Below, piece after piece: positions 1-64,000 of a stretch of DNA of 64,000 nucleotides. Both the position numbers and the translations under genes were made by a program. This DNA comes from a virus: IMG/VR virus record IMGVR_UViG_3300042539_000280, positions 64,001 to 128,000 of that record; one strand, 5' to 3'. The notes below the pieces were generated by a model. That model saw nothing but the letters and a program-made list of their open reading frames with translations. It made no database searches and was not told the origin of the DNA. The number at the start of each line of letters is the position of its first letter. Positions within the stretch are counted from its first letter, which is position 1.

Positions 1-427
1 GGTTAGCGGTAATGTTTAGATCACCAGTTAGTGTGCCGCCTGTAAATGGTAGATATGTGCTAGATGCATAAGCATTAGCAGAATTGACCATTTCGCCAGC
101 ATAATTATTAGCAGCAATTGCCGTATTGGCAAGATCAGATGCTACTGTATTTGCTTTATTATATGCAGCATTAGCCTGTGAGTAGGCATCGTTGGCAACC
201 AATGATGAATTGGCGGCCGCAAACGCAGCATTAGCAACGTTAAAAATTGTGTTTTGCTGATCTACATAAAACTTACCGCCAATGGCAATAACGCCAGTGC
301 CGGTTGAATCACCGATAAAGAGTTTATCGGATAAAAATGAATACGCCTGTTCGGCAGCAGATAGTGAACCACCTGATGGTGTAGATGTTGTCGAACTTCT
401 TTTGATTTGAATTGTTGTATTAGACAT
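1..427 (-). CDS. Tail fibre-like protein, N-terminal part (runs off the left edge)
   Basis: Manual translation from ATG at 427: MSNTTIQIKRSSTTSTPSGGSLSAAEQAYSFLSDKLFIG..., an IQIKRS-type fibre N-terminus, then ANAAF/ANNYA coiled-coil repeats and YLPFTGGTLTGDL, as in the neighbouring fibre. Confidence 0.7.
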   Translation of the reverse strand, partial: MSNTTIQIKRSSTTSTPSGGSLSAAEQAYSFLSDKLFIGDSTGTGVIAIGGKFYVDQQNTIFNVANAAFAAANSSLVANDAYSQANAAYNKANTVASDLANTAIAANNYAGEMVNSANAYASSTYLPFTGGTLTGDLNITAN

Positions 428-430
428 GAC

Positions 431-643
431 TTAAAATTCTCCTCCGTTTATGATGGGCAATTCTTCAACTACAAATTTACCACTTGCTGCATCATAAACT
501 ACTGTTTCTTTATCGTCGGCATCAGAGGCATCCACGTCTTTCAACTGCGTAAAATTTTGAACTCCTCCTCCACCCCCTGTTCCATTGAAGGTATTTATCA
601 AAATTCGATTCTTAGGGGTCGAAGTGACTACTATCTTGGCCAT
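431..643 (-). CDS. Small virion/tail-fibre-associated protein
   Basis: 70-aa ORF tightly packed among fibre genes; LKDVD motif and C-terminal INGGEF typical of T4-like fibre accessory proteins. Confidence 0.5.
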   Translation of the reverse strand: MAKIVVTSTPKNRILINTFNGTGGGGGVQNFTQLKDVDASDADDKETVVYDAASGKFVVEELPIINGGEF

Positions 644-648
644 TTGAT

Positions 649-990
649 TTACCTTGTGATAGATGGTGTAACAAACATTACACCTTCAATAAGTCTTGCT
701 CTGATTCCTGTAAGTGTGTCATTAGTCTTTACATCAAAGAAATAAGTTCCTGCTGGAATATTAGCCGTATTTCCTGCATCTAATTCAACAAAAATTTCAC
801 CAGTATTGGCCTGAGGAATCGTGCAAACCAAACTTGCTGTAGCATTTATTGAAAGTATAGACTTTCTGATCTGTGCGGTTACAATGTAACCTGCAAGATT
901 TTGTGCTTCGTTATTATTTTCTTCGTTGAGTTGGATCGTGGTGCTAAAATCAGCACCTTGATCCATGTATAGTTCTATGTATTCTGCCAT
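649..990 (-). CDS. Virion structural protein (BppU N-terminal-like Ig fold)
   Basis: ELYMDQGADFSTTI...AGTYFFDV...RLIEG.MFVTPSITR pattern; structural gene context. Confidence 0.6.
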   Translation of the reverse strand: MAEYIELYMDQGADFSTTIQLNEENNNEAQNLAGYIVTAQIRKSILSINATASLVCTIPQANTGEIFVELDAGNTANIPAGTYFFDVKTNDTLTGIRARLIEGVMFVTPSITR

Positions 991-996
991 TTTACC

Positions 997-3045
997 TTAC
1001 TTTACGTCTGGAAGCCATGAACCATAAAGATTGGTACCGTCACTCACAAATGATATAACGTCTCTGGCACCTGGTGTAGAGGTTAGTTCTGGTGACACAC
1101 CAGCAACCCATTTATAAACGCCGGCCGAAGCAAAGTCTAGTGTTCTACCTCCGACACCATCCTGGATCACATGGAGAATATAGGTACCAACTCTTAGATT
1201 AGAAGGAGCACCCATAACACGATTACCGGAAAGTGTAACAGTAGCAATTGAACCTAATGCGGCATTCCAATTGACAGTAGCAGCATCGGTCAATGTCTGT
1301 GATAGCATATTGGCATTGAATGTTACTGTACCTGTAAACGTTGGACTTGAAATAGATGGTGATGCCTTAGGTGCATACGTTGCCGTTGCATAGGCATTAG
1401 CGGAGTTTGCCATGACACCAGCATAGTTGTTTGCTGATGTAGGAGCGGTACTGACAGCATATCCTGTTAGGGTTGTTGTTAGTGATGTAGAGGTAACATA
1501 TGTTGCTGATGTATAGTTATTGGTAGAAACACCTACAGATGATGCGTAGAGATTAGCAGCAACACCTACTGATGATGCATAACCATTAGCACCTGTGGCA
1601 ACGTTATTTGCCTTTAGGAAGGCAGCGGTAGTATTAGCAGCAATACCGTCTGCATATGTATTTGATGTAATATAAGTTGTTATAGCATTTCTGGTATTAT
1701 CGGTAAATGCCCAACCTTGTGCGGTTTCTATCCAAATGATTGAAGCATTACCTTTATTACCACGATTGATTTCAATACCGGCATTTTCTGTTGCTGTAAC
1801 AGTATTCGGAATATCAGCATTTAGAACGATAATATTATCACCAACCATTAGGTTAGCGGTATTGACATATGTAGTTGAACCAGAAACAGTTAGATTACCA
1901 CCAATTACTAGATCGTTGGTAATTGTTCCACCGGATTTAGCCAAGAATGTTGCTGTAGCATAACCATTGGCCGAGTTGGCCATGACACCGGCATAATTAT
2001 TGGCAGCACCAGTGGATGTATTGGTATATGCTCTTGAAACTATTAGATTAGCATCAACAATGGTCTGTGCAAATGCATTACCAGAGTTAGCCATTGAACC
2101 CGCATAATTATTACCAGAGTTGGCCATTGAACCAGCATAATTATTTGCTGCGGTTGCTGTATTTGCTAGGTTATTGGAAGTTGCATTAGCAAGTGCAAAA
2201 GCGGAATTGAGAACAACATATGCGGCCGATAATCTAACATTATCGGTATTTGACTGAATATATGCAGCATTGGTAACGTCAAAAGCATTATTTTGAGCAT
2301 ACCAGTTATCTTGCAAATAAATTACGGTATTGGCAGTATCACCACCAAGTGTCTGTGCAAGACCGTAGGCATCATTTGCCTTATTTCTTGCGGTGTTTGC
2401 CTGAGTATAAGCCGCATTAGCAACCACATATCCGGCATTTTGTGAAACATATGCTGCCGATAGTCTAACGTTATCGGTATTGGATTGCTCAAATGCTGCA
2501 TTAGTAACGGCAAAATTAGAATTGCCTCTTGTAAATGCCGAATTGGTAACAGTGAAATTGGTATTGACCATATCCCATGCGGCATTGACAACCACATAAG
2601 CGGCGTTCAATGAGACATAAGCACCAGATAGTCGAACGTTGTCGGTATTGGACTGTGTAAATACCGAATTTGTTAGAACGTAGTTAGCATTTCCAGATGT
2701 ATATGATGCATTAGTTACGGTATAATTGGCATTTGTTCTTGTATATGCATCATTAGCAATATCGAATCCAACATTGGCAACAATATATGCAGAATTTAGA
2801 GAATCATAAGCACCGGTTAGTCTTACATTGTCGGTATTGGACTGGGTGAAGGCAGCATTGAGAACAACATATGCGGCCGATAATCTAACATTATCGGTAT
2901 TTGATTGTGTATAAACAGCATTAGTTGTATCAAAGACCAAGTTCATCTTCAATTCTTGTTCATTCATATAAAGAATGACTTGGTTAGTCTTTAATCTCCA
3001 TTGATCAAAGGTATCTGTGAGTGCTACATTTGATGAAATGCCCAT
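997..3045 (-). CDS. Tail fibre protein with long Asn/Ala-rich coiled-coil repeats
   Basis: N-terminal TDTFDQWRLKTN, five QSNTDNVRL(S/T)xAY repeats, GNLTVSGSTTYVNT...DNIIVLN...AGIEINRG shaft motif, C-terminal QDGVGGRTL..W...P.LT.TPGARDVISF head. Confidence 0.8.
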   Translation of the reverse strand: MGISSNVALTDTFDQWRLKTNQVILYMNEQELKMNLVFDTTNAVYTQSNTDNVRLSAAYVVLNAAFTQSNTDNVRLTGAYDSLNSAYIVANVGFDIANDAYTRTNANYTVTNASYTSGNANYVLTNSVFTQSNTDNVRLSGAYVSLNAAYVVVNAAWDMVNTNFTVTNSAFTRGNSNFAVTNAAFEQSNTDNVRLSAAYVSQNAGYVVANAAYTQANTARNKANDAYGLAQTLGGDTANTVIYLQDNWYAQNNAFDVTNAAYIQSNTDNVRLSAAYVVLNSAFALANATSNNLANTATAANNYAGSMANSGNNYAGSMANSGNAFAQTIVDANLIVSRAYTNTSTGAANNYAGVMANSANGYATATFLAKSGGTITNDLVIGGNLTVSGSTTYVNTANLMVGDNIIVLNADIPNTVTATENAGIEINRGNKGNASIIWIETAQGWAFTDNTRNAITTYITSNTYADGIAANTTAAFLKANNVATGANGYASSVGVAANLYASSVGVSTNNYTSATYVTSTSLTTTLTGYAVSTAPTSANNYAGVMANSANAYATATYAPKASPSISSPTFTGTVTFNANMLSQTLTDAATVNWNAALGSIATVTLSGNRVMGAPSNLRVGTYILHVIQDGVGGRTLDFASAGVYKWVAGVSPELTSTPGARDVISFVSDGTNLYGSWLPDVK
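2206..2253. repeat. 48-bp exact direct repeat, copy 1 (copy 2 at 2857-2904), inside the tail fibre gene
   Basis: attgagaacaacatatgcggccgataatctaacattatcggtatttga occurs at both positions; three more degenerate copies lie between them. Confidence 0.9.
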
Positions 3046-3252
3046 TTACTTTACCAGTCCTTTTAGTAGTTCTTTTATCTCTTGCATGTCATTCTTTATA
3101 GAAGATACTTCTTCTCTCAACTCTATAAGTTCTCTGTCTTTTTGCTTACGAGCCTTATATGCTTCTAAAGCGGTATTATCCTTATTTATAAGAAATCCTT
3201 CCGGGCTTCTATAAAGACCACCAACATCGGTTTTGATATCTTTATGTTCCAC
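3046..3252 (-). CDS. Small coiled-coil protein (fibre-region hypothetical)
   Basis: 68 aa; LYR....LIN.D...L.AYK...then an amphipathic helix ending IKELLKGLVK. Confidence 0.55.
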   Translation of the reverse strand: MEHKDIKTDVGGLYRSPEGFLINKDNTALEAYKARKQKDRELIELREEVSSIKNDMQEIKELLKGLVK

Positions 3253-4024
3253 TTCTACATCCTACCTTTCCGGAAAGAATTTCCATGAGTACCTGCCTCT
3301 CATTGAAATTCAAAACTTCTTCTTCAATGTCTTTACAACCATGAAAGTCCGAGGTAAATCTTATAATTTTTACCCATGAATCGACCTTTTCAGGATCATA
3401 ATTCATCATTCGCATACATTTTCTTCCAACCTTCTCAATAAAGAATGGAGGAATAACAAGACATCCTAGACATACATGATTGTCTGTTATTGTAATACTG
3501 TATTCAAATCCTAAAAGAACAAGTGGTTTTCTTGTAACCTTACAGGTAGCATATATCTTGATCGAATCAAAGATATCAGCATTACCACAAATATTTGCTC
3601 TTTCGAAAATCTCTGCATTGTTTCTTATAATAGCATTATCATAAACAGTAGCATGATCGTGTATTAGAGCATGATCGGTTACAGTGGCATTTCCATATAC
3701 CTGGGCCTGACCACATACTCTTGCATTACCATATACTTGTGCGTTACCGTATACCTGCGCCTGCGTATAAACTTTGGCATTACCATATACATAAGCATTG
3801 CCAAATACTCTGGCATAATCGTTGATGAAAGAATTTTCAGCAACCTTGGCATTACCAAAAACGGACGCATATGGTCCGACATAACAGGTTTCTTCTACTT
3901 GTGCGGTGTCCGCTACCCATCCACCACCTTTTGGGTGGCGATGGGCAGGAACTGGACCGTTACCATCATTGAAATCTACACCTTCGACCTTTTCGAGGTC
4001 ATCCATACTAAAACTAAATTCCAT
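3242..4024 (-). CDS. Left-handed beta-helix (hexapeptide repeat) protein
   Basis: HPKGGGWVA followed by many (V/I)(F/Y)GNAx hexapeptide repeats. Confidence 0.8.
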   Translation of the reverse strand: MEFSFSMDDLEKVEGVDFNDGNGPVPAHRHPKGGGWVADTAQVEETCYVGPYASVFGNAKVAENSFINDYARVFGNAYVYGNAKVYTQAQVYGNAQVYGNARVCGQAQVYGNATVTDHALIHDHATVYDNAIIRNNAEIFERANICGNADIFDSIKIYATCKVTRKPLVLLGFEYSITITDNHVCLGCLVIPPFFIEKVGRKCMRMMNYDPEKVDSWVKIIRFTSDFHGCKDIEEEVLNFNERQVLMEILSGKVGCRSGT

Positions 4025-4033
4025 GATGACTCC

Positions 4034-7000
4034 TTACATTTGAAGGGCAATACATCTTAGGTCACCGACCTTTGGATATATTGCTGAATTATCACTGAGT
4101 AGACCAATCTTTACAGAGAAAGACTTATATCCAGTGAAGGACAATCCGTCGTCGGTGGTATAAGTTACCTCACCGTTTGGACCTCTTAGTGAAGGCTGCT
4201 GACCAATCTGGCCGATTACTGTGTTACCAACAACCACGCCTGTAGAGTTGACAACGTTTGCGGTTTCACCAATTAGGTAACCGGTGTCGGACATTACATA
4301 GATTGTACCTTCGATACGGTCAACAGTGGTTTCCGTTGCGGAGGTTAGACCTACTAGAGTGTCACCAACATTGATTGTTGAAACACCAGAGATAAACATG
4401 GTGCTGCCGATTGTCAATCTATCTGGTGTAGTAGAAGGAATGTTATAGTTGTATTCAATGTAATCGTTACGATCATCCTTAGATGAATACTTACCATCTT
4501 CGATTCCTGGTCTTACCAATTCTACCCAACCCTTGCTTTCGAATGATGTTGAGGTATCTTCGGCATGAGCAAGTCTCAACCAAACCTTTACATCAGTTCC
4601 TGGTGGACGATATGCTGCAAGAATGACCTCCATATCTTCGGCATCCTGGCCTTCGGCAAGTGTTACTGTTCTTGAAATATACTTATTCAATAGAGCACCA
4701 CCGGTAGCCAAAGTCTCATTGGTTGTATTAGAATTGATATGAGTATCAATATAGACAGAATGTGTCTTTGTTAGATCAAGTACCGGTGAAACAGTATTTG
4801 ATCCGGTTCTCATACCAACTTTTACCATATTTGTTCTGTTACCAGAGAAACTATTGATTTCTTTGGTTCTTGAGTATAGCGCCTGCTCGGTTTCAAAGTG
4901 ATAAGTTTCTGATGGTTCAATATCGAAATAAGCACCTTCGATTCCTGTATTGGAATAGGTTTTCATTTGGAAGTTGATATCAGTTCCTTTGAACTTCAAC
5001 ATTGAAGGTTCAAAAGATAGTGCTGAATATCTAAAGTTCTGAGTTGGATCAGCACCTTCAATAACACCTTGAACGCTTGTATCGGTCATGGCAAGGATAA
5101 CGTCATTGGCTATGAATCCACCACCAGAACCGGTTAGGTGAAGCATACTCATTTCTGCACCGTCAACATAGAAGTTCAAGAAACCTCTTGCATTGGTAAT
5201 AGTCGAAACTGTTGCATCAACACCCTTATAAACAAGGTTTGAAGCAAAGAAACAGTGAACAACCTCACCATTGGCAAAGCCTGTATTACCCATGGAGTAA
5301 ACACCACCATTGATGCTTCTAACCTCGGAGTTTCCAGATGCACCAATGAGTAGATCGCCTACTGCAATTGGGCCATTAGGACCGGTGTTAGCACCAGTTA
5401 GTGTTAGTTTATCACCAGAGATAAACAAGTCGCCAGAGTTATTGGCATCAAATGGAATTGTTCTGTTTCTTACGAAAATTCTTTCAACAGGACTATTACC
5501 AAGATATGCAACACCATCGACGTTTTCAACGAAGTCTGCTCTCCAGAAACGAACGGCCATATCAACATCAGGAATAATATCCCAGTTGGTATTGTTGTTT
5601 GTCTGATAGAATGTACCAAAACCACGGCGATCAACAATTGGCTGTCCTGTATTGATATCGTTTTCACCGAGTTTGGATACCCATAGATAAGTATCTGGGT
5701 TAGCATTGATAGGATGGATAACCAATGCATACTGGGTATTGTGCATCAAGAATACAGGTGCCTTGAATACTGCTCTTAGAGGGCTTGTGATGCCATTTGG
5801 TGAAAGAATAATCTGGTCAGGATCATCAAAGTGAACTTCTGAATATGGAACCTGGTTTCTTGTAATCTGCTGACCGGAATCCATTTCACGAATTTCAATC
5901 CAAATACCGTAGTCTCTGGACTTGCGTGACACGAATAGATCAACAGAGGTCAAGAACATACCTTCTTCACCCTTTGGTGCCTTGGCAAGGAATGAATATG
6001 CCGAGCATGAGTGTGAACACTGTGGTGGTGGAGGAGGTGCTGCAAGGAATGATGAATCGGATGAATAGTATGTATTCGATACCTCAACGTCATAATAAGA
6101 GATTGTCTGAGTTGACATGACGGTTCTCTGAACCTGCTGAGACAATCCTTCGGCAGTAAAGATAGCACGACCACCAGTGGTCACCGCATCAGAGAATGTT
6201 GCGCCCTGGACTGCGGATTCATCGATGTTTACTGGACTATCAACAACCACTAGGGCACGTTGGCCTGTTCTGAATTTATTTGCCTCGATATTCACCTGGA
6301 AGTAAACTTTACCCTTATCATCGGTGATTAGAGGTGCACCGTATGCGGCCCATGGTGGTTGTGCTACAGTAGTGGTACTTGTATCTGTGATAGCGGTAAA
6401 CTGTGTAGCAGTAATTGGTCGGCAACTATTGGCCATTGGAACGTTATCGAAATAGGCCCATACACGAGTATAAGGTTTCATGTTGACGGCAGAAACGGTG
6501 ATCATCTGTGGACGAATATAAGGAACAATAGAGGTATTGATAACCTTATAACCGGTTGTCTGAATGTCTGTACCAGTTGCTTGCCAATGCTGTGTACCTG
6601 TTCTATAATTGGTGAATAGGGTTTCAATGCTTACACCCTTACCACCAACTGGGTTATTGTTATTGGCAATCTGCTTGGCCTGGTCATAGTTCTGAACGTT
6701 AGCAGCAACTAGGGTTCTGTTAGTACCTGTTCCCTTATAAACATTATAACCAGTAATCCACTTCTGCCAAGCATTCCATTCGGTGTTGATACCCTTTCTA
6801 GTTACTGGATAAGTTTCTGTACCATAAGTAACAATATTTACTCTTGAACTGCCGAGCAATTCATCTGGTAGTTTTGTTGTATCAACCCAGATATCTGAAT
6901 CAGGGAATAGAGATACAGTACCTAGGAACAACCATGACTGTCTTTCAACGTTTCTATCAGTTGTAACACGAGTCTGCTCATAATGCATAACCTCGGTATA

Positions 7001-10000
7001 CTTCATTGTTAGAACAGAAGAAGTCTTAGATAGATTGGTATTTGACAGATAATCATATGGGAATGAGTCCATGGTATAAACTGGACGCAAACACTTTTCG
7101 TCAGTATCATATGTGATCTGATGGTCGTCATTATAAGTGGCCGATAGACTGTTATCACGGAAGGTATCGGTAAAGATACCATTCTTGAATCGATCAAGAC
7201 CATTTACGTCCTTGATGACCATATCAGCAGCAGACTTTTCAAGAATTGACAATGAGGTGTAATACTCAAGATTGACAATTCTTTGCTGTAGTGTACCAAT
7301 ATCACGCATGGTGTAACGCATGTTTGATAGTTTCTTGGTAGTCACGGCAGCATCAATTTTACCTAGAGATTCGGCATATGCTGGTGATAGAGAAGGATAA
7401 GGTGTAACAGTAATAGAGGCCAGTGGCATTGTGCCTTCTGGTGCTATTGGTGTTACAGGGTTGACGTTCGGTGCCCCTTTGATAACCTGGAATCTCTTAT
7501 CACGATCAACCACAACAAGATCGATACGGCCAAGATAATACCAATAATCATAGAGAATTGGTGATGATGGAACTGGGAATCTAAGACTTGTTAGATAGTT
7601 GAATGTTGATGAAGAACCTGGATTTACGGTTGCGCCGGCCACAGTTGTAGCAGACGGATTAGCGGTAGAAACCTTAACTGGTCTAAAGTCAAGATGGTTT
7701 CTTAGATCATATTCGCCGCCAGTTGTTGGTGACTTATAAACAGGAATGTTTTCTGTTCTGATATTTGTAGATGCGTTGAATAGAGCATCATTATCCTGGA
7801 TTGGATATGAGTCAATTGAGAAATAACCTGCACGGTCTGTAAAGTCTTGTGTAAAGTAATCTAGTTCAACAAGTAGTTTATCACCTGCTTTTAGAGGTGT
7901 TTTTGGTTTGATTGTTGCTAGATCATAAAGAGTATCCTTCTGTCCATTATCGAAAATGAATGAAGAAGTAACGTCTGTGCCATCGGTGTTTGATGTTGGA
8001 TAAGAACCATTCTTTAGTCGAATTGTTCTAATCTTATAAACATCAGAGAAACCTAGAATGTAAGGATTTGTTGCACCAAGGCCAGAGGCGTTAGTATCAA
8101 CATCGATTTTGACATAACGATGTGTATTGAGTTCTTTAGCAATTTCCTTGGCAGACTGTCTCTGCACTCTGGTTGTAACAGTAGCATAAAGAGGACCAGA
8201 GAAAGTCTCCTGTAGGTTTACTGTCAATGAAGTTGGTGTAGCAGCAACAGTTCTAACAGTACCAGCATCAACACCCTTGGTTGTAAGGTCGATAATATCA
8301 CCAGTGTAATAAACCTTGAAAAGATTATTAGCGGCGATTGTTGCTGGAAGAGTTGTATCAACTGTTAGTGCGGTTGGGCCAGAAATGCTGGTTACGAAGA
8401 AAATAGTATCGTTACCAGCAATGGCAATCTTGTCACCAACGTTTAGGCGATCAAAGCGAGTACCAGTTCCTTGTAGTGTTGTGGTACCGGCGCCGCCTGT
8501 GCCGCTACCGCTTAGAGCAATAGTGGCTGTGTTGGCACCTGCAACGGTTTTATTGAACACAACAAGAATATCACGCTTATCAGCAGCAGAAAGGTTCGTT
8601 GTTCCGTATGGATATCTATCAGAACCTAGTGCCGATAGAGTTGTGATAAAGCGACCGTTAGCAGCAACTTGTAGAGAAGAACCTGTAGCGCCTACTGTCT
8701 GGTTGAACTCATAAGTAGTATCAATATTCGAAATATTGTCAACACTTCTGATTGCTCTTGTATAATCTGAACCAGTCTTATAAAGTAGTGGTGCATCTGC
8801 CTTTCCAAGTAGAGCCAATTGTGTATTGTTGGCACTGTTCATGATAGGGTCAGCAGAGATATTAGAATTAGGTGTTGAATTTTTGAAATAGATATTCTTT
8901 ACCTGCGGGAATGTATTTGTTCCCAGCATCTTGATATCAGATAGGTAAATGTTATAAATTGGATCAATACCTGGGCTACCAGAAACATATTCAATTGAAT
9001 TGAAAACAGCGGATCCAATCTTAGCACCTGACTGAGCACCATCACCCCATTTCTTATTGACAATTCTTCTCTGTGCGGTGTTGTAAAGGTCAACCAGGTT
9101 GCCCTTATCAAGTTCCCAACCACCAACGACGTTATTTGCTTGAACGTAGTTGCCCATTGTAGCAGAGGAAATCTGCTGGTTTACGTTGGATGATGTTAGA
9201 CCTTTTTCTGTGGTTAGTTCGTAGGTAGAAAGTGCACCTACCTCATAACCTTTGACATAAGCAAGACCTGGTGAAACACCTACGAATAGTAGTTTGTTAT
9301 CACCATTGGCATAACGACCAAAGTTTGAACCTGTGTCATCATGCTCACGAATCTGAATATCAAGTCCTCTGACCACATAGTCGCCAGAGTTGTCGTATGT
9401 TCTCTTGGCCATTGCATCATTGATAAGATTATACTGTGTCTTTTCATAATTATCAATGATAATACCGTTCTCCATTTTGAATAGAGTAACGAAATCTTTT
9501 GTCGTGGCATCGGAATTTACTGGAAGAACCGTTAGAACAGGATCCAACTTTAGTCGATCTGCACCTGGTGCAGAATAGTTAGAGGCCTCCTGTGCTGGAT
9601 CCAGTAGAGAAGAATCCATAGAAGAATTGATAATATCTTCTGTAATAAACATACCAACTCGTGCGGTTGGATTTGGATTATAACGATCAATAATTACAGA
9701 TTGTGTTGGGAACGCAATAAAGTGGTTCTTAGCAAAGATAACACCTTCTGAAATGGTGAAACGAGAACCAAATCCTGTTGGTGCTGGATCGGTTGGATGA
9801 ACAACCAAGGTATAATTTGTACCGTAAACGTTTGCTGTAAGTGTTTCATTAGAGGAGAATGTCTTGATAGTAACGTTTGCCGATGTGGCCGCTGCGGTAT
9901 ATGAAAGATAAAGTGTTTTAGTGTTGGAAGAGGACTCAACACCGTCTAATACTTGAACAAGTTGTGCCTTGACGCCGCTGGTGCCTACAACCTCAATACG

Positions 10001-10366
10001 ATCATTTGCATCTTTACTTGCTTTAGAAAGAACCGCATCAAAAACATCCATATCAACTGGATTACTGGAGGCATCGGTATCTCTAACTTTGACATAACGA
10101 ATACCACGACCTACTGTGGCGCCGTTGTGTGTTTCGAATGTAAAGTTTCCTGGAAGAACAATACTGCCGTCTTTGAAAATGTTTTTACCAAAGCGATTGA
10201 TCTGCTCCTGTAGGGCAGACTGCATCTGTGTAAGTTCACGGGCCTGAACCGCATATCCTGGCTTGAATAGAATACGATAATACTGATTAGATGGATCGTA
10301 GTCGTCGTAATAAGGAGTTACATTGAAATCTGTAGTCAATGCGGTTGTATTAGCAGTATTTGCCAT
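4034..10366 (-). CDS. Large baseplate/virion structural protein (VrlC/DUF4815-like)
   Basis: FNVTPYYDDYD...YYRILFKPGYAVQARELTQMQS N-terminus, APGADRLK, RYTMRDIGTLQQRIVNLEYYTSLS, DRFKNGIFTDTF, C-terminal DLRCIAL. Confidence 0.85.
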   Translation of the reverse strand: MANTANTTALTTDFNVTPYYDDYDPSNQYYRILFKPGYAVQARELTQMQSALQEQINRFGKNIFKDGSIVLPGNFTFETHNGATVGRGIRYVKVRDTDASSNPVDMDVFDAVLSKASKDANDRIEVVGTSGVKAQLVQVLDGVESSSNTKTLYLSYTAAATSANVTIKTFSSNETLTANVYGTNYTLVVHPTDPAPTGFGSRFTISEGVIFAKNHFIAFPTQSVIIDRYNPNPTARVGMFITEDIINSSMDSSLLDPAQEASNYSAPGADRLKLDPVLTVLPVNSDATTKDFVTLFKMENGIIIDNYEKTQYNLINDAMAKRTYDNSGDYVVRGLDIQIREHDDTGSNFGRYANGDNKLLFVGVSPGLAYVKGYEVGALSTYELTTEKGLTSSNVNQQISSATMGNYVQANNVVGGWELDKGNLVDLYNTAQRRIVNKKWGDGAQSGAKIGSAVFNSIEYVSGSPGIDPIYNIYLSDIKMLGTNTFPQVKNIYFKNSTPNSNISADPIMNSANNTQLALLGKADAPLLYKTGSDYTRAIRSVDNISNIDTTYEFNQTVGATGSSLQVAANGRFITTLSALGSDRYPYGTTNLSAADKRDILVVFNKTVAGANTATIALSGSGTGGAGTTTLQGTGTRFDRLNVGDKIAIAGNDTIFFVTSISGPTALTVDTTLPATIAANNLFKVYYTGDIIDLTTKGVDAGTVRTVAATPTSLTVNLQETFSGPLYATVTTRVQRQSAKEIAKELNTHRYVKIDVDTNASGLGATNPYILGFSDVYKIRTIRLKNGSYPTSNTDGTDVTSSFIFDNGQKDTLYDLATIKPKTPLKAGDKLLVELDYFTQDFTDRAGYFSIDSYPIQDNDALFNASTNIRTENIPVYKSPTTGGEYDLRNHLDFRPVKVSTANPSATTVAGATVNPGSSSTFNYLTSLRFPVPSSPILYDYWYYLGRIDLVVVDRDKRFQVIKGAPNVNPVTPIAPEGTMPLASITVTPYPSLSPAYAESLGKIDAAVTTKKLSNMRYTMRDIGTLQQRIVNLEYYTSLSILEKSAADMVIKDVNGLDRFKNGIFTDTFRDNSLSATYNDDHQITYDTDEKCLRPVYTMDSFPYDYLSNTNLSKTSSVLTMKYTEVMHYEQTRVTTDRNVERQSWLFLGTVSLFPDSDIWVDTTKLPDELLGSSRVNIVTYGTETYPVTRKGINTEWNAWQKWITGYNVYKGTGTNRTLVAANVQNYDQAKQIANNNNPVGGKGVSIETLFTNYRTGTQHWQATGTDIQTTGYKVINTSIVPYIRPQMITVSAVNMKPYTRVWAYFDNVPMANSCRPITATQFTAITDTSTTTVAQPPWAAYGAPLITDDKGKVYFQVNIEANKFRTGQRALVVVDSPVNIDESAVQGATFSDAVTTGGRAIFTAEGLSQQVQRTVMSTQTISYYDVEVSNTYYSSDSSFLAAPPPPPQCSHSCSAYSFLAKAPKGEEGMFLTSVDLFVSRKSRDYGIWIEIREMDSGQQITRNQVPYSEVHFDDPDQIILSPNGITSPLRAVFKAPVFLMHNTQYALVIHPINANPDTYLWVSKLGENDINTGQPIVDRRGFGTFYQTNNNTNWDIIPDVDMAVRFWRADFVENVDGVAYLGNSPVERIFVRNRTIPFDANNSGDLFISGDKLTLTGANTGPNGPIAVGDLLIGASGNSEVRSINGGVYSMGNTGFANGEVVHCFFASNLVYKGVDATVSTITNARGFLNFYVDGAEMSMLHLTGSGGGFIANDVILAMTDTSVQGVIEGADPTQNFRYSALSFEPSMLKFKGTDINFQMKTYSNTGIEGAYFDIEPSETYHFETEQALYSRTKEINSFSGNRTNMVKVGMRTGSNTVSPVLDLTKTHSVYIDTHINSNTTNETLATGGALLNKYISRTVTLAEGQDAEDMEVILAAYRPPGTDVKVWLRLAHAEDTSTSFESKGWVELVRPGIEDGKYSSKDDRNDYIEYNYNIPSTTPDRLTIGSTMFISGVSTINVGDTLVGLTSATETTVDRIEGTIYVMSDTGYLIGETANVVNSTGVVVGNTVIGQIGQQPSLRGPNGEVTYTTDDGLSFTGYKSFSVKIGLLSDNSAIYPKVGDLRCIALQM

Positions 10367-10382
10367 CTTTTATTCTTTCCTC

Positions 10383-11714
10383 TTAGAAACTTAGAACGAT
10401 TTTGAAGTCTTCCGATTGATCCTCGGCTCTTGCGATTGTAGCAATGTTATCTGTATATAGGAGATTTCCTGTATATCGCTTGGCGTCGGGATATGTGATC
10501 GAACTGACATATCTTGATGTGGTCGAGGTATTACCAATCAACAACTGTGATGTTGGATTACCCTCTGTATTTGTTAGAGTGACAATTGCATTAGTAGAAT
10601 CCCAACCTGCTACTGTTCCTTTGAATGTAGCATTTGCTAAGTTAGTTCCCTGATATACAGTTTCGTCCTCAATATAGGCCGATGTCGATGAACTCTGACT
10701 TAGTGTAATTTTGGTGATCTGAGAAAATGCTGAGTTAGAGATTGTAAATTCATTATAATAATCTCTTGGATCCTGAATTATAGAAATTTGTCTAAAATCA
10801 TTTTCTGTGGTAATAACACCATTTTCTGATCCGTCCAACTTGACATTGATAATAAGGAATGAACCGCCCAATTCAACCAAAGGATTGGAACCATGTCCTT
10901 GTGGTGGACTAATGATTGCTCTTGCTACAGCGCCGGCGCCGTGAGTAGACTTGAAGGTTATATCTGCATATGTATAACCTGAACCTTTGTTATCGATGGT
11001 GACATTTGAAACATTAGCGGAGGTTAGGCTTCGTGTAGCATATGCATTAGCATACTTACCATCTCCTGTAATAATTACAGAAATGTTATTTGATGTATAT
11101 CCTGTTCCACTAGATGTAACCTGAATATGATGAATAGCACCATCAAGGGCGTTATCCTGAACCTGCCACTGTAGAGAGTTGTCGTCAGATAGTAATGTCT
11201 TGACAGGCATATAATCTGCGGTAAGGAATCTTTCTTGTTCTTCACCAGTTAGTGTGAACATATATTTCCAGATATACTTGTCGGCAGTCTGGAAATGTCC
11301 TGATGGGTTGGTTGCGGTTGGTTTGAATGTTGATACTTTACCATAATTATTGGAGAGACATTTATAAACGTTGAACTCGTCTGTCATAACATAAAAAGGA
11401 GTATTTGCACTTTTTAGATCCAATGAATTTGCCATATGATCGTAGGCAATATAAACTGTGTTAGCAGTCCAGTTATGTCTTTTTACGGCATGTCTAACGT
11501 CATTACTGGTAATCTTCTTACCACCAATCATATTCTTCCAAATTTCACCAACGGCAGCAACCGATGTATTGGCCTGAGGTGGATTTGATTCATTAGTCCA
11601 TGGTGCAGGACGACCGAATGTTAGGTAAACATTGGCACCTTGATCACGGGATAATGCTTCTCTAAATTGTTCGGCTACGAAGATTTCAAGATTTTTTGAA
11701 TAAACAGATGACAT
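10383..11714 (-). CDS. Baseplate wedge subunit gp8-like
   Basis: YLTFGRPAPW...FYVMTDEFNVYKCLSN...D.YIWKYMF...GHGSNPLVELG...DFRQISII.DP...EDFKIVLSF; follows gp7. Confidence 0.85.
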   Translation of the reverse strand: MSSVYSKNLEIFVAEQFREALSRDQGANVYLTFGRPAPWTNESNPPQANTSVAAVGEIWKNMIGGKKITSNDVRHAVKRHNWTANTVYIAYDHMANSLDLKSANTPFYVMTDEFNVYKCLSNNYGKVSTFKPTATNPSGHFQTADKYIWKYMFTLTGEEQERFLTADYMPVKTLLSDDNSLQWQVQDNALDGAIHHIQVTSSGTGYTSNNISVIITGDGKYANAYATRSLTSANVSNVTIDNKGSGYTYADITFKSTHGAGAVARAIISPPQGHGSNPLVELGGSFLIINVKLDGSENGVITTENDFRQISIIQDPRDYYNEFTISNSAFSQITKITLSQSSSTSAYIEDETVYQGTNLANATFKGTVAGWDSTNAIVTLTNTEGNPTSQLLIGNTSTTSRYVSSITYPDAKRYTGNLLYTDNIATIARAEDQSEDFKIVLSF

Positions 11715-11736
11715 ATTATCTCTCTTGTTGATCCTT

Positions 11737-11744
11737 TATTTATA
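11737..11744 (-). promoter_or_regulatory. T4-type late promoter (TATAAATA) upstream of gp8
   Basis: Exact TATAAATA on the minus strand about 22 nt before the gp8 ATG. Confidence 0.65.
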
Positions 11745-14673
11745 ACCCAAACCTACCACGATGTTTGTTGAATAGATTGGTCATTTCTGTATTAGAGAAT
11801 GGTCTATTGTAAATTTCAACAATAGAAATTCTACCGTTCATTGTATTTGCGGAGTCGTTTCTAGCACCAATGTATAGGTTATTAGCAGAATCCGAAACGC
11901 CATTAGAAACACCATCGGTAATACCAACAAACTGACCATTGAAATATCCACGGGCGTGTGTGCCGTCATAGGTAAATGCTGCCATATACCAACTATTGGC
12001 ATTGGCGTTACTGGTTAGTTTTAGAATATTATTTGCCGTATATGGTCTGACAATAATATTTACATCATTGTTCTGACTATTTATTTCAAATCCTCTGGTG
12101 AAGGTAGGATTCTGTTTAGATACCACTGTCTTATACTGTGCATTGGCCTTATCAAGATAGAACCACGCAGCAACGGTCATCTTATTATCAACATTCAATG
12201 AGTTAGCATGATTTAGAACAATAGTGTTATTTACACCATTGGCGGCAAGGAACTTGAATCCTGATGCGGAGTAATTGACAATGGTTGTATTGGCATTGGT
12301 TACAGTATTTGTAACGTTACCGTAAACCATGCTAGAATACACGATGACATTGGCAATATTAGCATACTGCTTGGTATTAGCAGCATTATACCAAATGGTA
12401 TTGGCCAATATATTATTGTTTGTATGATCCTTATAATAGTTAGCGGAATCAAATAGAACAATAAGATTTGTTGTATTTACACCAGAAGCAATGAATGTAT
12501 TGGCAATTGAAATATCCAACTTTCCAGTTTCGTCATTATCCTGGAATAGATACTGACCATACATTTTGAGTCCGGCAGGATGAATAAGATCCGTTATTGC
12601 CTGTCTATAACGATCCATAGACTCGCTCATTTTGATAACGTATGAATATTTCTGGTAATAATCTCTGTTCTGTAGGAACATATAAGACGACAACTGGCCA
12701 TCCTGATTTAGATAACGACCTGGATATGAATAAACACCAGTAACAACGTTGGCAAAGGCATTAGCAGTACCGTCACCAAGGCCGGTTAGATCAAGAATTG
12801 GTGCGGTTTCGTAACCATAACCACCAGAAACGATCTTGATTTCTTCAATACCACCAATGATATCGGATCTTGCCACCAATTCTGATCCGTCAGCAATACA
12901 CGAAACGACCATAACATTTGCGTTAGTTCCGCCTGATGTTAGAATATTGACATCAGGTAAAATGTCTTGACGATAACCTGAACCACCTGGTAGATGACCA
13001 TCTAGTGGCAAGAACGATACCTGTAGAATTGTACCAGTGGCATTTACTAGAGATACCTGTGCATTACCACCAACCCCATATGTACCTGGTTTATTGATGA
13101 ATTGGATAATATCACCATTAGCATAACCTGTACCGCCATCATAAATTTCCATTTTACCAAGAATACCAAGTGAACGAACAAAGGTATTAGATAGTGTAGA
13201 AACGGTTGGTAGTTCAATATAGTTTTTACCGGGGTTGATAATAGCAGTAGAAACGATAGGTCCACATGGTCCGTAGAACCAATAATTCATAGACTGTGCT
13301 ACGATTGAATTGGCATTTGGTTTCTTGACAACATCGAATGAAAGGAAATATTGACTGCCGGCCAGACCTGGTGTCAAATTCAATTCATTATAATAACGAT
13401 TGCTTTCTACAATAAGATGGGTTGTATTTGTGTCTATAATATGGACATAATCACCGGTTTCAAAATAAACATTTGAATTACCCATATTATCAGATAGAGT
13501 AACAACGTTCTGTGTACCACCAGCACCAACATTGATTGTTAGATTGGCGGTAACGGTATAAATTGTGTTTAGATTTGAATAAGCAAAACCTTCGTTATCA
13601 TCGACGGTGTTGGCAATCTGTGTATTCGCAACGTCAATAATTTGTGAGGCAACAATATCATAATATGCTGGATGATATGTTTCGTCATCTTGAACGGTAA
13701 ATACGTTAGCAGCAGCACCAGTTCCACCACCACCTGTTAGTAGCAGGTTGGTGTTTGAAACATAACCGGCACCAGATAGTATAACGTCAACAGCCTTGAT
13801 CGAACCCTCAAGTCTCTTATTGACAACCTTGGAGATAATAAGTGTTCCCTTATTACCTTCGAATCCTGCTGGTGGAATAATTGGAACAGATGCACCTTGA
13901 GTATAACCAGAACCTGGAGTTACAACTGTTACTTTGACAATAATACCAGAATAAAGGTTGGCCGAAAGTTCTTTGGTAATACCTTCATCTTCGATAAAAC
14001 AGAATAGTTTTTCACCGTTGATAAAGTCTTGCTCAACACCAGAAACCTTTAGTTCTGTAACAAGTGCGGTTGCATCATAATAAGCATCAACACTTTCTAC
14101 CTTTGCGGTAGAATTGGATGTATTACCTCTAATAGTGGTATTGATAAAACGTGTAAAGGCATCGGTATTAGCAACACCATTGACCGTAATATCTCTAATG
14201 TTTAGAGACTTTTCAACAAACCATTTACCGTCTGATGCTTTGAGAATATTGTCCTGTGGATAGTAAATATCCGCATCTTTATTGAATAGAATACGGGCAA
14301 TATATCTGATCGATTTTTCAGAACCGGTTGTTCTATAGAATTGTTTTGAGTGCTTGGCGATAATATTCATATCGGCCATAGCATCATCAGGAATATAACG
14401 AATAGTATTCTGATATAGTTTTGTCAGAATTTGGTAATATTCGGTATTTTCTTCAAGTTCTGGATGCTCGGCAATATCTTCCGAAATAACATCAACGTCC
14501 ATATATGAAGCAAAGTTCTTAGTAACATAGGCAAGTTCACCTTCCTGTTCTAAGAACTTATAATAACCTTCAATAAACTCAACAAAGATTGGATGATCTC
14601 TATTGACAAACTCTGGTAGTTGTGACGCTACCAGATAGGATGTTTTATTATTGGACGATGCGGAATGTGACAT
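11740..14673 (-). CDS. Baseplate wedge initiator gp7-like with C-terminal LamG/concanavalin domain
   Basis: QLPEFV...FVEFIEGYYKFLE, ILKASDGKW, LQNRDYYQKYSYVIK...LIHPAGLKMYG; C-terminal MTVAAW...WYMAAFTYDG...YFNG...LYIG...IYNR LamG pattern. Confidence 0.8.
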   Translation of the reverse strand: MSHSASSNNKTSYLVASQLPEFVNRDHPIFVEFIEGYYKFLEQEGELAYVTKNFASYMDVDVISEDIAEHPELEENTEYYQILTKLYQNTIRYIPDDAMADMNIIAKHSKQFYRTTGSEKSIRYIARILFNKDADIYYPQDNILKASDGKWFVEKSLNIRDITVNGVANTDAFTRFINTTIRGNTSNSTAKVESVDAYYDATALVTELKVSGVEQDFINGEKLFCFIEDEGITKELSANLYSGIIVKVTVVTPGSGYTQGASVPIIPPAGFEGNKGTLIISKVVNKRLEGSIKAVDVILSGAGYVSNTNLLLTGGGGTGAAANVFTVQDDETYHPAYYDIVASQIIDVANTQIANTVDDNEGFAYSNLNTIYTVTANLTINVGAGGTQNVVTLSDNMGNSNVYFETGDYVHIIDTNTTHLIVESNRYYNELNLTPGLAGSQYFLSFDVVKKPNANSIVAQSMNYWFYGPCGPIVSTAIINPGKNYIELPTVSTLSNTFVRSLGILGKMEIYDGGTGYANGDIIQFINKPGTYGVGGNAQVSLVNATGTILQVSFLPLDGHLPGGSGYRQDILPDVNILTSGGTNANVMVVSCIADGSELVARSDIIGGIEEIKIVSGGYGYETAPILDLTGLGDGTANAFANVVTGVYSYPGRYLNQDGQLSSYMFLQNRDYYQKYSYVIKMSESMDRYRQAITDLIHPAGLKMYGQYLFQDNDETGKLDISIANTFIASGVNTTNLIVLFDSANYYKDHTNNNILANTIWYNAANTKQYANIANVIVYSSMVYGNVTNTVTNANTTIVNYSASGFKFLAANGVNNTIVLNHANSLNVDNKMTVAAWFYLDKANAQYKTVVSKQNPTFTRGFEINSQNNDVNIIVRPYTANNILKLTSNANANSWYMAAFTYDGTHARGYFNGQFVGITDGVSNGVSDSANNLYIGARNDSANTMNGRISIVEIYNRPFSNTEMTNLFNKHRGRFGL

Positions 14674-16754
14674 TAGGTTTGTGGTACCATTTTGAGTTGA
14701 ATTGCCTGTGCGTTATTAGTATCGATAGCAAGTAATCTGTTTCTTAGTGGTGGAATAACACTGTTTTCTGGCACCACATTTATGGTCAGAATATTCTTAT
14801 CATAGAATGGGTTTGTCGCAATCTTCATTGGTGTGAAGGTATTGAGTGTAACTTTACCAGTTAGGTAGTTCACAATACCAGCGTTATCATTGATGATAAC
14901 CTTTTCACCATTGGTCTTATAGTAGTATGTTCTAAGAACACCTAGAGTTGATCTTAGTCTAACAGACAATGAACATTCTGAACCAAATTCATCAGTGATT
15001 GAAGCGGTTGCTCGTGTATAATTTACACCTGCTGTCAATACCTGAATTGAACGAATACGGCCATTGACCACAATGGCCTTGGCAGTAGCACCAGTACCAT
15101 CACCGGAGATTGTTACAACAGGTGATGTACCGTAATTTATACCTGGGTTGATAACGTCAACCGAATCCACACCAGTATATGATTCAGGAACTTCTTCATA
15201 ATAAACCTCACGGTCAATTCCTTTTGAGTCCTGGACTGTTACTTGTGGATAAGAATAGAGTTTCTTGGCAAAATCACCTTTTCTCAACTGTGTGTTGAAA
15301 TTGATATAATATCTTGCTGTAATCTCAGGTGCTATTGGTTTTCTATTCTGTAGATAAATGGTCAAATCGGATGCGGTAATAGATGCATCTGATCTTTCGA
15401 TATAAGCCTGCAATTTAGATTGCTTGAATGTGGACTTGAATGTATATAATTCATCAGTTGCATACTGGAAAATAGCATCTTTTACCACATTGAGCAATTC
15501 TGTTTCACTCTTAGTTGTTAGAGTTGGATTATATGTAATATTACCACGAATTAGAATAAAGACATATTCAGGGTCAACAATCTCAGGAATAACGGTGAGA
15601 ACGTTACGGTTTCTGATTAGTGTTTCTTTGATTCTAGCCTTTTCTAGGTCGGTTAGAACATAATAACCTCTGGTTTTCATAGACAAATAAACTTTACCAT
15701 ATACTGGTGGATCGTTTTCTTCACCACCCCAAACGGACACGGCCTCAATATTTGAGTAATCTTTGGTGACCAATGCTTCGTAATCGTTGGTTGTTACGCA
15801 ACGGTTCTGTGAGGTATAAACGTATGGTGCTCTGAAACGGATATCTTCAATTTGTTCTTTGGCAGTACCACCATATGATCCACTAACAGCAACGGCCTTT
15901 ACGTTATTTCTGAATAGACCTGCGACCGGTTCAACAAATGTGAACTTGGTAACATTGTTTGCTAATGTTCCAATTGTATCCAAATAAGTTACTGTGATAA
16001 TATTACCATTGGCAGGTCTCTTACCAATAACATCATCACCGAAATAAATGGTGTAATTTAGCTCCTGATCCTCTTCCAAGAAATATACTTTGGAATTGGC
16101 CTGAAGTTCGGTAACATCAGTTGAAATAAAGTATTCGTTTGTTTCTGTATTAGATGCCGATTCACGCACGGTGACAACCAGCGAGTCGGTATCAACATTT
16201 GCTGATGGAATCTGGTATCTGCGTGAGGTATTATTGGCATTGTCAACGGTATACTGGTGAGTAATAACCTCACCTTGCTTTACATACACGTTAGCAAAGG
16301 CAAATGAACCGTTGACTTTATATGCGGTGTTAGCATTGATTGTTACGAAAGGATAATTGACACCACCAACGTCTGCACCAAGCAAACGAGTATATTTGTC
16401 CATTACAATATATGTAACGTCTTGGTTTTCGGTTGGACCTGGAGTAACAGTAACATTCAACTGGGCCACGGCGCCATGTGCGGAATCAGGAACATAACCA
16501 ATCAATTTAGCATGAGAAAGGATATTCTTACGATCCTGTGCGGTATCCAAAAAGGACTCGTTGGCGATCATATTCATATAGAATGAATTGTAATATGTGT
16601 TATAAGAAAGAATGTCCAATAGAACGGACATACCTGAACCTTCAAAGTCATAGTCCTTGAAGGTGTCTTGGCTCTTGAGGTAGGTCTTTAGATTATTCTT
16701 GATAGAATTGAAATCTAAGTCTGCAACTCTAAATGAATTATTGGAAGTTGCCAT
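14673..16754 (-). CDS. Baseplate wedge subunit gp6
   Basis: LDFNSIKNNLKTYLKSQDTFKDYDFEGSGMSVLLDILSYNT; QNRCVTTNDYE; VWGGEENDPPVYGKVY. Confidence 0.92.
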   Translation of the reverse strand: MATSNNSFRVADLDFNSIKNNLKTYLKSQDTFKDYDFEGSGMSVLLDILSYNTYYNSFYMNMIANESFLDTAQDRKNILSHAKLIGYVPDSAHGAVAQLNVTVTPGPTENQDVTYIVMDKYTRLLGADVGGVNYPFVTINANTAYKVNGSFAFANVYVKQGEVITHQYTVDNANNTSRRYQIPSANVDTDSLVVTVRESASNTETNEYFISTDVTELQANSKVYFLEEDQELNYTIYFGDDVIGKRPANGNIITVTYLDTIGTLANNVTKFTFVEPVAGLFRNNVKAVAVSGSYGGTAKEQIEDIRFRAPYVYTSQNRCVTTNDYEALVTKDYSNIEAVSVWGGEENDPPVYGKVYLSMKTRGYYVLTDLEKARIKETLIRNRNVLTVIPEIVDPEYVFILIRGNITYNPTLTTKSETELLNVVKDAIFQYATDELYTFKSTFKQSKLQAYIERSDASITASDLTIYLQNRKPIAPEITARYYINFNTQLRKGDFAKKLYSYPQVTVQDSKGIDREVYYEEVPESYTGVDSVDVINPGINYGTSPVVTISGDGTGATAKAIVVNGRIRSIQVLTAGVNYTRATASITDEFGSECSLSVRLRSTLGVLRTYYYKTNGEKVIINDNAGIVNYLTGKVTLNTFTPMKIATNPFYDKNILTINVVPENSVIPPLRNRLLAIDTNNAQAIQLKMVPQT

Positions 16755-16758
16755 ATTA

Positions 16759-17160
16759 CTATCTTATCCTTTCCAGGAACAATGTTGCTGTGGTGTTGAT
16801 GTTTCTGTTTAGTATCACATATGTTAGTGTGACGTTATAACCGTTATTGTCAATATCTTCTTTGACGGTTACACTTTGTAATCTTACTCTTGGTTCGTAA
16901 TTATTTATCAATGCTGTAATAGCATCTTGAATATGAATGGAAGTCAATGGAGTCGCATTTTCGAATAGTAATGCGGTGACATCCGAACCTAATTGAGTAT
17001 TGAACTTTCTTTCATAGAAATTGGTAAATACCAGGTTACGAACAGACCTTTTGATGGCCTCGGAACCAACCTTCATATTAACATCACCAGTCGTTCTATT
17101 GACGGTAAAATCAAGGTCAAGGTCAGAATAATCCGGATCTCTGTTGATTATATTGGCCAT
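16759..17160 (-). CDS. Baseplate wedge subunit gp25
   Basis: YSDLDLDF...AIKRSVRNLVFTNFYERKF...GS...LLFE...NYEPRV. Confidence 0.92.
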   Translation of the reverse strand: MANIINRDPDYSDLDLDFTVNRTTGDVNMKVGSEAIKRSVRNLVFTNFYERKFNTQLGSDVTALLFENATPLTSIHIQDAITALINNYEPRVRLQSVTVKEDIDNNGYNVTLTYVILNRNINTTATLFLERIR

Positions 17161-17189
17161 TTTAGTCCTTTGCGTTTATATTATTTAGT

Positions 17190-18461
17190 TTATTTCCACG
17201 AGTTGATTTCCGAAGAGGCATCTGGTTCTTCTTGTGGTTGCTGTGCCTTGGATGCCGAAATAGATGGAATACCAGTAGCAGATTGAATCTGATCAAATAT
17301 AAATGACAATTGCTGAATTTGACCAGTGAAAGGTAGACCTAAACCGCCGGCAAGGTTCAATAGACCACCCAAAGCATCAACATTTACACCAGAACCACCA
17401 CCAACAATGTTTGTGGTACTCTGATTTTGACCAACGTGGGTGCTTCCCGCACCTTCAATTGATGCCTGTCCACCGGCAAGAACTTGTGCATTGCCACCTT
17501 GTGATCTGATTTGAACGTCGCCGCCAGTAGATTTGGTAACAATATTTTGTGTTGCTGCCATATTGATACCACCACTTTGAGCATCAACATTTACACCACC
17601 GGATGTAGCGGTAATACCAACATCTTTTTTGGCCTTTACCTGAATTTTATCTTGCTTGGATTCTACATTGACCGCCTTTGCTGCCTGTGCATGTAGAGCA
17701 CCATCTTTGGCCAGCAATGTTACTTCATTAGTGCCATCGGAGAACTTGGCATCAAACTTGCCTTCTTTGGTCTCCATATGCATATTACCTTTTTCATTCT
17801 TGAAGGTCATATCACCCTGATCGGTAACAGATGCATGAATACCTTTACCACCAGCAAAAAAGGCCTTTTGTGTTCTTGATGCCACCATCATATTACCTTC
17901 TGATACCACAGAATGAGCACCCATCGTATTATATGTGGAAGAACCTTCTACTCTTTTATTGATATTCTTGGCCGTGGTGTCCATATTACCACGAATAGAG
18001 CGGTTCATATTCTTTGCGGTGACATTCATATCACCCAATACGGTGAGGTTATAATCTTTGTGAACGGTGACGTTATGGTTGCCATATACTCTCATTGAGG
18101 CATCACCTTTTACCGTGATATCCTGAGCACCTGAAATGGTTACACGATTTTCACCAAATGTTACCTCATATTTACCGTTATGAGTTGTTAGTAACATACC
18201 ACCATCTGGACGCATTTGAATGCCTGTACCAGAACGGTGCTGTAGCGTTACAGTTTCTTTACCCTCAGAGTCATCCATAATAAATGTATGACCAGAACGT
18301 GTCTTGTGTGACCAGTAATTAGGATATGCACCGGCACCCTCCATGCTTCTGGCATCTTTATCAAAGTTTACCGCACGAGGAGTCGTTTTTCTTTCTTCAT
18401 TAGTATTGAATTGATCACCGCCGGAGTTATTTACCGATACGGATCCAGTTACGTCAGTCAT
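17190..18461 (-). CDS. gp5-like baseplate spike, C-terminal beta-helix part (no OB or lysozyme domain)
   Basis: YPNYWSHKTRSGHTFIMDDSEGKETVTLQHRSGT gp5 motif followed by (V/I)xG(D/N) beta-helix repeats. Confidence 0.75.
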   Translation of the reverse strand: MTDVTGSVSVNNSGGDQFNTNEERKTTPRAVNFDKDARSMEGAGAYPNYWSHKTRSGHTFIMDDSEGKETVTLQHRSGTGIQMRPDGGMLLTTHNGKYEVTFGENRVTISGAQDITVKGDASMRVYGNHNVTVHKDYNLTVLGDMNVTAKNMNRSIRGNMDTTAKNINKRVEGSSTYNTMGAHSVVSEGNMMVASRTQKAFFAGGKGIHASVTDQGDMTFKNEKGNMHMETKEGKFDAKFSDGTNEVTLLAKDGALHAQAAKAVNVESKQDKIQVKAKKDVGITATSGGVNVDAQSGGINMAATQNIVTKSTGGDVQIRSQGGNAQVLAGGQASIEGAGSTHVGQNQSTTNIVGGGSGVNVDALGGLLNLAGGLGLPFTGQIQQLSFIFDQIQSATGIPSISASKAQQPQEEPDASSEINSWK

Positions 18462-18464
18462 CTA

Positions 18465-19883
18465 TTACTCCTGATAATATACTTTGTTCAAGGGGTCGCC
18501 GCCATCAATGACGGCCTGATTTATTTGTTTTTGTTTCTGTGGTTTCTTATCTTGTGTTAGTTTCTGGTGCATATTCTTTGCTTCTTTTTCTTGCGACATG
18601 GCCAATCTTTTCCACATATCCTGCAAGGTCTGTGCTGATTTACCAAAAAGTGTGCCTAGCATTGACTGAGCGGCGCCGCCAGAACCTGAACCTTGATTGC
18701 CTTGTCCGCCTGCGCCGCTACCTGATCCTGAGGATGCTGGAGCACTCGTGGCACCTGAACCATAAGAAACGTTTGACATAGAATTAGCAAAGGCCATTTG
18801 TGCGTTTGCATTAGCATATGTAACGACAATATTACCGTTTACATCAACCTGCTGTAATGCCACACCCCAGGCATTTTCAATCTGTATTTCAACAACGTCT
18901 AGTGCGTCCTGTCCGTGTAGACTGGAATCCCACTGTAGTCGTGATAATACAGACATAACATCATCGATGGTGGAAACATTAGATAACAATTCAACGGCAT
19001 TTTCTAAGTAAATACCATAATGTACCACATTACCAGTTACGAAACCAACACCATTATCTGTTTCATGGCCTTGAATTAGAATTGTCAGACTCTTGATGGC
19101 CTGTATCATGGCCTCGGCACGTTCTGGTTCCGAAGGATGATTATTTCTAATATTATTCTGAATTTCATCCCAATAACTGATACCATTACCGATACCACCA
19201 CCAGAATTATGTGTATTATTACCGCCACGACCATTCTGCATAAGGCCCTGTAATAGACCTTGTAATGATCCTACAATACCCTGCAACTGATCAAACATCT
19301 GATTTGTCATCATTTGATCATTATGTTGCTTGGCAGTCGGTACCTGTTTTAGTGCTGGTAATCTAAAACCGGCCATATCAAATAAAGCACCGTGACTTGG
19401 TAGACCATCCAATAATGAGAGTGAATGTTTCTCACCCTTTTCTTGGATCTTTCTGATCTTCATGCCATTTTCATCCACCTCTTGAACCTTGGGTGGAACA
19501 TTTACACCAATATCTTGTGTGAATAGTTCTGCAATCTTACCAGTGAGAAGGCTTTGACCACCTCCACCACCGCCTTCGGCGCCCATATTACCTTTTCTAA
19601 TAGAATTGGCCAGGCCAAGAATAATACCACCTGGTTCACCAACATTCTTTAGAACATATACGAGTGTACCTGGATCCATTGTGCCAGGGAATTGTGAACC
19701 GCCTGTCTGAGTCGGATTGAGTGCCATTGGCGAGAATTGCAAATCCTCAAAATTTACTTCATCACCGTGTTCTAGTGGATTTACAATCTTCTGATTACAG
19801 GAATGGTCTGGTGCCGGATCATTGATACCACCACCGGCAATAACGCAAGTCTTTACTTGTGTCGTTAGTTCTCTAGGTGCCAT
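18465..19883 (-). CDS. Baseplate hub-associated protein (possibly carries the gp5 N-terminal OB-like domain)
   Basis: Lies between gp27-like and gp5-like genes; PGTLVYV....EPGGIILG resembles the end of the gp5 OB fold. Confidence 0.4.
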   Translation of the reverse strand: MAPRELTTQVKTCVIAGGGINDPAPDHSCNQKIVNPLEHGDEVNFEDLQFSPMALNPTQTGGSQFPGTMDPGTLVYVLKNVGEPGGIILGLANSIRKGNMGAEGGGGGGQSLLTGKIAELFTQDIGVNVPPKVQEVDENGMKIRKIQEKGEKHSLSLLDGLPSHGALFDMAGFRLPALKQVPTAKQHNDQMMTNQMFDQLQGIVGSLQGLLQGLMQNGRGGNNTHNSGGGIGNGISYWDEIQNNIRNNHPSEPERAEAMIQAIKSLTILIQGHETDNGVGFVTGNVVHYGIYLENAVELLSNVSTIDDVMSVLSRLQWDSSLHGQDALDVVEIQIENAWGVALQQVDVNGNIVVTYANANAQMAFANSMSNVSYGSGATSAPASSGSGSGAGGQGNQGSGSGGAAQSMLGTLFGKSAQTLQDMWKRLAMSQEKEAKNMHQKLTQDKKPQKQKQINQAVIDGGDPLNKVYYQE

Positions 19884-19892
19884 AATATCTCC

Positions 19893-21080
19893 TTACAAAT
19901 TCCTAGTAATACAATCGAGAGTGGTGGTACCAAAACCACCAAATTGAACGTTGTGTTTGAGCGAAGCAATCAAATAATTACCTGTACCAAATATTTTACC
20001 TGTGAAACTATTGTCTGTTGATTTATTCAACCAATAAAATGAAATAGAATTACCAACATGCAAATCAGGATTCCATGGAATGGTAAGTCTTAGTGCGACC
20101 TTATCTTTTTCTAATAGACCCATTCTGGCCTGTCTTAGTAATAGATATTGTTCCACACCTAATTCACAAACGTTTTGTTGTTTACCTGATCCTTTATTAG
20201 TAAATGCCTGTTTATGATTAGCAACGCCTTTGATACACCCACCACCAAAACTGCTGCCGTCACCAGCACCAAGAAACTGCATTGCACCTGTAACAGCATT
20301 TACCGTGGCCAGGCCATTCATGCTCTTACCGTTTTCATCAAGACCATTTAGAACATCTGACAAATAATCAAAGTCACAGGGGAATGAGAAATTGATAACC
20401 TTTTTAGGGTCGGCAAGATCCATATTTGTTTCAGAATGTTGAAACTCCCATGTTGGTGGCTGGTGCATTAGTGCTTTGAGTGATCTGAAATAATGAGTAC
20501 CAGTATTTTCAAAGGTCATATAATGCAAGAATGACGGATCTTCACCGTCTAGTGCGGCATTACATTGCTGTTGAATTACCTGAAACGGATGGATCATTTC
20601 AGCAATATAGTTTCTGGTTGGTTGACAGTCATCAATTACAGGATTATTACCAACACCCAAACAGGTATTGAGAGCATAGTCCACAACTTCTGATGGAGTC
20701 TGACAATTGAATGATTTTGAAATAAGAGACTTGGCATCTTCTAATAGAGAAGGATCACAGGCATGGAGTGTTAGTGATTCGGTGGAACCAACGTTGATAT
20801 CCAATTCACGGTTATCAATACGGTAAATTCTTTGCTTGATGAACATTACCTGCTCACCATCTTGTGTTCTCATATTGAGAGTAACGTCTTTATTCTTATA
20901 ATTCATCCAGTTTTTGATCGGATTACTATAGACAAAAGACTGTAATGTGATGGCAGTTTGAAGGCCTGGTGTCAATAGACTTTCACCTAGTATTACTTCT
21001 TTTACAGTAATATCGGTGAATGTCTGACCGTCAATAGTAATATCCGCACGAACTCGGCGGCCATCATAAGTAATTGCCAT
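19893..21080 (-). CDS. Baseplate hub protein (gp27-like)
   Basis: ESLLTPGL N-terminus, FLHYMTFE...YFRSL, LTIP.NPDLHVG...GNYLIASLKH; gp53-hub-gp5 synteny. Confidence 0.6.
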   Translation of the reverse strand: MAITYDGRRVRADITIDGQTFTDITVKEVILGESLLTPGLQTAITLQSFVYSNPIKNWMNYKNKDVTLNMRTQDGEQVMFIKQRIYRIDNRELDINVGSTESLTLHACDPSLLEDAKSLISKSFNCQTPSEVVDYALNTCLGVGNNPVIDDCQPTRNYIAEMIHPFQVIQQQCNAALDGEDPSFLHYMTFENTGTHYFRSLKALMHQPPTWEFQHSETNMDLADPKKVINFSFPCDFDYLSDVLNGLDENGKSMNGLATVNAVTGAMQFLGAGDGSSFGGGCIKGVANHKQAFTNKGSGKQQNVCELGVEQYLLLRQARMGLLEKDKVALRLTIPWNPDLHVGNSISFYWLNKSTDNSFTGKIFGTGNYLIASLKHNVQFGGFGTTTLDCITRNL

Positions 21081-21081
21081 A

Positions 21082-21915
21082 TTATACTAACCTTCTGACA
21101 AAAGTATTTTCTGTGTTTGTAAGTCTAGCAAACTCATTGATAATCTGGAAATAATATTCTGCCTTGATTACCTTGATAAGTCTCTTGGCATCGTTCTTTC
21201 TCAATTCATAATCATAATTGGTAACCGCCTCACCATAAATTGTTTCTGTTACAGTCTTTCCATCGACATTATAGGTATTTGTTTCATTGGCAAATGCAAC
21301 TGAACCGAATTTGGTGACGTTCACGGCGTCATCATAATTCAAGTCTGCGGAAAGAAAGATCGGCGGATCAACGTCGTTATCGTCGGTAGTGAATACACTG
21401 GAATCGGATGTTCTAAATGTTTCGATGACATATGGAAGCCAGTATGTATAAGGTACATTAGGCATTTCTTCTGTCAATCTCTCGGCGTCGATGATATATC
21501 TATTTTCTGTGGTTACACCGGTAAATTCGTTTGTTCTAATAATTACCTTTTCATAATGATGAATTTCTGAGGAGGCGCTGTCAACCGAACCATATCTGTC
21601 AATAATCATTTTCTGAAAGGCATCATAATTGAGAGGCCAATCAAACTGTGGATCTAGCATTTTATTGGCATACAAAATCATCCAACCGGCACCAATATCA
21701 CCATAAACCTTTTCTGCCAGAATTTCTGGTGTATCAGAATCGTCTAGTTCATATACGGTATATGATGTGATATTATTCAAAATATCCTTGATCATACCCA
21801 GACGAAAGAAGATATCGGTTACGGTCTCATGTGAACCAGCACCGAAACCAGTATTATTGATATCATATTGCATTTTTGGAAAAGCACCGAAATATGGTGT
21901 GTTCTTATAAGTCAT
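21082..21915 (-). CDS. Baseplate wedge subunit gp53
   Basis: YFGAFP...DTPEILAEKVYGD...WMILYAN...DPQFDWP...IHHYE...NYDYE...NDAKRLIKVIK. Confidence 0.88.
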   Translation of the reverse strand: MTYKNTPYFGAFPKMQYDINNTGFGAGSHETVTDIFFRLGMIKDILNNITSYTVYELDDSDTPEILAEKVYGDIGAGWMILYANKMLDPQFDWPLNYDAFQKMIIDRYGSVDSASSEIHHYEKVIIRTNEFTGVTTENRYIIDAERLTEEMPNVPYTYWLPYVIETFRTSDSSVFTTDDNDVDPPIFLSADLNYDDAVNVTKFGSVAFANETNTYNVDGKTVTETIYGEAVTNYDYELRKNDAKRLIKVIKAEYYFQIINEFARLTNTENTFVRRLV

Positions 21916-21919
21916 TTAC

Positions 21920-22429
21920 TTACCTATTGAATACCCAGTCCTCGACTGGTAGTTGGATTGCCTTATCGTATTCATCAATATAAATTTCAATAAACTGTGA
22001 TCTACAATGGTTGAACAAATATCTTTTTATACATGGTCGTGATAAACTGTTTAGTCTTTTAGAACCCTGTAATAATTGATAACTCAATAACAGTTTGGTA
22101 GTTTCATCGTATTCTTTATTATTTTGAAACTTTACCAACTGGTCTAATAGTGCCTTACGTTGTCTTGCATCAAGATAGTGTAGATTTAGACCTAGAAAAC
22201 CATCCTGATATTGCTCAATGGGAAACACCATTGGAAACTTGTCATACTTGGGCAGATAGGCCTTGCCTTTTGGATCATACTTGAAGAAGTATAGATGACC
22301 AATAAGGGCATCCTCACGACCTCTCTGGTCGTTTCTAATAAGTATTTGTCTGGCCTGAGGTGATGCCGCATTTAGGGCCTTCTCAAATAACCATTTCTGT
22401 AAATCTTTGGACGAATACTTTTCTGCCAT
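21920..22429 (-). CDS. DNA end protector protein gp2
   Basis: GHLYFFKYDPKGK..LP.YDKFPMVF...GFLGLNLHYL...PCIKRYL. Confidence 0.9.
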   Translation of the reverse strand: MAEKYSSKDLQKWLFEKALNAASPQARQILIRNDQRGREDALIGHLYFFKYDPKGKAYLPKYDKFPMVFPIEQYQDGFLGLNLHYLDARQRKALLDQLVKFQNNKEYDETTKLLLSYQLLQGSKRLNSLSRPCIKRYLFNHCRSQFIEIYIDEYDKAIQLPVEDWVFNR

Positions 22430-22442
22430 ATAGGTATTTATG

Positions 22443-22889
22443 CTATTTCCTAAACAGTTGTTCCTCGGTTATTAGCAGAAATTCCCATCCTCGATCCTTA
22501 CAAAATTCTTCGGCAGCCTTCCATTTCGCCTGATTTATTCCGTAAGTAACGACCTCGGTAATATATCCTTTTGTCTTGCGTTTCTTAGGAACAGGCTCTT
22601 GCGTCTGGGCCTTAGGTTTGACCTCTAAAAGCATCTTGGCGGTCTGGCCGTTGCTCCTAACCGCCTCCACATAAAAGTCCACAAAGTATCGATGGGGTCG
22701 ATTATCGACTGGTGAGATATACGGAATTACTACCTCTTCCGAGCACCATCGTTTGACATTAGGATTGGTATCTGCCCAATCCATAACTCTCTTTTCCCAT
22801 CCTGACCTATATACGATATTCTTAGCATCACCAATATATTTGTCAGGATTTTTGGGCGTGAATATTCCTTGTTTGTAATTGTATGCCAT
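22443..22889 (-). CDS. Head completion nuclease gp4
   Basis: G.F.PKNPDKYIGD..NIVYRSGWE...W.SEEVVIPYISPVD..HRYFVDF...EVKP...NQAKWKAA. Confidence 0.93.
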   Translation of the reverse strand: MAYNYKQGIFTPKNPDKYIGDAKNIVYRSGWEKRVMDWADTNPNVKRWCSEEVVIPYISPVDNRPHRYFVDFYVEAVRSNGQTAKMLLEVKPKAQTQEPVPKKRKTKGYITEVVTYGINQAKWKAAEEFCKDRGWEFLLITEEQLFRK

Positions 22890-22933
22890 AAATCCTCACT
22901 AAATATATGTAGTCAAAATATTTGGAGTAATAT

Positions 22934-23689
22934 ATGCCCGGTCCAAGACTAGCATTTCCACAGATAGTCGAGAACGAACAGAATGGCCACTGGATGAATA
23001 TTCAGGCGGTTGGTCGTGGTAATGACAATACACCACAAGCAACTGTCACACTGTTTATTCCAGGTGGTGGAACAAATAGCACCAACTTAGTTTGGGAAAC
23101 AAGACACGACTATCAGGAATCAAAACTATCTAAAATTATTGCTGGTGCCGCTGCAAATATTCCACTTATTGGTACCGCAATTGGTGCCGTTCAAGGTGCT
23201 GCGCCTATGATGGGTGGTGCTATCAATCCTAAGGTTGAGGTTCTATATCGTGACACCAACCTTAGAACATTTCAGTTTAGTTTCGTTATGGTGCCTTCAT
23301 CACCAGATGACAGTCAGGCCCTAAGAGAGATTGTCAAGACCCTTAGAAAGTTCTCCTCTCCAACTCTGGTGGGTGGTAAAAGTGATCCAAGACAGGGTTA
23401 TATTGGTGTAAATGCAGGTGCCGGCAATTATCTTTCCACTGGTGGTCTGTTTCTATCACCATCAGAATTTACCATCGATTTCTATTATAAAGACAAAAAC
23501 GGTCAGACATTACAAAACACAAATCTACCAAGAATTGGTCGCTGCGTTATTGATGCCATCGATATCAACTATACACCACAAGGTGAGTGGAGCACCTACC
23601 ATGACGGTATGCCCACACAAGCAATGCTCACAATGGTCTTTAGAGAAATGAGAGTTATTGATAGCCAGAACATCGAGGACGGATACTAA
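22934..23689 (+). CDS. Baseplate tail-tube cap gp48-like
   Basis: INPKVEVLY....RTFQFSF.MVP.S..DS...CVI..IDINYTP.G.....DGMP....LTMVFRE. Confidence 0.8.
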   Translation: MPGPRLAFPQIVENEQNGHWMNIQAVGRGNDNTPQATVTLFIPGGGTNSTNLVWETRHDYQESKLSKIIAGAAANIPLIGTAIGAVQGAAPMMGGAINPKVEVLYRDTNLRTFQFSFVMVPSSPDDSQALREIVKTLRKFSSPTLVGGKSDPRQGYIGVNAGAGNYLSTGGLFLSPSEFTIDFYYKDKNGQTLQNTNLPRIGRCVIDAIDINYTPQGEWSTYHDGMPTQAMLTMVFREMRVIDSQNIEDGY

Positions 23690-24294
23690 TGCCTAGCGTA
23701 TCACAGACTAATGTACCTCAGGGGTTGAATTTAGACAAATTTAGAACGGCCATGAACCAAGGCGGTCAAATCGCCCGTTCATGTCGTTTTGTTGTCGTTA
23801 TTGAACCACCAACTGGTATCAAAACTAAAATGCCTGATGATCTTCATCTGATGTGTGAGGCAGCAGAATTACCTGGTCGTGGTTTCGACGTTGTGCAGAC
23901 CAGATATTATGGACCTGGTATGGTGTTTCCAAATAACACTCTCTATAATACTGCCAATTTCCAGTTTATTTGCCGTAATAATTCTGCCGAAAGATATTTC
24001 TTTGATGAATGGATGGAGTTTATCAATCCAACCACTACATTCAATTTTTCTTATCCTCAGGATTATTGGGCAAGAGTTCAAATTTATCAGTTGTCAGAGA
24101 TTGGTATAGGTTCACCAAACACTAAAATGGATGCAACCACAAAATTGAGACAAAATTCCACATATAGATGGACACTAAACTATGCCTGGCCTACACTGGT
24201 CAATCCACAGCAAGTTACATGGGCGGATCAGGACGTTCTAAGATTACAGGTCACATTCTCATATAAGTATTGGGACAGACCAGAGGTACAATAA
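23689..24294 (+). CDS. Tail tube initiator (gp54/gp19-like)
   Basis: RFVVVI...LMCEAAELPGR...RYYGP...FFDEWMEFI...AWPT.V....W.......LQVTFSYKYW. Confidence 0.75.
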   Translation: MPSVSQTNVPQGLNLDKFRTAMNQGGQIARSCRFVVVIEPPTGIKTKMPDDLHLMCEAAELPGRGFDVVQTRYYGPGMVFPNNTLYNTANFQFICRNNSAERYFFDEWMEFINPTTTFNFSYPQDYWARVQIYQLSEIGIGSPNTKMDATTKLRQNSTYRWTLNYAWPTLVNPQQVTWADQDVLRLQVTFSYKYWDRPEVQ

Positions 24295-24309
24295 TAACTG
24301 GAGTATATT

Positions 24310-25035
24310 ATGCCATTACCTAAAATTGATTTACCAACGTATGAACTAACTGTACCAATGTCTGACGATACTATTATTGTTAGACCATTTTCGGTAAAAG
24401 AAGAAAAACTATTATTGATTGCAATGGAGTCGAAAGACCCTAATGAAATTACTAAGACGGTCAAACAGGTAATTACTAATTGTATTATCAAAGGTAATTT
24501 GAATATTGATAAATTACCATTCTTTGTTGTTGATCATATATTCGTGTTTCTTAGAGCAAAGTCTATCGGTGAGTCCATCGAGGTAAATCTCACCTGTAAT
24601 AATACACTGGACAGTGGTGAGATTTGTAATAATGTATTCCCTGCTATGATGGATATCTCCAATTGTGAGATAGCAATATCAGAAGGGGTTAGTGACGATA
24701 TCAAATTGAGTACCGATAAAGGTGTGAAGATGCGATATCCAAACTATGCTACAATGAAAAGAATTGAGGCAGGATCGGATATTGACCAGATATCCAATAC
24801 AATCGTAAACTCGATTGACTATATCTGGGACAAGGACGGTCAATATTCGTGGAAAGATTACTCGAAAGAAGAACTAAAAGAGTTCGTTGAAAGTCTGACG
24901 GAAGAGAATTACAAGAAACTACAGGCCTTCACTGAAAATCTACCAACGTTCTTGGTAAAACTGGAAGCAACCTGTAATAAATGTGGATTCCATCATGAAG
25001 TGAGGTATTCAGATTTCTACGATTTTTTTACATAA
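24310..25035 (+). CDS. Baseplate hub assembly protein gp26-like
   Basis: MPLPKIDLPTYEL...RPFSVKEEKLLLIA...FLRAKSIGE...MRYP...C-terminal CNKCG and FF end. Confidence 0.9.
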   Translation: MPLPKIDLPTYELTVPMSDDTIIVRPFSVKEEKLLLIAMESKDPNEITKTVKQVITNCIIKGNLNIDKLPFFVVDHIFVFLRAKSIGESIEVNLTCNNTLDSGEICNNVFPAMMDISNCEIAISEGVSDDIKLSTDKGVKMRYPNYATMKRIEAGSDIDQISNTIVNSIDYIWDKDGQYSWKDYSKEELKEFVESLTEENYKKLQAFTENLPTFLVKLEATCNKCGFHHEVRYSDFYDFFT

Positions 25036-25037
25036 TA

Positions 25038-25256
25038 ATGGGTCACGACCGACTGGCAAATCATTATAAAACCCAGTTTGGTTTGGTTCAGCATCATAAA
25101 TGGAATTTAGATACACTTGAATCAATGATGCCCTGGGAAAGATATATCTATGTTGACCTGCTACAGGCGTGGTTACAAGAAGAAGAAAAGAAAAGAATAG
25201 ATAAAGAGAACGAACTAAAGGCACAAATGTCGTCTCTAACTAGAAGAAAGATGTAA
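25038..25256 (+). CDS. Baseplate hub assembly catalyst gp51-like (possibly made as a -1 frameshift extension of gp26)
   Basis: L.NHYKTQFGLVQHHKWNLDTLESMMPWERYIYVDLL; no SD before the ATG. Confidence 0.85.
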   Translation: MGHDRLANHYKTQFGLVQHHKWNLDTLESMMPWERYIYVDLLQAWLQEEEKKRIDKENELKAQMSSLTRRKM

Positions 25257-28200
25257 ATGGCCAATAAACCTAATAAAGACGCCTTCAATAGACTAAAGAA
25301 GATGACACCTCGCCAGCGTCAGGAATTGGCACAAACTCCTGATGGCCGTTCTCTATTAGGTTTGCTTACACCTACCCAGTTTGCCGAACTATTCCCAAAG
25401 TATTATGAAAGAGGTTTACCAGACGTTTCTGGTTTCCGTGCTGCTATCTCTAAGAAGTCACAAGAGGCACAGCAAAAGTATTTCGAAGAAATTGATCAAC
25501 GCCTAGGCACAGCAAGACCAGGTAGCAAAGGTGCTGGCGGCGCCGCTGGCGGAGGAGGCGGAGGCGGTGTAGTCAAAGGACCATATTCTGCCTCACATTA
25601 TGTTGCACTATTGAAGCAGGCAGGATTCTCTGATAAAGATGCCGTATTGATGGCGGCAGTTGGTATGCAGGAATCTTCTGGTAATTTGAGAGCAGCAAAC
25701 GATAAGAATCCTGATAGAGAAAGATCATACGGTCTATTTCAGATCAATATCAATGCTCACCCTTTTAGCAGTCCAGAAATGAAATATGCTGGTGTTACCA
25801 GTGTAGAAGATTTGTATGACCCAGCAAAGAACGCCAAGGTCGCATACTATCTATATTATAAGGCCGGCGGCATTCACCATTGGGGTGGTTATACAGACGG
25901 TGGTTATAAGCAATATATGGCCGCCGCACAGGCCGCAGCAGATACACCTGCCGGTATTCCTAGTGTTGGTGCATCTACAGGCGGCGCATTGCCAGCAGGA
26001 TCATATGAATATTCTGGTGGTTATATTGTACCTAAAGATAAAACACTATACGATAAAGGTAATTCAGAACAATGCGCCACTTTAGGTAAGGCGTTCAACC
26101 CTAATGTTGGTCGTGCATCTGGTTGGGCAGGCAAAGTAAGTTTTGATCCTGGTGCTATCAAACCAGGCGTTATGCTTGCCACATTGAAATATAATGAGGG
26201 TCAGAGTAGAGAAGGCGCCGGATACCACACCGTAGTATCACTTGGTAAACCTGATAAAAACGGACAACTATGGGTATTGGAACAGTCCTCAGGTCGTCCA
26301 GCACATATCACACAAAGAAGCATTTATGATTATGCTGGTATCAAAGGTAATAACTTTGGTATCGTAGGCGGTAATGCTCAACAATCTGTAGAGGCATTGC
26401 AAGTTGGCCGCCAAATGGCCGCAGCAAGAGGTATGGATAATGTCGTCAAAGAGATTGATGGACATATCTTTGACCTATCAAATAAACCTGCCAGTGAAAA
26501 GGTTTCATCCGATCCAAAAGAGATTGAGAAGATTTCACCAACAAATGCGGCCGCAACCGCAGAGGTCAAGGCTGCTATTGCTGCGGCACCACCACAACCA
26601 ACATCTAATCAACAATCTGCCGATCTAACCAGCACATTCAATATCAGCAAGGCCGGATTCTTATCAAACATTCATGAAAACCATATGTTTGTTCCGTTCT
26701 CTGATGAAAGTCTATTACAGCAGACAAGAGACGGATTCAAAAAGGCCGGCGTACCATTCACCGAAACTGGTGACAGTATCAAGGTAAAGATTAGTCCAAA
26801 AGACCCTCGTTATCTTGATGCAATTCAGGAAATGAAGGCCAATAGTCTGCAACCAGACAAGTTTATTACCGAACAAAAGAAAGGTGCTTCTCTATCTGAT
26901 AAACTACAGCAAGAGTTTGGCGTAGCATCCGCACAAGCAAGAGAATTGGATCTATCTGATCCTGCCACAAGAGCAGCAATTCTGGAACAGCATCGTAAAG
27001 GTGGTGCTAACGTATTGCCTGAAATGCCACAAGCAACCGCTAAGGTTGATGCGGTCAAGATGCGACAAAAGATTGAACAGTATTACGGTAAACCAATCAA
27101 CGACCGTGAATATGACATGCTACTCCGTGCCACACATGGTGAGTCATCTGCAAAGAAGCATGTACCAGAAGAACATGCAATGATTATGGGTACCATTCTA
27201 AACCGTGCTAAGAGCAATAAGGGTGGTATTGAAGGTGCATTGATGGCACGTTATCAGTTCGAATCGGTTACAGGAAGAACAAAAGGTAAGTTCGCACCTA
27301 ATCCTGCATATAAGGCAGGCCCATCGGAACGCCGTATGCAGTCCATTTATGACGGTGTAATGGGTCATCTTCATAACGTATCGGAAAAGCAGAAGTATTT
27401 TACCTCAGAAGGTATCAAGAATAAGTGGCGTGACAAAATGATCCGCACCATGGATACCCAGGTAATTGCTGGTACCAGATTTGGTACCAAGTTAGGAACA
27501 GGTGCACCACCTGAAACAACGGCAGTGGCACAGGTCCAACCTCCCTCACCTACACCTCAGGTACAGGAATCTACACTAACGGAAAGAATCAAAAGAGAGA
27601 TAGCACCAGTTACCCCTGCGTATGCTGGTGAGGCACCAAAGACTTCTCCTTCAACGGAACCAAAGAGAGAGGTGAAGGCACCTACACCTACACCCACACC
27701 AGAGACTAAGGCATCAACTCCAGAGTTTCCTAAGAATAAGACTACCGAAACTCCAACACCGCCTACACGTCCAACGGCAATAGTGAAACCACCAGAACCT
27801 GTAAAGGCACCTGACGAATCCTCAACAAAGAATTTCTTGAGGTCACAAGGTATTCCTGGTGCGTCTGACGGCGGATCATTCAATGTGCCTAAAGGTAATA
27901 TTAGTTTTTATCCATTGGATAGAAAAGATGACATGGCCGCAGTTGATACAGCAACGCAAAGACCACTATTCACAGCCAAGACTGGAGAACAGATTGGTGT
28001 AGGACAGGGTAGAGTTGATGTGACACCATCACAGAGAGTAAATGGTAATTCTGTAGGTTCGGCAGGTGATGGATTGGATTCTGTTAGACATGCTATGGTA
28101 GCGGCATTTGCTGGATCGGGTCAAGGCGCCGATGTAAATGTGCGTCAACCAATTCAAAGTACCAGACCTTTCGACACAAACTTTGTCGATAATCTAACAA

Positions 28201-28319
28201 AGCAGAATAAACAACCTTGGAATAATCCTGCTTTTGAACGTGCTATGCATAGAACAAGAGGGTTTGAAAGTGGTGATCCTCTAAACAATCACTTTAGTTC
28301 CAATAACACGAACGCATAA
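25257..28319 (+). CDS. Tape-measure/hub (gp29-position) protein with peptidoglycan hydrolase domains
   Basis: Position after gp26/gp51; SLT-type motif QESSGN...SYGLFQIN...DPAKNAK; Cys/His amidase-like QCATL...YHTVV...WVLEQ; SleB-like ATHGES...TILNRA...YQFESV; Pro/Thr-rich linker. Confidence 0.65.
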   Translation: MANKPNKDAFNRLKKMTPRQRQELAQTPDGRSLLGLLTPTQFAELFPKYYERGLPDVSGFRAAISKKSQEAQQKYFEEIDQRLGTARPGSKGAGGAAGGGGGGGVVKGPYSASHYVALLKQAGFSDKDAVLMAAVGMQESSGNLRAANDKNPDRERSYGLFQININAHPFSSPEMKYAGVTSVEDLYDPAKNAKVAYYLYYKAGGIHHWGGYTDGGYKQYMAAAQAAADTPAGIPSVGASTGGALPAGSYEYSGGYIVPKDKTLYDKGNSEQCATLGKAFNPNVGRASGWAGKVSFDPGAIKPGVMLATLKYNEGQSREGAGYHTVVSLGKPDKNGQLWVLEQSSGRPAHITQRSIYDYAGIKGNNFGIVGGNAQQSVEALQVGRQMAAARGMDNVVKEIDGHIFDLSNKPASEKVSSDPKEIEKISPTNAAATAEVKAAIAAAPPQPTSNQQSADLTSTFNISKAGFLSNIHENHMFVPFSDESLLQQTRDGFKKAGVPFTETGDSIKVKISPKDPRYLDAIQEMKANSLQPDKFITEQKKGASLSDKLQQEFGVASAQARELDLSDPATRAAILEQHRKGGANVLPEMPQATAKVDAVKMRQKIEQYYGKPINDREYDMLLRATHGESSAKKHVPEEHAMIMGTILNRAKSNKGGIEGALMARYQFESVTGRTKGKFAPNPAYKAGPSERRMQSIYDGVMGHLHNVSEKQKYFTSEGIKNKWRDKMIRTMDTQVIAGTRFGTKLGTGAPPETTAVAQVQPPSPTPQVQESTLTERIKREIAPVTPAYAGEAPKTSPSTEPKREVKAPTPTPTPETKASTPEFPKNKTTETPTPPTRPTAIVKPPEPVKAPDESSTKNFLRSQGIPGASDGGSFNVPKGNISFYPLDRKDDMAAVDTATQRPLFTAKTGEQIGVGQGRVDVTPSQRVNGNSVGSAGDGLDSVRHAMVAAFAGSGQGADVNVRQPIQSTRPFDTNFVDNLTKQNKQPWNNPAFERAMHRTRGFESGDPLNNHFSSNNTNA

Positions 28320-28343
28320 AAAAGCGGGGCATTTCTGCCCCGC
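28318..28343 (-). terminator. Intrinsic terminator between the convergent gp29-like and gp32 genes
   Basis: GCGGGGCA-gaaa-TGCCCCGC stem followed by T6 on the minus strand. Confidence 0.85.
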
Positions 28344-28368
28344 CTCTCAATAATTATCTTGTAGAGTC

Positions 28369-29316
28369 TCAGTCCTCAGCCAACTTACGAAACATGGCCA
28401 AATCTTCGTCCTCGTCATCATCAGATGATGATGGTGCTGGCGTAAATACTGGCTTTGAATTTGTAAAAGGGACTTCTTCATCCTCCACAACTGGTGCTGG
28501 CTTACGAGCAACTGGTGCCTCGTCACCAAGACCGTTTACCTCGTCTAGGCGCTTCTTTAGTTCCTCATAGGTCTTGAAGTTCTTACGATCAACAATCTCC
28601 TTTAGAGAATACTCTGACTTCCAGACTGCTTCCATTTCGGAATCATCCTCTGATAGAGGTGCTGGAGCCAGAAACACCGATTCGTCATAATTAGGGAAAC
28701 TTACGTTACGACCACCAATATTGACGTTCTGACGGGTCATCTTCAACTTGAACGGCGCACCCTTCCAAAGATCGGTTGGGTTGATGCGTGGTTCGGACTC
28801 AAGGTCAGGATTCATCATCTTAGTGATCTTATCCATGATCTTCTTACCAAACTTGAATAGAAACACCTTACCCTCGGCGTCCTTATTCTGTGGATCGGAG
28901 ACCACATAGACATTAGCCACATAATGTAGACGACGCTTCTGGTCACGGGCCTGCTTTCGCTCCGGACCGTTATCATCAGTGGTGGAGTTCCAAAGTTTGG
29001 AGTTATACTCGGCAACAGGATCCTTTTCATCGAAAGTCGTTAGAGACTTTTCAATGTACCATTTACCTGTTGACTTGTTCTGGAATCCGTGATCCCAATA
29101 ACGAACCCAAGGAAGGGCATCGTCGCCGTCAACGGCAGGACCAGGTAGGAATCGGATGACTGCTAGTGCATTACCTGACTTATCGGGTGTGGGTTTCCAA
29201 TAGTTGTCAGTTTCATCACGATCAAAGTTCTTACCTCCGGGGTTATTGATCTTCTCTACTTCCTTTAGTAGATTGTCAAATTTACCAGAGTTCTTTTTTA
29301 GATTTGAAAAGTTCAT
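28369..29316 (-). CDS. Single-stranded DNA-binding protein gp32
   Basis: WKP..DKSGN..AVIRFLP...HGFQ...WYIE.SLTT...DPV.EYN...KR.LHY.ANVYVV.DP...GKVFLFKFGKKI..NYDES; acidic C-tail ending FRKLAED. Confidence 0.95.
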   Translation of the reverse strand: MNFSNLKKNSGKFDNLLKEVEKINNPGGKNFDRDETDNYWKPTPDKSGNALAVIRFLPGPAVDGDDALPWVRYWDHGFQNKSTGKWYIEKSLTTFDEKDPVAEYNSKLWNSTTDDNGPERKQARDQKRRLHYVANVYVVSDPQNKDAEGKVFLFKFGKKIMDKITKMMNPDLESEPRINPTDLWKGAPFKLKMTRQNVNIGGRNVSFPNYDESVFLAPAPLSEDDSEMEAVWKSEYSLKEIVDRKNFKTYEELKKRLDEVNGLGDEAPVARKPAPVVEDEEVPFTNSKPVFTPAPSSSDDDEDEDLAMFRKLAED

Positions 29317-29354
29317 TGTATGCTCCTTGTATGAACGTTGTATAGTCGTTGTAT
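29316..29354 (-). repeat. Four ATACAA repeats at exact 11-nt period in the gp32 leader (candidate autogenous translational operator)
   Basis: Plus-strand TTGTAT at 29316, 29327, 29338 and 29349; the repeats bracket the AAGGAG SD and the last one overlaps the ATG. Confidence 0.7.
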
Positions 29355-29379
29355 GTCACATTACCATAACAATATAAAG

Positions 29380-29408
29380 ATTATAACAGGGGCCGAGGCC
29401 CCTGTCAA
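29380..29408 (-). promoter_or_regulatory. Consensus sigma70 promoter for gp32 with a palindromic spacer
   Basis: TTGACA-GGGGCCTCGGCCCCTGT(17)-TATAAT; inverted repeat ACAGGGGCC/GGCCCCTGT at 29386-29405. Confidence 0.85.
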
Positions 29409-29640
29409 GTGATATTATAGGCCAAAAGCAACCTTTTCGATTTCTTTTCCACTTGTTCTGTGGACAACCTTATCCTTCACTATCTTAAAAGAAGGATGGT
29501 TGAGATAAAGATAGTTGATAATTTCTGCTGCCTTATCTGGGGTATTGTCCGCAATAATAAGAGCAGTAGCCTTTAGCATTTCTTCTTTAGTCATCGATTT
29601 CTCCTGATAAGAATACTACCTTTTATGGTAGTGTTCCTAT

Positions 29641-29967
29641 TTAGCAACCCACATTATCAACGGACATGCCAGTAACAAAATGTTCGTTCAGGGAATAGGA
29701 TAGACCACCAGTAGGAACACTGGCAACCGGAGGATCAGAAACATATCCACCGGCAGTCACAGGAGTTCCCATTACCGCACTTCCTCTTGGAATAGGACCA
29801 GTAGGCGTAGCACCACCGTAATATACTGGCGGAAAGTTCTGATAGTTCATTTCCTTCTTAGCAGCGGCATAACCATCAGCGAAACCTTCCCGATATGCCT
29901 TCTTCCATTCTTCATTATTCATCCATTCCACTCCATATCCGGATCGTTTAGATCCTCCCATTCCCAT
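29641..29967 (-). CDS. Hypothetical protein (true start probably MNNEEWKK)
   Basis: AYREGFADGY motif; the N-terminal extension overlaps the upstream gene. Confidence 0.5.
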   Translation of the reverse strand: MGMGGSKRSGYGVEWMNNEEWKKAYREGFADGYAAAKKEMNYQNFPPVYYGGATPTGPIPRGSAVMGTPVTAGGYVSDPPVASVPTGGLSYSLNEHFVTGMSVDNVGC

Positions 29968-30221
29968 TTACCAATGGAATCTCTGTTTGTCTGTTCAACG
30001 GCCTGGCATTCAAACTTCCGTTCCTGCCAAGTCTTTTCGTTATGATACTTTCTAGGGTTACCACACATCCAACAAGAGCAATGAAAGGCGTTTACCTTGT
30101 GTAATCTGTGCTTGTTGTTATCGTTATAATAACCATGATTGAATGTCTTGGCAATATCCAACTGGTGTTCGATATGTCTATCTTTTTGTAGGAATCTCTT
30201 TTGTCGTTTCTCTTTGCTCAT
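29919..30221 (-). CDS. Hypothetical protein with CxCxxCGNPRK motif
   Basis: HCSCWMCGNPRK...KTWQE, a recurrent small phage protein pattern. Confidence 0.6.
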   Translation of the reverse strand: MSKEKRQKRFLQKDRHIEHQLDIAKTFNHGYYNDNNKHRLHKVNAFHCSCWMCGNPRKYHNEKTWQERKFECQAVEQTNRDSIGKWEWEDLNDPDMEWNG

Positions 30222-30810
30222 TCACTTTCCCTTTCAGTATGTCTTTCATCTTCACTTTATCATACTTTAGGAACGGTCTATACTTTCTGAGTTTGAGGGA
30301 GATAGGCGACCATAATGGATCGGTCACTCCCAAATGGTCATCGAATTTGGAAAAGTATGGTATAAAATCGGCGGTGATGACCATAGACTCTGGTGATATA
30401 TAGCCACCGAGATAAAGACTAATGATATAAGGATACTCGCCTGTGCTAATAGTAAAAGGCTTTGTAATGCCATTACGGAATAACCGATCCAATTCATTGG
30501 TAAACGTATATGAAATGGACTGCCTTCGGCGCAAGTAGTCGAGGTATGTATCTCTCGAATCCTGGTCCAAAAGTTCTGTAACATAATGTCTATCTTTGAG
30601 AAAGTTGGCAATATAAAAGTCCTTTAGTTCTTCTGTCTTATACTCTCTGGCCAGTTTGTCAAAGAAGGCCTTATCATGTCTTTTCTGGTATGACTCCTTG
30701 TTTGCACGGAGTTTACCATGCATTTGAAAGAAGTCATACCTCTCATTAGTGAAATGGGTCCTAAGTGCTAAGAATAGCAGATAGGCCCCATAACCGGTAA
30801 AGTGGTTCAT
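30178..30810 (-). CDS. Helicase loader gp59
   Basis: AYLLFLALRTHFT...YDFF...GK......Y.KR.DK.FF.KL...ANF...KYRPFL; located next to gp32 and gp33. Confidence 0.88.
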   Translation of the reverse strand: MNHFTGYGAYLLFLALRTHFTNERYDFFQMHGKLRANKESYQKRHDKAFFDKLAREYKTEELKDFYIANFLKDRHYVTELLDQDSRDTYLDYLRRRQSISYTFTNELDRLFRNGITKPFTISTGEYPYIISLYLGGYISPESMVITADFIPYFSKFDDHLGVTDPLWSPISLKLRKYRPFLKYDKVKMKDILKGKVNEQRETTKEIPTKR

Positions 30811-31508
30811 TTTGTTGGATTGATTTCCGCCGGTGTCGGTGCAATATAGGTATTCAGAATATTATCAGCCATTTCTTCTCTCAACTTCTGATATGCCTGA
30901 ATGAGAAGATTATCATCTTTTTTCTCAATAGGTGTTTCAAGCACCCAACCACTATTCAGAAACTTGTTCTTACGATATATCTGATCTGGGTTATTAAGTT
31001 GCTTATTGTTCCACTTGAGAACCTTATTCTTGATACAGTCAAAGGTCTCACGGTTGATATAGAGTTTATCTTCCTCAGGAACATATGACACACGGCAATG
31101 CTTATAGTCAAAGTGTGCTAATAGTTCCTCACGGGTCTCATACTTGGTGAGAATATACTGTGCGTCTGTTTTAGCATTATTAATAACGTCAAGAATGTTT
31201 GTATTGTGCATATACGACATCATTTCAGATCGACGCCATTCACCCTTTTCGACCATACGGACTTGCGCCATCGCCGAAGCACTATGATATCCCTCGGTCA
31301 AGTGGTTATAAACATCAACATCATTATTCAATACAAAGATATCAATATCTTTGAAAGGTTTGTTTTGCATAACGCTTGTAAAGAAACCACCAGCAATTAC
31401 CACGTTGCGAGTGATTCCATTCCATAGAAGGGAACGGGCGTTGATTTGAGATTTGATTGCTCTCTTGGATTCTTCAATAACACTGACTTCTTCATTATTA
31501 AACATCAT
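30807..31508 (-). CDS. Nucleotidyltransferase-superfamily protein (polyA polymerase/CCA head-like)
   Basis: VIAGGFF.......KDIDIF (GG...DxD) and FDYKHC motifs. Confidence 0.6.
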   Translation of the reverse strand: MMFNNEEVSVIEESKRAIKSQINARSLLWNGITRNVVIAGGFFTSVMQNKPFKDIDIFVLNNDVDVYNHLTEGYHSASAMAQVRMVEKGEWRRSEMMSYMHNTNILDVINNAKTDAQYILTKYETREELLAHFDYKHCRVSYVPEEDKLYINRETFDCIKNKVLKWNNKQLNNPDQIYRKNKFLNSGWVLETPIEKKDDNLLIQAYQKLREEMADNILNTYIAPTPAEINPTK

Positions 31509-31517
31509 ATCACCATA

Positions 31518-31742
31518 TTAGAGAGGGAGTTGGGAGGTATTTGTTTTCTTGAGGAAGTGGAGGTCTTCCGCTTCTAACTGGACTTTGGATTTGAGGACAC
31601 CGGACACCAACTTGGCGGCCATTTCTACCTCGAATCCGTTTGCTTCGCAATACATAACGATTGCATCAATATACGGTATGTCTTTCATATAGACCATCTC
31701 CTCAATGGCCATGGAAAAGTTATTGATATCTTCGGCGTTCAT
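31518..31742 (-). CDS. Late transcription coactivator gp33
   Basis: FS..IE..V....I.YIDAIV.YCE.N..EVE..AKL....LKSK...EA..L.FL. Confidence 0.88.
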   Translation of the reverse strand: MNAEDINNFSMAIEEMVYMKDIPYIDAIVMYCEANGFEVEMAAKLVSGVLKSKVQLEAEDLHFLKKTNTSQLPL

Positions 31743-31751
31743 TCTATATCC

Positions 31752-32375
31752 TTACCAATTTAAGATTAGTTCACTTGTTGTATTCTTTCTGAGGACACCT
31801 CTAGGAAAGAAGTCAAACACTAAACAATAAAGAGTTTCATTTGATTCATTGATATCTGCGGAATGATTGATATTGGACGGAAAAAATATTAGTTTATTTG
31901 TTTCGGGAATTACATCATATGCTTTGCAATTGAATAAGTTCCAATTATTGATCAATAATTCAATGGTAGGAGGAGGTTGTTCGGGTCTATGTAAGTTCAA
32001 TTTACTACTACCATTCTTATCTACACTTAGATATAACAAACCTGTAAATATAGATTGAGCATGATAATGTGAACCAGCAAAATCACCGGGTTTCATTTTG
32101 ATTGCCCAAGCCGTTTTTAGATCCATAACAAAATTAGGATCCGTCAAATCTAATCCTAGAACCTCTCGTGCATATATGTCTGCTACCTTTTTTATGTCAT
32201 CAAAAAGGTCCATAAAGAAAGGATCATTGTGTATTTTCTTAGAAACTGAATACTCACAACATCCGTCATTAGTAGACTCGAAAGGAAGATTTCTAACATA
32301 CTCTAGCACATTAGACCCTACATTGTCAAGAGTTGTTTCTAAGATAGGTGTTGAAAATATGCCCGTGACTTGCAT
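31752..32375 (-). CDS. 2OG-Fe(II) oxygenase-like protein (TIGR02466-type)
   Basis: FSTPI N-terminus, AW.....GD....HYH..S.FTG..Y, P....LIFFPS...H. Confidence 0.75.
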   Translation of the reverse strand: MQVTGIFSTPILETTLDNVGSNVLEYVRNLPFESTNDGCCEYSVSKKIHNDPFFMDLFDDIKKVADIYAREVLGLDLTDPNFVMDLKTAWAIKMKPGDFAGSHYHAQSIFTGLLYLSVDKNGSSKLNLHRPEQPPPTIELLINNWNLFNCKAYDVIPETNKLIFFPSNINHSADINESNETLYCLVFDFFPRGVLRKNTTSELILNW

Positions 32376-32381
32376 GGAATA

Positions 32382-32576
32382 TTACACAAACATTCCAAAG
32401 ATGCCAGAGAGGATAGAGATTGTGATAGCAGAGGCGATAGTGATTTCGATTACTCCTGTAGCCCAGTATCCTAGAATAGCACCAAGAAACAAACCTGCAA
32501 AGGCACAGATATAGACATTGGTGGATAGTGCGAAGTTAAACTCACGCATACCAGTGTATTTGTCTTTCTCACTCAT
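32382..32576 (-). CDS. Small two-TM membrane protein
   Basis: 64 aa with two hydrophobic segments; AAGGA SD. Confidence 0.55.
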   Translation of the reverse strand: MSEKDKYTGMREFNFALSTNVYICAFAGLFLGAILGYWATGVIEITIASAITISILSGIFGMFV

Positions 32577-32596
32577 AATATAATCCTTTCATGATA

Positions 32597-32900
32597 AGCG
32601 GGCCCGTTCTGTTTCGAGGTGGAGCCCATACCCAAAGGGTTACGCTGCTAGAGCGAAAGCCTCATATGCATTGTTATCGTTTGCATTTACGATTTGCTTT
32701 CGATCTCCTTACGACCTTACTGAATCCTGTCGAACCTGAATCGCCCCCATCATAAACAGAGGACTCTCCATGCCTTCTCGGTGATCAATCCGATATCTCA
32801 CTTCATAGAGCCAGCGTCCTGTTCCTCTGTTTATGGTGGAGGCGGTGGGAACTGCCCCCACGTCCAAGAAGCCTATATTCCGTCTCTCAACGATCTAAGC
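32597..32900 (-). ncRNA. ssrA: Circularly permuted (two-piece) tmRNA, alphaproteobacterial type; tag ANDNNAYEAFALAA
   Basis: Minus strand order: acceptor piece with T-arm GTGGG-GGCAGTT-CCCAC and CGCCTCC-A-CCA ending at 32834; 85-nt intervening segment; coding piece starting GGGGGCGA at 32748 (G3.U70 alanine identity pair); tag frame 32684-32640 ending TAA. Outer ends are approximate. Confidence 0.93.
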
Positions 32901-32904
32901 ATGG

Positions 32905-32935
32905 TATTTATAGCACATTTATGTCAGATTGTCAA
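32905..32935 (-). promoter_or_regulatory. Composite promoter for tmRNA: sigma70 TTGACA-17-TATAAA overlapping the T4 late motif TATAAATA
   Basis: Minus strand reads TTGACAatctgacataaatgtgcTATAAATA immediately upstream of the acceptor piece. Confidence 0.7.
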
Positions 32936-33521
32936 TAGCATTATCATTATAATAACTGAACCACCCGGTATAGATATACTTTTCCTGAGTTGGTGAAGTA
33001 ATACCTCTATGGGTAAATGTCCAATCAGCAGGCCAGATTATGGTCAATCCTTTTTCTGGTCTAATTTTTATTTTTTGGTGATAAAATCCTGTTTCGCCTT
33101 GATCCGTAACATCATTAAGATATGTAATAAAAACCAAATGTCTTGAACTCATAGGACGACTATAACAAGCCCTTTCGGAATGCCATCCGTGATAACCTCC
33201 GCCTGGAGGATAATATTGTAAATTTCCAGTTTCTACTGTTTTCCAAGGGTCGGAACAATTACAATAAGGATATTTTTCAATATACAAATCAATACACTTT
33301 TGTAATTCATCATTATAGATTTTAGATATGGTAGGATCTTCCAATTTGCAATCTATACTGTCTTTCATAGACTTATTAACAATTGCATATTCTCCAGAAA
33401 GACCTTGCCATTTATTGGAGGTATTCTTATGATAATCTATCATAAGGTCGCAAACTTGTTTGCTAATATACCATCCACATATAAAGTTATCAAACTGATT
33501 TATAAAGTGTTCTCGTAACAT
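32919..33521 (-). CDS. 2OG-Fe(II) oxygenase
   Basis: LQYYPPGGGYHGWHSE...RHLVFITYLNDV...GETGF...P.KG..IIWPA.WTFTHRG. Confidence 0.88.
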   Translation of the reverse strand: MLREHFINQFDNFICGWYISKQVCDLMIDYHKNTSNKWQGLSGEYAIVNKSMKDSIDCKLEDPTISKIYNDELQKCIDLYIEKYPYCNCSDPWKTVETGNLQYYPPGGGYHGWHSERACYSRPMSSRHLVFITYLNDVTDQGETGFYHQKIKIRPEKGLTIIWPADWTFTHRGITSPTQEKYIYTGWFSYYNDNAIDNLT

Positions 33522-33584
33522 TATTATTCCGTATGTATTTCATTCTCAAACTCCTCAATCCAAGGACCAGTTACCTTTTCTTCT

Positions 33585-33713
33585 TTAATTGCACGGATTT
33601 GACGTTCGGTCTCTGGCGAGACATTCGAGGAACTTAGCATTGTCACCGACACTATTACAACCAGCGATACCAAGACTAAGAAACACCAAGGCGATTAGAT
33701 AAAACTTTTTCAT
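33585..33713 (-). CDS. Small lipoprotein (42 aa), not in the ORF track
   Basis: MKKFYLIALVFLSLGIAGC|NSVGDNAKFLECLARDRTSNPCN; lipobox IAGC; GGAGG SD. Confidence 0.6.
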   Translation of the reverse strand: MKKFYLIALVFLSLGIAGCNSVGDNAKFLECLARDRTSNPCN

Positions 33714-33913
33714 TTGAATACCTCCCAAAACTCTTTCATTGCTAATTCGTAGTCCAATACCAATTCTTTACCTTCTGCCAGTGTATCAACAATCTGTAAT
33801 AGTTTGATACCAGCAGGATCATTTTCAAGATAGGCAAAGCGACCATCTTCGGTAGCAGCACATGCCACATAGTTGTCATCCGATATATAGCAAGTTTTAG
33901 TAGCCTGTTTCAT
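33710..33913 (-). CDS. Hypothetical protein
   Basis: 67-aa ORF overlapping its neighbours in an operon-like arrangement. Confidence 0.5.
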   Translation of the reverse strand: MKQATKTCYISDDNYVACAATEDGRFAYLENDPAGIKLLQIVDTLAEGKELVLDYELAMKEFWEVFK

Positions 33914-34571
33914 CCCTGAATTGCCTTATTTTTCGTGCCAACTCTGGTATATAATCTCTGCGGTTCTTGACAAACACCTGAGGTGGTTCATGGTCGACCG
34001 AGATCAAAACCACGATTTGCTTACACTGAATACCTGTCATTTCTTCATACATCAAGGAATAACAGGTACATTGTTCAAAGTAATTTAGAATCCACTCCTC
34101 TTTCTTTGGTTTCAGAGAAGTTTTGAAGTCAATAATAGAAGGGACGCCATCAAACTCGGCAATACAGTCCACTTGGCCAGCGAGACCAACTGTCTCTGAA
34201 TAGAGCATAGTTTCCAGATAGTGAACATTATCAATCCTGTCAATAGTAGGGCGGATATCCAGAAATGCATGTTGCATGTCTGGCATTACATCTTCTTCTG
34301 TGAGGAATCCTGTCTGATTAGAGAGATAAGATTCCATAAGAGAATGGAATTTTGTACCTCTGCGGCTTGCTCGTGCCGAGATTTTGTTCGCTTCTTCTTC
34401 CCCGACTTTTTTGCGCCACTTCTGTATGCTGTCTCCTTTGAAATGAGATAGAAAAGTAGTAACCGACGGGAGTTTAGTACCGTTTGGTGAAACGTAGTAT
34501 CGTTTTCCATTGTGTTCCTGTCTTTCAAGTGTGCATAATGTATCTGTGTTTATATGGGTAAATGTTTTCAC
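33897..34571 (-). CDS. PD-(D/E)XK exonuclease
   Basis: R.Y..P.G..LPSVTT.L...W...VG...RGTKFH...E..LYS....AGQVDCIAE.....IIDFKTS...YF.Q...Y. Confidence 0.88.
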   Translation of the reverse strand: MKTFTHINTDTLCTLERQEHNGKRYYVSPNGTKLPSVTTFLSHFKGDSIQKWRKKVGEEEANKISARASRRGTKFHSLMESYLSNQTGFLTEEDVMPDMQHAFLDIRPTIDRIDNVHYLETMLYSETVGLAGQVDCIAEFDGVPSIIDFKTSLKPKKEEWILNYFEQCTCYSLMYEEMTGIQCKQIVVLISVDHEPPQVFVKNRRDYIPELARKIRQFRDETGY

Positions 34572-35071
34572 AATAAACTAAACTTGAACGCAATACTTTC
34601 CCGTTGCGTCTTACAATATACGGTTGGTTCCAATGGACAATGCCATAGATCCGATCTAAAAAGAATTGCAGAATTAGATTCTGGCCAATAAGATTCAATA
34701 TTATCACCATTCTTTATCATAAGATGGCCTCCATATTCGGGTTTCCAATTTTCGTGTATATAATATACCAAAGAGTATTCACAACCAGGTATATCTTGAT
34801 GAAACATGCCGCATTGACCGTGTGCTTGTCCATTAGCATAAACACGAGAAATTTCTATCTTTTTAGCAAGAAACTCCTCTATTTTATACGAAAAGAGGTT
34901 TTTTATTCTAATAGATTTCATTAGGTCTTTGAACCAGAATGTTCTGGTTTCAGGTGTTGATTGACTATATCCTTCCAACGACCAATTATACTTATTACAT
35001 TCCATAATAAGTCCATTTCTTTCATCGTCTGTTAGAAAGTTTTTCCATGCTATAATCTGTTCCATCAGCAA
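34568..35071 (-). CDS. 2OG-Fe(II) oxygenase
   Basis: RVYANGQ..GQ.G.FHQD...YY...W...YGG...LWH...RESIAFK. Confidence 0.85.
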   Translation of the reverse strand: MLMEQIIAWKNFLTDDERNGLIMECNKYNWSLEGYSQSTPETRTFWFKDLMKSIRIKNLFSYKIEEFLAKKIEISRVYANGQAHGQCGMFHQDIPGCEYSLVYYIHENWKPEYGGHLMIKNGDNIESYWPESNSAILFRSDLWHCPLEPTVYCKTQRESIAFKFSLL

Positions 35072-35337
35072 CCCACGTCCTGGTCTTTTTCTTCAATGGC
35101 ATGTTTTGCCCAGTTACCAAAGAAACCACGAGCAAATTTCCATTCGTGTGCCTTGACACGTTTGGTAAAATCCATTGTGGTCATAGCGATTGGATATCGC
35201 ATGACATCTTGAACACCATTACGGATAACAGCATTGATATATTGGTTTAGGATAAGGTTGGATTCTTCCTTAGTGTATTCGCTCTTATTGAGAGCATCCA
35301 CGAGAGCATTGATTTCATCTTCCACAGAACCGGCCAT
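35065..35337 (-). CDS. Hypothetical protein
   Basis: 90-aa ORF with AGGAG SD, directly downstream of the promoter at 35358-35386. Confidence 0.6.
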   Translation of the reverse strand: MAGSVEDEINALVDALNKSEYTKEESNLILNQYINAVIRNGVQDVMRYPIAMTTMDFTKRVKAHEWKFARGFFGNWAKHAIEEKDQDVGC

Positions 35338-35357
35338 AATATAACTCCTATTCTATT

Positions 35358-35396
35358 ATTATATAGTAAAGGGCCGAGGAAGTCAACCCTCGGCCC
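35358..35396 (-). promoter_or_regulatory. sigma70 promoter (TTGACT-17-TATAAT) embedded in a terminator-like hairpin after phoH
   Basis: GGGCCGAGG-gTTGACTt-CCTCGGCCC-TTTAC; the -35 sits in the loop and the -10 is at 35363-35358. Confidence 0.75.
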
Positions 35397-35403
35397 GATA
35401 CCT

Positions 35404-36120
35404 TTATAGTCCCATTTCCGTTTTCTGAATAATATATTCCTTGACAACACCAGAACGGACAATATCCTCAATTGCAAATTCAATATGGTCGAATGATGGC
35501 ATACGGCGAGTAATGGCCATCAATTCTTTGATACCAGTCTTGTCATGTGGTTTGTGCAAATCAGTCTGACGATAATCTCCGGAGAATATAATCTTTGAGT
35601 TATTACCAATACGGGTCATAACGGTATCAATTTCGGAGAATGTCATGTTTTCGCACTCGTCAACAATGATGATTGAGTCATTGAAGGTCATACCACGCAA
35701 GAAGGAGGTGGTAGTAAATTCAACGAGGTTCTTTATCTTCAAAATCTTATAACCATCACCACGACCGAATAGGTCGTCACAAATCTCTTGGTAAGGTTGT
35801 TCATAAACTTCCGCTTTTTGTTTCTCTGTTCCGGGCAAGAAACCCATATCACGAGACGGTACGACCGAACGGATGATAACAACCTTTTTATATATGTCGT
35901 TTTCTAAAACCTCCTTTAGAGCAAGATATGTTGACAGAAACGTTTTACCAGTTCCTGCATAACCATGTAGCATGAGATTTTTACCAGCATAATAAGCATC
36001 AAAGACATTCTGTTGATTGACTGTTAGAGGTTGAATGTGTCTGAGTTCAAAATGGTTTTTCTCGGCATGGTTTTCACCATGGTGCTGTTGGTTATTGTTT
36101 CTTCTGGATTTACGAGACAT
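35404..36120 (-). CDS. phoH: PhoH-like ATPase
   Basis: GYAGTGKTFL Walker A, RSVVPSRDMGFLPG, SFLRGMTF...IIVDE..N, GDYRQTDL, DIVRSG. Start set at 36120 (AAGG SD) rather than 36273. Confidence 0.93.
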   Translation of the reverse strand: MSRKSRRNNNQQHHGENHAEKNHFELRHIQPLTVNQQNVFDAYYAGKNLMLHGYAGTGKTFLSTYLALKEVLENDIYKKVVIIRSVVPSRDMGFLPGTEKQKAEVYEQPYQEICDDLFGRGDGYKILKIKNLVEFTTTSFLRGMTFNDSIIIVDECENMTFSEIDTVMTRIGNNSKIIFSGDYRQTDLHKPHDKTGIKELMAITRRMPSFDHIEFAIEDIVRSGVVKEYIIQKTEMGL

Positions 36121-36161
36121 ATATTTACCTTTATCGTTACTGTTATTCACTGTCTCATAAC

Positions 36162-36198
36162 AAAAAGAGGTCGATGCCTTTTTACGGGCACGACCTCT
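36162..36198 (-). terminator. Intrinsic terminator upstream of phoH
   Basis: AGAGGTCG-TGCC...GGCA-T-CGACCTCT followed by TTTTG on the minus strand. Confidence 0.65.
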
Positions 36199-36229
36199 AA
36201 ACTTTTTAGATGGAGGATTTTCTGACAGA

Positions 36230-36493
36230 TTATATCTCCTTGGGAATGTCCCAGCGTTTACTCGCAACCGCATCGGCTTGTGGTACCGCCGACTTGATAC
36301 GGCCTAGAACATACTTTTGAAAATCTGCTGGAGGTTTGGTGATACCGACGTTTACAGGATCCACCATTGTAAAGTTACGGAGGACCTGTGATAAATGTGG
36401 ATTATTCTTCTCGTATTCATCACGTTCTGCAATGGTCATGGTATTGGTGTGTTCTTCACCTGTCTCTTTATTCATCCATGTATAATTAGGCAT
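36230..36493 (-). CDS. FmdB-like small protein (Cys-less)
   Basis: MPNYTWMNKETGE...MTIAE...NPHL; D.FQKYVL.RIK. Confidence 0.6.
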   Translation of the reverse strand: MPNYTWMNKETGEEHTNTMTIAERDEYEKNNPHLSQVLRNFTMVDPVNVGITKPPADFQKYVLGRIKSAVPQADAVASKRWDIPKEI

Positions 36494-36687
36494 TATGCAT
36501 TATCCTTTGGGTCATATGCTTTGTTATTCTTGATCCCACCATTCATATTAGCACCTAGAAAATGTGGTGCTGATAGTAGTTTCTCAAGTTCTGGATGATT
36601 CTCTAAAAATTCATCCAGTTCGGAGATGGACATGAATACATCGAATGTCTCTCCGGTTTGTTTATCACGAAACGAATATGTTGGCAT
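36493..36687 (-). CDS. FmdB-like small protein (Cys-less), tandem paralogue
   Basis: MPTYSFRDKQTGETF..FMSISE...HPEL..LLSAP. Confidence 0.6.
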   Translation of the reverse strand: MPTYSFRDKQTGETFDVFMSISELDEFLENHPELEKLLSAPHFLGANMNGGIKNNKAYDPKDNA

Positions 36688-36699
36688 TATAAATCCTAT

Positions 36700-37263
36700 T
36701 TAGTTGAATTGTGCTACAAAACAATATCTATATGGATAAGATGATAAAGAAATTGGTGCTGGCTTATGCATTAGACTATTATCAAATACCACTATTCGAT
36801 TAGGTCTAAACTCTACGGCCATTTCGACTTCACCTTTAGAATTACAGAATAATGTTTCTCCGCCCCAATCTTTATCCCATTTATTGTTCACATAATATAA
36901 TAGGGTCTTTCTACTCTTACCATCATACTTCATATCATCAGAATGAAAATGATATTGCGACATATGAGTTGATAGAACAACCCATGAGTTTTTCAATGTG
37001 GTGAAATGTTTTTGGAGAGGTAAGATATTGGTGCTATTGAATAGGCCAAAGTTATCCAAATCTTCATTTGAGAATTGACACCTTAGAAAACTGTCTCTTT
37101 CCATCTGCAAGACGGTGAAAGAGACTGACCCTACTTTATAGTATGAGGTTTCTACGAAACTCTGGAATTTGAAAATCTCATAATCTTCAAAAACGTTATC
37201 ATAGATGAATATATTTTCACCCGTTGATAACGTTCTTATTGTTTCTATCATCCTGTAATCCAC
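36700..37263 (-). CDS. 2OG-Fe(II) oxygenase
   Basis: FHSD...TLLYYVN..W...WGGETLF...PNRIVVFD...HK...YR. Confidence 0.85.
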   Translation of the reverse strand: MDYRMIETIRTLSTGENIFIYDNVFEDYEIFKFQSFVETSYYKVGSVSFTVLQMERDSFLRCQFSNEDLDNFGLFNSTNILPLQKHFTTLKNSWVVLSTHMSQYHFHSDDMKYDGKSRKTLLYYVNNKWDKDWGGETLFCNSKGEVEMAVEFRPNRIVVFDNSLMHKPAPISLSSYPYRYCFVAQFN

Positions 37264-37814
37264 TCAGGAGGCTTACGGTTCTTCCACTTGTGAAGATGTG
37301 CCTTGCCATACTTATAATAGTTTCGATAGTTCTCCATCGGAAACTGTGATATGATATATTTAGGATCCATGGCACTTGGAGGTGGAGTCATATAGTCAGT
37401 ATGTATAATTTTTCCTGGAAGAACCTCTAGCATATCAAGCAGGCCAGATGACTCAACTTTATGGATTTTACCATAGCGGTGGGTATATTCGTCACAATGT
37501 TCTTTGAGATACTGCCAGGTCCAGGCATAGTTATGACTATTATCACGGCACCAGATAGCACAAGGATGATTGATATGTGTAGCCTTATACAGCATAGTGT
37601 TACGCATATCATTCACAGATGGAAATTCATATCTGGTATGGTTACGCACCTTACCAGACGCAAGAGTCCGCTCCTCGATGATTGGTGTACCATCGAGGAT
37701 ACGGTGTGCGGTAGATAGCAACTGCGCCGCTTCGAGGATCATCTTGACACAATGCGAGTCAACGGACCACTCGGCACACTTTTGAGGATCAGGGTCAATA
37801 TAAAACAGGTTCAT
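37248..37814 (-). CDS. Pyrimidine-dimer DNA glycosylase/DenV-like family protein
   Basis: MNLFYID.DP..CA...D.H.VKMILEAAQLLSTAHR...YKATHINHPC.IW...EYT.RYGK.H...YRNYY...W..R..PEW. Confidence 0.8.
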   Translation of the reverse strand: MNLFYIDPDPQKCAEWSVDSHCVKMILEAAQLLSTAHRILDGTPIIEERTLASGKVRNHTRYEFPSVNDMRNTMLYKATHINHPCAIWCRDNSHNYAWTWQYLKEHCDEYTHRYGKIHKVESSGLLDMLEVLPGKIIHTDYMTPPPSAMDPKYIISQFPMENYRNYYKYGKAHLHKWKNRKPPEWITG

Positions 37815-38935
37815 AGGTCTCTATCACCTTTCCAAAATGCCACGACAACAGGGAAACGGAGTTTACCGTCATCAGTCTTATTCTGATACCGTATCGTTAC
37901 GCTTGTATATCCATAATCATTATACAACAGGTCATGCAACGTGTCAAACGAGCCTCGCACTCCCGCAAACTGTGTGGTTCCGTCTTTCAAACGGATTTCA
38001 ATCCGCTTTACAGCATCGGCCCAGTTACCTTTACCTTCTTCCATAGAGACGATTTCAAATTCATCGTCCTCAAATTCCTTATGCTTGATAAGGTTCTTAG
38101 AACGCTTACCTTCATAAGATGAGTCGATAACACGAAGCATTTGACCTTCATATCCACTTTCAAGATATTCGCCGAGCATCATTTCAATGTCATGTTCATC
38201 CTGAATATTGGAGGTCTTTACAGCCTGAACAATCGGATAATAACGATTACCAAAAGAGTTGCCTCGGCTAATATGACTATTGATAAAGGAAAGCCGATCA
38301 ATGAACGGACCATCCATAATCACATCATACACATGATACTGAACCAACTTTGAGGCTTCGATATAGTCTTTTGTTTCAGGCTTAGTCTTACGAACAAGCG
38401 AGATAATCTTTTCGAAGTTGTCTCTTAGTTCATGGTTATACAGTTCACCATCTAACACGGCATCAGGAAATGCCTGAAAGAGCGGATCAAGTGCCTCAAG
38501 AATATGAGGACAAGAAACAATCGGCTTGCCATTGCGTGACTGCATACCATCTTTAGAGATAAGGCAGCGAACACCATCAAGTTTCGGCTGTGAGAAATAC
38601 GGGAACTTGTTATGCTTCTTCGGATCATACTTGTCGGCCAACATGCACTCAAAGAATTTAGCACCAAAGTAAATAGACTCACCAACAGAGGTGTGATATT
38701 TACCCTGGTTCTGTTTCTTTGTATATTCAGCATCAACCTCGGCCTTCACCTGCTCGGCAACAGTCGTCGCATTAGAACGACCAACGTTCTTGGCCTCAGG
38801 ATACTGCCAACCAGAAACTACAATCTTGCCACCTTCGATGCCAGAATGTGTGCGATACTTTTCGTTATCGTATTCCATCCACCAGACACGAGTTTTGCCC
38901 GTGGTGTCGATCTTGTAGAGTTTGTCGGCGTTCAT
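37811..38935 (-). CDS. ATP-dependent DNA ligase (gp30-like)
   Basis: QPKLDGVRC (motif I), LDGELY, YHVYD, GYEGQMLR, KRSKNLIKHK, GKLRFP. Confidence 0.93.
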   Translation of the reverse strand: MNADKLYKIDTTGKTRVWWMEYDNEKYRTHSGIEGGKIVVSGWQYPEAKNVGRSNATTVAEQVKAEVDAEYTKKQNQGKYHTSVGESIYFGAKFFECMLADKYDPKKHNKFPYFSQPKLDGVRCLISKDGMQSRNGKPIVSCPHILEALDPLFQAFPDAVLDGELYNHELRDNFEKIISLVRKTKPETKDYIEASKLVQYHVYDVIMDGPFIDRLSFINSHISRGNSFGNRYYPIVQAVKTSNIQDEHDIEMMLGEYLESGYEGQMLRVIDSSYEGKRSKNLIKHKEFEDDEFEIVSMEEGKGNWADAVKRIEIRLKDGTTQFAGVRGSFDTLHDLLYNDYGYTSVTIRYQNKTDDGKLRFPVVVAFWKGDRDL

Positions 38936-38938
38936 TGC

Positions 38939-39313
38939 TTAACATCCTTCGTCGGATATGATTTCTAAACCAACATCGGGACCGAAGTTGATTTCTCTGC
39001 TAATTTGTTCTTCCCGATGTTTAACACTATCGAAGATAAAACGCAACTTGTTTTCTGTTGGCCAGAAACTTAGATAAGCGTTTTCACGATCAAATAGTTC
39101 CAGATATTCTTTCTCCGTGATAACACGATGGGAAAAGATATCTTCCGCAATATGATTCTGTGATACTTCTTCTAGTTTGTCTTGATAAGTTCCGGCTGTA
39201 ATAGCGTCGGTCACATCATCAAGAGCATAATCATTTGGCTCACTATCAGGTAGTCGCACAACATATGTGTGGCGGAATGTGGAAACAGTTTCGACTAGGA
39301 CAAGTTTGGACAT
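38939..39313 (-). CDS. Hypothetical protein
   Basis: LVLVETVSTFRHTYVV...SQ.HI.E.I.S.R...EYL.LFD..N.YL..W; GGAG SD. Confidence 0.65.
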   Translation of the reverse strand: MSKLVLVETVSTFRHTYVVRLPDSEPNDYALDDVTDAITAGTYQDKLEEVSQNHIAEDIFSHRVITEKEYLELFDRENAYLSFWPTENKLRFIFDSVKHREEQISREINFGPDVGLEIISDEGC

Positions 39314-39317
39314 TATA

Positions 39318-39524
39318 TCAACTCCGTTCGATTAAGTCAAGTAGATTAGATAGGAAGCGTTCCTCAGAACCACATTGGCCTACGATACCTTCCCAAATTG
39401 GATCAATGCGAGACCGTGCCGCAAAGTCATGTTTGATACGGCGAATTTCAGCCAGTCGTTCATATAGTTTTTCTTTGATTTCGATTAGTGCCACATCGGC
39501 GCTTTTAGTTAGAAACTCTGTCAT
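39318..39524 (-). CDS. Hypothetical protein
   Basis: 68-aa ORF, ATGA-coupled to the upstream gene. Confidence 0.55.
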   Translation of the reverse strand: MTEFLTKSADVALIEIKEKLYERLAEIRRIKHDFAARSRIDPIWEGIVGQCGSEERFLSNLLDLIERS

Positions 39525-39937
39525 TCTGCCACCTCTAGTTTATCTTTATTGACTTTCAATGTTACTTTCTTAGCAGCATTGATATCACCAACCAGTTTGG
39601 TATAGTCACGACCACCATCAATAGCAACTGGGCCGCACTCCCGATAATGATGACGATAATGAGAATAATACACATTATCACCAATCTGAATACCCTCGAA
39701 AGGTTCAGTAGCGGTGATGCCATTCGTTATCATAAACTGTTCGCCATTGTGATACAAGGCGAAGTAATTAGAACCCTGCGGGTGTGCTTCTTCTGTATAA
39801 AAGATAGCGGCAGGAAAGTTGGCCCAACCGTGCTTGCCTTTGATACAAGACTCCATAACGAATGTAGCCTTATACATATTCTCCATCTTAGCGATGCCAT
39901 CGGGTTTCAGGAAGGTACATTCATTATGGATTTTCAT
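39521..39937 (-). CDS. Hypothetical protein with DGGRDY motif (start at MKIHNE)
   Basis: AGGAG SD before ATG 39937; C-terminal YS...H.Y..CG..AIDGGRDY. Confidence 0.65.
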   Translation of the reverse strand: MKIHNECTFLKPDGIAKMENMYKATFVMESCIKGKHGWANFPAAIFYTEEAHPQGSNYFALYHNGEQFMITNGITATEPFEGIQIGDNVYYSHYRHHYRECGPVAIDGGRDYTKLVGDINAAKKVTLKVNKDKLEVAE

Positions 39938-39947
39938 ATCTATCTCC

Positions 39948-40412
39948 TTACCACGATGCACGATAATAGACGGAGCGATTTTCGGCCCACTTAAAGTCCG
40001 GGTCACCCCACTTACCAACAGCAGGTGCCGCATTGCGGACCCATTCAAGTGCCTTAGTAAAGATGGAGATATCCTGGGCCTTCTGTTTCTCATAAGAGAA
40101 ATATTCATCACTCTCGCCAGGAAAGTAAGAGCGACCAAAGAAGAAACCTTCAACACGTTCCTCGAACATGCCATCGGCTTCTAGTGTATCGATAATCTTT
40201 TGTAGGTTTTCCTGAGTAAGCCAGATACTCTGGCAATTATCTTCACCATCTGCAAATTCATTTACAATGAACCCATGCAGATTGGCATGTTTACGCCAAT
40301 AGCCAATATCAAGAGTTTTATTGGTTACGATAAAGCCATCTTCCATGACCGGGTTGGCATCGGTCTCCGAAGAAACGGTCTTTTCGCCATAGAGATACAT
40401 ATCAAGACCCAT
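39948..40412 (-). CDS. Conserved phage hypothetical protein (MGLDMY...YWRK family)
   Basis: MGLDMYLY...IGYWRKHANLHG...DNC...GFFFG...YYRASW. Confidence 0.75.
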   Translation of the reverse strand: MGLDMYLYGEKTVSSETDANPVMEDGFIVTNKTLDIGYWRKHANLHGFIVNEFADGEDNCQSIWLTQENLQKIIDTLEADGMFEERVEGFFFGRSYFPGESDEYFSYEKQKAQDISIFTKALEWVRNAAPAVGKWGDPDFKWAENRSVYYRASW

Positions 40413-40758
40413 GTTTCACTCCATCTATATGAGAACAACGATTGCGCCATTTGTAGGCGGTGCAGGTACACGAATAACGTTTAAACGGACCTTTTGTCAC
40501 GACATACTTATCATCAACCACTCTAACATTGTCAGGTAGGCCCGAACGGTCGACCCAGGCCGCCACGATATCACGTTTATCAAGTATGCGAACCGGTGCG
40601 TCATATTCACCTGTAGTTAGAGCAAATTCATTTTCGGACAGCCATGAAAAGTGTAAGACATGGCCAATGTAAGTATGTTCTTTAGGTTCATACTTAGCAT
40701 GAAAACCCGGCCGATAGGCCGAGTTTTTATATTTGAGTTTTAAGAGGGCCATAAGCAC
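40402..40758 (-). CDS. SWIM zinc-finger protein
   Basis: C-terminal SCTCTAYKWRNRCSH (CxC-x8-CxH). Confidence 0.7.
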   Translation of the reverse strand: MLMALLKLKYKNSAYRPGFHAKYEPKEHTYIGHVLHFSWLSENEFALTTGEYDAPVRILDKRDIVAAWVDRSGLPDNVRVVDDKYVVTKGPFKRYSCTCTAYKWRNRCSHIDGVKHGS

Positions 40759-40766
40759 TCCTGAAA

Positions 40767-41309
40767 TTAGAGCAATTTCGAAAGGTCGAGACCGTCAATG
40801 GAGTCCCAGTCACGGTCAACGTTGAAGGACGTGCCGACTTCGCCGGAAGTACCGAACGTTTCCGTCACATCATCAAACTCCCGAACCTTCTTCTTCGGTG
40901 CAGCCTTACGCTTTGCAGCAACGGCCTTTAGCGTCTCAAGGTTCTTTGCCTTGATTGCTGCCTTATCGACAACCTTAGCAGGCGCCTTGACCTTAGCAAC
41001 TGCCTTCGGTGCAGCAATTTTAGCCTTAGCAGCAGGCTTAGCAATCTTGCTTTTCGGCGTAGCACCACGAAGATCAGCAGCATTTGCCGGCTCGGCGATC
41101 ATTGTATAAGAAACGACCTTGCGGCCATCTTTGTTAGCCTGAATAGTAAAACCATAACGGGTATTCAGGAACGAAACATACTTAGCCGCATAATCACCAG
41201 TGCCGACATGGGCATTGATAACGTCGGGCGTTACAGTAGCGCCGAGCGGGAACACGGCAAGGGCACGGATTTCAGGACGGACACCATTAGAAGCAGCAAC
41301 ACGGGGCAT
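40767..41309 (-). CDS. Lys/Ala-rich putative DNA-binding early protein
   Basis: Winged-helix-like N-terminus, histone-like KPAAKAKIAAPKA centre, acidic tail; first gene after promoter cassette 1. Confidence 0.55.
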   Translation of the reverse strand: MPRVAASNGVRPEIRALAVFPLGATVTPDVINAHVGTGDYAAKYVSFLNTRYGFTIQANKDGRKVVSYTMIAEPANAADLRGATPKSKIAKPAAKAKIAAPKAVAKVKAPAKVVDKAAIKAKNLETLKAVAAKRKAAPKKKVREFDDVTETFGTSGEVGTSFNVDRDWDSIDGLDLSKLL

Positions 41310-41340
41310 ATTTAACTCCTTTTCTCATTTCAATACGGAT

Positions 41341-41410
41341 ATTATAGCACATAGGACGGATTAGTCAAGCGAAAAGGTATGTCAACGCCTGCGACATATT
41401 GTCGCACCCT
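41341..41410 (-). promoter_or_regulatory. Early promoter cassette copy 1
   Basis: TTGACT-16-TATAAT with TG extension; palindrome TGCGACA-N3-TGTCGCA at 41390-41406. Confidence 0.85.
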
Positions 41411-41438
41411 GAATGTAGACGGTTGACATACCCTGTTG

Positions 41439-41663
41439 TCATTCACCACCCTCTAGTCTGTTTACATACATCATACGGGACGCACCGCCCGCATAATCAA
41501 AATCCAAGGACTCGATTATGCCGTTGACCATGTCACGGTCAACCTTGAGACGGGAACGCTCATTAACATATTCTACCACATCGCCAACATAGTAGGCACC
41601 TGCCTCTATAGCATCACCTACCAATTCAACAATATCGGTATAGGCATCAGACATACGGGACAT
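41439..41663 (-). CDS. Hypothetical protein
   Basis: MSRMSDAY.DI.E N-terminus; GGAGG SD. Confidence 0.6.
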   Translation of the reverse strand: MSRMSDAYTDIVELVGDAIEAGAYYVGDVVEYVNERSRLKVDRDMVNGIIESLDFDYAGGASRMMYVNRLEGGE

Positions 41664-41664
41664 A

Positions 41665-42381
41665 TTAGAACCTCCAGAAAGAGTTGATCATATTGGTAAC
41701 ATAAACGTCGAGAATTTCCCAAACGTTTTTATTCGACTCAAGGTCCTCTTTCATCTTGCGAACCTTGGCCATCATGCTCATACCATGGGCAGGATAAGCA
41801 ACGACCTTGACAGTCTTATCCCAGCAGGCACGGCAGTCGCCGCATTTACCATCACGCTCATATGCACCACACATAAACGCATCCGTCGGTTCATCGGCAA
41901 ACGAAACAACGGTCGAACCATGTTCCTCTGTAAATTCACCGACAATAGACGGAGACGAATAACGCACCGCAGCATTGGGCAGAGTTTTCATACGGTCAAG
42001 AACCGCACGGATCTTCGGGATAGTATAAGACTTGGTCGGCAGCCAATGCTGCACATGCGGAGTCTTTTGCATCACCAGAAAGATTTTAAAAGCAAGAGCG
42101 GGATGATAAACGTCTCCCGAGTCGAACCAACGGAAAAACTTTTGCTTTGCAAGAGCCAGCACCATATCATCGACCCATTCGGCACGTTTCCAATCTTCAC
42201 GATTTTCTTCACGGACACGTTTTGAGTTTTTGAAACTGTAAGTGCCACCTTTAGCATAGCATCCGGCACAAACGGGCAACGGCTGCTTAGTAAACGGGTC
42301 AATCGATCCAGGGCAGGTCGAACCGGCCTGGAGAGACCACGATTTAGCGGGCATTTTCGACGCCTTGGAGAGATTAATCAT
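41665..42381 (-). CDS. GP88-like Cys-rich (Fe-S/radical-SAM-like) protein
   Basis: LSKASKMP..SWSL.A..TCPGS...VCAGCYA, FRWFDSGD, HWLPT, C.AY...GKCGDCRACWD...V.Y..H; start at MINLSK (AAGGA SD). Confidence 0.75.
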   Translation of the reverse strand: MINLSKASKMPAKSWSLQAGSTCPGSIDPFTKQPLPVCAGCYAKGGTYSFKNSKRVREENREDWKRAEWVDDMVLALAKQKFFRWFDSGDVYHPALAFKIFLVMQKTPHVQHWLPTKSYTIPKIRAVLDRMKTLPNAAVRYSSPSIVGEFTEEHGSTVVSFADEPTDAFMCGAYERDGKCGDCRACWDKTVKVVAYPAHGMSMMAKVRKMKEDLESNKNVWEILDVYVTNMINSFWRF

Positions 42382-42414
42382 TTTTGTTCCTTTTTCAATT
42401 TTCATCATACGGTA

Positions 42415-42485
42415 ATAATAGCACAAAGGAACGGTAAAGGCAACAGAAAAGGTATGTAAACAGGTGCGACATGATGACGCACCCT
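42415..42485 (-). promoter_or_regulatory. Early promoter cassette copy 2
   Basis: TTGCCT-17-TATTAT; plus-strand TGCGACA-TGA-TGACGCA at 42465-42481. Confidence 0.85.
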
Positions 42486-42489
42486 TAGT

Positions 42490-42606
42490 CTATAGTTTTG
42501 GTAGTCTTTTGCGATTGTAGACAGATTTCTTGTCTACATACACCTTCGGTCTACATACAGGAGTCCGGAGTGCCTTGGCCACCGGATTTATGGTTTTGCG
42601 TTTCAA
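42490..42606 (-). CDS. 38-aa basic peptide resembling ArfA, not in the ORF track
   Basis: TTG start overlapping the upstream TGA, GAGGAGG SD; MKRKTINPVAKALRTPVCRPKVYVDKKSVYNRKRLPKL. Confidence 0.6.
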   Translation of the reverse strand: MKRKTINPVAKALRTPVCRPKVYVDKKSVYNRKRLPKL

Positions 42607-42767
42607 TTTAGATAAACCTCCTCTATTTCAAAGTCATCAGAAGAAATTCCTTCATCGATTTCAAATTCTTCTAACATCATATCAATACAGGCCTGTGCCT
42701 GTTCTATTGTCTTAAAGACTCCACACATATCTGGTTCGAGAGAAAAATAAAGATTATAAACTTTCAT
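42603..42767 (-). CDS. Small acidic protein, paralogue family A
   Basis: MKVYNLIFSLEPDMCGVFKTIEQAQACIDMMLEEFEIDEGISSDDFEIEEVYLN; GGAGG SD. Confidence 0.65.
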   Translation of the reverse strand: MKVYNLYFSLEPDMCGVFKTIEQAQACIDMMLEEFEIDEGISSDDFEIEEVYLN

Positions 42768-42943
42768 TCTACATAATCCTCCACAATACTAAAGTCCTCA
42801 GGTGAATACATTGCTTCACCTTCAAATTCTTCGGCCAGCATTTCATTGAGATATGCTTCTGCCTTTTCATAGTTTGAATAGATGCCACGAATAACTTTAC
42901 CATCAATCAGGTCATCATACCAAAGAATAAAGATGTTATTCAT
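42764..42943 (-). CDS. Small acidic protein, paralogue family A
   Basis: MNNIFILWYDDLIDGKVIRGIYSNYEKAEAYLNEMLAEEFEGEAMYSPEDFSIVEDYVE; GGAGG SD. Confidence 0.65.
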   Translation of the reverse strand: MNNIFILWYDDLIDGKVIRGIYSNYEKAEAYLNEMLAEEFEGEAMYSPEDFSIVEDYVE

Positions 42944-43095
42944 TATCTTGCCTCCACAGTATTACCTTGATAAAAGGCATCATTCTTATAGTGTTCGATA
43001 TAACGTTTTACTGCTACACGAGAGATACCACGAAAGGTAAGAAAGGTGCCCGCACTAAAGTAAACGGTCAGATTGAACGTATTAACATTAGCCAT
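42943..43095 (-). CDS. Small protein, paralogue of 54760-54945
   Basis: MANVNTFNLTVYFSAGTFLTFRGISRVAVKRYIEHYKNDAFYQGNTVEAR; AAGGAG SD. Confidence 0.6.
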   Translation of the reverse strand: MANVNTFNLTVYFSAGTFLTFRGISRVAVKRYIEHYKNDAFYQGNTVEAR

Positions 43096-43215
43096 TATAT
43101 TTACTCCTTAGAGAAAGGTAAACACCAAGAACGCCGATTGTATATACGATAACCATCCACTCCGGCACGAAAGCATAAAGCGGATAGCCGTCAAAGCGGA
43201 TGGATATTGTCATTA

Positions 43216-43398
43216 TTACGGTCCTTGCCATTCAGCGGCCGGAGCATCTAACTCACGAGCCTCGATACGATAAAACGGTACATCAACAGAACGATCCCAG
43301 TCCTCAAATGCAGCACGAGCCGCATCCTCAGAACCATACACACCAATCAACCAGTCAGAGTCCGAGAACGGCTCGGCTACCAAAGCATATACTCGCAT
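43216..43398 (-). CDS. Small acidic protein, paralogue family A
   Basis: MRVYALV....WLIGVYGSEDAARAA...YRIEARELD. Confidence 0.65.
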   Translation of the reverse strand: MRVYALVAEPFSDSDWLIGVYGSEDAARAAFEDWDRSVDVPFYRIEARELDAPAAEWQGP

Positions 43399-43648
43399 TT
43401 AGTTCGTCCTATCAATAACAATCCACAGCAAAGTGCCGATAAAGGAAAACGTAGCAACCATACCGAGTGCCACATATTGCATGATTTTATTTTCGTCCAT
43501 CATCTAACAATCTCCTTCTCCATAATGTATAACCAGTTACCATCATCGGTTTGTTTACCAAACCGCATGATTGAATATCCGATATTAGATAATTCGACCA
43601 GTCGTTTGGCGACGAAACGAAAAGAACCAGACAGGATTATTTGGTGTG

Positions 43649-43804
43649 TCATATGAAAATATCCTCCAATTCGTCCATGTCGTTTATAGTACCAGGAACA
43701 ATCCAATATGAGATATCAGCATCAAGTAACAGATTGCCAAGGTACTGTGTGAAACAATACTCACGAGTGCCACGTTCATCGTAGATAGAATAAAACACCG
43801 TCAT
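43649..43804 (-). CDS. Small protein with SYWIVPGT motif, paralogue family B
   Basis: MTVFYSIYDERGTREYCFTQYLGNLLLDADISYWIVPGTINDMDELEDIFI; AGGAG SD. Confidence 0.55.
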   Translation of the reverse strand: MTVFYSIYDERGTREYCFTQYLGNLLLDADISYWIVPGTINDMDELEDIFI

Positions 43805-43814
43805 ATTAGTTCTC

Positions 43815-44033
43815 CTATTCAGCCATCACGGCCTTGAGCAAATCTTCATTCATAACAGTAGCAGCAATAAGGCGCAAGGTCTTTAACTTGCGGGTTGCTA
43901 TTGTTACAAGTTCGGGATCACTCAGGCAATCCCGCTTCATTCCCATTTCAGATAATGTGACGGCGAGTTCTTCCATGGGCAATTCCATGTTCTCACGATA
44001 TTCTTGAGTATCAAGATTGACAATCGTAGTCAT
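43815..44033 (-). CDS. Hypothetical protein (start at MTTIVN)
   Basis: GGAG SD before the internal ATG of the 43815-44087 ORF. Confidence 0.5.
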   Translation of the reverse strand: MTTIVNLDTQEYRENMELPMEELAVTLSEMGMKRDCLSDPELVTIATRKLKTLRLIAATVMNEDLLKAVMAE

Positions 44034-44121
44034 ATCAATTCTCCATGCTAGTAAGAGCAATAAGAGCAAACGCAACCGGCGGAACAAACACTACCATAAA
44101 GAGAACGATATCAGTCATTAA

Positions 44122-44337
44122 TTACTCCCAAGGTTTGGCTTCACCAAGATAACAACGTGCCTGTCTAGTACCTTCAGGATTAACTAGATTAAGAAACGTG
44201 TTACCCCATTCACCGATACGGGTTGACTCGGTGATATGAATAATAGTCCAAATTTGACGGCCGGTGCCAATTTTAATCTTGTCACCGATTACAGGATCCC
44301 ATCGTTTTTCATCTTTAAAGCGATTTGACCTTTTCAT
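44122..44337 (-). CDS. Hypothetical small beta-barrel protein
   Basis: IGDKIKIGTGRQIWTI motif; GGAGG SD. Confidence 0.55.
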   Translation of the reverse strand: MKRSNRFKDEKRWDPVIGDKIKIGTGRQIWTIIHITESTRIGEWGNTFLNLVNPEGTRQARCYLGEAKPWE

Positions 44338-44339
44338 TA

Positions 44340-44498
44340 TTAATCCTCCAGATTAAGAGTGCCGGGAACGATCCAATAGGACTCGGACGGATATTTGCCG
44401 CTATTGTGATTAGCACAATAGTAAGCAACCATCCAATCGTTATCAAAACCATCGGGTTCGAATACCGAAAGAGCATAGATATGACGCATAAAATACAT
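44340..44498 (-). CDS. Small protein with SYWIVPGT motif, paralogue family B
   Basis: MYFMRHIYALSVFEPDGFDNDWMVAYYCANHNSGKYPSESYWIVPGTLNLED. Confidence 0.55.
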   Translation of the reverse strand: MYFMRHIYALSVFEPDGFDNDWMVAYYCANHNSGKYPSESYWIVPGTLNLED

Positions 44499-44677
44499 TA
44501 TATTTCCTCTCCACATTGGCCGAATTGATATATTTCGTCCAGTTCAACCTTACGGATATAAACGTCACTGTCTTTCAGAGACAATACATAATCACGAGCC
44601 TTCACATAACTGGAGAATATGCCCATTAATTGCTCGCCCTCATAAGCGATTGACCATATTACAGCGAAAACTTCCAT
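44498..44677 (-). CDS. Small acidic protein, paralogue family A
   Basis: MEVFAVIWSIAYEGEQLMGIFSSYVKARDYVLSLKDSDVYIRKVELDEIYQFGQCGEEI. Confidence 0.65.
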   Translation of the reverse strand: MEVFAVIWSIAYEGEQLMGIFSSYVKARDYVLSLKDSDVYIRKVELDEIYQFGQCGEEI

Positions 44678-44681
44678 GATA

Positions 44682-44846
44682 TTAACCTTTCGTTAGTTTA
44701 ACCTTAGAAACAGTATAACCCTTCTTCGGGCGTTTCACAGGTTTGGCCACTTTAATTGTACCGCCATTCTCAAAATAGTTAGTGAGGGCGTTAAGAGTGC
44801 CAAGGTCCAGGTTAAAGGACTTTTTAACGAAACGGGCGTTAGACAT
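44682..44846 (-). CDS. 54-aa basic protein with a SutA-like motif, first gene after promoter cassette 3
   Basis: MSNARFVKKSFNLDLGTLNALTNYFENGGTIKVAKPVKRPKKGYTVSKVKLTKG; AAGGA SD. Confidence 0.55.
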   Translation of the reverse strand: MSNARFVKKSFNLDLGTLNALTNYFENGGTIKVAKPVKRPKKGYTVSKVKLTKG

Positions 44847-44878
44847 GATATTTTCCTTTCAATCTCGATTGTTGACGT

Positions 44879-44949
44879 ATCCTAGCACAACGGAACGGCA
44901 TTGTCAATGTAAACTGGCACGGAACTGGTGCGACATGATGACGCACCCT
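44879..44949 (-). promoter_or_regulatory. Early promoter cassette copy 3
   Basis: TTGACA-17-TAGGAT; palindrome at 44929-44945; 33-bp exact identity with copy 2. Confidence 0.85.
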
Positions 44950-44979
44950 TAGTCTATAGAGTCGGTAGAGTGTTGTCAT

Positions 44980-45300
44980 TCACCGAACGTCTGTATTGAG
45001 GGCGGGAGAGAGGTCACGGATCAATTCCCGCTCACGGAGGTGAGCCTCGGCCTTGCCTCGAACCACCTCATAATAGCAGACCTCGAACGCCTCCGGACCG
45101 TATTTCCGTATCGCCTTGCATAAGGCCCAGTCCCTGCCTTCGGTAAGGGCTCGGCGGACATGCTTTTGCCAGCGACGGATAACAGACTTGGACACGGCTG
45201 ATTTGTCTACATACGTCACACCGATATACTCTAAACCATTGACGGATAAAGAATATATGACATGCTTACGGTCGGAACGTGATTTGCGCTTTTTGATCAT
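44980..45300 (-). CDS. GIY-YIG nuclease-family protein (probably leaderless mRNA)
   Basis: VIYSL...EYIGVT...RWQKH...LCKAIRKYG..AF...A...ERELI....LN. Confidence 0.75.
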   Translation of the reverse strand: MIKKRKSRSDRKHVIYSLSVNGLEYIGVTYVDKSAVSKSVIRRWQKHVRRALTEGRDWALCKAIRKYGPEAFEVCYYEVVRGKAEAHLRERELIRDLSPALNTDVR

Positions 45301-45305
45301 GCTGC

Positions 45306-45375
45306 ATTATAGCACAAGGAACGGAATAGGCAATAAAAAAGGTATGTAAACGACTGCGACAGGATGTCGCACCCT
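45306..45375 (-). promoter_or_regulatory. Early promoter cassette copy 4
   Basis: TTGCCT-16-TATAAT; TGCGACA-GGA-TGTCGCA at 45355-45371. Confidence 0.85.
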
Positions 45376-45433
45376 GACCTTGGCCGTTTACATACCTATA
45401 AATCTACCGGAATAGTAGAGTGTTTACAATAGA

Positions 45434-45631
45434 TTAATGCTCGTAAAAATCGTCCACTTCGTCAAAATCCTCGGTGTGTTCCATCCACGCCTTCTTGAGG
45501 TTCTTGAGAGGACGCTTTTTAGAAACCTCAGATTGAGGTCTTTCTAGGCGTTTGCCGCCATACTTGCGATCCTCTTCCTGGAGTTCGGCGTAGATAGAGT
45601 CGATAGGATTATGCGATTTCATCTTAGTCAT
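45434..45631 (-). CDS. Hypothetical protein (start probably MTKMKSHN)
   Basis: Basic/acidic small protein downstream of the SprT-like gene; start uncertain. Confidence 0.45.
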   Translation of the reverse strand: MTKMKSHNPIDSIYAELQEEDRKYGGKRLERPQSEVSKKRPLKNLKKAWMEHTEDFDEVDDFYEH

Positions 45632-45632
45632 G

Positions 45633-46046
45633 TCATGCAGCCTTGTAAAGTTTAAGTCCTTTAAGTTTGAAATTGTCCCGCCAGGCATCAAACGATGGTC
45701 CGTGTCCGACAGGTTCATCATAAATGTATTGGAAATGGTGTATCATTTCATGGGCCAATACCTCAACAAACATTTTCTCATTTTCAAAACTTTTGCACAT
45801 GCTTATCTTGGAGGGTTTACCACGTTTCTTACAGTTGTAATAGTATAGTGCATAAACGTCTCCATACTTCTTATGTTTAGATATAAAGATTTTCTTTACA
45901 GGTTCAAGTAGACCACCAAATATTTGTTCATTTAGAATGTGGAACCATTCCCAACAAGCATCAACGGTGGGTTTATATTTCACGTTATCATATTGTAGCG
46001 ACTTGAGTTTTCTCCTATTTTGGTAGTAGTCCGTCAAATGCTTCAT
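45633..46046 (-). CDS. SprT-like zinc metalloprotease
   Basis: F..LN..IF.G.L...VLAHEMIHHFQ...GHGPSF..W (HExxH plus HG). Confidence 0.8.
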   Translation of the reverse strand: MKHLTDYYQNRRKLKSLQYDNVKYKPTVDACWEWFHILNEQIFGGLLEPVKKIFISKHKKYGDVYALYYYNCKKRGKPSKISMCKSFENEKMFVEVLAHEMIHHFQYIYDEPVGHGPSFDAWRDNFKLKGLKLYKAA

Positions 46047-46446
46047 TCACAAGTGCCTCGGTTAGATATGGTGTTTTTAGATCCTTCTTTAGCATGTTAG
46101 CAAACACTTCGGCCTCTTTTGGTTCAAGTGACTCCAAAATCTGGATAAGGAGTTCTTCTTTACGTTTATCAGTCAATGCCGGAGGCGTTCTAGGATTACC
46201 TTCTTGAAAGAGATATGCCCGCTGCAATGCAGAGGTCATATGATCATATGACATACCTGGTGGTACATGCTCCTTCTTATACTCAGGAACCTTTACATTG
46301 AATTTTACATTAGGATGAAAGACCGCCTGTAGGACATTTCTCAATGCCCAGTTATCATTCTTCCGTAGAACTCCAATACGGTCCTGTTTTGTCTTGGCGG
46401 TTCTAAATTCATCAAGAACCTCATAAATGTTTCTAATAGCCATCAA
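46015..46446 (-). CDS. Conserved T4-like phage hypothetical protein
   Basis: IYEVL...K...LR...AL..VL...F.P...KRKEELLIQILESL.P.EA. Confidence 0.65.
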   Translation of the reverse strand: MMAIRNIYEVLDEFRTAKTKQDRIGVLRKNDNWALRNVLQAVFHPNVKFNVKVPEYKKEHVPPGMSYDHMTSALQRAYLFQEGNPRTPPALTDKRKEELLIQILESLEPKEAEVFANMLKKDLKTPYLTEALVNEAFDGLLPK

Positions 46447-47303
46447 AAGTCTCCGATGGACTCAATCATTGCTTTGAGTCCTTTCTGTATAAAATAGTCA
46501 AACATTACCTGTTTAGTGGCAGGTTTGGCATCTTCAAATGCCGTGACAATGCTGGTCTGAACCTCGTTTGGTATATAGTCAAAATCGACTAGAGTTTGGT
46601 TACGCTTGAAACCACGAAGCATAGTATCGGTGGTGCAGAATGCCTCGACATCCTGTCCGATCCACTCCTGTAATTTCTTGCTGCTAATGACCTTCTGGCG
46701 TTCACCAGCGGCGAAGCAATTGTCGGGCGACAGAAAGTTAGGAATCCCATCACCACGATCACCTTTGATAATATGCTCACGCACGAAGGTCTTGGGATCG
46801 TCAATCTTGATGAACCGCTTTAGAATAGGCGAATACTGTGTAACATTAGGATACTTCTGCAACTGGCCAAAGTCCTTGTCAGATGACAGAATAAGGACTT
46901 CACCATGAGGCGCCAGACGGGCAGCAAGGACGGCAATAACATCGTCCGCTTCCGCACCATGAACGTCAATAACCTTGTAAGGGAAAAATTCTTTGAGTTC
47001 GTCTCTAATCTTGTTTAGGACATCAAAGATCATACCCCAATCATAACCAGAGGACTCACGGTCATGCTTACGCTGGGACTTATAGAAAGGGAAATAGTCC
47101 TTGCGCCAGTAATGTCGATTGTCACAACAAAGCACCACATTAGGATACTTTGACTTGAATTGACGCACATTGGCACGAATAGTATTGATACACATATGAC
47201 GGATTAAGTCCTCATTCAATTCATTGGACTTAGCCACATGCTTTAGGTGTTGCATTAGATTGGAGATTAGTACCTGATTTAGGTCAATCAACATATATGA
47301 CAT
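46443..47303 (-). CDS. rnh: RNase H / 5'-3' flap exonuclease (T4 rnh)
   Basis: MLIDLNQ..ISN, YWRKDYFPFYK..RK, AEADDVIA, ILSSDKDF.QL, IIKGDRGDGIPN.LS; start at 47303 (AAGGA SD). Confidence 0.93.
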   Translation of the reverse strand: MSYMLIDLNQVLISNLMQHLKHVAKSNELNEDLIRHMCINTIRANVRQFKSKYPNVVLCCDNRHYWRKDYFPFYKSQRKHDRESSGYDWGMIFDVLNKIRDELKEFFPYKVIDVHGAEADDVIAVLAARLAPHGEVLILSSDKDFGQLQKYPNVTQYSPILKRFIKIDDPKTFVREHIIKGDRGDGIPNFLSPDNCFAAGERQKVISSKKLQEWIGQDVEAFCTTDTMLRGFKRNQTLVDFDYIPNEVQTSIVTAFEDAKPATKQVMFDYFIQKGLKAMIESIGDF

Positions 47304-47328
47304 TTTATATTCCTTGTTTGATACACTT

Positions 47329-47357
47329 ATGGTATCATCATTCTTCTTCGCTGTCAA
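47329..47357 (-). promoter_or_regulatory. sigma70-type promoter for rnh
   Basis: TTGACA-17-TACCAT within the end of the upstream ORF. Confidence 0.55.
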
Positions 47358-47730
47358 CCTTTTCCTTGGCGATTTCTTCAATCATTTTGGCAATCTGATC
47401 CGCAATCTGTTCCTGGGTAAGGCCTTCAATATTTCCTTCCAATAGTTTCACATTGTCGTCAATAAACATATGGAGGTGATGATCAAGACCCAATGAACGA
47501 TAAATGGTGGCACGGAGAGAATCCACGACGAGGACAAAATCTTTGGCAAAGGCCTTATTTTCCACCTCAATGTCATAGTTATCCAGTTCTGTGAGAAGAA
47601 ACCCGGCCAGTTCATCAACAACAGAGTCAGCAAACTTTTTGTCCGCTTTCTTGGCCCTCGCCTGATGGATTTCCTCCGGTAGTTCTCGGACTACCTTGCT
47701 TTTGGGAAACTCGATTACTTTGTCAGTCAT
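47338..47730 (-). CDS. Hypothetical protein
   Basis: N-terminal VIEFPK; KDF.LVV.SLRA.IYR..G..H.LH; adjacent to rnh. Confidence 0.65.
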   Translation of the reverse strand: MTDKVIEFPKSKVVRELPEEIHQARAKKADKKFADSVVDELAGFLLTELDNYDIEVENKAFAKDFVLVVDSLRATIYRSLGLDHHLHMFIDDNVKLLEGNIEGLTQEQIADQIAKMIEEIAKEKVDSEEE

Positions 47731-47845
47731 TTCTTATCCTTGTTCTTTAGATCGTAGAATGTGGCAGCAACTACTATGATCCATGTCATAATACCTACTA
47801 CCATGCCAAGATATATGCATGTCCATCCAAATGCTTCTGTAGGTG

Positions 47846-49012
47846 TCATTTCAGCACTCTCAAAAGGATTGTATCGACGTTGATACGACCGGTTGCCTTA
47901 CTCTCTTTTGTAGTTAGGCATTTCATAATGTTACGCAAGTCTACCTTACCAGCCTTCAAGACCTGTTGGACTTGTTCTTCGGGTTTACGGAGTTTCTTTG
48001 TAATCGAAACTGCCTCGTCAAATCCGATAATCGTAGACCCTCTGACCGAAAGGCCATCACGATCCACGGCATGGTACACAGTAAGATTGCGAGTTTTAGT
48101 ATTGAATACCCAAAGTTGCGAAGCACCGATTATTCCTTTCGGGTCGATAGAGGTTAGAGTATCGGCAGAGGCACAGTAGTTCATCTTTGCCACCAATACA
48201 TGAGGCGGCTTGACTTTCTTCTTACGAGGTTTGCGGATTGCCTTGCCGGCTTCCTCAACCTCGTCCATGTGGTCTACAATCTTCTTGATGAATAGACCTA
48301 GAATTTTAAGAACCGGCTTACGCCATCCACGATACGCTTCCACAAGGTCGGGGTCTTTACCAGCCTGGGCCTCGGTGATTTCTTCGTATTGAGGACGGAA
48401 GTGTTCTGCAATCCTCGACGCAATTTGCGGTTTAATTCCCTTCTCAATGGACCACTTCTTAACATCGAATTGAATAACTCCTTCTTGGAAGAAAACGTCT
48501 GTCTGTTCTTCAAGTTCACCGATTAGTTCGGACGCTTTCGCATTGATGCGATCTTGGATAGAAACAACTTTTTGAACCGGCTGTTCCGCTTCATCTTCGG
48601 TCGTTTCCACAACATTCGCCGTGAGTTCTCTAATCTTTGTTTCAACCTTTTTCCATACATCATCGGGTAGGTTGGAACCGGTAGCCAGTAATCGGCAGTT
48701 CCATCCGACGTTATGGAGGTCGATGGCCTTGACCGAAGCCAGTTTTCTAGTAATGTCTTTATCATACTTGATAGACTTTAGGTAGGATATTGTGAAGTTC
48801 TTGGCATCTTCACTGGAATAAAAGTAGTTAAACCAGCTATAAGCAAGTGCCATTTCTGACTGTGTGGAGTCCTCGGTCACAGTGGGTTCCGGACCGAGGT
48901 ACTTTTCGTCTGCAAACTTTGGTCGTCTGACCACTGCCGACTTTCTCACTTTTTTCTCCTTATCCGAAGATTTTTCCATAATCCTTAAACTCGTTGATGA
49001 CACAAATACCAT
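47846..49012 (-). CDS. Conserved T4-like phage hypothetical protein (start uncertain)
   Basis: Y.GPEP, A..WFNYFY, SIQDRI, D.DLVEAY, SIDP..IIGA..LWVFNTKTR, K.LRKPE, GRIN.DTILL. Confidence 0.7.
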   Translation of the reverse strand: MVFVSSTSLRIMEKSSDKEKKVRKSAVVRRPKFADEKYLGPEPTVTEDSTQSEMALAYSWFNYFYSSEDAKNFTISYLKSIKYDKDITRKLASVKAIDLHNVGWNCRLLATGSNLPDDVWKKVETKIRELTANVVETTEDEAEQPVQKVVSIQDRINAKASELIGELEEQTDVFFQEGVIQFDVKKWSIEKGIKPQIASRIAEHFRPQYEEITEAQAGKDPDLVEAYRGWRKPVLKILGLFIKKIVDHMDEVEEAGKAIRKPRKKKVKPPHVLVAKMNYCASADTLTSIDPKGIIGASQLWVFNTKTRNLTVYHAVDRDGLSVRGSTIIGFDEAVSITKKLRKPEEQVQQVLKAGKVDLRNIMKCLTTKESKATGRINVDTILLRVLK

Positions 49013-49253
49013 CCTCTAGGTAATGGTATTCCTGTTCCATTTCTTCGGCATGATCTAATGCCTCATTCAGGGTATGATAGACCTCTGCATCCTGGAAGAT
49101 ATCACGCATTGCTTCCAGATTGCCTTCCCATTTGAAAGTTTCTTCATTGAACTTTCCATAAATGGAGTCGATGGCCTGGGCATATGCTACACGATATTCA
49201 GGACCCTTTTCACTCTCCGTTAGGAGAACATAGATGCCATTATCAGCAGACAT
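48960..49253 (-). CDS. Conserved phage hypothetical protein (MSADNGIY family)
   Basis: MSADNGIYVL...EYRVAYAQAID...AL..A......LEDGI. Confidence 0.7.
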   Translation of the reverse strand: MSADNGIYVLLTESEKGPEYRVAYAQAIDSIYGKFNEETFKWEGNLEAMRDIFQDAEVYHTLNEALDHAEEMEQEYHYLEDGICVINEFKDYGKIFG

Positions 49254-49351
49254 TACTTACCCTTCTTTCCCTTGAGACGGCGTGCCTTACGCTTGGTCGA
49301 TCCAATCTTGCGACGACCCTTGCGTGGTCGGTTCTTATGTGGGTGCGGCAT
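49253..49351 (-). CDS. 32-aa extremely basic peptide, not in the ORF track
   Basis: AAGGAG SD; MPHPHKNRPRKGRRKIGSTKRKARRLKGKKGK; TAA overlaps the next ATG. Confidence 0.7.
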   Translation of the reverse strand: MPHPHKNRPRKGRRKIGSTKRKARRLKGKKGK

Positions 49352-49354
49352 ATT

Positions 49355-49633
49355 CTACTCCTTCAAAAGTTGTTTCACTGAATCATATCGGAATGAACGC
49401 CATCCACCAGCATCGATATCCCATACCGCTTGGACGTTATCATTCAACTGCCGAGCATTTTGAGGAACTTGTCCGTCATACTCGGAAAGCATAGCAGGTT
49501 CCACCTGCGGAACATATAGATCGGAAAGAGTGGCCCGCATAGTGCGTTCCGTACCGTCGGCTTTCTCAAAGACTACGGTAACAACCCCATTCTTTAGATC
49601 CTCACGCAAAGCATATTTATCAATCATGGTCAT
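49355..49633 (-). CDS. WYL-like SH3-fold protein
   Basis: L..GVVTV.FEKADGTERTMRATL...VWDIDAGGWRSFR.D. Confidence 0.75.
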   Translation of the reverse strand: MTMIDKYALREDLKNGVVTVVFEKADGTERTMRATLSDLYVPQVEPAMLSEYDGQVPQNARQLNDNVQAVWDIDAGGWRSFRYDSVKQLLKE

Positions 49634-49857
49634 TTTCCTTCGTTGAGCAATTTTTCAAGTTCATTATAACCGCCGATGAACACTTTGTCAACTGTTATTA
49701 TAGGAAAAGTTCTGGCGTCTGGGAACATTTCCAAGATGGTGTCACGGTCAAAGTCCTTACCTAACTTATGGACAACGTGTTCTTTTGCCTTGAGTTTTAG
49801 TAGTGTAATTGCCTTGTCGCAAAAGACACATTGGTCTTTAGAATATACTGTAATCAT
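49630..49857 (-). CDS. Glutaredoxin (NrdC-like)
   Basis: YSKDQCVFCDKA...RTFPII...FIGGYNEL. Confidence 0.9.
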   Translation of the reverse strand: MITVYSKDQCVFCDKAITLLKLKAKEHVVHKLGKDFDRDTILEMFPDARTFPIITVDKVFIGGYNELEKLLNEGK

Positions 49858-50441
49858 CTAAACGGTGCTCCTGTAATCCAACCGACTAAACTATGTCGGG
49901 TTCCTTTTGTTGTGGGTGTAACGCTATGAAGAATGTATGAGGGAAAGGCAATCACTGTGCCCTGTTTTCGTGATGCTTTGGTGGGTTCTCCACCTAAAAA
50001 GAATTGTAGTTCTCCGCCTTCATATTCACTTTCATCAGTCAACTGTATAACGATGGTTAGTTTTCTGACCAGGCCTTTTAGTAACTTGTCGGTATGTTCA
50101 CTATAATGTCCTGATGGAGCATTGTATTCTGTAAACTGTAGACCTTCTTGGAAACCCCAAATATCAAAATTGAAACACTTATTGTTGATAGGTATCACAT
50201 ATGCAGTTATCTTATCAAATAACCAATCAAATTCTTTATTGTCATAGTCAATGAAACAAATCTTGCTATCCCGGATATTCTGATTATATACCGAATCCTT
50301 TTGTTGCTGGATTTCAGCCGTTTCAAGGTATAACTTTTTAGACTGTTCTATGATCCTTTGACATTCTTCGGGACTAAAAACATTATGTGAAAAGACATAA
50401 TTTTCCACGCTATCATTCTTACAATAATCAGGTAACATCAC
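49854..50441 (-). CDS. 2OG-Fe(II) oxygenase (PKHD/prolyl hydroxylase-like)
   Basis: LQFTEY....HY..HTD...RKLT...QL.....YEGGEL...G..IAFPSY.LH.V.P.T.GTR.SLVGW..G. Confidence 0.9.
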   Translation of the reverse strand: MMLPDYCKNDSVENYVFSHNVFSPEECQRIIEQSKKLYLETAEIQQQKDSVYNQNIRDSKICFIDYDNKEFDWLFDKITAYVIPINNKCFNFDIWGFQEGLQFTEYNAPSGHYSEHTDKLLKGLVRKLTIVIQLTDESEYEGGELQFFLGGEPTKASRKQGTVIAFPSYILHSVTPTTKGTRHSLVGWITGAPFR

Positions 50442-50836
50442 TTTCCTTTCACATGAGACTTTCTAACTCTAACCATAATCCATTCGTTATAGTATTGTTC
50501 GGAGATTAGTGCGTCCCTGTCAAACTGTTCTTTAGCTTCATAATACGACGCTTCGCCTTTGCTCTTACATAGACGGATGATTTCTCGTGAAAATTTTTCC
50601 TTACCGAAGATTTCAACATGCTGGAGAAGTTCTTTATTGCTGCCATAGTAATCTAACCAATCTGAATCCACCTGTTTCTTGACACGTTTCCCCTTCTTCT
50701 TGGCGGTGCGAGTGAATTTGAATAGTTTTTTCCCAACGTATTTACGTCCTGTCGGAAGGCAGGTGATAACGTAAACGAAGGCCTGATAACCTTCGGGGAT
50801 TTCGGTGAGGGGTTCGTTGTTATAGGTCCATGTCAT
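50438..50836 (-). CDS. GIY-YIG-like (Seg-type) small nuclease
   Basis: AFVYVIT....GRKYVGKK...SDW..YYGS...FSREI..LC...YYE...YYN. Confidence 0.75.
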   Translation of the reverse strand: MTWTYNNEPLTEIPEGYQAFVYVITCLPTGRKYVGKKLFKFTRTAKKKGKRVKKQVDSDWLDYYGSNKELLQHVEIFGKEKFSREIIRLCKSKGEASYYEAKEQFDRDALISEQYYNEWIMVRVRKSHVKGK

Positions 50837-50849
50837 AGACCTATATAGG

Positions 50850-51065
50850 TCATTCCTCGTATTCTATTTCAGGTGGATACTTTTCGTTCCAAACTTCATC
50901 AAATGCTGAGTCTATGTCGAGACATTCTTCCAGGTTCTTGGCATCAAAGTCCTCAAATACTTCTAGTAGAACCTCATATACTTCTTTCCTATCATCATAT
51001 GAAACATCACCTTCTGATAGTCTTTCCAATATCTGTCCTAGAACCTGTGTACCTTGGGCTTTCAT
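50850..51065 (-). CDS. Acidic hypothetical protein
   Basis: 71 aa; D.FD...L.E...ID.AFD; coupled ORF. Confidence 0.55.
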   Translation of the reverse strand: MKAQGTQVLGQILERLSEGDVSYDDRKEVYEVLLEVFEDFDAKNLEECLDIDSAFDEVWNEKYPPEIEYEE

Positions 51066-51412
51066 TCTTGCTTACCTTTCTTGTTGTAAAAGTAAGACAT
51101 ATAGGCTTGGAACGAATCAACCATCATTTTGTATCCGATATTGGACGCCATCATAAAATTTCTGTACCACTCATATGAGGTACTCCTGGCCAGTATGTCT
51201 GGGTTTTCTTGTTTCTTTCGTTTGTGTTTCTTTTGTAATAATGTCTTGTCATCAATCATAGTCTCTAAGAATTGTATTCTCTTTTCATTCGCTTCTTGAC
51301 AAGAAAGCAAGTAAGGATCAGGACCCATCACCTTTCTTGCTTTTCTCATCTTCTTTGCTATGTGTCTTGCGACATGTAGTTGATCAAGTAAAATTTCATC
51401 CAGTTCATTCAT
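51062..51412 (-). CDS. Hypothetical protein
   Basis: 116-aa ORF, ATGA-coupled on both sides. Confidence 0.5.
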   Translation of the reverse strand: MNELDEILLDQLHVARHIAKKMRKARKVMGPDPYLLSCQEANEKRIQFLETMIDDKTLLQKKHKRKKQENPDILARSTSYEWYRNFMMASNIGYKMMVDSFQAYMSYFYNKKGKQE

Positions 51413-51774
51413 AAAATTTCCATAGTGAACAATGCACGAGTATAAGTCTCTGGATCATAAGGAATCTTCTGTCTAGCAAAGACAACAAACCCCATGTCAC
51501 CAGGCTTCATAACCTCACGCATAGACTTACCAGTTGTCCATACATCATCGACCACAAGACGAATTGGATTCTTTGGATTGCAATACTTTTGCAAAGCATT
51601 AGCTAGTTTGGTACCACCTCTTGGAATGCCATAGACGGAACCAAACTCCGTCTTTTCGCTAATCATCTTAGCAAGACAATCCCAATCTTCGTCAGTGAGT
51701 GCGTCACATTCAATCTTCCATTCTAGTTCATTACCAGCATGGGAGATAAAGTTACCGAGTTGAAATAGGTTCAT
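51409..51774 (-). CDS. Phosphoribosyltransferase-like protein (OPRT-like)
   Basis: F.SHAG..L.WKIECD, GIPRGG, LVVDDVWTTGKS (PRPP-binding loop). Confidence 0.8.
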   Translation of the reverse strand: MNLFQLGNFISHAGNELEWKIECDALTDEDWDCLAKMISEKTEFGSVYGIPRGGTKLANALQKYCNPKNPIRLVVDDVWTTGKSMREVMKPGDMGFVVFARQKIPYDPETYTRALFTMEIL

Positions 51775-51992
51775 TGTGCTTCTTCCAGTTTCTTCTTCGC
51801 ATCAAGAAATTCAATGACATTCTCATACTTGAGTTTTTCAGCATCCTCTTTAGGAAGAAGATCATATATGGGTGATTCCACAATCTGCTTTACAAGTTCT
51901 TCTCTTGACATATTGATAATGTCACCGAAGAAACGGTTAGCAACGTCTTTGCTAACATAGTTGAGGTCCATTCCTTTCCAAGTCTTTATCAT
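51771..51992 (-). CDS. Hypothetical protein
   Basis: 73-aa coupled ORF. Confidence 0.5.
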   Translation of the reverse strand: MIKTWKGMDLNYVSKDVANRFFGDIINMSREELVKQIVESPIYDLLPKEDAEKLKYENVIEFLDAKKKLEEAQ

Positions 51993-52387
51993 GGTACAAT
52001 CCTAATAGTTGTGTTGGGGTCATGCTTTACAATCTGGTATAGAGTCGCAGCATTAGCAGGATGCAACCGAACACAGCCGTGAGAGGCAGGCCGACCCAGG
52101 TTCCCAATATGTGGAGTAGCATGAATAGCATAACCACCGCTAAAGAAAATAGAATGAGGCATAGGGGCATTGTCGTATTTCTTTGAATAGTGCATTAGTT
52201 GAAGGGAATAAGGATGGAATGTACCAGTGGGAGTATAATATCCTTTACGGGCGGTTGAGACTCGCCACTGGTACGAGCCATAGTCACTATCAACCTGCAT
52301 CATCTGGTGCGACTTGCTAATAGTGATATTGGTTTCTGCGGCAGCGGGTGTAGCGAATAGCATTGCTGCAATAAGTAGTTTCTTCAT
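51989..52387 (-). CDS. L,D-transpeptidase (YkuD family) with signal peptide
   Basis: MKKLLIAAMLFATPAAA| signal; W.VSTARKGY.TP.G.F...APMP.SIFF.GGYAIH....LGRPASHGCVRL. Confidence 0.88.
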   Translation of the reverse strand: MKKLLIAAMLFATPAAAETNITISKSHQMMQVDSDYGSYQWRVSTARKGYYTPTGTFHPYSLQLMHYSKKYDNAPMPHSIFFSGGYAIHATPHIGNLGRPASHGCVRLHPANAATLYQIVKHDPNTTIRIVP

Positions 52388-52863
52388 TTCACTTTCTCCA
52401 TATATGTAGCACATGACGCTGGTAGTTTATTATCATACTTACAATATGCGGCGATCCAATCTGTAGCGATTGCTTTCTGTGCTTCCTCTAATGAGATTTT
52501 ACCGTCACATACCATTCTATTCAGGTGATGTTCTAATCCGTCTTTGACTCTGGCATTCCATGTTTCAGTATAGAACGATTGAGGCCATAGATTCCGCATA
52601 GAGTTTGATCCACCAAGTTCTAAACTGATTAGATGATCAACCTCATATTGTCCGGGAACTCTTGTTATACCATATAACTCATAGATATGATCCTTTTTTG
52701 ATTGCGAAACATGCCTAACTGTCTTAGTATAACCTACTGTGCAAACTTTGTCAAGACCCACTGGTAAGGTATCACCAGGAGTCATAGCAGGATTAGGAAG
52801 GATGGGATCTGCTCCCCATGCCAGTGAAGGCACGAGGAGCATTGCTAGGATTAGATTTCGCAT
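52384..52863 (-). CDS. Secreted HNH-like protein
   Basis: Signal peptide; TPG...VC..GY...VR; YEVDHLISLELGGSN...NLWPQ; KD.LE..L...VC.G.I.L.EAQ.AIA.DW. Confidence 0.75.
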   Translation of the reverse strand: MRNLILAMLLVPSLAWGADPILPNPAMTPGDTLPVGLDKVCTVGYTKTVRHVSQSKKDHIYELYGITRVPGQYEVDHLISLELGGSNSMRNLWPQSFYTETWNARVKDGLEHHLNRMVCDGKISLEEAQKAIATDWIAAYCKYDNKLPASCATYMEKVK

Positions 52864-54746
52864 CCGCCGGCCGTGCAGGCAAGAGTTTGGACACCTTCAA
52901 CATTGTCATCCATTTCAACCAATGTATCCCAATCAAGTGATTTAGGAATTGAAGGTAGCATTGCTTCATACAAGTCTTGTGTGATTTCTTCATAAGGTGC
53001 TTGACGATACGAACCACCGTCATGTGGAAGGAATGATACACCAGACATTTCATCAAAGTGATCATATACCCATGCACCAACTTTCATCCATTCATCTTCT
53101 TTGACGTTGATTGTAACGGATGGCTTATGCTCACACCATGCTTCCTGATAGATAGCCCATAGTTCAAGATGCTTGATTGCGTCGATATCGTCTCTTACAA
53201 CTGCACCCTTTGGTGCTTTCATTGGGAAAGAGAACACCGTTGTGGAGTCAGGCTTCATAACGTCTGGCTCCCATGGCACACCCTTGTCCTTCATGAATTG
53301 GGTGAGAGGATCTTTATTATCAGCACGGACACGGCGGATATAATAATTGGCATGGCGAGGATGAATGCCAGAAGCGGAGTCACAGAGTTGTGAGACTGTT
53401 CCTGATGGTTTGACACAGGTGATGGCTGCTGCTGGGTTGATGCCGAGTGTGTTGGCGAGGTTAGCATTGGTGTTGATCGCATGATCACGGAGTTCATTTA
53501 GTCTCTCCTTTATATTCTTATCATCTGGATTGTTGAATAGTTTGGAGTCATAGATGCCTGTGAGAGAAACACCAAGTAGTCTTTCTTCTTCGGCGTTCTT
53601 AACCCAAATCTTTCTTAGATACGGGAAATCAGTGAGAGTAGACTGGAAAGTACCGAGAATAGTAGCAACCTCAATCTTTTCCTTAATCTGTTCAATGGTG
53701 TCTGTGGCTCTGATAACCACTTCGGTAAGGTTACAAAATCCGTATGGTCTAAGGATAATTTCACTACACGGATTGGTGCCGAATAACTGATCAGCATTTC
53801 TTCTTCCGTTTCTTTTGGCGATTTTCTGACATGCTTCACGACTGAATAAACCTCTCTCTCCTGATTTCGACTCATATAGTGATACCCATTCGGACATGAA
53901 TGAACCAATTTCTGGTTTCTCGTTATATACGGCCGAGTTGTTTGATAATGCTCTCTGAGGGTTGGCCTCCCACCATGCACCTGCCTTGGCGTGGCGCATA
54001 CGGTCATCTGATAGATTAGATAGACTGATCATAGCAGAACGGCGAACACCACCGACCACCACAACCTCACCGATCTTACACATAATGTCATGACATTCAA
54101 GTGAGGTAAGACGGCGACCATGTGCGTTACGAAACATCTTTACAACAAACTTAAACAGTTCCGAAAGTGGGCCTGGTCCAGATGAACGGCCACCAAATGT
54201 CTTTAGAGGAGCACCTGCTGGTCGAACCTTGGTCAGGTCCCACTTTGGAACTTCGCCCGTATAGAGAAGTGCAATAAGCATACGGAGAGCCTTTGCCCAT
54301 CCTTCCTTACTGTCTCTAACGACGATTACGGTTTCAGAGTCAAATAGTTTCTCTGGAATTTCTGGTAGTTGATTGATAAACTGGCGTTCAACGGAGAATC
54401 CTACACCTGTGCCACATAAGAGGATAAACATGGCTTCATCAAAGGCCTTGGGATCATCAATAGGTAGAAACGAACAGTTATAACCACAAGTGTGGTCACG
54501 CATAAGTGCCTTGCCAGATGTCATCAGGGCTCGCATAGAAGGCATGACCTTCATGTCATGAATGTGATCGAATATGCGTTTACGAAGGTCTGGTGTTATA
54601 TCGTAACTATGATTTGTATGTAAGTGCATATACATAAAGTCAAGGTAACGATTGATTGTTTCTTCCCAGTTCTCACGGCGATTTTGTTCTGGTAGATAGC
54701 GTGAGTATCTGCTCTTGTAAATAAACTCTTGATATAAACTGTCCAT
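52851..54746 (-). CDS. nrdJ: Class II (B12-dependent) ribonucleotide reductase
   Basis: PSMRAL, YNCSF, GTGVGFSVE, VGGVRRSAMISL, TNPCSEI, CNLTEV, TCVKPSGTVSQL, HKPSVT, C-terminal ACTAGGCEI. Confidence 0.93.
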   Translation of the reverse strand: MDSLYQEFIYKSRYSRYLPEQNRRENWEETINRYLDFMYMHLHTNHSYDITPDLRKRIFDHIHDMKVMPSMRALMTSGKALMRDHTCGYNCSFLPIDDPKAFDEAMFILLCGTGVGFSVERQFINQLPEIPEKLFDSETVIVVRDSKEGWAKALRMLIALLYTGEVPKWDLTKVRPAGAPLKTFGGRSSGPGPLSELFKFVVKMFRNAHGRRLTSLECHDIMCKIGEVVVVGGVRRSAMISLSNLSDDRMRHAKAGAWWEANPQRALSNNSAVYNEKPEIGSFMSEWVSLYESKSGERGLFSREACQKIAKRNGRRNADQLFGTNPCSEIILRPYGFCNLTEVVIRATDTIEQIKEKIEVATILGTFQSTLTDFPYLRKIWVKNAEEERLLGVSLTGIYDSKLFNNPDDKNIKERLNELRDHAINTNANLANTLGINPAAAITCVKPSGTVSQLCDSASGIHPRHANYYIRRVRADNKDPLTQFMKDKGVPWEPDVMKPDSTTVFSFPMKAPKGAVVRDDIDAIKHLELWAIYQEAWCEHKPSVTINVKEDEWMKVGAWVYDHFDEMSGVSFLPHDGGSYRQAPYEEITQDLYEAMLPSIPKSLDWDTLVEMDDNVEGVQTLACTAGGCEI

Positions 54747-54759
54747 TCTTACTTCCTCT

Positions 54760-54945
54760 TTAAAAATCTTCTATGATTTCAAACTCAACGTCTTTGTATT
54801 TGTTCTTAAAGTATTCTGTATATCTAACGACGGCCACCCTTGATAGTTTGTTTCGTCTGATTTGTTTGTTTTCACCTTGTTCATCAACATATTTGATAAG
54901 CATATGGTAGGTGTTTATTTTCATGACCAGAACTTCCAATGCCAT
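54760..54945 (-). CDS. Small protein, paralogue of 42943-43095 (start probably MKINTY)
   Basis: NT...LSRVAVVRYTEYFKN. Confidence 0.55.
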   Translation of the reverse strand: MALEVLVMKINTYHMLIKYVDEQGENKQIRRNKLSRVAVVRYTEYFKNKYKDVEFEIIEDF

Positions 54946-55679
54946 GACTTATGAAAAGCCTTATCAATCGCTTCTTGAGCATCAAATTCAGGTTCTGGGA
55001 ACCAATACTCACGCAATGACGGGAAGTGTTTTAGTATCTCTTCCTGTGCAGCAAGAGCAACCTGACGGTGTTCTTTCTGTGTGCCTTCTTCGGATCTAAC
55101 GTCAATGTAATGAATCCAAGAACGAAGCGTCCCTGACATATATAGACGGGTTGTGGTTAGACCTTCTGGAAGAATTGCTCTGGCTTGTTCTTTGGCAATG
55201 CCCCATTTGATAGCATCCTCATAAAAGATTTTAGCAACCTTTGTAACACTATCTTGATTGTTTTTCCATCGCCATTCCAAATCTTCATCATCAGTCTCAA
55301 TACTATTCTGACGGTTCTTAGCATCCTGTAGTCTTGCCTCTCTCGTTACAAACTGCATGTCCTTAGTTGGGTCAGCATAACGCTGGCTAAACTCCTGAAA
55401 AGAGAATGAACGATGGCGAATGATCTGGTGAGAGATATCACGAGTTGTATTGATTTCCATTGTGATAGAAACCATCTCAAAAGGGCTCCAGTGGCGATGT
55501 TCAATCAGATACTTGAGGAGTTTAGGTGCGGTTAGATTGTTATTCTGATTGCCTGGATTCGATACTCTGGCGGTATATGCGATAAATTCTTCTGGAGTCT
55601 TATAGATAATGTTTTCTGCCATATCTATATGATCCATAATAAGCGGCTGTGTTACTGCAATAATCTTAGCATCGTTCAT
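54921..55679 (-). CDS. thyX: Flavin-dependent thymidylate synthase
   Basis: ARVSNP, HWSPFE, QIIRHRSFSFQEFSQRY, AKEQARAILP, GTLRSWIHY..VR...TQKEH. Confidence 0.95.
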   Translation of the reverse strand: MNDAKIIAVTQPLIMDHIDMAENIIYKTPEEFIAYTARVSNPGNQNNNLTAPKLLKYLIEHRHWSPFEMVSITMEINTTRDISHQIIRHRSFSFQEFSQRYADPTKDMQFVTREARLQDAKNRQNSIETDDEDLEWRWKNNQDSVTKVAKIFYEDAIKWGIAKEQARAILPEGLTTTRLYMSGTLRSWIHYIDVRSEEGTQKEHRQVALAAQEEILKHFPSLREYWFPEPEFDAQEAIDKAFHKSWHWKFWS

Positions 55680-55882
55680 TGTGCTTCCTCAATCATTTTG
55701 ATAACTTCTTTTACACTTTCTTCCACATGCCATGTATTACCTGCACCAAAAATTATTGTTCTTAGTGAACCACCATCCGTTGGTCTCTCATAAACAGAAA
55801 CGATATGATCTCTATTGATATAAATTGGCATGTCTAAAGTTTCATGTGAGGATATATTAGTAAATCTCAACATCTTTGTCAT
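55676..55882 (-). CDS. Small FlbD-like protein
   Basis: IYINRDHIVSV...T.I......VEESV.EV..MI. Confidence 0.45.
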   Translation of the reverse strand: MTKMLRFTNISSHETLDMPIYINRDHIVSVYERPTDGGSLRTIIFGAGNTWHVEESVKEVIKMIEEAQ

Positions 55883-56907
55883 AATTTACTCCACTGGTTC
55901 ATTCTCATAGTCGCTAATAATCCTTTGTATGTATTATTATCTATAATGTGTTGGATGGCAGCAGGTGAGGTACCCGCCAGGACCATTTCGTTGATATCTT
56001 TTTCTTTTATGGTATCAGGCCAAATGCAGACCTTGTATCCCATTTCGATTGTTTTCCGCATATTAGAAACAATCTGTTTGTTCCTAGGTTCATTATCATA
56101 TACAAAAACGTAGTTCTTGTCAAGACCTAAGATGCGAGGAGCACCGTATAATGCTGCATCCATAGTAGCCACGCAATTAGTAAGGAAAAGAGAATCGATG
56201 GGTCCCTCAACCACATACACAGTTTGCAATGCATCCAATCTATCCCAGCCAAAAATCTTAGGGTTAGTTTCATCGCCTTTGATTGTGATATATTTGATCT
56301 TCGCATGTCTGTCAAGTGATCGCCCCTGGATGCCTAGAAGGTTACCGTCCTTGTCTTTGAACGGTATGATTATGCGTGGTTCCTTATATAGTGTTTTCTC
56401 ATAGTGTGGGTAAAGGTTCTTGACAAACTCCGCAAAGTCTGCCGCAAACCACATATCTATAAGAGATACCTTACGATCCTCAAGATACTTTCTTGCATAG
56501 AACTCTGGTGGTAACGCCTTGATACGACCCGCACCAGCAGCAAACAAAGCATCAGAACTTGGTACATGAAATAAAGGTTTGAATACCGGTTTGGTTACAA
56601 AGTCCTGAACGTTTACACTATTTCTGGTATTGGATTGCACAAAGGCCTCCAATACATAGTCACGGTATAGCATTGGATCTTCATCTTTTAGGAACTTTTG
56701 GAACGTGGTAGACGAATGACAGTTGTGGCACATAAAGAAGAAGTTTTCTTTCTTCTTATAGATATAACCACGGGCCTTTGTCTTATCCTTGGAGGAATCT
56801 CCACAAACAGGACATCTAAAGTTCCATAAAAACTCTCCCCGCTGCTTGAACTGTTTTAGTCTAGGAGCGAGGAGAGAGATATACTTCTTATCGATATAAA
56901 CGGACAT
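55879..56907 (-). CDS. DNA primase gp61
   Basis: NFRCPVCGDS...KARGY...CHNC zinc finger; RIIIPF...QGRSL...KYIT; VVEGPIDSLF; VYDNEPRN; KDINEM. Confidence 0.95.
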   Translation of the reverse strand: MSVYIDKKYISLLAPRLKQFKQRGEFLWNFRCPVCGDSSKDKTKARGYIYKKKENFFFMCHNCHSSTTFQKFLKDEDPMLYRDYVLEAFVQSNTRNSVNVQDFVTKPVFKPLFHVPSSDALFAAGAGRIKALPPEFYARKYLEDRKVSLIDMWFAADFAEFVKNLYPHYEKTLYKEPRIIIPFKDKDGNLLGIQGRSLDRHAKIKYITIKGDETNPKIFGWDRLDALQTVYVVEGPIDSLFLTNCVATMDAALYGAPRILGLDKNYVFVYDNEPRNKQIVSNMRKTIEMGYKVCIWPDTIKEKDINEMVLAGTSPAAIQHIIDNNTYKGLLATMRMNQWSKL

Positions 56908-56933
56908 ATTCCACCTGACACATAATAAACAAC

Positions 56934-56965
56934 ACTATATCATTCACCTGACACTATGTCAAGTG
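56934..56965 (-). promoter_or_regulatory. sigma70 promoter for primase with an inverted repeat over the -35
   Basis: TTGACA-17-TATAGT; CACtTGACA-tag-TGTCAgGTG imperfect palindrome at 56945-56965. Confidence 0.7.
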
Positions 56966-57313
56966 TTATTTGTTCTTGAGTAGTGGTTTCATCTGTTGGA
57001 TAACTTCCTTGAGACTGTCAATTTCTTTTCTTAGATCCTGACGGTCGGTATCAACCACAGGAATACGAGTCTCAAGTTTGTTCTTGATGGTATCCATAGT
57101 TTCTTCTATATGGTCTACCTTCTGTTCAAGGTAAATGACCCTCTGCTGGATTTCCATATCCTTTACTTTGAACTCACCAATGGTCATGAAGTAAGCAGCC
57201 ACCAGACCGCCTACCGCCAGAATAGCAGTAATGACAGGTGGTAGTCTCGTTACGGCTTCACCAACTCCATGTTCAAAGTCGTTGGTGTTATTATCGGACA
57301 TTGATAGTTCCAT
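56966..57313 (-). CDS. Single-TM coiled-coil protein (possible lysis accessory)
   Basis: One hydrophobic segment then a coiled coil; directly downstream of the endolysin. Confidence 0.45.
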   Translation of the reverse strand: MELSMSDNNTNDFEHGVGEAVTRLPPVITAILAVGGLVAAYFMTIGEFKVKDMEIQQRVIYLEQKVDHIEETMDTIKNKLETRIPVVDTDRQDLRKEIDSLKEVIQQMKPLLKNK

Positions 57314-57327
57314 TCCTTTCTACCCCT

Positions 57328-57927
57328 TTAAGCAAAGTCTTTGGGGATAAACTGTGGACCTACTTGATCGAGGTCTACAGAAGCAACGCTGACCGCTTTG
57401 ATTGCTCTCTTTGCGTTCTCCAGCATTGCTATTCTCGAATTGAGACCATTGTAACCACCATTGATACGCTTGGTGATACCCCTAATATTATCCTTGTCGG
57501 CAAGCGCATTTAGTCCATTGTCTGTCCAATATTGCACGGCAATCTTTACACCAACCTCTGGGGTCTCTGCCAGTTCTGGTTTCTTTACTAGATCGATACC
57601 TAGTTTCTTGCCATACTTTTCATAGTTGTAACGGCCTGTAATCTGAATAGGACCACGGCCTCTAAATCTTTTACCATCACCTGCTTTTACATTACCAAGG
57701 TCACGGCGTCCTTCATATGCTGCACCAGAAGCATATTCTCGCATTGTTCTGAAATGATCGCTTTCGTGTGCTAATTGTGCGAGAAAGTGAGCAATTCTTA
57801 GTTTCGTTGTAATACCTGCCTTTTCCATTTCTTTAGGCAAGAACTTTGCTAGGCCTTCTGTAACCTCTTTGTTGACTGGAGCACCAGCAACTTTTCTTAG
57901 CAATTCTGGTGTTATGATTATGCTCAT
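57328..57927 (-). CDS. Glycoside hydrolase family 19 endolysin
   Basis: RIAHFLAQLAHES, YEGR.DLGN...DG.RFRGRG.IQITGR.NY, ITKRINGGYNGL. Confidence 0.92.
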   Translation of the reverse strand: MSIIITPELLRKVAGAPVNKEVTEGLAKFLPKEMEKAGITTKLRIAHFLAQLAHESDHFRTMREYASGAAYEGRRDLGNVKAGDGKRFRGRGPIQITGRYNYEKYGKKLGIDLVKKPELAETPEVGVKIAVQYWTDNGLNALADKDNIRGITKRINGGYNGLNSRIAMLENAKRAIKAVSVASVDLDQVGPQFIPKDFA

Positions 57928-57929
57928 TA

Positions 57930-58337
57930 TTATCTCCTTTTGCCATATCTGGCATATGTCATTTCGCCTGTGTTCTTATTCTTTAGTATGATTGGGCGAC
58001 CTGGATTCTTGTTAGCATATTCTCTAATCTCTGCTAGACAATCATCCTCTTCCAGATACTTGCGCCATGTCTTGTGCTTACGCTTTTCCATCTTGGCAGT
58101 ATGGAAAACAGATGGTGAAACCTCGAATACCATAGCACCAGCAAATGTATCTTCCGCTAGAACAGGTGCCTTACGACGGAAGTAACCCATAATAACAGAG
58201 GTCGGTGGAGTTTTTTGTCTTTTCTGTATCTTTCTTTGGGTCTTTACAGATACACCAGACTCTCCATGACTGCCAACTCCAATGCCAGCAATACCACCTC
58301 CGCCTGCACTATTTGTCGGAGCATCTTCGTCAATCAT
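57930..58337 (-). CDS. Head-associated hypothetical protein
   Basis: MIDE|DAPTNSAGGGGIAG N-terminus; IREYANKNP..PIIL.N..TG.M.Y. Confidence 0.6.
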   Translation of the reverse strand: MIDEDAPTNSAGGGGIAGIGVGSHGESGVSVKTQRKIQKRQKTPPTSVIMGYFRRKAPVLAEDTFAGAMVFEVSPSVFHTAKMEKRKHKTWRKYLEEDDCLAEIREYANKNPGRPIILKNKNTGEMTYARYGKRR

Positions 58338-58729
58338 TGTAGGTTCCTTAGTCTATTGGCGATATCCAAATCAACCAGTATTTCTTCTTGTCTTATACTG
58401 TATTTATCAAACGAGACAGTCAATCTCTTAGGCATATAGTTCAAAAATATAAGAATTGTTTTGAGGAGGGGATAATCTTCTGGATCAACTTTGAAAAATA
58501 ACATATTCACGGTTGCTTCTACACCAAAGACATTGGAGAGGATGATGACATGATTGAGCACCAACCTCTCCTTGAAGTCTCCAGTTTGTCTATACTTACG
58601 CAATAACCTTTTCACATACTTTATACGCTTCAAGTCTTCCTCAAACTCTGACTGTATAATGTGCGGTTTGTCATAGGCCTTGGCGGCGTATATCAAAAAG
58701 TTATCATCATTTAGATCACTAAACATCAC
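58334..58729 (-). CDS. Conserved T4-like phage hypothetical protein
   Basis: LN.DNFLIYA.K.YD.P...EF.EDLKRIKYVKRL...LKERL.LNH.IIL.NVFG. Confidence 0.75.
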   Translation of the reverse strand: MMFSDLNDDNFLIYAAKAYDKPHIIQSEFEEDLKRIKYVKRLLRKYRQTGDFKERLVLNHVIILSNVFGVEATVNMLFFKVDPEDYPLLKTILIFLNYMPKRLTVSFDKYSIRQEEILVDLDIANRLRNLQ

Positions 58730-58736
58730 ACAAGTA

Positions 58737-60452
58737 TTAGACTTTCACATACTTTGAGGGATCAAACTTATCTTTGGAAATACGACGAACTTTACGTTCT
58801 GGATCGTTTTTACCTGTTACTTGAATGGTCTTAGAAGGACCTTCAACACCAAGACCGGCCTTCACCTGGGTAGAAACCTTACGTTTCATGATACGAAAAG
58901 CAGATGCCTTCTTGACAGAACCCATGGCTTCGTCCATTTGTTCTTTCTTCTTGGCCTTCCATGCGGTTGCAAAAGCAATAGACTTTTCCTTGGCGGTTAG
59001 ACCGTCCTTGGAATAACCCTTCTTGATGTGTTTGACCATACGTTCAAACTTGGCACCTGGAGGTGCTTTTTCTTCTAGTCTATTCATAGCCATTTGTATA
59101 CCAGCGGCTCTTTTGTTAGCAGTCTTTCTTTCTTTTGGAGAAAGATCAGAAAGATATGGATCCTTTGCCTTACCAACTAATGTATCTAGTTGCTTACCAG
59201 CCTTCTTTTCATATCTTGCTACAGTTGATCGCTTTAGTTCATCAATCTGTTCATCTTCCATAAGACCCTTTGTATGAAAGTGTCTTTTCATAGCACGACG
59301 GATTTCACCTTTATGAACATCTCCACCCATATGCTTGGAGATAGCAGCGTCACGTTCACGAGTTGACTGACCGCCTACCTGTCCTGGCGCAGTCTTAAAT
59401 GCTTTGATAATATCATCATAGCGTTTTTCTTTACTCTGCTTGATTTCATCAATCTGTTCTTTCTTTTCAAAAGATCCATGCTTTGAATACTCATTGCTGT
59501 CCTTGCCATAACCATGACGACGAGCCATAGACTTTAGTTGTTCCTCTGATTTACCAGCGAACTTCTTAGCCTTTTCTTCTGGTGTCATGTTGGCAATACG
59601 CTGCTTATGCTTGATAACAGAAGCAGGCATACGACCTTCTTCAACAGTTTCTTCCATATAAGGATGCTTAGGAGCAGAGGCACCAACCTTTGCTTTACCT
59701 GTCATCTTCTTATGTGCTAGAGAGATACCCTTTTCACGGGTCTTTTCTCTACGGCCGGCGGCCTTGGCATCGTCAGAAGTGGCCGCAGGATATTGACCTG
59801 GGTTCTTCTTGAAATGCTTGATATCACCTAGTTCCTGTTCAGCACCTTTACGATAACGAACAAGTTTACCTAATGATACCTCGTTTAGACCCTTTTCGGA
59901 ATCCGCTACTGCTTCTTTGTTACCCTTCTTCTTTTCATCAGAGGTAACATCGTGCATTGGTTCCTTTTCAGCACTACGTTGGCTCATGGTTGCCTTGTCA
60001 TCGGCACATTCTTTCATGGTGATTTCGGCCATGTCTAGCATCTTGTCTAGTTCGGCCTTATCAACAACCTTAGCCATGCATGAGAACATACCAAGCATAC
60101 CTCTATAATCAAAGAATAGGTAATACTTTTCTGGTACTTCACGAATGAACTCACCGGAGTCATTCATGCCCATCTTCTCACCAAACTGTACCATTTCATA
60201 TACCTCAATACCCTTATGACCTTCAAGGAAGGTTTTCTTGGGTAGAATGATACTGAAATATGCCAACGCCTTTGACACCTTACGGAGAGTAATGTAAGGG
60301 GTCACATGAGAGCGTGAACAAATGCCGGAGAGAATGGCATTGATCTGATCACGAACTGCCTCGTTACGAAGATCAAAATTGCCATCCTGAACCATTGCGG
60401 TTGGAAGAACTTCCTCACTTATAAATTTTTGGAATGATTTCATGTTCATCAC
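58737..60452 (-). CDS. Putative capsid internal/prohead core polyprotein
   Basis: N-terminal MKSFQKFISE (compare the T4 internal-protein targeting sequence); basic modules separated by LNE, MEE, VEE, EQIDE (twice), LEE and EQMDE. Confidence 0.6.
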   Translation of the reverse strand: MMNMKSFQKFISEEVLPTAMVQDGNFDLRNEAVRDQINAILSGICSRSHVTPYITLRKVSKALAYFSIILPKKTFLEGHKGIEVYEMVQFGEKMGMNDSGEFIREVPEKYYLFFDYRGMLGMFSCMAKVVDKAELDKMLDMAEITMKECADDKATMSQRSAEKEPMHDVTSDEKKKGNKEAVADSEKGLNEVSLGKLVRYRKGAEQELGDIKHFKKNPGQYPAATSDDAKAAGRREKTREKGISLAHKKMTGKAKVGASAPKHPYMEETVEEGRMPASVIKHKQRIANMTPEEKAKKFAGKSEEQLKSMARRHGYGKDSNEYSKHGSFEKKEQIDEIKQSKEKRYDDIIKAFKTAPGQVGGQSTRERDAAISKHMGGDVHKGEIRRAMKRHFHTKGLMEDEQIDELKRSTVARYEKKAGKQLDTLVGKAKDPYLSDLSPKERKTANKRAAGIQMAMNRLEEKAPPGAKFERMVKHIKKGYSKDGLTAKEKSIAFATAWKAKKKEQMDEAMGSVKKASAFRIMKRKVSTQVKAGLGVEGPSKTIQVTGKNDPERKVRRISKDKFDPSKYVKV

Positions 60453-60458
60453 TCCTTA

Positions 60459-61079
60459 TTATACAACGTAAAGAATTGTTGCTGAACCGGATGTTACGCT
60501 GTTTGCACCAGTTGCGGTTACTAGGGCACGGAATACGTTGCCGTTTGCGGTCTGGTTGTTTGCAGTAAATGTTGGTGATGTATTGTTGAAATACTGACCA
60601 CCTGTGTTTGCAACATTGGCCCATGAAGAACCATTGTATTTCTGCCAGTAATACTTGATAGAAGCACCTGATGGTGTTGATGTAGCAGCAACGGTGAAGG
60701 TTAGGTTACCAATTGTCGATTTTGTATTACTTGTTGGCTGTGTGGTAACTGTTAGACGATAATCTGGGAACTGTGTATCGTCTGTACCGTCAGTGGCGAT
60801 TGAACCTGTAGCAACAAGAACTTCGTAGGTAATACGACCAGCACGGAGACCGGTGCCTTCCTTACGAAGAACCCAACCAGAGTGTGGAATGTCTTTGTTG
60901 ACCTGTGCTTCATTTGTATCAACGGCGAACTGGCCAACGATTTCATTTGTGATGAAAGCATTAGCAGTTACGTTCTTATAAAGAGCAGACTGGTTAGCAG
61001 AGGTTGATGCTCTGTTATACTGGATTACGGCTGCAATGTCTGAATTGGCAGCATTGTCTTTATTACCCCATAGTGGCAT
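60459..61079 (-). CDS. Virion structural protein with C-terminal Ig-like domain
   Basis: MPLWG N-terminus, HSGWV...GR..YEVLVA; TTQP....LTFTVAA.......YYWQK...W....FRALV. Confidence 0.7.
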   Translation of the reverse strand: MPLWGNKDNAANSDIAAVIQYNRASTSANQSALYKNVTANAFITNEIVGQFAVDTNEAQVNKDIPHSGWVLRKEGTGLRAGRITYEVLVATGSIATDGTDDTQFPDYRLTVTTQPTSNTKSTIGNLTFTVAATSTPSGASIKYYWQKYNGSSWANVANTGGQYFNNTSPTFTANNQTANGNVFRALVTATGANSVTSGSATILYVV

Positions 61080-61092
61080 TGTTCTTTTCCTT

Positions 61093-61266
61093 TTAGTTGT
61101 AAGTTTGACCTACTACGCCTGGGACCTCGGGATTCTGAACTACAGGATCCGCAGGTTGACCAGTCTGGGTCTTTCCTGGGTTTATTAGTTTTTTATCGGC
61201 GGCCTTTTGCAAGGCCACCTTTGTATCTTCCTTGGCAATCTTCTTGCTGTCGGGTTTCTTTTTCAT
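61093..61266 (-). CDS. 57-aa protein, not in the ORF track
   Basis: MKKKPDSKKIAKEDTKVALQKAADKKLINPGKTQTGQPADPVVQNPEVPGVVGQTYN; ATG overlaps the upstream TAA. Confidence 0.55.
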   Translation of the reverse strand: MKKKPDSKKIAKEDTKVALQKAADKKLINPGKTQTGQPADPVVQNPEVPGVVGQTYN

Positions 61267-62774
61267 TATACGATCCTATATTTATTATCACCCACTGAAA
61301 CATAACTTTCAGCAACCATCTTCTTTTCTTCTTGCTGAGTACCACCAAACTTACCTCTGTTGGCCCATGCCTTGCCGGCAGGACTATCAGCAGAATAAGA
61401 TGGTTCAGGTGCCGCAGTAACAGAAGCCTTCACCTCTGGTGCCGGAGCAGGTGCGGTTTCAGGTGGTTTATTCTGTGAAATAAACCCACCAGTGTCACTT
61501 GTGGCATTTTTAGGTTTAGCTGCTGATCCTGCAATATCCGGAACACCTGTTGGCACTCTTGTAGTGGTAGTAGGTGTTCTTTCTGGATTAAGTCTAACAC
61601 TACTAAATGTGTCAGGTTTTTCCGCTGCCTTCATGCCAGTATCTTGTTGTTTGATAGGTGTTGGTGAAAGAGATCCAGAAGAAGTGCCAGCTGTAGTGAG
61701 GCCGGCGACTCTTGTTAGACCTTGTCTACCAGGACCATATGATGCTCGATCAGTCGAAACATTTTTTGGTGCTGTGTCTGCCTTAGTTGCAGAAGAAGCA
61801 GTAGCAGGTGTTGATGACTTACCAACACTTGTCACCTTTTGCTGTGACATAGGCACAAACTTTTCTTCTGGTGCCTTTGCAGTTCCTTTGCCTCGAATGT
61901 TTGACTGATATGTACCAGTTTCACCAGTTTTTGGATTTGTCCATTTGAATTGGCCAGTTGACTTAGCACCCATTGATCCTGCTTCCTTACGGGCCTGTGA
62001 GAAGGCCTGCTTGAAAGAAGATGGTTCTGTCTTTGGTGCTGCCGCTGGTTTAGCAACAGGAGCAGACATTGTACCAGGTTCTTTTGTCTGGACAGGAGCA
62101 ATCTTAGAAGGTAGTTCCTGATTCTTGACAGAAGGTGCTAGTTCTCCACGTCTTGACATAGAACCAACCATACCAGTTTGTGTGTTCTTGACAGATGCAC
62201 TTGGTGTAGTTGATGAACGATAACCTGCAACTTGTGTCTTGCCTGTATCTGTTTTACGGAATACAGGATTACCTGGTTCGGTCTTAGTGGAATCTGGAAC
62301 TGCAAGACCAGCAACACCAAGGGCACGACCTGCCACCTTTGCTGCTATACCTTTTGCAACAGAACTGGCGGCCGCCACAGTAGCCTTAGGTGTGGCCATA
62401 GCGGCACGGCCGGCGCCACTCATTTTGGTCACCATTTGACTTGGTGATGACTTTGCCATCTTCTGTGCTACTTGACTACCACCCTGTGAGAATGATGTAG
62501 AACCACCAACTGAGGATGGTTTCATTGATCCAGTAGCTTGCTGACTAAAACTTGGGTTGAATCGGTTAGAGATATTTCTCTTTACGTCAGTTGTGGTTGG
62601 TTTCATTGTACCGAAACTGGAACCCATTCTAGCACCACCTGATTTTACAGTTGTGCCTTGTGACGCAAAACTCTGACCTGCACGATAAGTATTACCCTGT
62701 AGTCTTTGCTGCGATGCGCTTGCCTGACGACGAACACCTGGAACAGGCATTTCGACGTTAGGTGGCATCGACAT
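61266..62774 (-). CDS. Low-complexity basic virion/internal protein (probably the C-terminal part of a frameshift fusion)
   Basis: Ser/Thr/Ala/Lys/Pro-rich; SFKQAFSQARK..G....FKW motif; C-terminal MVAE|SYV; no SD before the ATG. Confidence 0.55.
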   Translation of the reverse strand: MSMPPNVEMPVPGVRRQASASQQRLQGNTYRAGQSFASQGTTVKSGGARMGSSFGTMKPTTTDVKRNISNRFNPSFSQQATGSMKPSSVGGSTSFSQGGSQVAQKMAKSSPSQMVTKMSGAGRAAMATPKATVAAASSVAKGIAAKVAGRALGVAGLAVPDSTKTEPGNPVFRKTDTGKTQVAGYRSSTTPSASVKNTQTGMVGSMSRRGELAPSVKNQELPSKIAPVQTKEPGTMSAPVAKPAAAPKTEPSSFKQAFSQARKEAGSMGAKSTGQFKWTNPKTGETGTYQSNIRGKGTAKAPEEKFVPMSQQKVTSVGKSSTPATASSATKADTAPKNVSTDRASYGPGRQGLTRVAGLTTAGTSSGSLSPTPIKQQDTGMKAAEKPDTFSSVRLNPERTPTTTTRVPTGVPDIAGSAAKPKNATSDTGGFISQNKPPETAPAPAPEVKASVTAAPEPSYSADSPAGKAWANRGKFGGTQQEEKKMVAESYVSVGDNKYRIV

Positions 62775-62812
62775 TGCTAGTTCGTTTACCGACTTACCCG
62801 TTCCCGGTGCGC

Positions 62813-63961
62813 CTAGAAACCCTGGTCTTCCTTCATGTGCTTGGCACGGATCTTGGCAAGGATAGCACCTGCTACCTTCTTACCACGTTCCTCTGAACCA
62901 TAACGTTCGCCGGCCTTCTTAGCAATCATCTTGAATGATTTGCCTGGCTTACCAATGTCTTTACCAGCACGGGCAGCCTTGGCAGAATATGCGGCTTCAT
63001 TTACTGTTTCTTCTGGTAGATGACCTGGCTTGGTGTGTGAACCAAGACGACGCTTGATATTGCCTTTTAGTGTGGCAGTATCTTGCTTATGAACCTTACC
63101 AGATTTTGTCATTCTGTCTGTTGGATGGCGACGATCACGGGCAATGGAATCTTCTTTACCACGATCTTCACCACGGCGAACTAGACCTACAGATGATTGA
63201 GCGCCAGCACGTTCGGCATTATGTGCAGTCTTTTTACCAAACTTTCTCTTGATTAGACCATGTAGTTTGCTGGTGTCTCTTTCTTGTGCTTCTTTTTCTC
63301 TATAAGCAGAGATAGCAGCCTTCTTTGAAACTTCATCAATCTGTTCATCTTCCTTGACCACATTCTGCATACGTTGTGTGGTTGGATTGCCTGGTGTTAG
63401 TGAAGATGCTGCACCTGGATAGGACTTAGGTGTTGATGGATCTTCCTTAGGAGCAGACTTAGTAACGTCGCCTGAACCTTGAACTGATGGATCTCTTTTT
63501 ACAACGTCAAGGCCTTCGCCCATCTTTTTCTTGCCACCCATCTGGTCTTTACCGAGACGACCAGCAACAACGTCACCACGGGTAACTTTGTCATATGGAG
63601 GATAGTTGTTAGCAAGATTACCATCATTGCCTTCTTTTGTTAGTTCACGAGCAGTTCTCTTTGGTGACTGACCTGGGAATCCGCCCATCTTTTTGATGTG
63701 TTCCATGCCAGTCTTTTCTTCATGCTCTTTCTTCTTTTCTTTATTCTCTTTATTACCTTCTTTCATGCACTTATAGGCTTCTTCTAGTCTGGCATCATAT
63801 GCTGCTAGTTGCTCTCTAACAACTGCCTTGCGAGAATATACACCAAACTCCTCGTTGACAAGGGCCTCGGCTTCACGGCGCATGTCGCCATCTTTTCTTG
63901 CTTCCATGACCGCTTGAACTAGAGGGTCCTTCTTGGTTAGAAATGGGTTGTTTCCAAACAT
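62813..63961 (-). CDS. Putative capsid internal/prohead core polyprotein
   Basis: Lys/Glu-rich; modules separated by VME, VNEE, LEE, MKE, TKE, MGE, EQIDE, LPEETVNE; LANNYPPYDKVTRGDV and YSAKAARAGKDIGKPGK modules; AAGGA SD. Confidence 0.6.
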   Translation of the reverse strand: MFGNNPFLTKKDPLVQAVMEARKDGDMRREAEALVNEEFGVYSRKAVVREQLAAYDARLEEAYKCMKEGNKENKEKKKEHEEKTGMEHIKKMGGFPGQSPKRTARELTKEGNDGNLANNYPPYDKVTRGDVVAGRLGKDQMGGKKKMGEGLDVVKRDPSVQGSGDVTKSAPKEDPSTPKSYPGAASSLTPGNPTTQRMQNVVKEDEQIDEVSKKAAISAYREKEAQERDTSKLHGLIKRKFGKKTAHNAERAGAQSSVGLVRRGEDRGKEDSIARDRRHPTDRMTKSGKVHKQDTATLKGNIKRRLGSHTKPGHLPEETVNEAAYSAKAARAGKDIGKPGKSFKMIAKKAGERYGSEERGKKVAGAILAKIRAKHMKEDQGF

Positions 63962-64000
63962 TTTAGTTTTCCTTGTAAGTTGAATTGGATAATGTAATCC

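Follow-up and report, generated by a model that had tools for sequence, protein, structure and literature searches.

The locus studied here raises the question of whether an uncultured lake phage carries a working tmRNA gene of its own, when such an RNA would be made during infection, and what the phage would gain from it. The window, by which we mean the whole 64-kb stretch of DNA that was analysed, comprises bases 64001–128000 of a 164,392-bp IMG/VR virus record that is 94% complete (CheckV). The first-pass annotation of the window, made from its letters alone, had proposed a phage-encoded, circularly permuted two-piece tmRNA under combined sigma70 and late control, had seen no smpB gene in the window, and had taken the gene as a pointer to the class of the host. 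Judging from the sequence, we consider it very probable that this is a functional phage-borne ssrA gene that uses host factors and is expressed both early and late.

Identification of the tmRNA gene

ARAGORN called one tmRNA in the 64-kb window. The call, c[32549,32926], was flagged 'Permuted' and carried the tag ANDNNAYEAFALAA. Its 3′ tRNA domain is located at 55–93 of the gene and its 5′ domain at 179–205, which gives the permuted order. Two Rfam models matched over their full length on the minus strand, namely RF01849 alpha_tmRNA at 32939–32597 (98.4 bits, E 1.2e-25) and RF04321 tmRNA_permuted at 32895–32640 (94.4 bits, E 5.3e-17). The gathering scores of these models are 50 bits and 47 bits, respectively, and the scores obtained are far beyond chance for a 64-kb window. 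ARAGORN and the Rfam alpha_tmRNA model had been named as checks in the first-pass annotation, and both call a permuted alpha-type tmRNA well over their cut-offs.

Read on the minus strand, the acceptor piece comes first, followed by a spacer and then by the coding piece (Table 1). The acceptor stem consists of 7 bp (GGGGGCG/CGCCUCC) followed by ACCA, with an A as the discriminator base and a G3.U70 pair. The encoded CCA ends at 32834, and the 5′ acceptor strand begins at 32748. The T-arm is GUGGG-GGCAGUU-CCCAC, comprising a 5-bp T-stem and a 7-nt loop, and the last T-loop base is U in the window gene and A in most relatives. When the sequence was read directly, the permuted pieces, the G3.U70 pair, the CCA, the GGCAGTT T-loop and the tag were all found where they had first been reported. 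On these features, the window gene is a complete alpha-type, circularly permuted two-piece tmRNA.

Table 1. Parts of the tmRNA gene and its promoter, in window coordinates.
Feature	Position	Strand	Basis or location
−35 hexamer TTGACA	32930..32935	-	sequence read; conserved in L081, L096, L090
TATAAATA: −10 (TATAAA, extended −10 TG upstream) and T4-type late box	32905..32912	-	sequence, conservation
Acceptor piece, ~67 nt, predicted start G32900 to encoded CCA	32834..32900	-	ARAGORN, Rfam alignment, near-invariance in four relatives, covariation
H1 5′ strands	32900-32897, 32895-32892	-	acceptor piece
H2 5′ strand	32883-32880	-	acceptor piece
P2a 5′ strand	32869-32865	-	acceptor piece
T-arm	32861-32845	-	acceptor piece
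3′ acceptor strand and ACCA	32844-32834	-	acceptor piece
Intervening segment (spacer), 85 nt	32749..32833	-	predicted to be excised; folds, relatives' alignment
Coding piece, ~153 nt, 3′ end approximate	32595..32748	-	Rfam, ARAGORN, conservation, covariation
5′ acceptor strand	32748-32742	-	coding piece, which also holds the D-loop analogue
P2a partner strand	32729-32725	-	coding piece
H2 partner strand	32714-32711	-	coding piece
H1 partner strands	32705-32702, 32699-32696	-	coding piece
Tag reading frame, resume codon GCA (32684-32682), ANDNNAYEAFALAA, stop UAA	32640..32684	-	ARAGORN
P5-type hairpin CGCU/AGCG over last tag codons	32643..32655	-	covariation helix 7
3′ H-type pseudoknot	32600..32633	-	covariation helices 8-10
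64-codon ORF, small hydrophobic protein	32382..32576	-	context; starts 19 nt past tmRNA

Genomic context and related loci

The record is an uncultured T4-like myovirus from lake metagenomes, and metagenomes from many lake and freshwater studies contain near-identical DNA. The T4-type neighbours of the gene encode two 2OG-Fe(II) oxygenases, gp33, the gp59 helicase loader, a PDDEXK exonuclease, endonuclease V and PhoH, and further T4-type genes nearby encode baseplate gp6, ribonucleotide reductase and DNA ligase. The tmRNA gene occupies a slot between PhoH/PDDEXK nuclease and gp33/gp59. Its place in conserved phage synteny within a T4-like myovirus bears out the proposal that the tmRNA is phage-encoded. 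By gp6 identity, the closest cultured phages are Melnitz and the pelagimyophages (37–39%), and the cyanomyophages reach ~30%. The two oxygenase genes flank the tmRNA at 31752–32375 and 32919–33521 (minus strand; PHROG 81 and PHROG 61) and are missing at that place in most relatives.

The Pfam model of SmpB (PF01668) gave no match in the window, as the first-pass annotation had noted, nor in the whole 164,392-bp record at its 94% completeness. The genome carries 27 tRNA genes, nearly all of them in one cluster on the gene strand at genome positions 144713–161618, outside the window. Between them they serve 19 of the 20 amino acids, tRNA-Cys being absent, with two tRNA-Met and a tRNA-Ala(UGC) in the set. 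The tmRNA is part of a translation kit with these 27 tRNA genes.

A pattern of the alpha-type T-arm and acceptor end matched at least 120 IMG/VR contigs, and ARAGORN called a permuted tmRNA in most of them. Window-type neighbours (PhoH, PDDEXK nuclease, gp33 or gp59) were present in 69 of the 120 contigs retrieved. Three of the loci, L081, L096 and L090, are 80–84% identical to the window over the tmRNA gene. The coding pieces of the IMG/VR loci fall into two length classes, in which the resume codon lies 62–66 nt or 81–88 nt from the 5′ end. The window group, with its resume codon at 64 nt, and ~20 others make up the short class, and the majority belong to the long class, which is of the Melnitz type. 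The short class is without the small hairpin that the tmRNA_permuted model sets after the outermost P2 helix.

The 64-codon ORF that follows the tmRNA gene is 93–95% identical in L081, L096 and L090 and is present in no other locus. It had no PHROG match, and its product is two-helix-like. No terminator was found between the tmRNA and this ORF, or before gp33. Because the ORF is so close to the tmRNA and no terminator separates them, it is probably co-transcribed, and with the ORF and then gp33 downstream, a message probably begins with the tmRNA precursor. The tmRNA and the ORF are set apart in L090 by 170 bp of inserted DNA carrying a promoter of its own, TTGACA-17-TACAAT.

Covariation of the RNA structure

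Covariation was assessed in 20 phage homologues of the window's length class, for which the structure was taken from the window sequence. G3.U70, the T-loop and the inner T-stem do not vary among the compared loci, but the search pattern imposed this, so it is not evidence. Overall, 91.6% of the cells were paired in the 20 homologues, versus 40–52% when the partners were slid by 1–3 columns. Both sides had changed in 34 of the 56 pairs, and none of 500 shuffles attained these values.

The P2 helices between the two pieces (helices 1–4) were 70–89% paired, and 13 of their 17 pairs change on both sides. The inter-piece helices supported by covariation are P2a, H2 and H1; in H1, the window has an A-U pair where its three closest relatives have G-C. 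The two outer pairs of the T-stem (helix 5) covary. In the P5-type hairpin (helix 7), 88.8% of the cells were paired and two of the four pairs change on both sides. The 3′ hairpin and pseudoknot (helices 8–10) were 95–100% paired, with both-side changes in all six pairs of the hairpin and in two of the four pseudoknot pairs. In this pseudoknot, GGGU (32633–32630) pairs with ACCU (32620–32617) in the loop of the hairpin GGGCUC (32627–32622)/GGGCCC (32605–32600). The alignment shows that conservation of the coding piece among relatives ends after GGGCCC(G/A)CUU.

No PK1-type pseudoknot was identified between P2 and the resume codon, and only 11 nt separate helix H1 from that codon. The RNA therefore appears reduced compared with the tmRNAs that have been studied. 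A candidate PK1 pairing, CGAUU/AAUCG, was rejected because it is not conserved in relatives. The pairing UAAGG/UCUUG of the minimum-energy co-fold was also rejected, in favour of the covarying pairing CAGGA/UCUUG.

Spacer, tag and selection

In the folds, the ends of the spacer form a 13-bp stem that extends the acceptor stem, and this spacer stem is among the helices supported by covariation. Spacer length is 85 nt in the window and 110, 110 and 70 nt among the relatives L081, L096 and L090, and the spacer sequences cannot be aligned. The stem is nevertheless kept in these four through compensatory changes, and the mature pieces are nearly invariant. Lake-metagenome contigs from four studies keep the mature parts, and the sequence of these DNA contigs breaks or swaps exactly at the spacer. 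No ORF lies wholly within the spacer of the window gene (32749–32833). Among the IMG/VR loci L002–L121, the spacers of phage two-piece tmRNAs range from 4 to 266 nt, with a median of 86, and an ORF of 30–77 codons lies wholly inside the spacer in 15 of 119 phage loci.

The tag ANDNNAYEAFALAA is identical in L081, L090 and L096. Between the tag frames of the window and L096 there are three differences, all of them synonymous and in third codon positions, which argues that the frame is translated. The frame has an alanine resume codon and a hydrophobic (A/L)AA end, and the tag pattern ANDN...ALAA is kept across ~100 phage loci. At the level of sequence comparison, these data demonstrate purifying selection on the structure and the tag, together with the integrity of the gene and its phage ancestry.

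The composite promoter

The promoter of the tmRNA gene consists of TTGACA, a 17-nt spacer and TATAAATA. It matches six of the six bases of the −35 and five of the six bases of the −10, with TGC just before the −10. L081, L096 and L090 keep TTGAC[A/T], the 17-nt spacing and the full octamer, and the sequence of the promoter spacer varies among them. The whole genome was searched with the early-type pattern TTGAC[A/T]-N16-18-TANNN[T/A], which gave 47 sites on the gene strand versus 17 on the opposite strand and ~17 in Markov shuffles. TATAAT is the −10 of most of these early-type sites, and an extended −10 TG often accompanies it. The tmRNA promoter alone among the 47 has a −10 reading TATAAATA.

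The exact composite TTGAC[A/T]-17-TATAAATA is present in 59 of 119 phage tmRNA loci, Melnitz included, and in ~80 of the 119 loci TATAAATA stands at a fixed 73–82 nt from the CCA end. None of 14 bacterial alpha ssrA genes has the composite, and CTATAT-type −10 boxes are found there instead. This distribution, together with the uniqueness of the site among the 47, upholds the claim that the promoter fuses a sigma70-type promoter with a T4-type late box.

The phage encodes gp33 (window 31518–31742) and, elsewhere in the genome, a homologue of the late sigma factor gp55. TATAAATA or CTAAATA sits 20–45 nt upstream of several structural genes; TATAAATA itself precedes structural genes at four sites, one of them at window 11742. 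The motif [C/A]TAAATA looks like the late promoter of this phage. The octamer TATAAATA is not enriched (3 in the window versus 4.6 expected; 9 in the genome), so its reading as a late-promoter box is based on position and conservation and not on counts. CTAAATA is the commoner of the two forms of the motif 20–45 nt upstream of structural genes.

Since the composite is conserved and gp33 and gp55 are encoded, expression in both phases of infection is a reasonable expectation. With a perfect TTGACA 17 nt upstream of the late octamer, one site could serve both forms of the polymerase. A point change of TATAAATA to TATAATTA would be expected to cost late activity only. By either promoter geometry, transcription would start at about G32900, where helix H1 begins, and the acceptor piece therefore probably needs no 5′ processing.

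Comparison with known systems

Two-piece ssrA genes have been reported in the Methylophilales phage Melnitz and in pelagimyophages, Kyanoviridae (Buchholz et al. 2022, PMC9004378). Like the window phage, Melnitz is a T4-like aquatic myophage with an alpha-type permuted tmRNA and without SmpB. It shares the slot PhoH - PDDEXK nuclease - ssrA - gp33 - gp59 and the promoter TTGACA-17-TATAAATA (locus L122), and the tags of both phages are of the ANDN...ALAA type. DNA similarity between the two is confined to a 39-nt stretch, and their gp6 proteins are 37% identical. From the 5′ end to the resume codon there are 64 nt in the window phage and 82 nt in Melnitz. Right 3′ of its tmRNA, Melnitz has a glutamine (glnA) riboswitch (RF01739, 52.8 bits). 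In window 31700–33600, RF01739 gave no match at E up to 10, and the window phage has the 64-codon membrane-type ORF where Melnitz has the riboswitch. The window phage also differs from Melnitz in its freshwater origin and its 27 tRNA genes. An early promoter is the only one named for the ssrA of Melnitz in the paper that describes it (PMC9004378).

The two-piece tmRNA of Caulobacter crescentus (Keiler, Shapiro, Williams 2000, PMC16621; RF01849) resembles that of the window in its permuted order, G3.U70 pair, encoded CCA, GGCNGU-type T-loop, ANDN...AA tag and stem-closed spacer, which in Caulobacter is removed by tRNA-processing enzymes. In contrast, the window RNA is much smaller, and in the Rfam alignment it is without the 5′ hairpin of the bacterial acceptor piece and part of P2. 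The pieces of the Caulobacter tmRNA are ~82 and 210 nt long. The sampled bacterial ssrA genes also differ from the window gene in having a CTATAT-type −10 and never TATAAATA.

Phage-borne ssrA without a phage smpB is also known from the mycobacteriophage Bxz1 group, Bacillus phage G and DS6A (PMC4131195). Unlike the window gene, those of the Bxz1 group and phage G are one-piece genes of the standard non-permuted form in unrelated phage lineages. The TLD-only RNA of DS6A differs in having no tag frame and in its proposed action as an inhibitor (PMC4131195). In T4, the late promoters carry TATAAATA, which gp55 recognises together with gp33 and the gp45 clamp (Geiduschek and Kassavetis 2010, PMC2988020). 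The window promoter has the same octamer at −10, and the phage encodes gp55 and gp33 homologues. T4 late promoters need no −35, whereas the window promoter has a perfect TTGACA 17 nt upstream.

Two-piece tmRNAs were found in 53 of 18,146 phage genomes, mostly aquatic, and described in detail for Melnitz (PMC9004378). A 2025 tmRNA database contains 79 unique phage tmRNA sequences (PMC11915505). Phage two-piece tmRNAs are thus already published, and the gene itself adds a freshwater member and changes little. The clade-wide composite early/late promoter, which dozens of related phages retain, seems to be undescribed. We found no description in the literature of the division into a short and a long architecture class, or of the small membrane-protein ORF that replaces the Melnitz riboswitch in this lineage. 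These three additions are modest. The searchable literature yielded no bench test of any phage two-piece tmRNA. As a marker of a very large clade of uncultured T4-like phages, the tmRNA gene is stable and ancestral, and its shared slot and composite promoter offer a simple model for the expression of a stable RNA across the early-to-late switch.

Proposed function and alternative explanations

The steps proposed for the phage tmRNA are drawn from established tmRNA biology (Keiler 2000, PMC16621; PMC11915505), and by this analogy we infer the timing of its transcription, its processing, its charging and its use in tagging. Host RNA polymerase would start at about G32900 from the one composite promoter, with sigma70 early and with gp55/gp33 later. 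The precursor would fold with the spacer stem prolonging the acceptor stem. Host RNase P would cleave before G32748, and host 3′ trimming would halt at the encoded CCA (32834). The products would be an acceptor piece of ~67 nt and a coding piece of ~153 nt, joined by P2a, H2 and H1. Host AlaRS would charge the RNA via G3.U70, and host SmpB and EF-Tu would deliver the charged RNA to ribosomes stalled on broken messages. Translation would resume at GCA and append ANDNNAYEAFALAA as a degradation tag, leading to proteolysis. The likely benefit to the phage is added ribosome-rescue capacity and the recycling of amino acids while the mRNAs of the infected cell are destroyed.

A more far-reaching reading takes the composite promoter as a selected device that keeps the phage tmRNA high during all of the infection throughout a large clade of aquatic T4-like phages, with the phage RNA supplanting host tmRNA in trans-translation. 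Host tmRNA might, for example, be lost after host shut-off or be attacked by defence nucleases. We regard this reading as doubtful. If it is true, the phage would control ribosome rescue, a step that host defence and phage counter-defence might then target.

The gene might also serve a specialised counter-defence, either by rescue from host nucleases that cut mRNA, tRNA or tmRNA or by replacing destroyed host tmRNA. Such a role would narrow the best explanation down rather than compete with it. The phage has a set of 27 tRNA genes, of the kind often read as insurance against tRNA loss, and the predicted expression in both phases would suit a standing countermeasure. However, no sequence link ties the gene to any defence system, and the gene is ancestral and situated in a replication/transcription block, not in a variable anti-defence island. 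The gene would be accounted for just as well by general mRNA decay during infection. A counter-defence role of this specialised kind seems to us unlikely.

We give very little credence to the idea that the RNA is a leader or processing module for the downstream message (64-codon ORF, 2OG oxygenase, gp33), with the tmRNA left as a relic. In a relic, selection would not maintain the tag, P5 and the pseudoknot over ~100 diverged loci. The absence of a terminator from the tmRNA to gp33 fits a leader, as do the conserved ssrA-gp33 linkage and the glutamine riboswitch directly after the Melnitz tmRNA, but a working tmRNA could be co-transcribed as well.

For the TLD-only RNA of mycobacteriophage DS6A, it has been proposed that the RNA acts as an SmpB decoy (PMC4131195). 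Here, such a decoy would titrate host SmpB and shut down host trans-translation, and tagging would be irrelevant. It would suit a phage without its own SmpB gene and an RNA whose best conserved part is the tRNA-like domain. A decoy needs no tag frame, resume codon, P5 or 3′ pseudoknot, yet all of these are conserved, as seen from the covariation and the synonymous-only change in the tag, and we find the proposal scarcely credible for this gene. Captured host DNA (from mis-assembly or imprecise prophage excision) in place of a true phage gene has practically no chance of being correct: prophages commonly integrate at ssrA (PMC4383910), but this gene is complete with its own promoter in a phage of the T4-like lytic type, no close bacterial counterpart was found, the lake contigs of four studies show phage context, and the same slot in a cultured phage and 69 independent contigs effectively refutes the idea by synteny.

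The tmRNA type and the host

A functional phage tmRNA of alpha type had been thought in the first-pass annotation to point to the host class. That step proved unsafe. Within the phage lineage the gene has been passed on vertically, and Melnitz, which carries an alpha-type tmRNA, has a methylophilaceous OM43 strain as its host (PMC9004378) and thus infects no alphaproteobacterium. No full-length bacterial relative was found among 401 alphaproteobacterial genomes, in which the matches extended over 30–55 nt only. The ANDNNAY coding pattern gave 28 loci in 185,579 species genomes, only one of which is a permuted tmRNA. This locus (L146, JAURFE010000054.1) is a 592-bp contig of low coverage in a Vicinamibacterales-binned acidobacterial MAG, and its tag is ANDNNAYEGLALAA. 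The contig is probably a piece of phage DNA placed in the wrong bin. What an alpha-type tmRNA tells about a phage is its ancestry and not its present host, which matters for host prediction in viral metagenomes.

An unannotated alpha-type permuted tmRNA was also observed in the Sinorhizobium phage Phosso (PV764938.1), a 469-kb jumbo phage, at ~349.5–350.2 kb. It was missed by ARAGORN, and its acceptor arm was not located by the pattern search; the Rfam match stands, with 108 bits for alpha_tmRNA and 113 bits for tmRNA_permuted. The Phosso tmRNA spans ~690 nt (L123:2503-3192) with a spacer of ~390 nt, and its 3′ part shares 83% identity with the coding piece of the window.

Follow-up and report, generated by a model that had tools for sequence, protein, structure and literature searches.

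Five copies of a 17-bp palindrome, TGCG(A/T)CA-N3-TGTCGCA, were found upstream of early-type promoters in the 164,392-bp genome of this uncultured T4-like phage, and four of them lie in the window, i.e., the whole 64-kb stretch of DNA that was analyzed. The element is real and is probably a co-opted host RegA site. The explanation that we favor, with somewhat better than even confidence, is that the cassettes are composite modules of the PeSL type, combining a stem-loop with a σ70-type early promoter, and that their 17-bp core is a putative operator for a host regulator of the RegA/PrrA/ActR/RegR/SpdR family. Some of the early genes of the phage would then probably be linked to host energy-state signaling through RegA/PrrA. 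The sequence itself shows the motif, its spacing and helical phasing, its identity with RegA-family sites, and the hairpins, from which we infer that host RegA binds, in which direction it regulates, and whether the redox or energy state matters.

Organization of the cassettes

The four minus-strand promoters with a common layout that were listed in the preliminary description were all present as described. The palindrome had been placed 57–58 bp from the end of each −10 hexamer, and the measured distances from the box center to the last base of the −10 hexamer were 57, 58, 58, and 57 bp in cassettes A to D, respectively. Box A (45355..45371; TGCGACA-TCC-TGTCGCA in the minus-strand reading) is a perfect 7-3-7 palindrome and precedes promoter A (45306..45333, minus strand), which is composed of TTGCCT, a 16-bp spacer (ATTCCGTTCCTTGTGC), and TATAAT with TGn. 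An outer inverted repeat (GGTATGTAAAC ... GTTTACATACC; 45341..45396, minus strand) surrounds box A and is followed by TTTTTTA; this terminator-like structure gave an RNA fold of −32.3 kcal/mol (z −7.4). The gene served by promoter A (44980..45300, minus strand) is located between cassettes A and B and encodes a 106-aa protein resembling GIY-YIG homing endonucleases. Box B (44929..44945; TGCGTCA-TCA-TGTCGCA) is found upstream of promoter B (44879..44907, minus strand; TTGACA, the 17-bp spacer ATGCCGTTCCGTTGTGC, and TAGGAT with TGn). The outer hairpin is absent from cassette B (fold z −0.4). Its promoter serves a block (42490..44846, minus strand) in which about 14 small ORFs of roughly 27–72 aa are closely packed, nearly all of them having no family match.

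Box C (42465..42481; TGCGTCA-TCA-TGTCGCA) precedes promoter C (42415..42443, minus strand; TTGCCT, the 17-bp spacer TTACCGTTCCTTTGTGC, and TATTAT with TGn) and the gene for a 238-aa GP88-family protein (PF17338; 41665..42381, minus strand). It is enclosed, together with an inner hairpin, in a long-range hairpin (42451..42558, minus strand) in which the arm GTATGTAGAC (42558–42549) pairs with GTTTACATAC (42460–42451); UUUUCUG follows, and the fold is −34.1 kcal/mol (z −4.0). Box D (41390..41406; TGCGACA-ATA-TGTCGCA) is again a perfect palindrome, located upstream of promoter D (41341..41368, minus strand; TTGACT, the 16-bp spacer AATCCGTCCTATGTGC, and TATAAT with TGn), the first gene of which encodes a 180-aa protein with no family match (40767..41309, minus strand). 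Cassette D also has an outer inverted repeat (GGTATGTCAAC ... GTTGACATACC; 41376..41432, minus strand), which is followed by UUUUCGC, folds at −28.4 kcal/mol (z −5.4), and differs from that of cassette A by a compensatory A/T to C/G change. All four promoter spacers contain CCGT(T)CC and end in GTGC; therefore, promoters A to D each carry an extended −10 element (TGn).

The pattern GCGNC-N5-GNCGC matched exactly four times in the window (41391–41405, 42466–42480, 44930–44944, and 45356–45370), all at the four cassettes, compared with 0.08 matches expected, and none of 100 shuffles of the window attained four copies. A scan of the whole genome yielded a fifth box and no occurrence of the reversed control pattern. 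The fifth box (positions 150778–150792 of the genome, beyond the window) has a tRNA gene before it and TTGACT-17-TATAGT after it, and the −10 hexamer of this promoter ends 57 bp from the box center. The distance between the end of the box and the start of the −35 hexamer is 21 bp in each of cassettes A to D and 20 bp in the fifth copy. With 57–58 bp separating it from the −10 end, the box center would be approximately 65 bp upstream of the transcription start. The 17-bp core is invariant in its arms and variable in its loop. A conserved flank, (A/C)AGGG or AAGGG, is found to the left of the box and has no counterpart on the other side. The left arm is TGCGTCA in boxes B and C and the fifth copy, which creates a mismatch with the right arm. 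In these three of the five copies, the mismatched position corresponds to the unconstrained N in the RegA consensus, and in an RNA stem it would give a U-U mismatch.

Three of the boxes, those of cassettes A, C, and D, lie at the apex of a long, very stable hairpin (−28 to −34 kcal/mol, z −4 to −7.4) that runs into a U-tract. The outer arms show covariation in relatives, being complementary in 23 of 28. Neither a terminator-like fold nor a U-tract accompanies cassette B or the fifth copy, yet the box spacing is kept. A simple terminator scan called none of the cassettes, and Rfam covariance models gave no relevant match in 41200–45600 at E ≤ 1. The stable hairpin, the U-tract, and the covariation of the arms indicate a role in RNA or DNA structure that is real and could be the primary one.

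Relationship of the box to RegA-family sites

The assignment of the box to the RegA/PrrA/RegR/ActR type, already made in the preliminary description, holds up well against both published ChIP and EMSA sites and genomic associations in bacteria. All five phage copies fit the inverted repeat of this family, GCGNC-N5-GNCGC, of which (C)TGCGAC-N5-GTCGCA(G) is the best site. The RegA ChIP sites of R. capsulatus are mostly degenerate, and those matching the box include GCGACCGTTCGTCGC (ccoN) and CGGACAAAATGTCGC (PMC5359404). Caulobacter SpdR has its site at cspD and CC0517, and its best EMSA site, CTGCGAC-N5-GTCGCAG, also matches the box (PMC4830024). The proposed activator position of −64/−65 agrees with the box near −65 and has a parallel in the RegR element of B. 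japonicum, which is located around −67 of fixR-nifA P2 (PMC4064962). Since RegR activates its target whatever the oxygen condition (PMC4064962), the redox gating of infection and the link with NrdJ that had been put forward are speculation. The phage boxes share with RegA-family operators the inverted repeat GCG(A/T)C-N5-GTCGC with TG/CA extensions and the upstream activator-type position. On the other hand, cellular sites are mostly degenerate, whereas the candidate phage sites are consensus-perfect and occur five times within 164 kb of a lytic genome. The phage copies also differ in being fused to a stereotyped promoter and, in A, C, and D, to a terminator-like hairpin.

In bacterial genomes, GGTGCGACA-N3-TGTCGCACC matched at least 120 loci. 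When ORFs within 400 bp of the palindrome in beta- and gammaproteobacteria were clustered, four families were obtained: a RegB-like kinase at 11 loci (best NCBIfam match ActS/PrrB/RegB), a REC+HTH_8 regulator at 7 loci (best match ActR/PrrA/RegA), PCuAC at 7 loci, and CyoA at 7 loci. The neighbors of the palindrome in these two classes are regB/regA-type operons and quinol-oxidase genes. At the boxes adjacent to regB and PCuAC, a −10-like TACAAT ends 36–37 bp from the box center, which corresponds to the gap-0 class of phage boxes described below. A sample of 121 alphaproteobacterial genomes contained only 11 perfect 17-mers in all, none of them adjacent to regA itself, which counts against the favored explanation. 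The intergenic copies among these precede the genes for cytochrome c oxidase subunit II (COX2; two genomes), the Rieske subunit of the bc1 complex, coproporphyrinogen oxidase (HemF), and an MCP chemotaxis protein. Based on its alpha-type tmRNA (RF01849, 98 bits), the phage probably has an alphaproteobacterial host; ActR/PrrA/RegA scored above the curated cut-off in 57 of the 121 sampled Alphaproteobacteria.

Occurrence and phasing of the box in viruses

The box was present in at least 119 viral contigs, compared with 6 for the reversed pattern. Among the 52 viral-contig boxes that have a promoter-like site within 30 bp, 40 showed a gap of 0, 10–11, or 20–21 bp between the box and the −35 hexamer, compared with 1–7 in shifted-anchor controls; counted by sequence family, the gaps were in phase in 18 of 28. 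The centers of the phased boxes are near −44, −54, and −65, and these gaps are the helical phasing typical of an activator. Sites for class I and class II activators of the CRP type are confined to certain positions ahead of the −35 hexamer, separated by one turn of the helix. The spacing of the phage boxes is alike, although the protein family is unrelated and contact with RNA polymerase at the phage boxes is hypothetical.

The box-bearing lineages comprise the T4-like clade of the present phage, HTVC008M-like myophages, and HTVC023P/027P-like phages, and the 17-mer recurs in unrelated phage lineages with differing flanks. The cultured pelagiphages HTVC008M, HTVC027P, and HTVC023P, which are relatives of box-bearing contigs, have no box, and this also counts against the favored explanation. 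In relatives with at least 80% identity, the cassette is located upstream of GP88 orthologues in some and is missing in others, and a sister clade carries a different promoter module. It is an even chance that several unrelated lineages of uncultured phages (>100 viral contigs) independently gained consensus-perfect, phased candidate RegA/PrrA/ActR/SpdR boxes and that RegB/RegA is a common input to phage expression in natural waters. If so, phages would have co-opted a second host two-component system, the near-universal proteobacterial energy-state sensor RegB/RegA, the first being PhoR/PhoB in cyanophages.

Alternative explanations and known systems

The palindrome might be bound by another protein, either a phage early or middle regulator of an unrecognized fold or a different host factor of the same specificity, which would switch the five promoters on or off in the infection program. 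The preliminary description had itself named a phage-encoded regulator as the alternative. Most early ORFs around the cassettes had no family assignment, which leaves room for an unrecognized DNA-binding protein; the one-sided GGG flank lies outside the published RegA consensus, which does not explain it; and the absence of the box from cultured relatives fits a lineage-specific phage system. We nevertheless regard this as unlikely, because no Fis-type HTH (HTH_8) gene was detected in the phage genome (PF02954 profile, E ≤ 1), no protein family near the box is common to the three box-bearing lineages, and the identical palindrome is found at regB/regA operons and respiratory genes of cellular genomes without such phage. 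A palindrome at these bacterial genes, with no phage protein in common, makes a conserved host factor more economical.

It is quite improbable that the palindrome has a structural role only, forming the apical stem of a PeSL-type hairpin that acts as a terminator or RNA stabilizer, and that it is homogenized by recombination between cassettes and devoid of a sequence-specific protein partner. Cassette B and the fifth copy retain the spacing without a terminator-like fold or U-tract, the arm mismatch weakens the stem in three of the five copies, variation affects the loop and not the arms, and the terminator scan was negative; furthermore, the 17-mer recurs at RegA-regulon genes in bacteria and, with other flanks and at helically phased distances to the −35 hexamer, in unrelated phages. 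This has to be set against the strong hairpins of A, C, and D ending at a U-tract, the covariation of the outer arms, the presence or absence of cassettes at orthologous positions in close relatives, and the same stem-loop-then-promoter layout in the recombination-homogenized PeSL cassettes of T4-type phages (PMC4122927). Titration is also conceivable, in which perfect boxes on replicating phage DNA would bind host RegA and reprogram host respiratory and energy genes, the adjacent promoters not being the main target. The five perfect 17-mers in a 164-kb phage, as against 11 in 121 alphaproteobacterial genomes, would suit such a sponge, as would boxes better than almost all natural host sites, including the mostly degenerate R. 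capsulatus sites. However, a sponge has no need of strict spacing and helical phasing to the −35 hexamer, which point to RNA polymerase contact, and five sites per genome are few; we consider titration very unlikely.

According to the favored explanation, a dimer of the host regulator would bind the box, centered near −65 and separated by 21 bp from the −35 hexamer, and would lie on the side of the DNA helix that RNA polymerase occupies. From this position, it would modulate initiation at the five early promoters, most likely by class I activation. These promoters would drive accessory genes, including the GIY-YIG endonuclease-like gene, the block of tiny ORFs, and the GP88-family gene. The hairpins of A, C, and D at their U-tracts would probably terminate or stabilize transcripts coming from upstream. 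The box accompanies only 5 of approximately 45 near-consensus, strong early-type promoters, so that the suggested wiring to a host regulator would apply to this subset and not to early transcription in general. Since the −35 hexamers of the boxed promoters are good and their −10 elements are extended, it is not evident why they would need an activator.

According to the account in PMC10976474, the Pho boxes of cyanophages (Zeng and Chisholm 2012, as cited there; S-PM2d) are host response-regulator sites located before genes of T4-like lytic phages, through which phage expression follows a host physiological signal; their likeness to the cassettes depends on the binding that we infer here. The two systems differ in the regulator (winged-helix PhoB and Fis-type HTH RegA, respectively), the signal (phosphate and the redox or energy state), and the genes served (auxiliary metabolic genes and early accessory ORFs). 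PhoB binding was demonstrated by EMSA, whereas RegA binding at the phage cassettes is predicted, and in silico calling of phage response-regulator boxes was unreliable for PhoB (PMC10976474).

The PeSL cassettes of RB49/phi1, T4/PST, and KVP40/nt-1 have the same arrangement, in which a stem-loop lies directly ahead of a σ70-like early promoter and a Shine-Dalgarno sequence and start codon come next (PMC2839356, PMC4122927). Like the present cassettes, they are repeats situated amid small ORFs and mobile genes of T4-like phages, and their presence differs among close relatives; T4-like gp8, RNase H, and ligase are encoded in the phage genome. PeSL stems are loosely conserved (GN-loop-CN, A3-4G3-loop-C3T3-4) and have been read as terminators (PMC2839356, PMC4122927). 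In contrast, the present cassettes have at their apex a 17-bp palindrome that does not vary and that matches a host transcription-factor site exactly. Its distance from the −35 hexamer is fixed and in helical phase, and it occurs even where a terminator-like fold is absent.

The phage and its boxed promoters

The window covers bases 64001-128000 of a viral record of 164,392 bp, with 41% GC and an estimated completeness of 94%. Among the genes of the record are those for RNase H, DNA ligase, a T4-type gp8 of the baseplate, and a ribonucleotide reductase of class II. The best cultured-phage matches of this reductase were in Sinorhizobium, Rhizobium, and Roseobacter phages. A full-length, circularly permuted tmRNA with the tag ANDNNAYEAFALAA was located on the minus strand at window positions 32597-32939, and its best model was alpha_tmRNA (RF01849, 98 bits). 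It is this phage-borne alpha-type tmRNA that points most clearly to an alphaproteobacterial host. Taken together, the T4-type genes, the reductase matches, and the tmRNA show a T4-like phage, most probably of an alphaproteobacterium. The nearest cultured relatives of the RNase H were T4-like phages of cyanobacteria and Methylophilales (approximately 50% identity), and no match was obtained among cultured phages by megablast of the region or by tblastn of the baseplate protein.

The four minus-strand units of box and promoter given in the preliminary description (cassettes A to D, window 41341-45396) were all present with one common layout, in which a −35 sequence TTG(A/C)C(A/T) and a −10 sequence TA(T/G)NAT are separated by a 16-17-bp spacer; the spacer has CCGT(T)CC within it and GTGC at its end, which creates an extended −10. 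The search pattern GCGNC-N5-GNCGC occurred four times in the window, only in these cassettes, versus 0.08 expected, and five times in the whole genome, where the reversed control pattern had no copies. The fifth box (genome 150778-150792, approximately 22.8 kb past the window end) lies behind a tRNA gene; its cassette (genome 150650-150900) consists of TGTAAACAGTCTAT-N7-ATAGACT, AAGGG, the box, an A-rich stretch, and the promoter TTGACT-17-TATAGT. The distances from the box centre to the final −10 base were 57, 58, 58, 57, and 57 bp in cassettes A to D and the fifth copy, respectively, and the gap between the box and −35 was 21 bp in four copies and 20 bp in one. The DNA filling this gap in the fifth copy is unrelated to that of cassettes A to D (A-tracts versus GTTKACATACC and a T-tract), but the 57-bp spacing is maintained. 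This cassette type was found again in four relatives (viral loci L016, L026, L033, and L039).

Two further elements were seen in the cassettes. The start of the spacer just after −35, (T)TCCGT(T)CC, is conserved in the four cassettes (window 41341-45333) and many relatives, and is also found in a sixth promoter that has no box (TTGACATTCCGTTTCTTCTGTGCTATCCT, genome 143159, minus strand). This stretch could serve as a second operator, or its conservation could merely reflect common cassette ancestry. Just upstream of the box, (A)GTCTA(C/T)-N7-9-(G/A)TAGACT followed by AAGGG occurs in cassettes B and C (window 44946-44965 and 42482-42500), the fifth-type cassettes, and the relatives L011, L015, L016, L113, and L118. 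It is an inverted repeat in the relatives, whereas in cassette C of this phage it is more like a direct repeat of AGACTA.

Similarity of the box to RegA-family operators

Three independent lines of evidence suggest that TGCG(A/T)CA-N3-TGTCGCA is an operator of the RegA/PrrA/ActR/RegR/SpdR family of host response regulators; the box agrees with such operators in sequence, position, and genomic association. The 15-mers under the ChIP peaks of Rhodobacter capsulatus RegA fit GCG(A/T)CA-N3-TGNCGC, examples being GCGACCGTTCGTCGC at ccoN and CGGACAAAATGTCGC (PMC5359404), and the best site obtained by EMSA for the Caulobacter orthologue SpdR is CTGCGAC-N5-GTCGCAG (PMC4830024). The helix-turn-helix motifs of RegA and PrrA are identical (PMC5359404), and the binding prediction is directly testable with these well-studied regulators.

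The palindrome GGTGCGACA-N3-TGTCGCACC (18 specified bases) matched 120 or more bacterial loci. The ORFs lying no more than 400 bp from it in beta- and gammaproteobacteria belonged to a few families: a six-transmembrane histidine kinase with ActS/PrrB/RegB as its best NCBIfam match (11 loci), a REC+HTH_8 regulator with ActR/PrrA/RegA as its best match (7 loci), the copper chaperone PCuAC (7 loci), and the quinol oxidase subunit II, CyoA (7 loci). The perfect 17-mer was present in only 11 copies in 121 sampled alphaproteobacterial genomes, versus 5 for the reversed control. The genes downstream of its intergenic copies encode cytochrome c oxidase subunit II (two genomes), the bc1 Rieske protein, coproporphyrinogen oxidase, and a chemoreceptor, which are kinds known from the published RegA regulon (PMC5359404). 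No perfect box adjoined regA in the sampled Alphaproteobacteria, in contrast to beta- and gammaproteobacteria, where the palindrome is found beside regBA. The identification of a RegA/PrrA/RegR-type box is thus borne out by the agreement among the ChIP and EMSA sites and the copies next to regB, regA, and respiratory genes.

Other known elements were set aside for a poor fit in sequence or spacing. They are the NtrC site (TGCACCA-N3-TGGTGCA), which shares the 7-3-7 architecture of the box but has a different core, matS, C-protein boxes, the hairpin promoters of the N4 virion polymerase, and lambda boxB.

Two groups of bacterial matches were not counted as evidence. Those in Halomonas lie inside conserved coding sequence. 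Those in Oscillospiraceae MAGs (L125, L158, L165, L174, and L192) have the form GGTGCGACAC-N-GTGTCGCACC, with up to 5 copies per 8 kb, complementary flanks, and T-runs. Firmicutes are without RegA, and these copies, which have a CNG centre and T-runs, are probably an unrelated terminator-type repeat having the 18 bases in common by chance. In a Sideroxydans MAG (L124), a perfect palindrome of approximately 53 bp is centred on the box (approximately 6027-6047). It contains more TGCGNC-like half-sites on both sides in 7-8-bp steps, and several regulator sites may be arrayed here at a regB/PCuAC locus.

Position at the promoter and the probable binder

The box pattern with a GGG flank was found in at least 119 IMG/VR contigs, with GC contents of 30 to 69%, versus 6 for the reversed pattern. 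When 315 distinct box orientations were scanned for a promoter-like site starting within 30 bp, 52 had such a site, and the gap was 0, 10-11, or 20-21 bp in 40 of the 52. Control anchors moved by 120-240 bp gave 9-20 promoter-like sites, with 1-7 in phase. After similar cassettes were merged into 28 families, 18 were in phase versus approximately 5 expected. With the phased gaps, the box is centred near −44, −54, or −65 and lies on a single face of the helix, a pattern that we read as the signature of a protein in contact with RNA polymerase. At bacterial boxes adjoining regB or PCuAC, no −35 was recognisable, and the centre of the box is 36-37 bp from the end of a TACAAT-like −10; phage boxes of the gap-0 class show the same geometry, which activator-dependent promoters typically have. 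The phage box at approximately −65 also parallels the RegR element of the fixR-nifA promoter P2, "around position −67" (PMC4064962).

The cassettes also have a structural side. Cassettes A, C, and D gave RNA folds of −32.3, −34.1, and −28.4 kcal/mol (z −7.4, −4.0, and −5.4), respectively, with the box as the hairpin tip and a U-tract directly after the 3′ arm; cassette B had no comparable fold (z −0.4). The outer arms TGT(A/C)AAC and GTT(T/G)ACA covary in this genome and its relatives: they were complementary in 23 of 28 two-armed cassettes, and a similar number of cassettes lacked the 5′ arm entirely. Were the palindrome purely structural, four features would be left unexplained: its arms are invariant although its loops vary, the mismatch between arms seen in three copies falls on the free N of the protein consensus, the box keeps its fixed spacing even without a terminator-like fold, and the same box occurs in unrelated phages and at bacterial genes of the RegA regulon. 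An Rfam search of the cassettes gave nothing relevant.

If the box is a protein site, the binder could be encoded by the phages or by their hosts. A search of the phage genome for a Fis-type helix-turn-helix (PF02954, HTH_8) gave no match at E ≤ 1. The box-bearing contigs span at least three phage lineages, namely this T4-like clade, relatives of Pelagibacter myophage HTVC008M (71% nucleotide identity), and a family related to Pelagibacter phages HTVC023P and HTVC027P. All-against-all clustering of the ORFs of 119 box-bearing viral loci revealed no protein family near the box that was common to the lineages; a single cross-lineage family of 141 aa was rejected as the binder, since it lies far from the boxes and is not in this genome. 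A conserved host factor would therefore be the simplest binder. The regulator family ActR/PrrA/RegA scored above the curated cut-off in 57 of the 121 alphaproteobacterial genomes, and RegB/RegA is present in SAR11 genomes (PMC7318151). We consider it rather probable that a host RegA-family protein binds the boxes; activation of the promoters by this protein is less certain. The cultured phages HTVC008M, HTVC027P, HTVC023P, S-PM2, and Melnitz-1 had no copies of the box, so the pelagiphage link comes from uncultured relatives only.

The proposal that early transcription is wired to the host redox system is partly supported and would concern a narrower set of genes. The boxed promoters are only 5 of approximately 45 near-consensus σ70-type promoters on the early strand, and, judged by their sequences, they look strong by themselves. 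A RegR target is activated under all oxygen conditions (PMC4064962), so binding would not by itself imply redox gating, and the link between NrdJ and the box is a conjecture. Throughout the genome, near-consensus σ70 promoters, mostly exact TTGACA-17-TATAAT, were far commoner on the minus strand; approximately 42 scored at least 11 of 13 there versus 9 on the plus strand, many within ORFs or at ORF ends.

In the contigs like HTVC023P/HTVC027P (L028, L037, L044, L046, L051, L052, and L071), boxes were seen in arrays of two to three, some in tandem with a 37-bp period, near terminase genes and many at contig ends. In three of these contigs, they adjoin paired DnaA-box-like TTATCCACA motifs. Such arrays could mark an origin, a regulatory region, or repeats at which the assembly broke.

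Precedents and gene setting

PhoB in cyanophages is the case so far shown of host two-component control of phage genes, and the candidate RegA box would act in the same manner, as a host response-regulator site on a phage promoter. Predicted PhoB boxes and actual binding agreed only partially in a cyanophage (PMC10976474). The literature searched yielded no account of RegA-type boxes on phage promoters or of RegA/PrrA in phage control. If host RegA binds, a lytic phage would sense the respiratory or energy state of its host through the host's global redox regulator, and a defined subset of early accessory genes would be tuned to that state. The motif is common among uncultured viral contigs, so infection may in general be tied ecologically to host physiology in this way.

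The cassettes resemble the promoter-early stem-loop (PeSL) cassettes of T4-type phages, which are composites of a terminator and an early promoter among small variable ORFs (PMC4122927); with host RegA as the binder, PeSL-type cassettes would gain a possible trans-acting partner. The genes bracketed by the cassettes are a GIY-YIG homing-endonuclease-like ORF, approximately 14 tiny ORFs, and a GP88-family gene. Ahead of GP88 orthologues, some relatives with an identity of 80% or more have the cassette and others do not, and a sister clade has a different promoter module there, which suggests that the module is mobile and lineage-specific. In this sister clade (L263-L282 and L326, GP88 70-75% identical), the promoter is stereotyped: TTGACA and the spacer lie inside an inverted repeat, ACCACGGGC ... 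GCCCGTGGT, that extends into the −10 TATCAT. This repeat resembles an operator of another regulator.

Only one of the tiny ORFs matched a PHROG, one of unknown function. Between cassettes B and C (window 42603-44677, minus strand), paralogues were recognized among them by eye. The motif SYWIVPGT(L/I)N is common to two proteins (44340-44516 and 43649-43804), and four proteins of 54-60 aa (44498-44677, 43216-43398, 42764-42943, and 42603-42767) have a similar N-terminal pattern.

Follow-up and report, generated by a model that had tools for sequence, protein, structure and literature searches.

A probable programmed -1 ribosomal frameshift in a modular protein gene of an uncultured freshwater T4-like phage

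Introduction

Gene 10 of phage T7 is a late gene that yields a major short form and a minor, C-terminally extended form (10A/10B) through a -1 slip of tRNA-Phe on U_UUC near the end of the upstream frame, at a noncanonical heptamer of the G_GU type, as set out in a 2016 recoding review (PMC5009743). The same kind of tetramer, U_UU[C/U], is found in the Z_ZZN sites of the IS1 and IS3 elements, where it is among the three most shift-prone and depends on a 3' structure a few nucleotides downstream (PMC4066793). Among -1 tetramers in Escherichia coli, U_UUC and U_UUU rank second and third and function together with a 3' stimulator, and tetramers devoid of a strong stimulator promote frameshifting barely above background (PMC4066793). 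Other described systems are E. coli dnaX, in which a single gene encodes two products of fixed sequence, tau and gamma, with a hairpin 5 to 6 nt beyond the slip site, and the tail assembly chaperone genes G/GT, in which a conserved -1 shift near the end of a late gene gives a longer minor product.

The gene described here lies on the minus strand of a 64,000-nt stretch of viral DNA (positions 64,001 to 128,000 of IMG/VR record IMGVR_UViG_3300042539_000280), hereafter the window. An earlier note on this DNA had proposed that a -1 shift joins a 382-aa ORF (ORF A) to a 502-aa ORF (ORF B), generating a short and a long form, and the comparison of split and fused relatives reported below supports that proposal. 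From these comparisons, ORF A and the downstream ORF very probably constitute one gene with two decodings, linked by a -1 ribosomal slip. The predicted event resembles that of T7 gene 10 in the tRNA, the tetramer, its place near the end of the upstream frame and the expected outcome, a minor C-terminally extended form next to a major short one. It differs in that the window gene shows no homology to capsid proteins (no match in Pfam or PHROGs), that the 516-aa extension exceeds the first part of the protein, that the stop abuts the slip codon, and that a local mini-hairpin would take the place of a distant 3' element. Compared to IS1 and IS3, we are dealing with a phage gene rather than a transposase, the 0-frame stop always adjoins the tetramer, and the IS3 pseudoknot and the IS911 junction are far stronger than the 3' structure found here. 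Unlike in dnaX, the shifted frame would lead to the long product and not to the short one, and the site is U_UUY instead of A_AAA_AAG. Finally, in contrast to tail assembly chaperone genes, the window gene is not located between tail tube and tape measure genes, and a search of PHROGs and Pfam for a chaperone family match to ORF A or ORF B returned none.

Results

Reading frames at the junction

The features of the locus are as follows.

62813..63961, minus strand: ORF A, 0 frame, 382 aa plus stop
62816..62822, minus strand: putative slip site, heptamer G GGT TTC, containing the tetramer T_TTC at 62819-62816
62813..62815, minus strand: 0-frame stop TAG, abutting the Phe codon, predicted to terminate the short form
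61266..62816, minus strand: -1 frame continuation, 516 codons plus stop, including the annotated 502-aa ORF 62774-61266 (ORF B)
62781..62816, minus strand: linker L-G-A-P-G-T-G-K-S-V-N-E, encoded in the -1 frame only, 5' of any ORF B start
62796..62810, minus strand: small hairpin, 5 nt 3' of the slip site, paired cells 100% across 18 variants
62786..62845, minus strand: most nucleotide-conserved core, 60 nt, comprising the ORF A end, slip site, stop, hairpin and GGTAAGTCGGT

ORF A is preceded by its own Shine-Dalgarno sequence, AAGGA (63974-63970), 8 nt 5' of the ATG, and on the minus strand its 3' end reads GAA GAC CAG GGT TTC TAG, so that the heptamer does lie directly 5' of TAG, as the earlier note had stated. 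The -1 frame is devoid of stops from GGG (62822) until the stop at 61268-61266. It begins G-F-L-G-A-P-G-T-G-K-S-V-N-E-L-A-M and, again as claimed, runs on into ORF B, over 516 open codons that bring the joint product to 382 + 516 = 898 aa. The linker terminates in a V-x-E site, and the VNE module that it encodes is indeed shared with the upstream protein, where it occurs twice (residues 35-37 and 320-322 of ORF A). The ATG of ORF B at 62774 had been described as lacking a Shine-Dalgarno sequence, and inspection of the preceding 18 nt confirmed this. No promoter-like or terminator-like site was found on the minus strand between ORF A and ORF B. Of the stop-to-stop frames in the window, 87 reach 100 codons or more, and 18 of these have a -1 frame that stays open for at least 100 codons beyond the stop; among the plausible genes in this screen of 87 frames, ORF A alone has an in-frame X_XXY_YYZ within the overlap.

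Under the proposed mechanism, most ribosomes would stop at TAG (62815-62813) and release the 382-aa short form. In a minority, the tRNA-Phe decoding UUC (62818-62816) would slip back by one base and re-pair with UUU (62819-62817), after which CUA (Leu) would be read and translation would go on through 516 codons to give a long form of 898 aa, joined as ...K-E-D-Q-G-F-L-G-A-P-G-T-G-K.... The conserved signal would consist of the tetramer U_UUY, the abutting 0-frame stop and the small hairpin 5 nt beyond the tetramer. Slippage may occur either in the A site during translocation, which fits the spacing of the hairpin, or in the P site with the stop waiting in the A site, which fits the invariant adjacency of the stop. 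The predicted tryptic peptide across the junction is EDQGFLGAPGTGK in the window, and its counterpart in relatives is EDQSFLNAQATGK.

Conservation of the split junction

We compared 18 distinct junction variants from IMG/VR viral contigs and metagenome contigs, the metagenome part being drawn from among the matches listed. The pattern scan of viral contigs preset part of the core sequence, whereas the protein-seeded scans did not; the pattern scan of metagenomes gave at least 120 matches, mostly due to chance, with at least 17 from the family. The junction is split in 14 of the 18 variants, each of which carries T TTY TAR and a -1 frame open for 430 to 1530 nt, and ORF A identity falls as low as about 43%; owing to the common ancestry of the variants and the mosaic makeup of the gene, these are not 14 independent events. 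T TTY is unchanged in all 14, directly followed by TAA or TAG. The Phe codon (TTC or TTT), the stop, the preceding codon (TCT, GGT or GAT) and the following bases differ between split junctions, and the arrangement remains constant. The heptamer G GGT TTC is present in the window and in L087 only, and since most relatives carry G TCT TTY, the canonical heptamer is not the conserved element. Thus, conservation of the slip site, which the earlier note had named as a check, holds for the tetramer U_UUY (14/14) but not for the heptamer. In a separate census seeded on the N-terminal domain only, 44 loci could be traced to the stop: 21 were split in -1 (10 distinct junctions, all at the U-UUY-stop site), none was split in +1, 19 were single ORFs with the YRIV end, and 4 belonged to other classes.

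The window comes from a contig assembled from a metagenome, in which a 1-nt indel would look exactly like the observed junction, so that a mistake in sequencing or assembly could mimic a frameshift, as could a pseudogene confined to this one contig. However, contigs from other, independent studies are identical over the site and show no indel (X2 record 4 spans 62641-63300; X4 record 15 spans 62769-62946), and the same frame arrangement recurs in 14 different variants from many assemblies. Contigs of relatives from four lake metagenomes match the window over 62786-62845 only, with 5 differences and no gaps. The sequencing runs listed as containing this stretch included none of RNA. The independent lake-metagenome contigs speak against the 1-nt assembly error, for which the earlier note had advised read mapping, and we consider the explanation by error or pseudogene to be extremely improbable.

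The variants also bear on whether we are looking at a split gene without recoding, in which an ancestral ORF was broken by a 1-nt change and ORF B is initiated or reinitiated separately, or is decaying. Single-ORF relatives exist, an ATG is found 41 nt beyond the stop in the window and in several relatives, and termination-reinitiation is common in phage operons. Yet the start of ORF B is not conserved, its first ATG, GTG or TTG being located 35 to 389 nt beyond the stop across the split variants (104 nt in L010, 203 nt in L087 and 389 nt in L023), without a Shine-Dalgarno-like sequence in 12 of 14. Moreover, the linker motif L-x-A-x-x-T-G-K-S-V-x-E is conserved with synonymous variation of its V and E codons, the motif precedes all of the ORF B start codons, and no stop interrupts the -1 frame over this stretch in any of the 14 variants. 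The break is found only at T TTY TAR, nowhere else and never in +1, and the C-terminal KYRIV end, which is common to split and fused relatives and present in most -1 frames of the split variants, is intact in nearly all split forms. A split without recoding is therefore unlikely, and these features argue for decoding of ORF B by a -1 slip.

A downstream hairpin with compensatory changes

In the window, the small hairpin is formed by the pairs G.U, C-G, C-G, C-G and G-C, with a bulged A after the second pair and the loop GGAA; 16 of the 18 variants have a GNRA loop. Covariation is seen at two pairs (AU in 11, CG in 4 and UA in 3 variants; GC in 16, CG in 1 and UA in 1), with a score that none of 500 shuffles reached. 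Where the second codon position changes (Pro, Gln or Leu), the third position of the Thr codon compensates. The 3-bp core is nevertheless very weak in the split variants, at only -2.7 to -4.2 kcal/mol, and the long form could be rare, because stimulator-poor tetramers barely exceed background in E. coli. As the hairpin is retained in the 4 fused variants too, it may have another purpose or travel by recombination of the core. A search of Rfam at the junction gave no match.

The hairpin also has a bearing on RNA polymerase slippage, which at the short T run would insert or drop a base in some of the transcripts, so that the frames would be joined at the level of the mRNA instead of during translation. 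The resulting frame would be identical to that produced by ribosomal slippage, and runs of five T occur in two variants, L035 (TCTTTTTAA) and L049 (GATTTTTAG). Productive transcriptional slippage typically needs roughly 6 to 9 identical bases, yet the window and most variants have only three T (GGTTTC, TCTTTC), and ribosomal signals are laid out in just this way, with a hairpin 5 nt beyond a conserved tetramer that abuts a stop. Slippage of the polymerase is thus very unlikely, and the layout favors slippage on the ribosome.

Three other candidate stimulators were rejected. The ACCG...CGGT pairing suggested by the earlier note (62808-62805 with 62791-62788) did not hold up, since relatives have ACAG or ACTG and do not retain it. 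A second small hairpin, UCG...CGA, is weak, broken in some variants and embedded within conserved codons. Upstream, AAGGAAGA was considered as a Shine-Dalgarno-like stimulator but is inseparable from the conserved K-E-D codons and weakened to AAAGAAGA in 5 of 18 variants.

Fused single-ORF relatives

The remaining 4 of the 18 variants contain a single fused ORF, colinear across the join, and read TCT TTT AAY at the junction. ORF A aligns with residues 1-318 of the fused L012 protein (E values of 1e-54 and 4e-24) and the -1 product with residues 318-660 (4e-62). The linker has the same length in the two arrangements (SF-NAAQET-GKSV when fused and SF-LGAPGT-GKSV when split), and its TGKSVxE part is in frame in the fused L012 and L040. 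A scan for additional fused-type junctions recovered known loci only, plus one chance match, L246. Mosaicism can be seen in individual genomes: L003 and L023 have common ORF A ends but different ORF B sequences, and L110, a fused variant, is similar on either side to L023, a split one.

Altogether, the motif permits re-pairing in the -1 frame (G_GGT_TTC in the window, U_UUY in 14/14 split variants), the open -1 frame of 516 codons continues the same protein, as judged by colinearity with L012, and the site and its arrangement are conserved among diverged homologues.

A more tentative idea, which we think possible but doubtful, is that the cassette composed of U_UUY, hairpin and TGKSVxE linker is a two-way switch working in split and fused genes. 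In split genomes, reading in the 0 frame would produce the short form and a shift to -1 the long one. In the fused variants, the long form would come from the 0 frame, and ribosomes slipping by -1 on the same U_UUU would run straight into TAA and release an identical short form, a shift followed by an immediate stop that matches the logic of dnaX. Such a switch would explain why the hairpin is retained in fused genes, including two compensatory stem variants. If it exists, related phages would have swapped which frame of the cassette is the default without losing either product, and a stop-adjacent tetramer with a tetraloop hairpin of 3 to 5 bp would constitute a minimal frameshift signal of its own kind.

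The predicted product and its neighborhood

ORF A comprises a conserved N-terminal domain of ~70 aa, modules rich in lysine and a conserved helical module with KHMKED-QGF at its end. Ser, Thr, Ala, Pro and Gly are abundant in the -1 continuation, which has the conserved end ...VGDNKYRIV. Searches of Pfam, PHROGs, PDB sequences and the ESM Atlas assigned neither ORF A nor ORF B to a family, and the ESM Atlas model is disordered (pLDDT 0.51). Among 50,697 phage records queried with megablast and tblastn, there was no match to ORF B and the full gene was not found in cultured relatives; only short module matches were obtained, in cyanomyovirus "hypothetical/cytidyltransferase" genes and in a 735-kb uncultured phage. 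As modeled, the product is a disordered, modular protein of no known family.

The gene sits between a gene for a P-loop/HExxH protein and a phrog_613 "head protein" gene; neighbors also include endolysin and primase genes, and the baseplate genes are 40 kb away. The genome encodes a prohead protease of the gp21 type (PF03420, G000:39759-40244, E value of 2.1e-37, above the family cut-off). ORF A contains 11 (L/I/V/M)-x-E sites versus 5.5 expected, a number reached by 24 of 2,000 shuffles; the first is at residue 18, and the sites flank conserved modules. This combination of a gp21-type protease and sites flanking modules is reminiscent of the T4 internal proteins and Alt, but the protein begins MFGNNPF... 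and has no homology to IPI-III or Alt. The T4 capsid-targeting sequence is of the MKT(Y/F)QEFIAE type and is cut at L/I-x-E, and the N-terminus of ORF A, MFGNNPFLTKKDPLVQAVME, is unlike it. A neighboring protein of 571 aa begins MKSFQKFISE, similar to the T4 targeting sequence. From these sequence features, we infer a late product that may be associated with the virion or prohead and cut at (L/I/V/M)-x-E by the gp21-type protease. It may also be packaged in the capsid, with short and long forms in a fixed ratio, as the earlier note suggested. The frameshift would then set the number of copies bearing the long disordered tail and the KYRIV end.

Discussion

The locus most probably represents a new case of programmed -1 frameshifting, by a familiar mechanism, in an uncultured freshwater T4-like phage. 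In the part of the 2016 recoding review that was searched (PMC5009743), the gene 60 bypass is the sole entry for phage T4 and the term "T4-like" was not found; our comparison would add a conserved and comparatively well-supported -1 frameshift to the T4-like phages. In about half of the contigs from related freshwater T4-like phages, gene callers break this gene in two, an annotation that the frameshift would correct, and its recognition would define a family of modular proteins of roughly 600 to 900 aa.

The junction may also serve as a compact natural signal for distinguishing A-site from P-site slippage in bacteria, as tetramer, abutting stop and mini-hairpin lie close together, and naturally occurring compensatory variants and in-frame versions could be used as controls. 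For the phages themselves, frameshifting would determine, provided that the protein is packaged, what proportion of its copies bear the long disordered tail.

An open -1 frame beyond ORF A

The window covers bases 64001-128000 of an IMG/VR virus record that spans 164 kb and carries T4-type baseplate wedge and hub genes and a gene for a gp21-type prohead protease. An earlier note, made from the sequence alone, had described an upstream 0-frame ORF (ORF A) ending CAG GGT TTC TAG, a -1 frame open into a downstream ORF (ORF B), and an ORF B ATG at 62774 without a Shine-Dalgarno (SD) sequence. This arrangement is confirmed on the minus strand: the -1 frame is stop-free to 61266 and no SD-like sequence precedes the ATG.

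63961-62813, minus strand: ORF A, 382 aa, last codons CAG GGT TTC TAG
62822 (GGG) to the stop at 61266, minus strand: -1 continuation, open frame, 516 codons beyond Phe, terminus ...VGDNKYRIV
62774-61266, minus strand: ORF B

Translation in the -1 frame from 62822 reads G-F-L-G-A-P-G-T-G-K-S-V-N-E-L-A-M. The ORF A start has AAGGA 8 nt 5' of its ATG and TAAATA slightly farther upstream. A second 0-frame stop lies 8 codons past the first, so a readthrough product would amount to nothing. Among the 87 long frames in the window, no plausible gene pair other than ORF A and ORF B has an in-frame X_XXY_YYZ within a -1 overlap.

Downstream, a 57-aa basic ORF (61093-61266, minus strand) starts inside the stop of the long, trans-frame product (TAATG overlap), and an equivalent small ORF also lies 3' of the gene in relatives. 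This ORF is therefore likely translationally coupled to the long form.

Split and fused relatives

Using the ORF A protein as a seed against viral contigs, we recovered 30 loci and traced each homologue to its stop. The homologues fell into two classes: split genes ending ...GAA GAC CAG TCT TTC TAA/TAG, with the -1 frame open for 680-1160 nt more, to a C-terminal KYRIV motif, and single (fused) ORFs of 513-753 aa that have the ORF A N terminus and the KYRIV end in one frame. With two additional DNA pattern scans, a stricter one on viral contigs and a looser one, with most of the hairpin described below left free, on metagenome contigs, all scans together gave at least 18 distinct real junction variants, at least 14 split and at least 4 fused. 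In a separate census seeded with the conserved N-terminal 80 residues alone, 44 loci were traceable to a stop: 21 were split in -1 (10 distinct junctions), every one at a T TTY TAR site, none was split in +1, and 19 were single ORFs with a YRIV end. The other four had a YRII end (n = 2), a different C terminus (n = 1), or a truncation (n = 1).

In the fused relative L012, residues 1-318 match ORF A (E values, 1e-54 and 4e-24), this segment ending ...KHMKEDSSF, and the -1 product matches L012 from residue 318 on (E value, 4e-62). This colinearity, together with linkers of equal length (F-NAAQET-GKSVDE in L012 versus F-LGAPGT-GKSVNE in the window), places the join exactly at Phe. In one split variant (TCT TTT TAA; L035, L081, and L242), the -1 ORF ends ...QQQSVN, with KYRIV missing or replaced.

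The same frame arrangement recurs in the 14 different split variants listed, and Logan contigs from lake metagenomes of other studies are identical to the window at the site. These contigs, which are not raw reads, lack the indel that the earlier note had raised as a possible error (X2 record 4, 62641-63300; X4 record 15, 62769-62946; no difference from the window in either). Both observations leave little room for an assembly artefact, which we consider unlikely.

Independent initiation of ORF B is also unlikely. Among the split variants listed, the first -1-frame ATG, GTG, or TTG lies at scattered distances, 35-389 nt past the stop (L010, 104 nt; L087, 203 nt; L023, 389 nt), and 12 of the 14 lack an SD-like sequence before it. 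Moreover, a conserved linker, L-x-A-x-x-T-G-K-S-V-x-E, sits 5' of every such start codon, and its synonymous variation (Val GTA/GTC/GTT, Glu GAA/GAG) is the mark of a coding sequence. Between the ORFs, the minus strand has neither a promoter-like nor a terminator-like site. Altogether, this comparative evidence supports the earlier reading that ORF A and ORF B are joined by a programmed -1 frameshift, which we regard as very probable.

The proposed frameshift signal

The canonical heptamer G GGT TTC, proposed in the earlier note as the slippery site, is present in the window but is not conserved. The codon 5' of Phe varies among the split variants listed (TCT in 11, GGT in the window and L087, GAT in L049), so the heptamer is a local feature of the window. 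In contrast, T TTY TAR occurs in 14/14 split variants among the matches listed (Phe TTC or TTT, stop TAA or TAG), and the first post-slip codon is always Leu (CUA or UUA). The conserved slippery element, as judged from these alignments, is the tetramer U_UUY with a stop immediately after it. In L007, L047, and L058, the slip site lies within a 4-bp palindrome, GUCU-UUCU-AGAC, that covers the tetramer and stop; the window (GGGUUUCUAGGC) does not share this palindrome.

RNAalifold predicted a hairpin in the split variants whose first base is 5 nt past the Phe codon (62810-62796 in the window). Its stem comprises G.U, C-G, a bulged A, C-G, N-N, and G-C, capped by a tetraloop of the GNRA type in 16/18 variants listed. 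All positions are paired across these 18 variants, including the fourth pair (A-U in 11, C-G in 4, U-A in 3) and the fifth (G-C in 16, C-G and U-A in 1 each); the most variable pair joins the second base of a Pro/Gln/Leu codon to the third base of the next Thr codon. The covariation score was reached by 0/500 shuffles and slid controls collapsed, the variants tested being related. The core is weak (-2.7 to -4.2 kcal/mol in split variants). The signal needs to be redefined, provisionally, as tetramer, adjoining stop, and mini-hairpin.

Most likely, tRNA-Phe would slip -1 from UUY to UUU on the ribosome. Slippage could occur in the A site in the course of translocation, which fits the 5-nt hairpin spacing, or in the P site with the stop codon in the A site ("shifty stop"), which fits a stop adjoining the tetramer in 14/14 split variants listed. 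In E. coli, tetramers rank A_AAG >> U_UUC > U_UUU, are scarcely shifty on their own, and attain at most a few per cent when a 3' stimulator is present; IS1 and IS3 elements employ U_UU[U,C] (PMC4066793). In the excerpted text of a recoding review, T7 gene 10 shifts at a related heptamer that is likewise non-canonical, and gene 60 bypass is the sole recoding case mentioned for phage T4 (PMC5009743). We found no earlier description of the present frameshift in the literature; it is a new case of a known recoding type.

The hairpin is also present in all four fused variants listed that bear the cassette (tetramer, hairpin, and TGKSVxE linker), and these all read TCT TTT AAY. There, a -1 slip on U_UUU would meet TAA directly and yield an identical short form in the manner of dnaX, where an immediate stop follows the shift. 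Such a two-way switch could explain why the hairpin is kept, yet we hold it to be rather unlikely, since the four variants share ancestry and any -1 slip in them would end soon regardless. The cassette is entirely absent from more distant fused relatives, in which NLEEL, RQIDEI, and similar sequences follow KHMKE[DE].

A conserved core in a mosaic gene

GGTAAGTCGGT, 3' of the hairpin, was invariant in 7/7 distinct junctions of the protein-seeded scan, which had left it free. Relatives' contigs match the window over 62786-62845 only, so this 60-nt core may also be a joint for recombination within a mosaic gene. The ORF A ends of L003 and L023 are identical, but their ORF B sequences differ. L110, a fused variant, is similar to the split L023 on either side, yet has an L012-type in-frame junction. 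Within ORF A, the MEHIKKMGGFPGQSPKRTARELTKE module (residues 99-134, ~63560-63667) also opens cyanomyovirus "cytidyltransferase/hypothetical" genes, and the YSAKAARAGK...KIRAKHMKED module (residues 333-370, ~62852-62965) also occurs in the 735-kb uncultured phage LR756501. This recurrence suggests module shuffling among unrelated phage genes.

Possible function

Upstream, a 483-aa ORF (minus strand; L001 4304-5755, equivalent to 64003-65454, just past the window end) has HELVHH (HExxH) and P-loop (GTPGSGKDK) motifs; its syntenic cyanophage genes are annotated "cytidyltransferase" (Syn33_182/183). A lysine-rich 571-aa neighbour (58737-60452, minus strand) opens MKSFQKFISEE at the first Met after an upstream GTG, close to the T4 capsid-targeting sequence (MKSFQKFISE), which the ORF A N terminus does not resemble. 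Because of this N terminus and its basic modules, with EQIDE, EQMDE, and TVEE motifs between them, the 571-aa protein appears a better candidate for packaging and gp21 processing than the frameshifted gene.

ORF A and ORF B had no match in Pfam, PHROG, or PDB, and the Atlas model is disordered. Lys, Gly, Ala, and Glu are abundant in ORF A, which contains 11 (L/I/V/M)-x-E motifs versus 5.5 expected, a count reached in 24/2000 shuffles. ORF B, in which Ala, Ser, Thr, Gly, and Pro are abundant, contains only two: VNE right past the join and another that lies 15 residues short of the conserved C terminus. The motif excess in ORF A, the gp21-family protease encoded in the same genome, the N terminus of the 571-aa neighbour, a next downstream gene matching a "head protein" PHROG, and similar synteny in T4-like cyanophages lead us to infer that the product would be a modular protein made late, processed by a protease, and associated with the virion or prohead.
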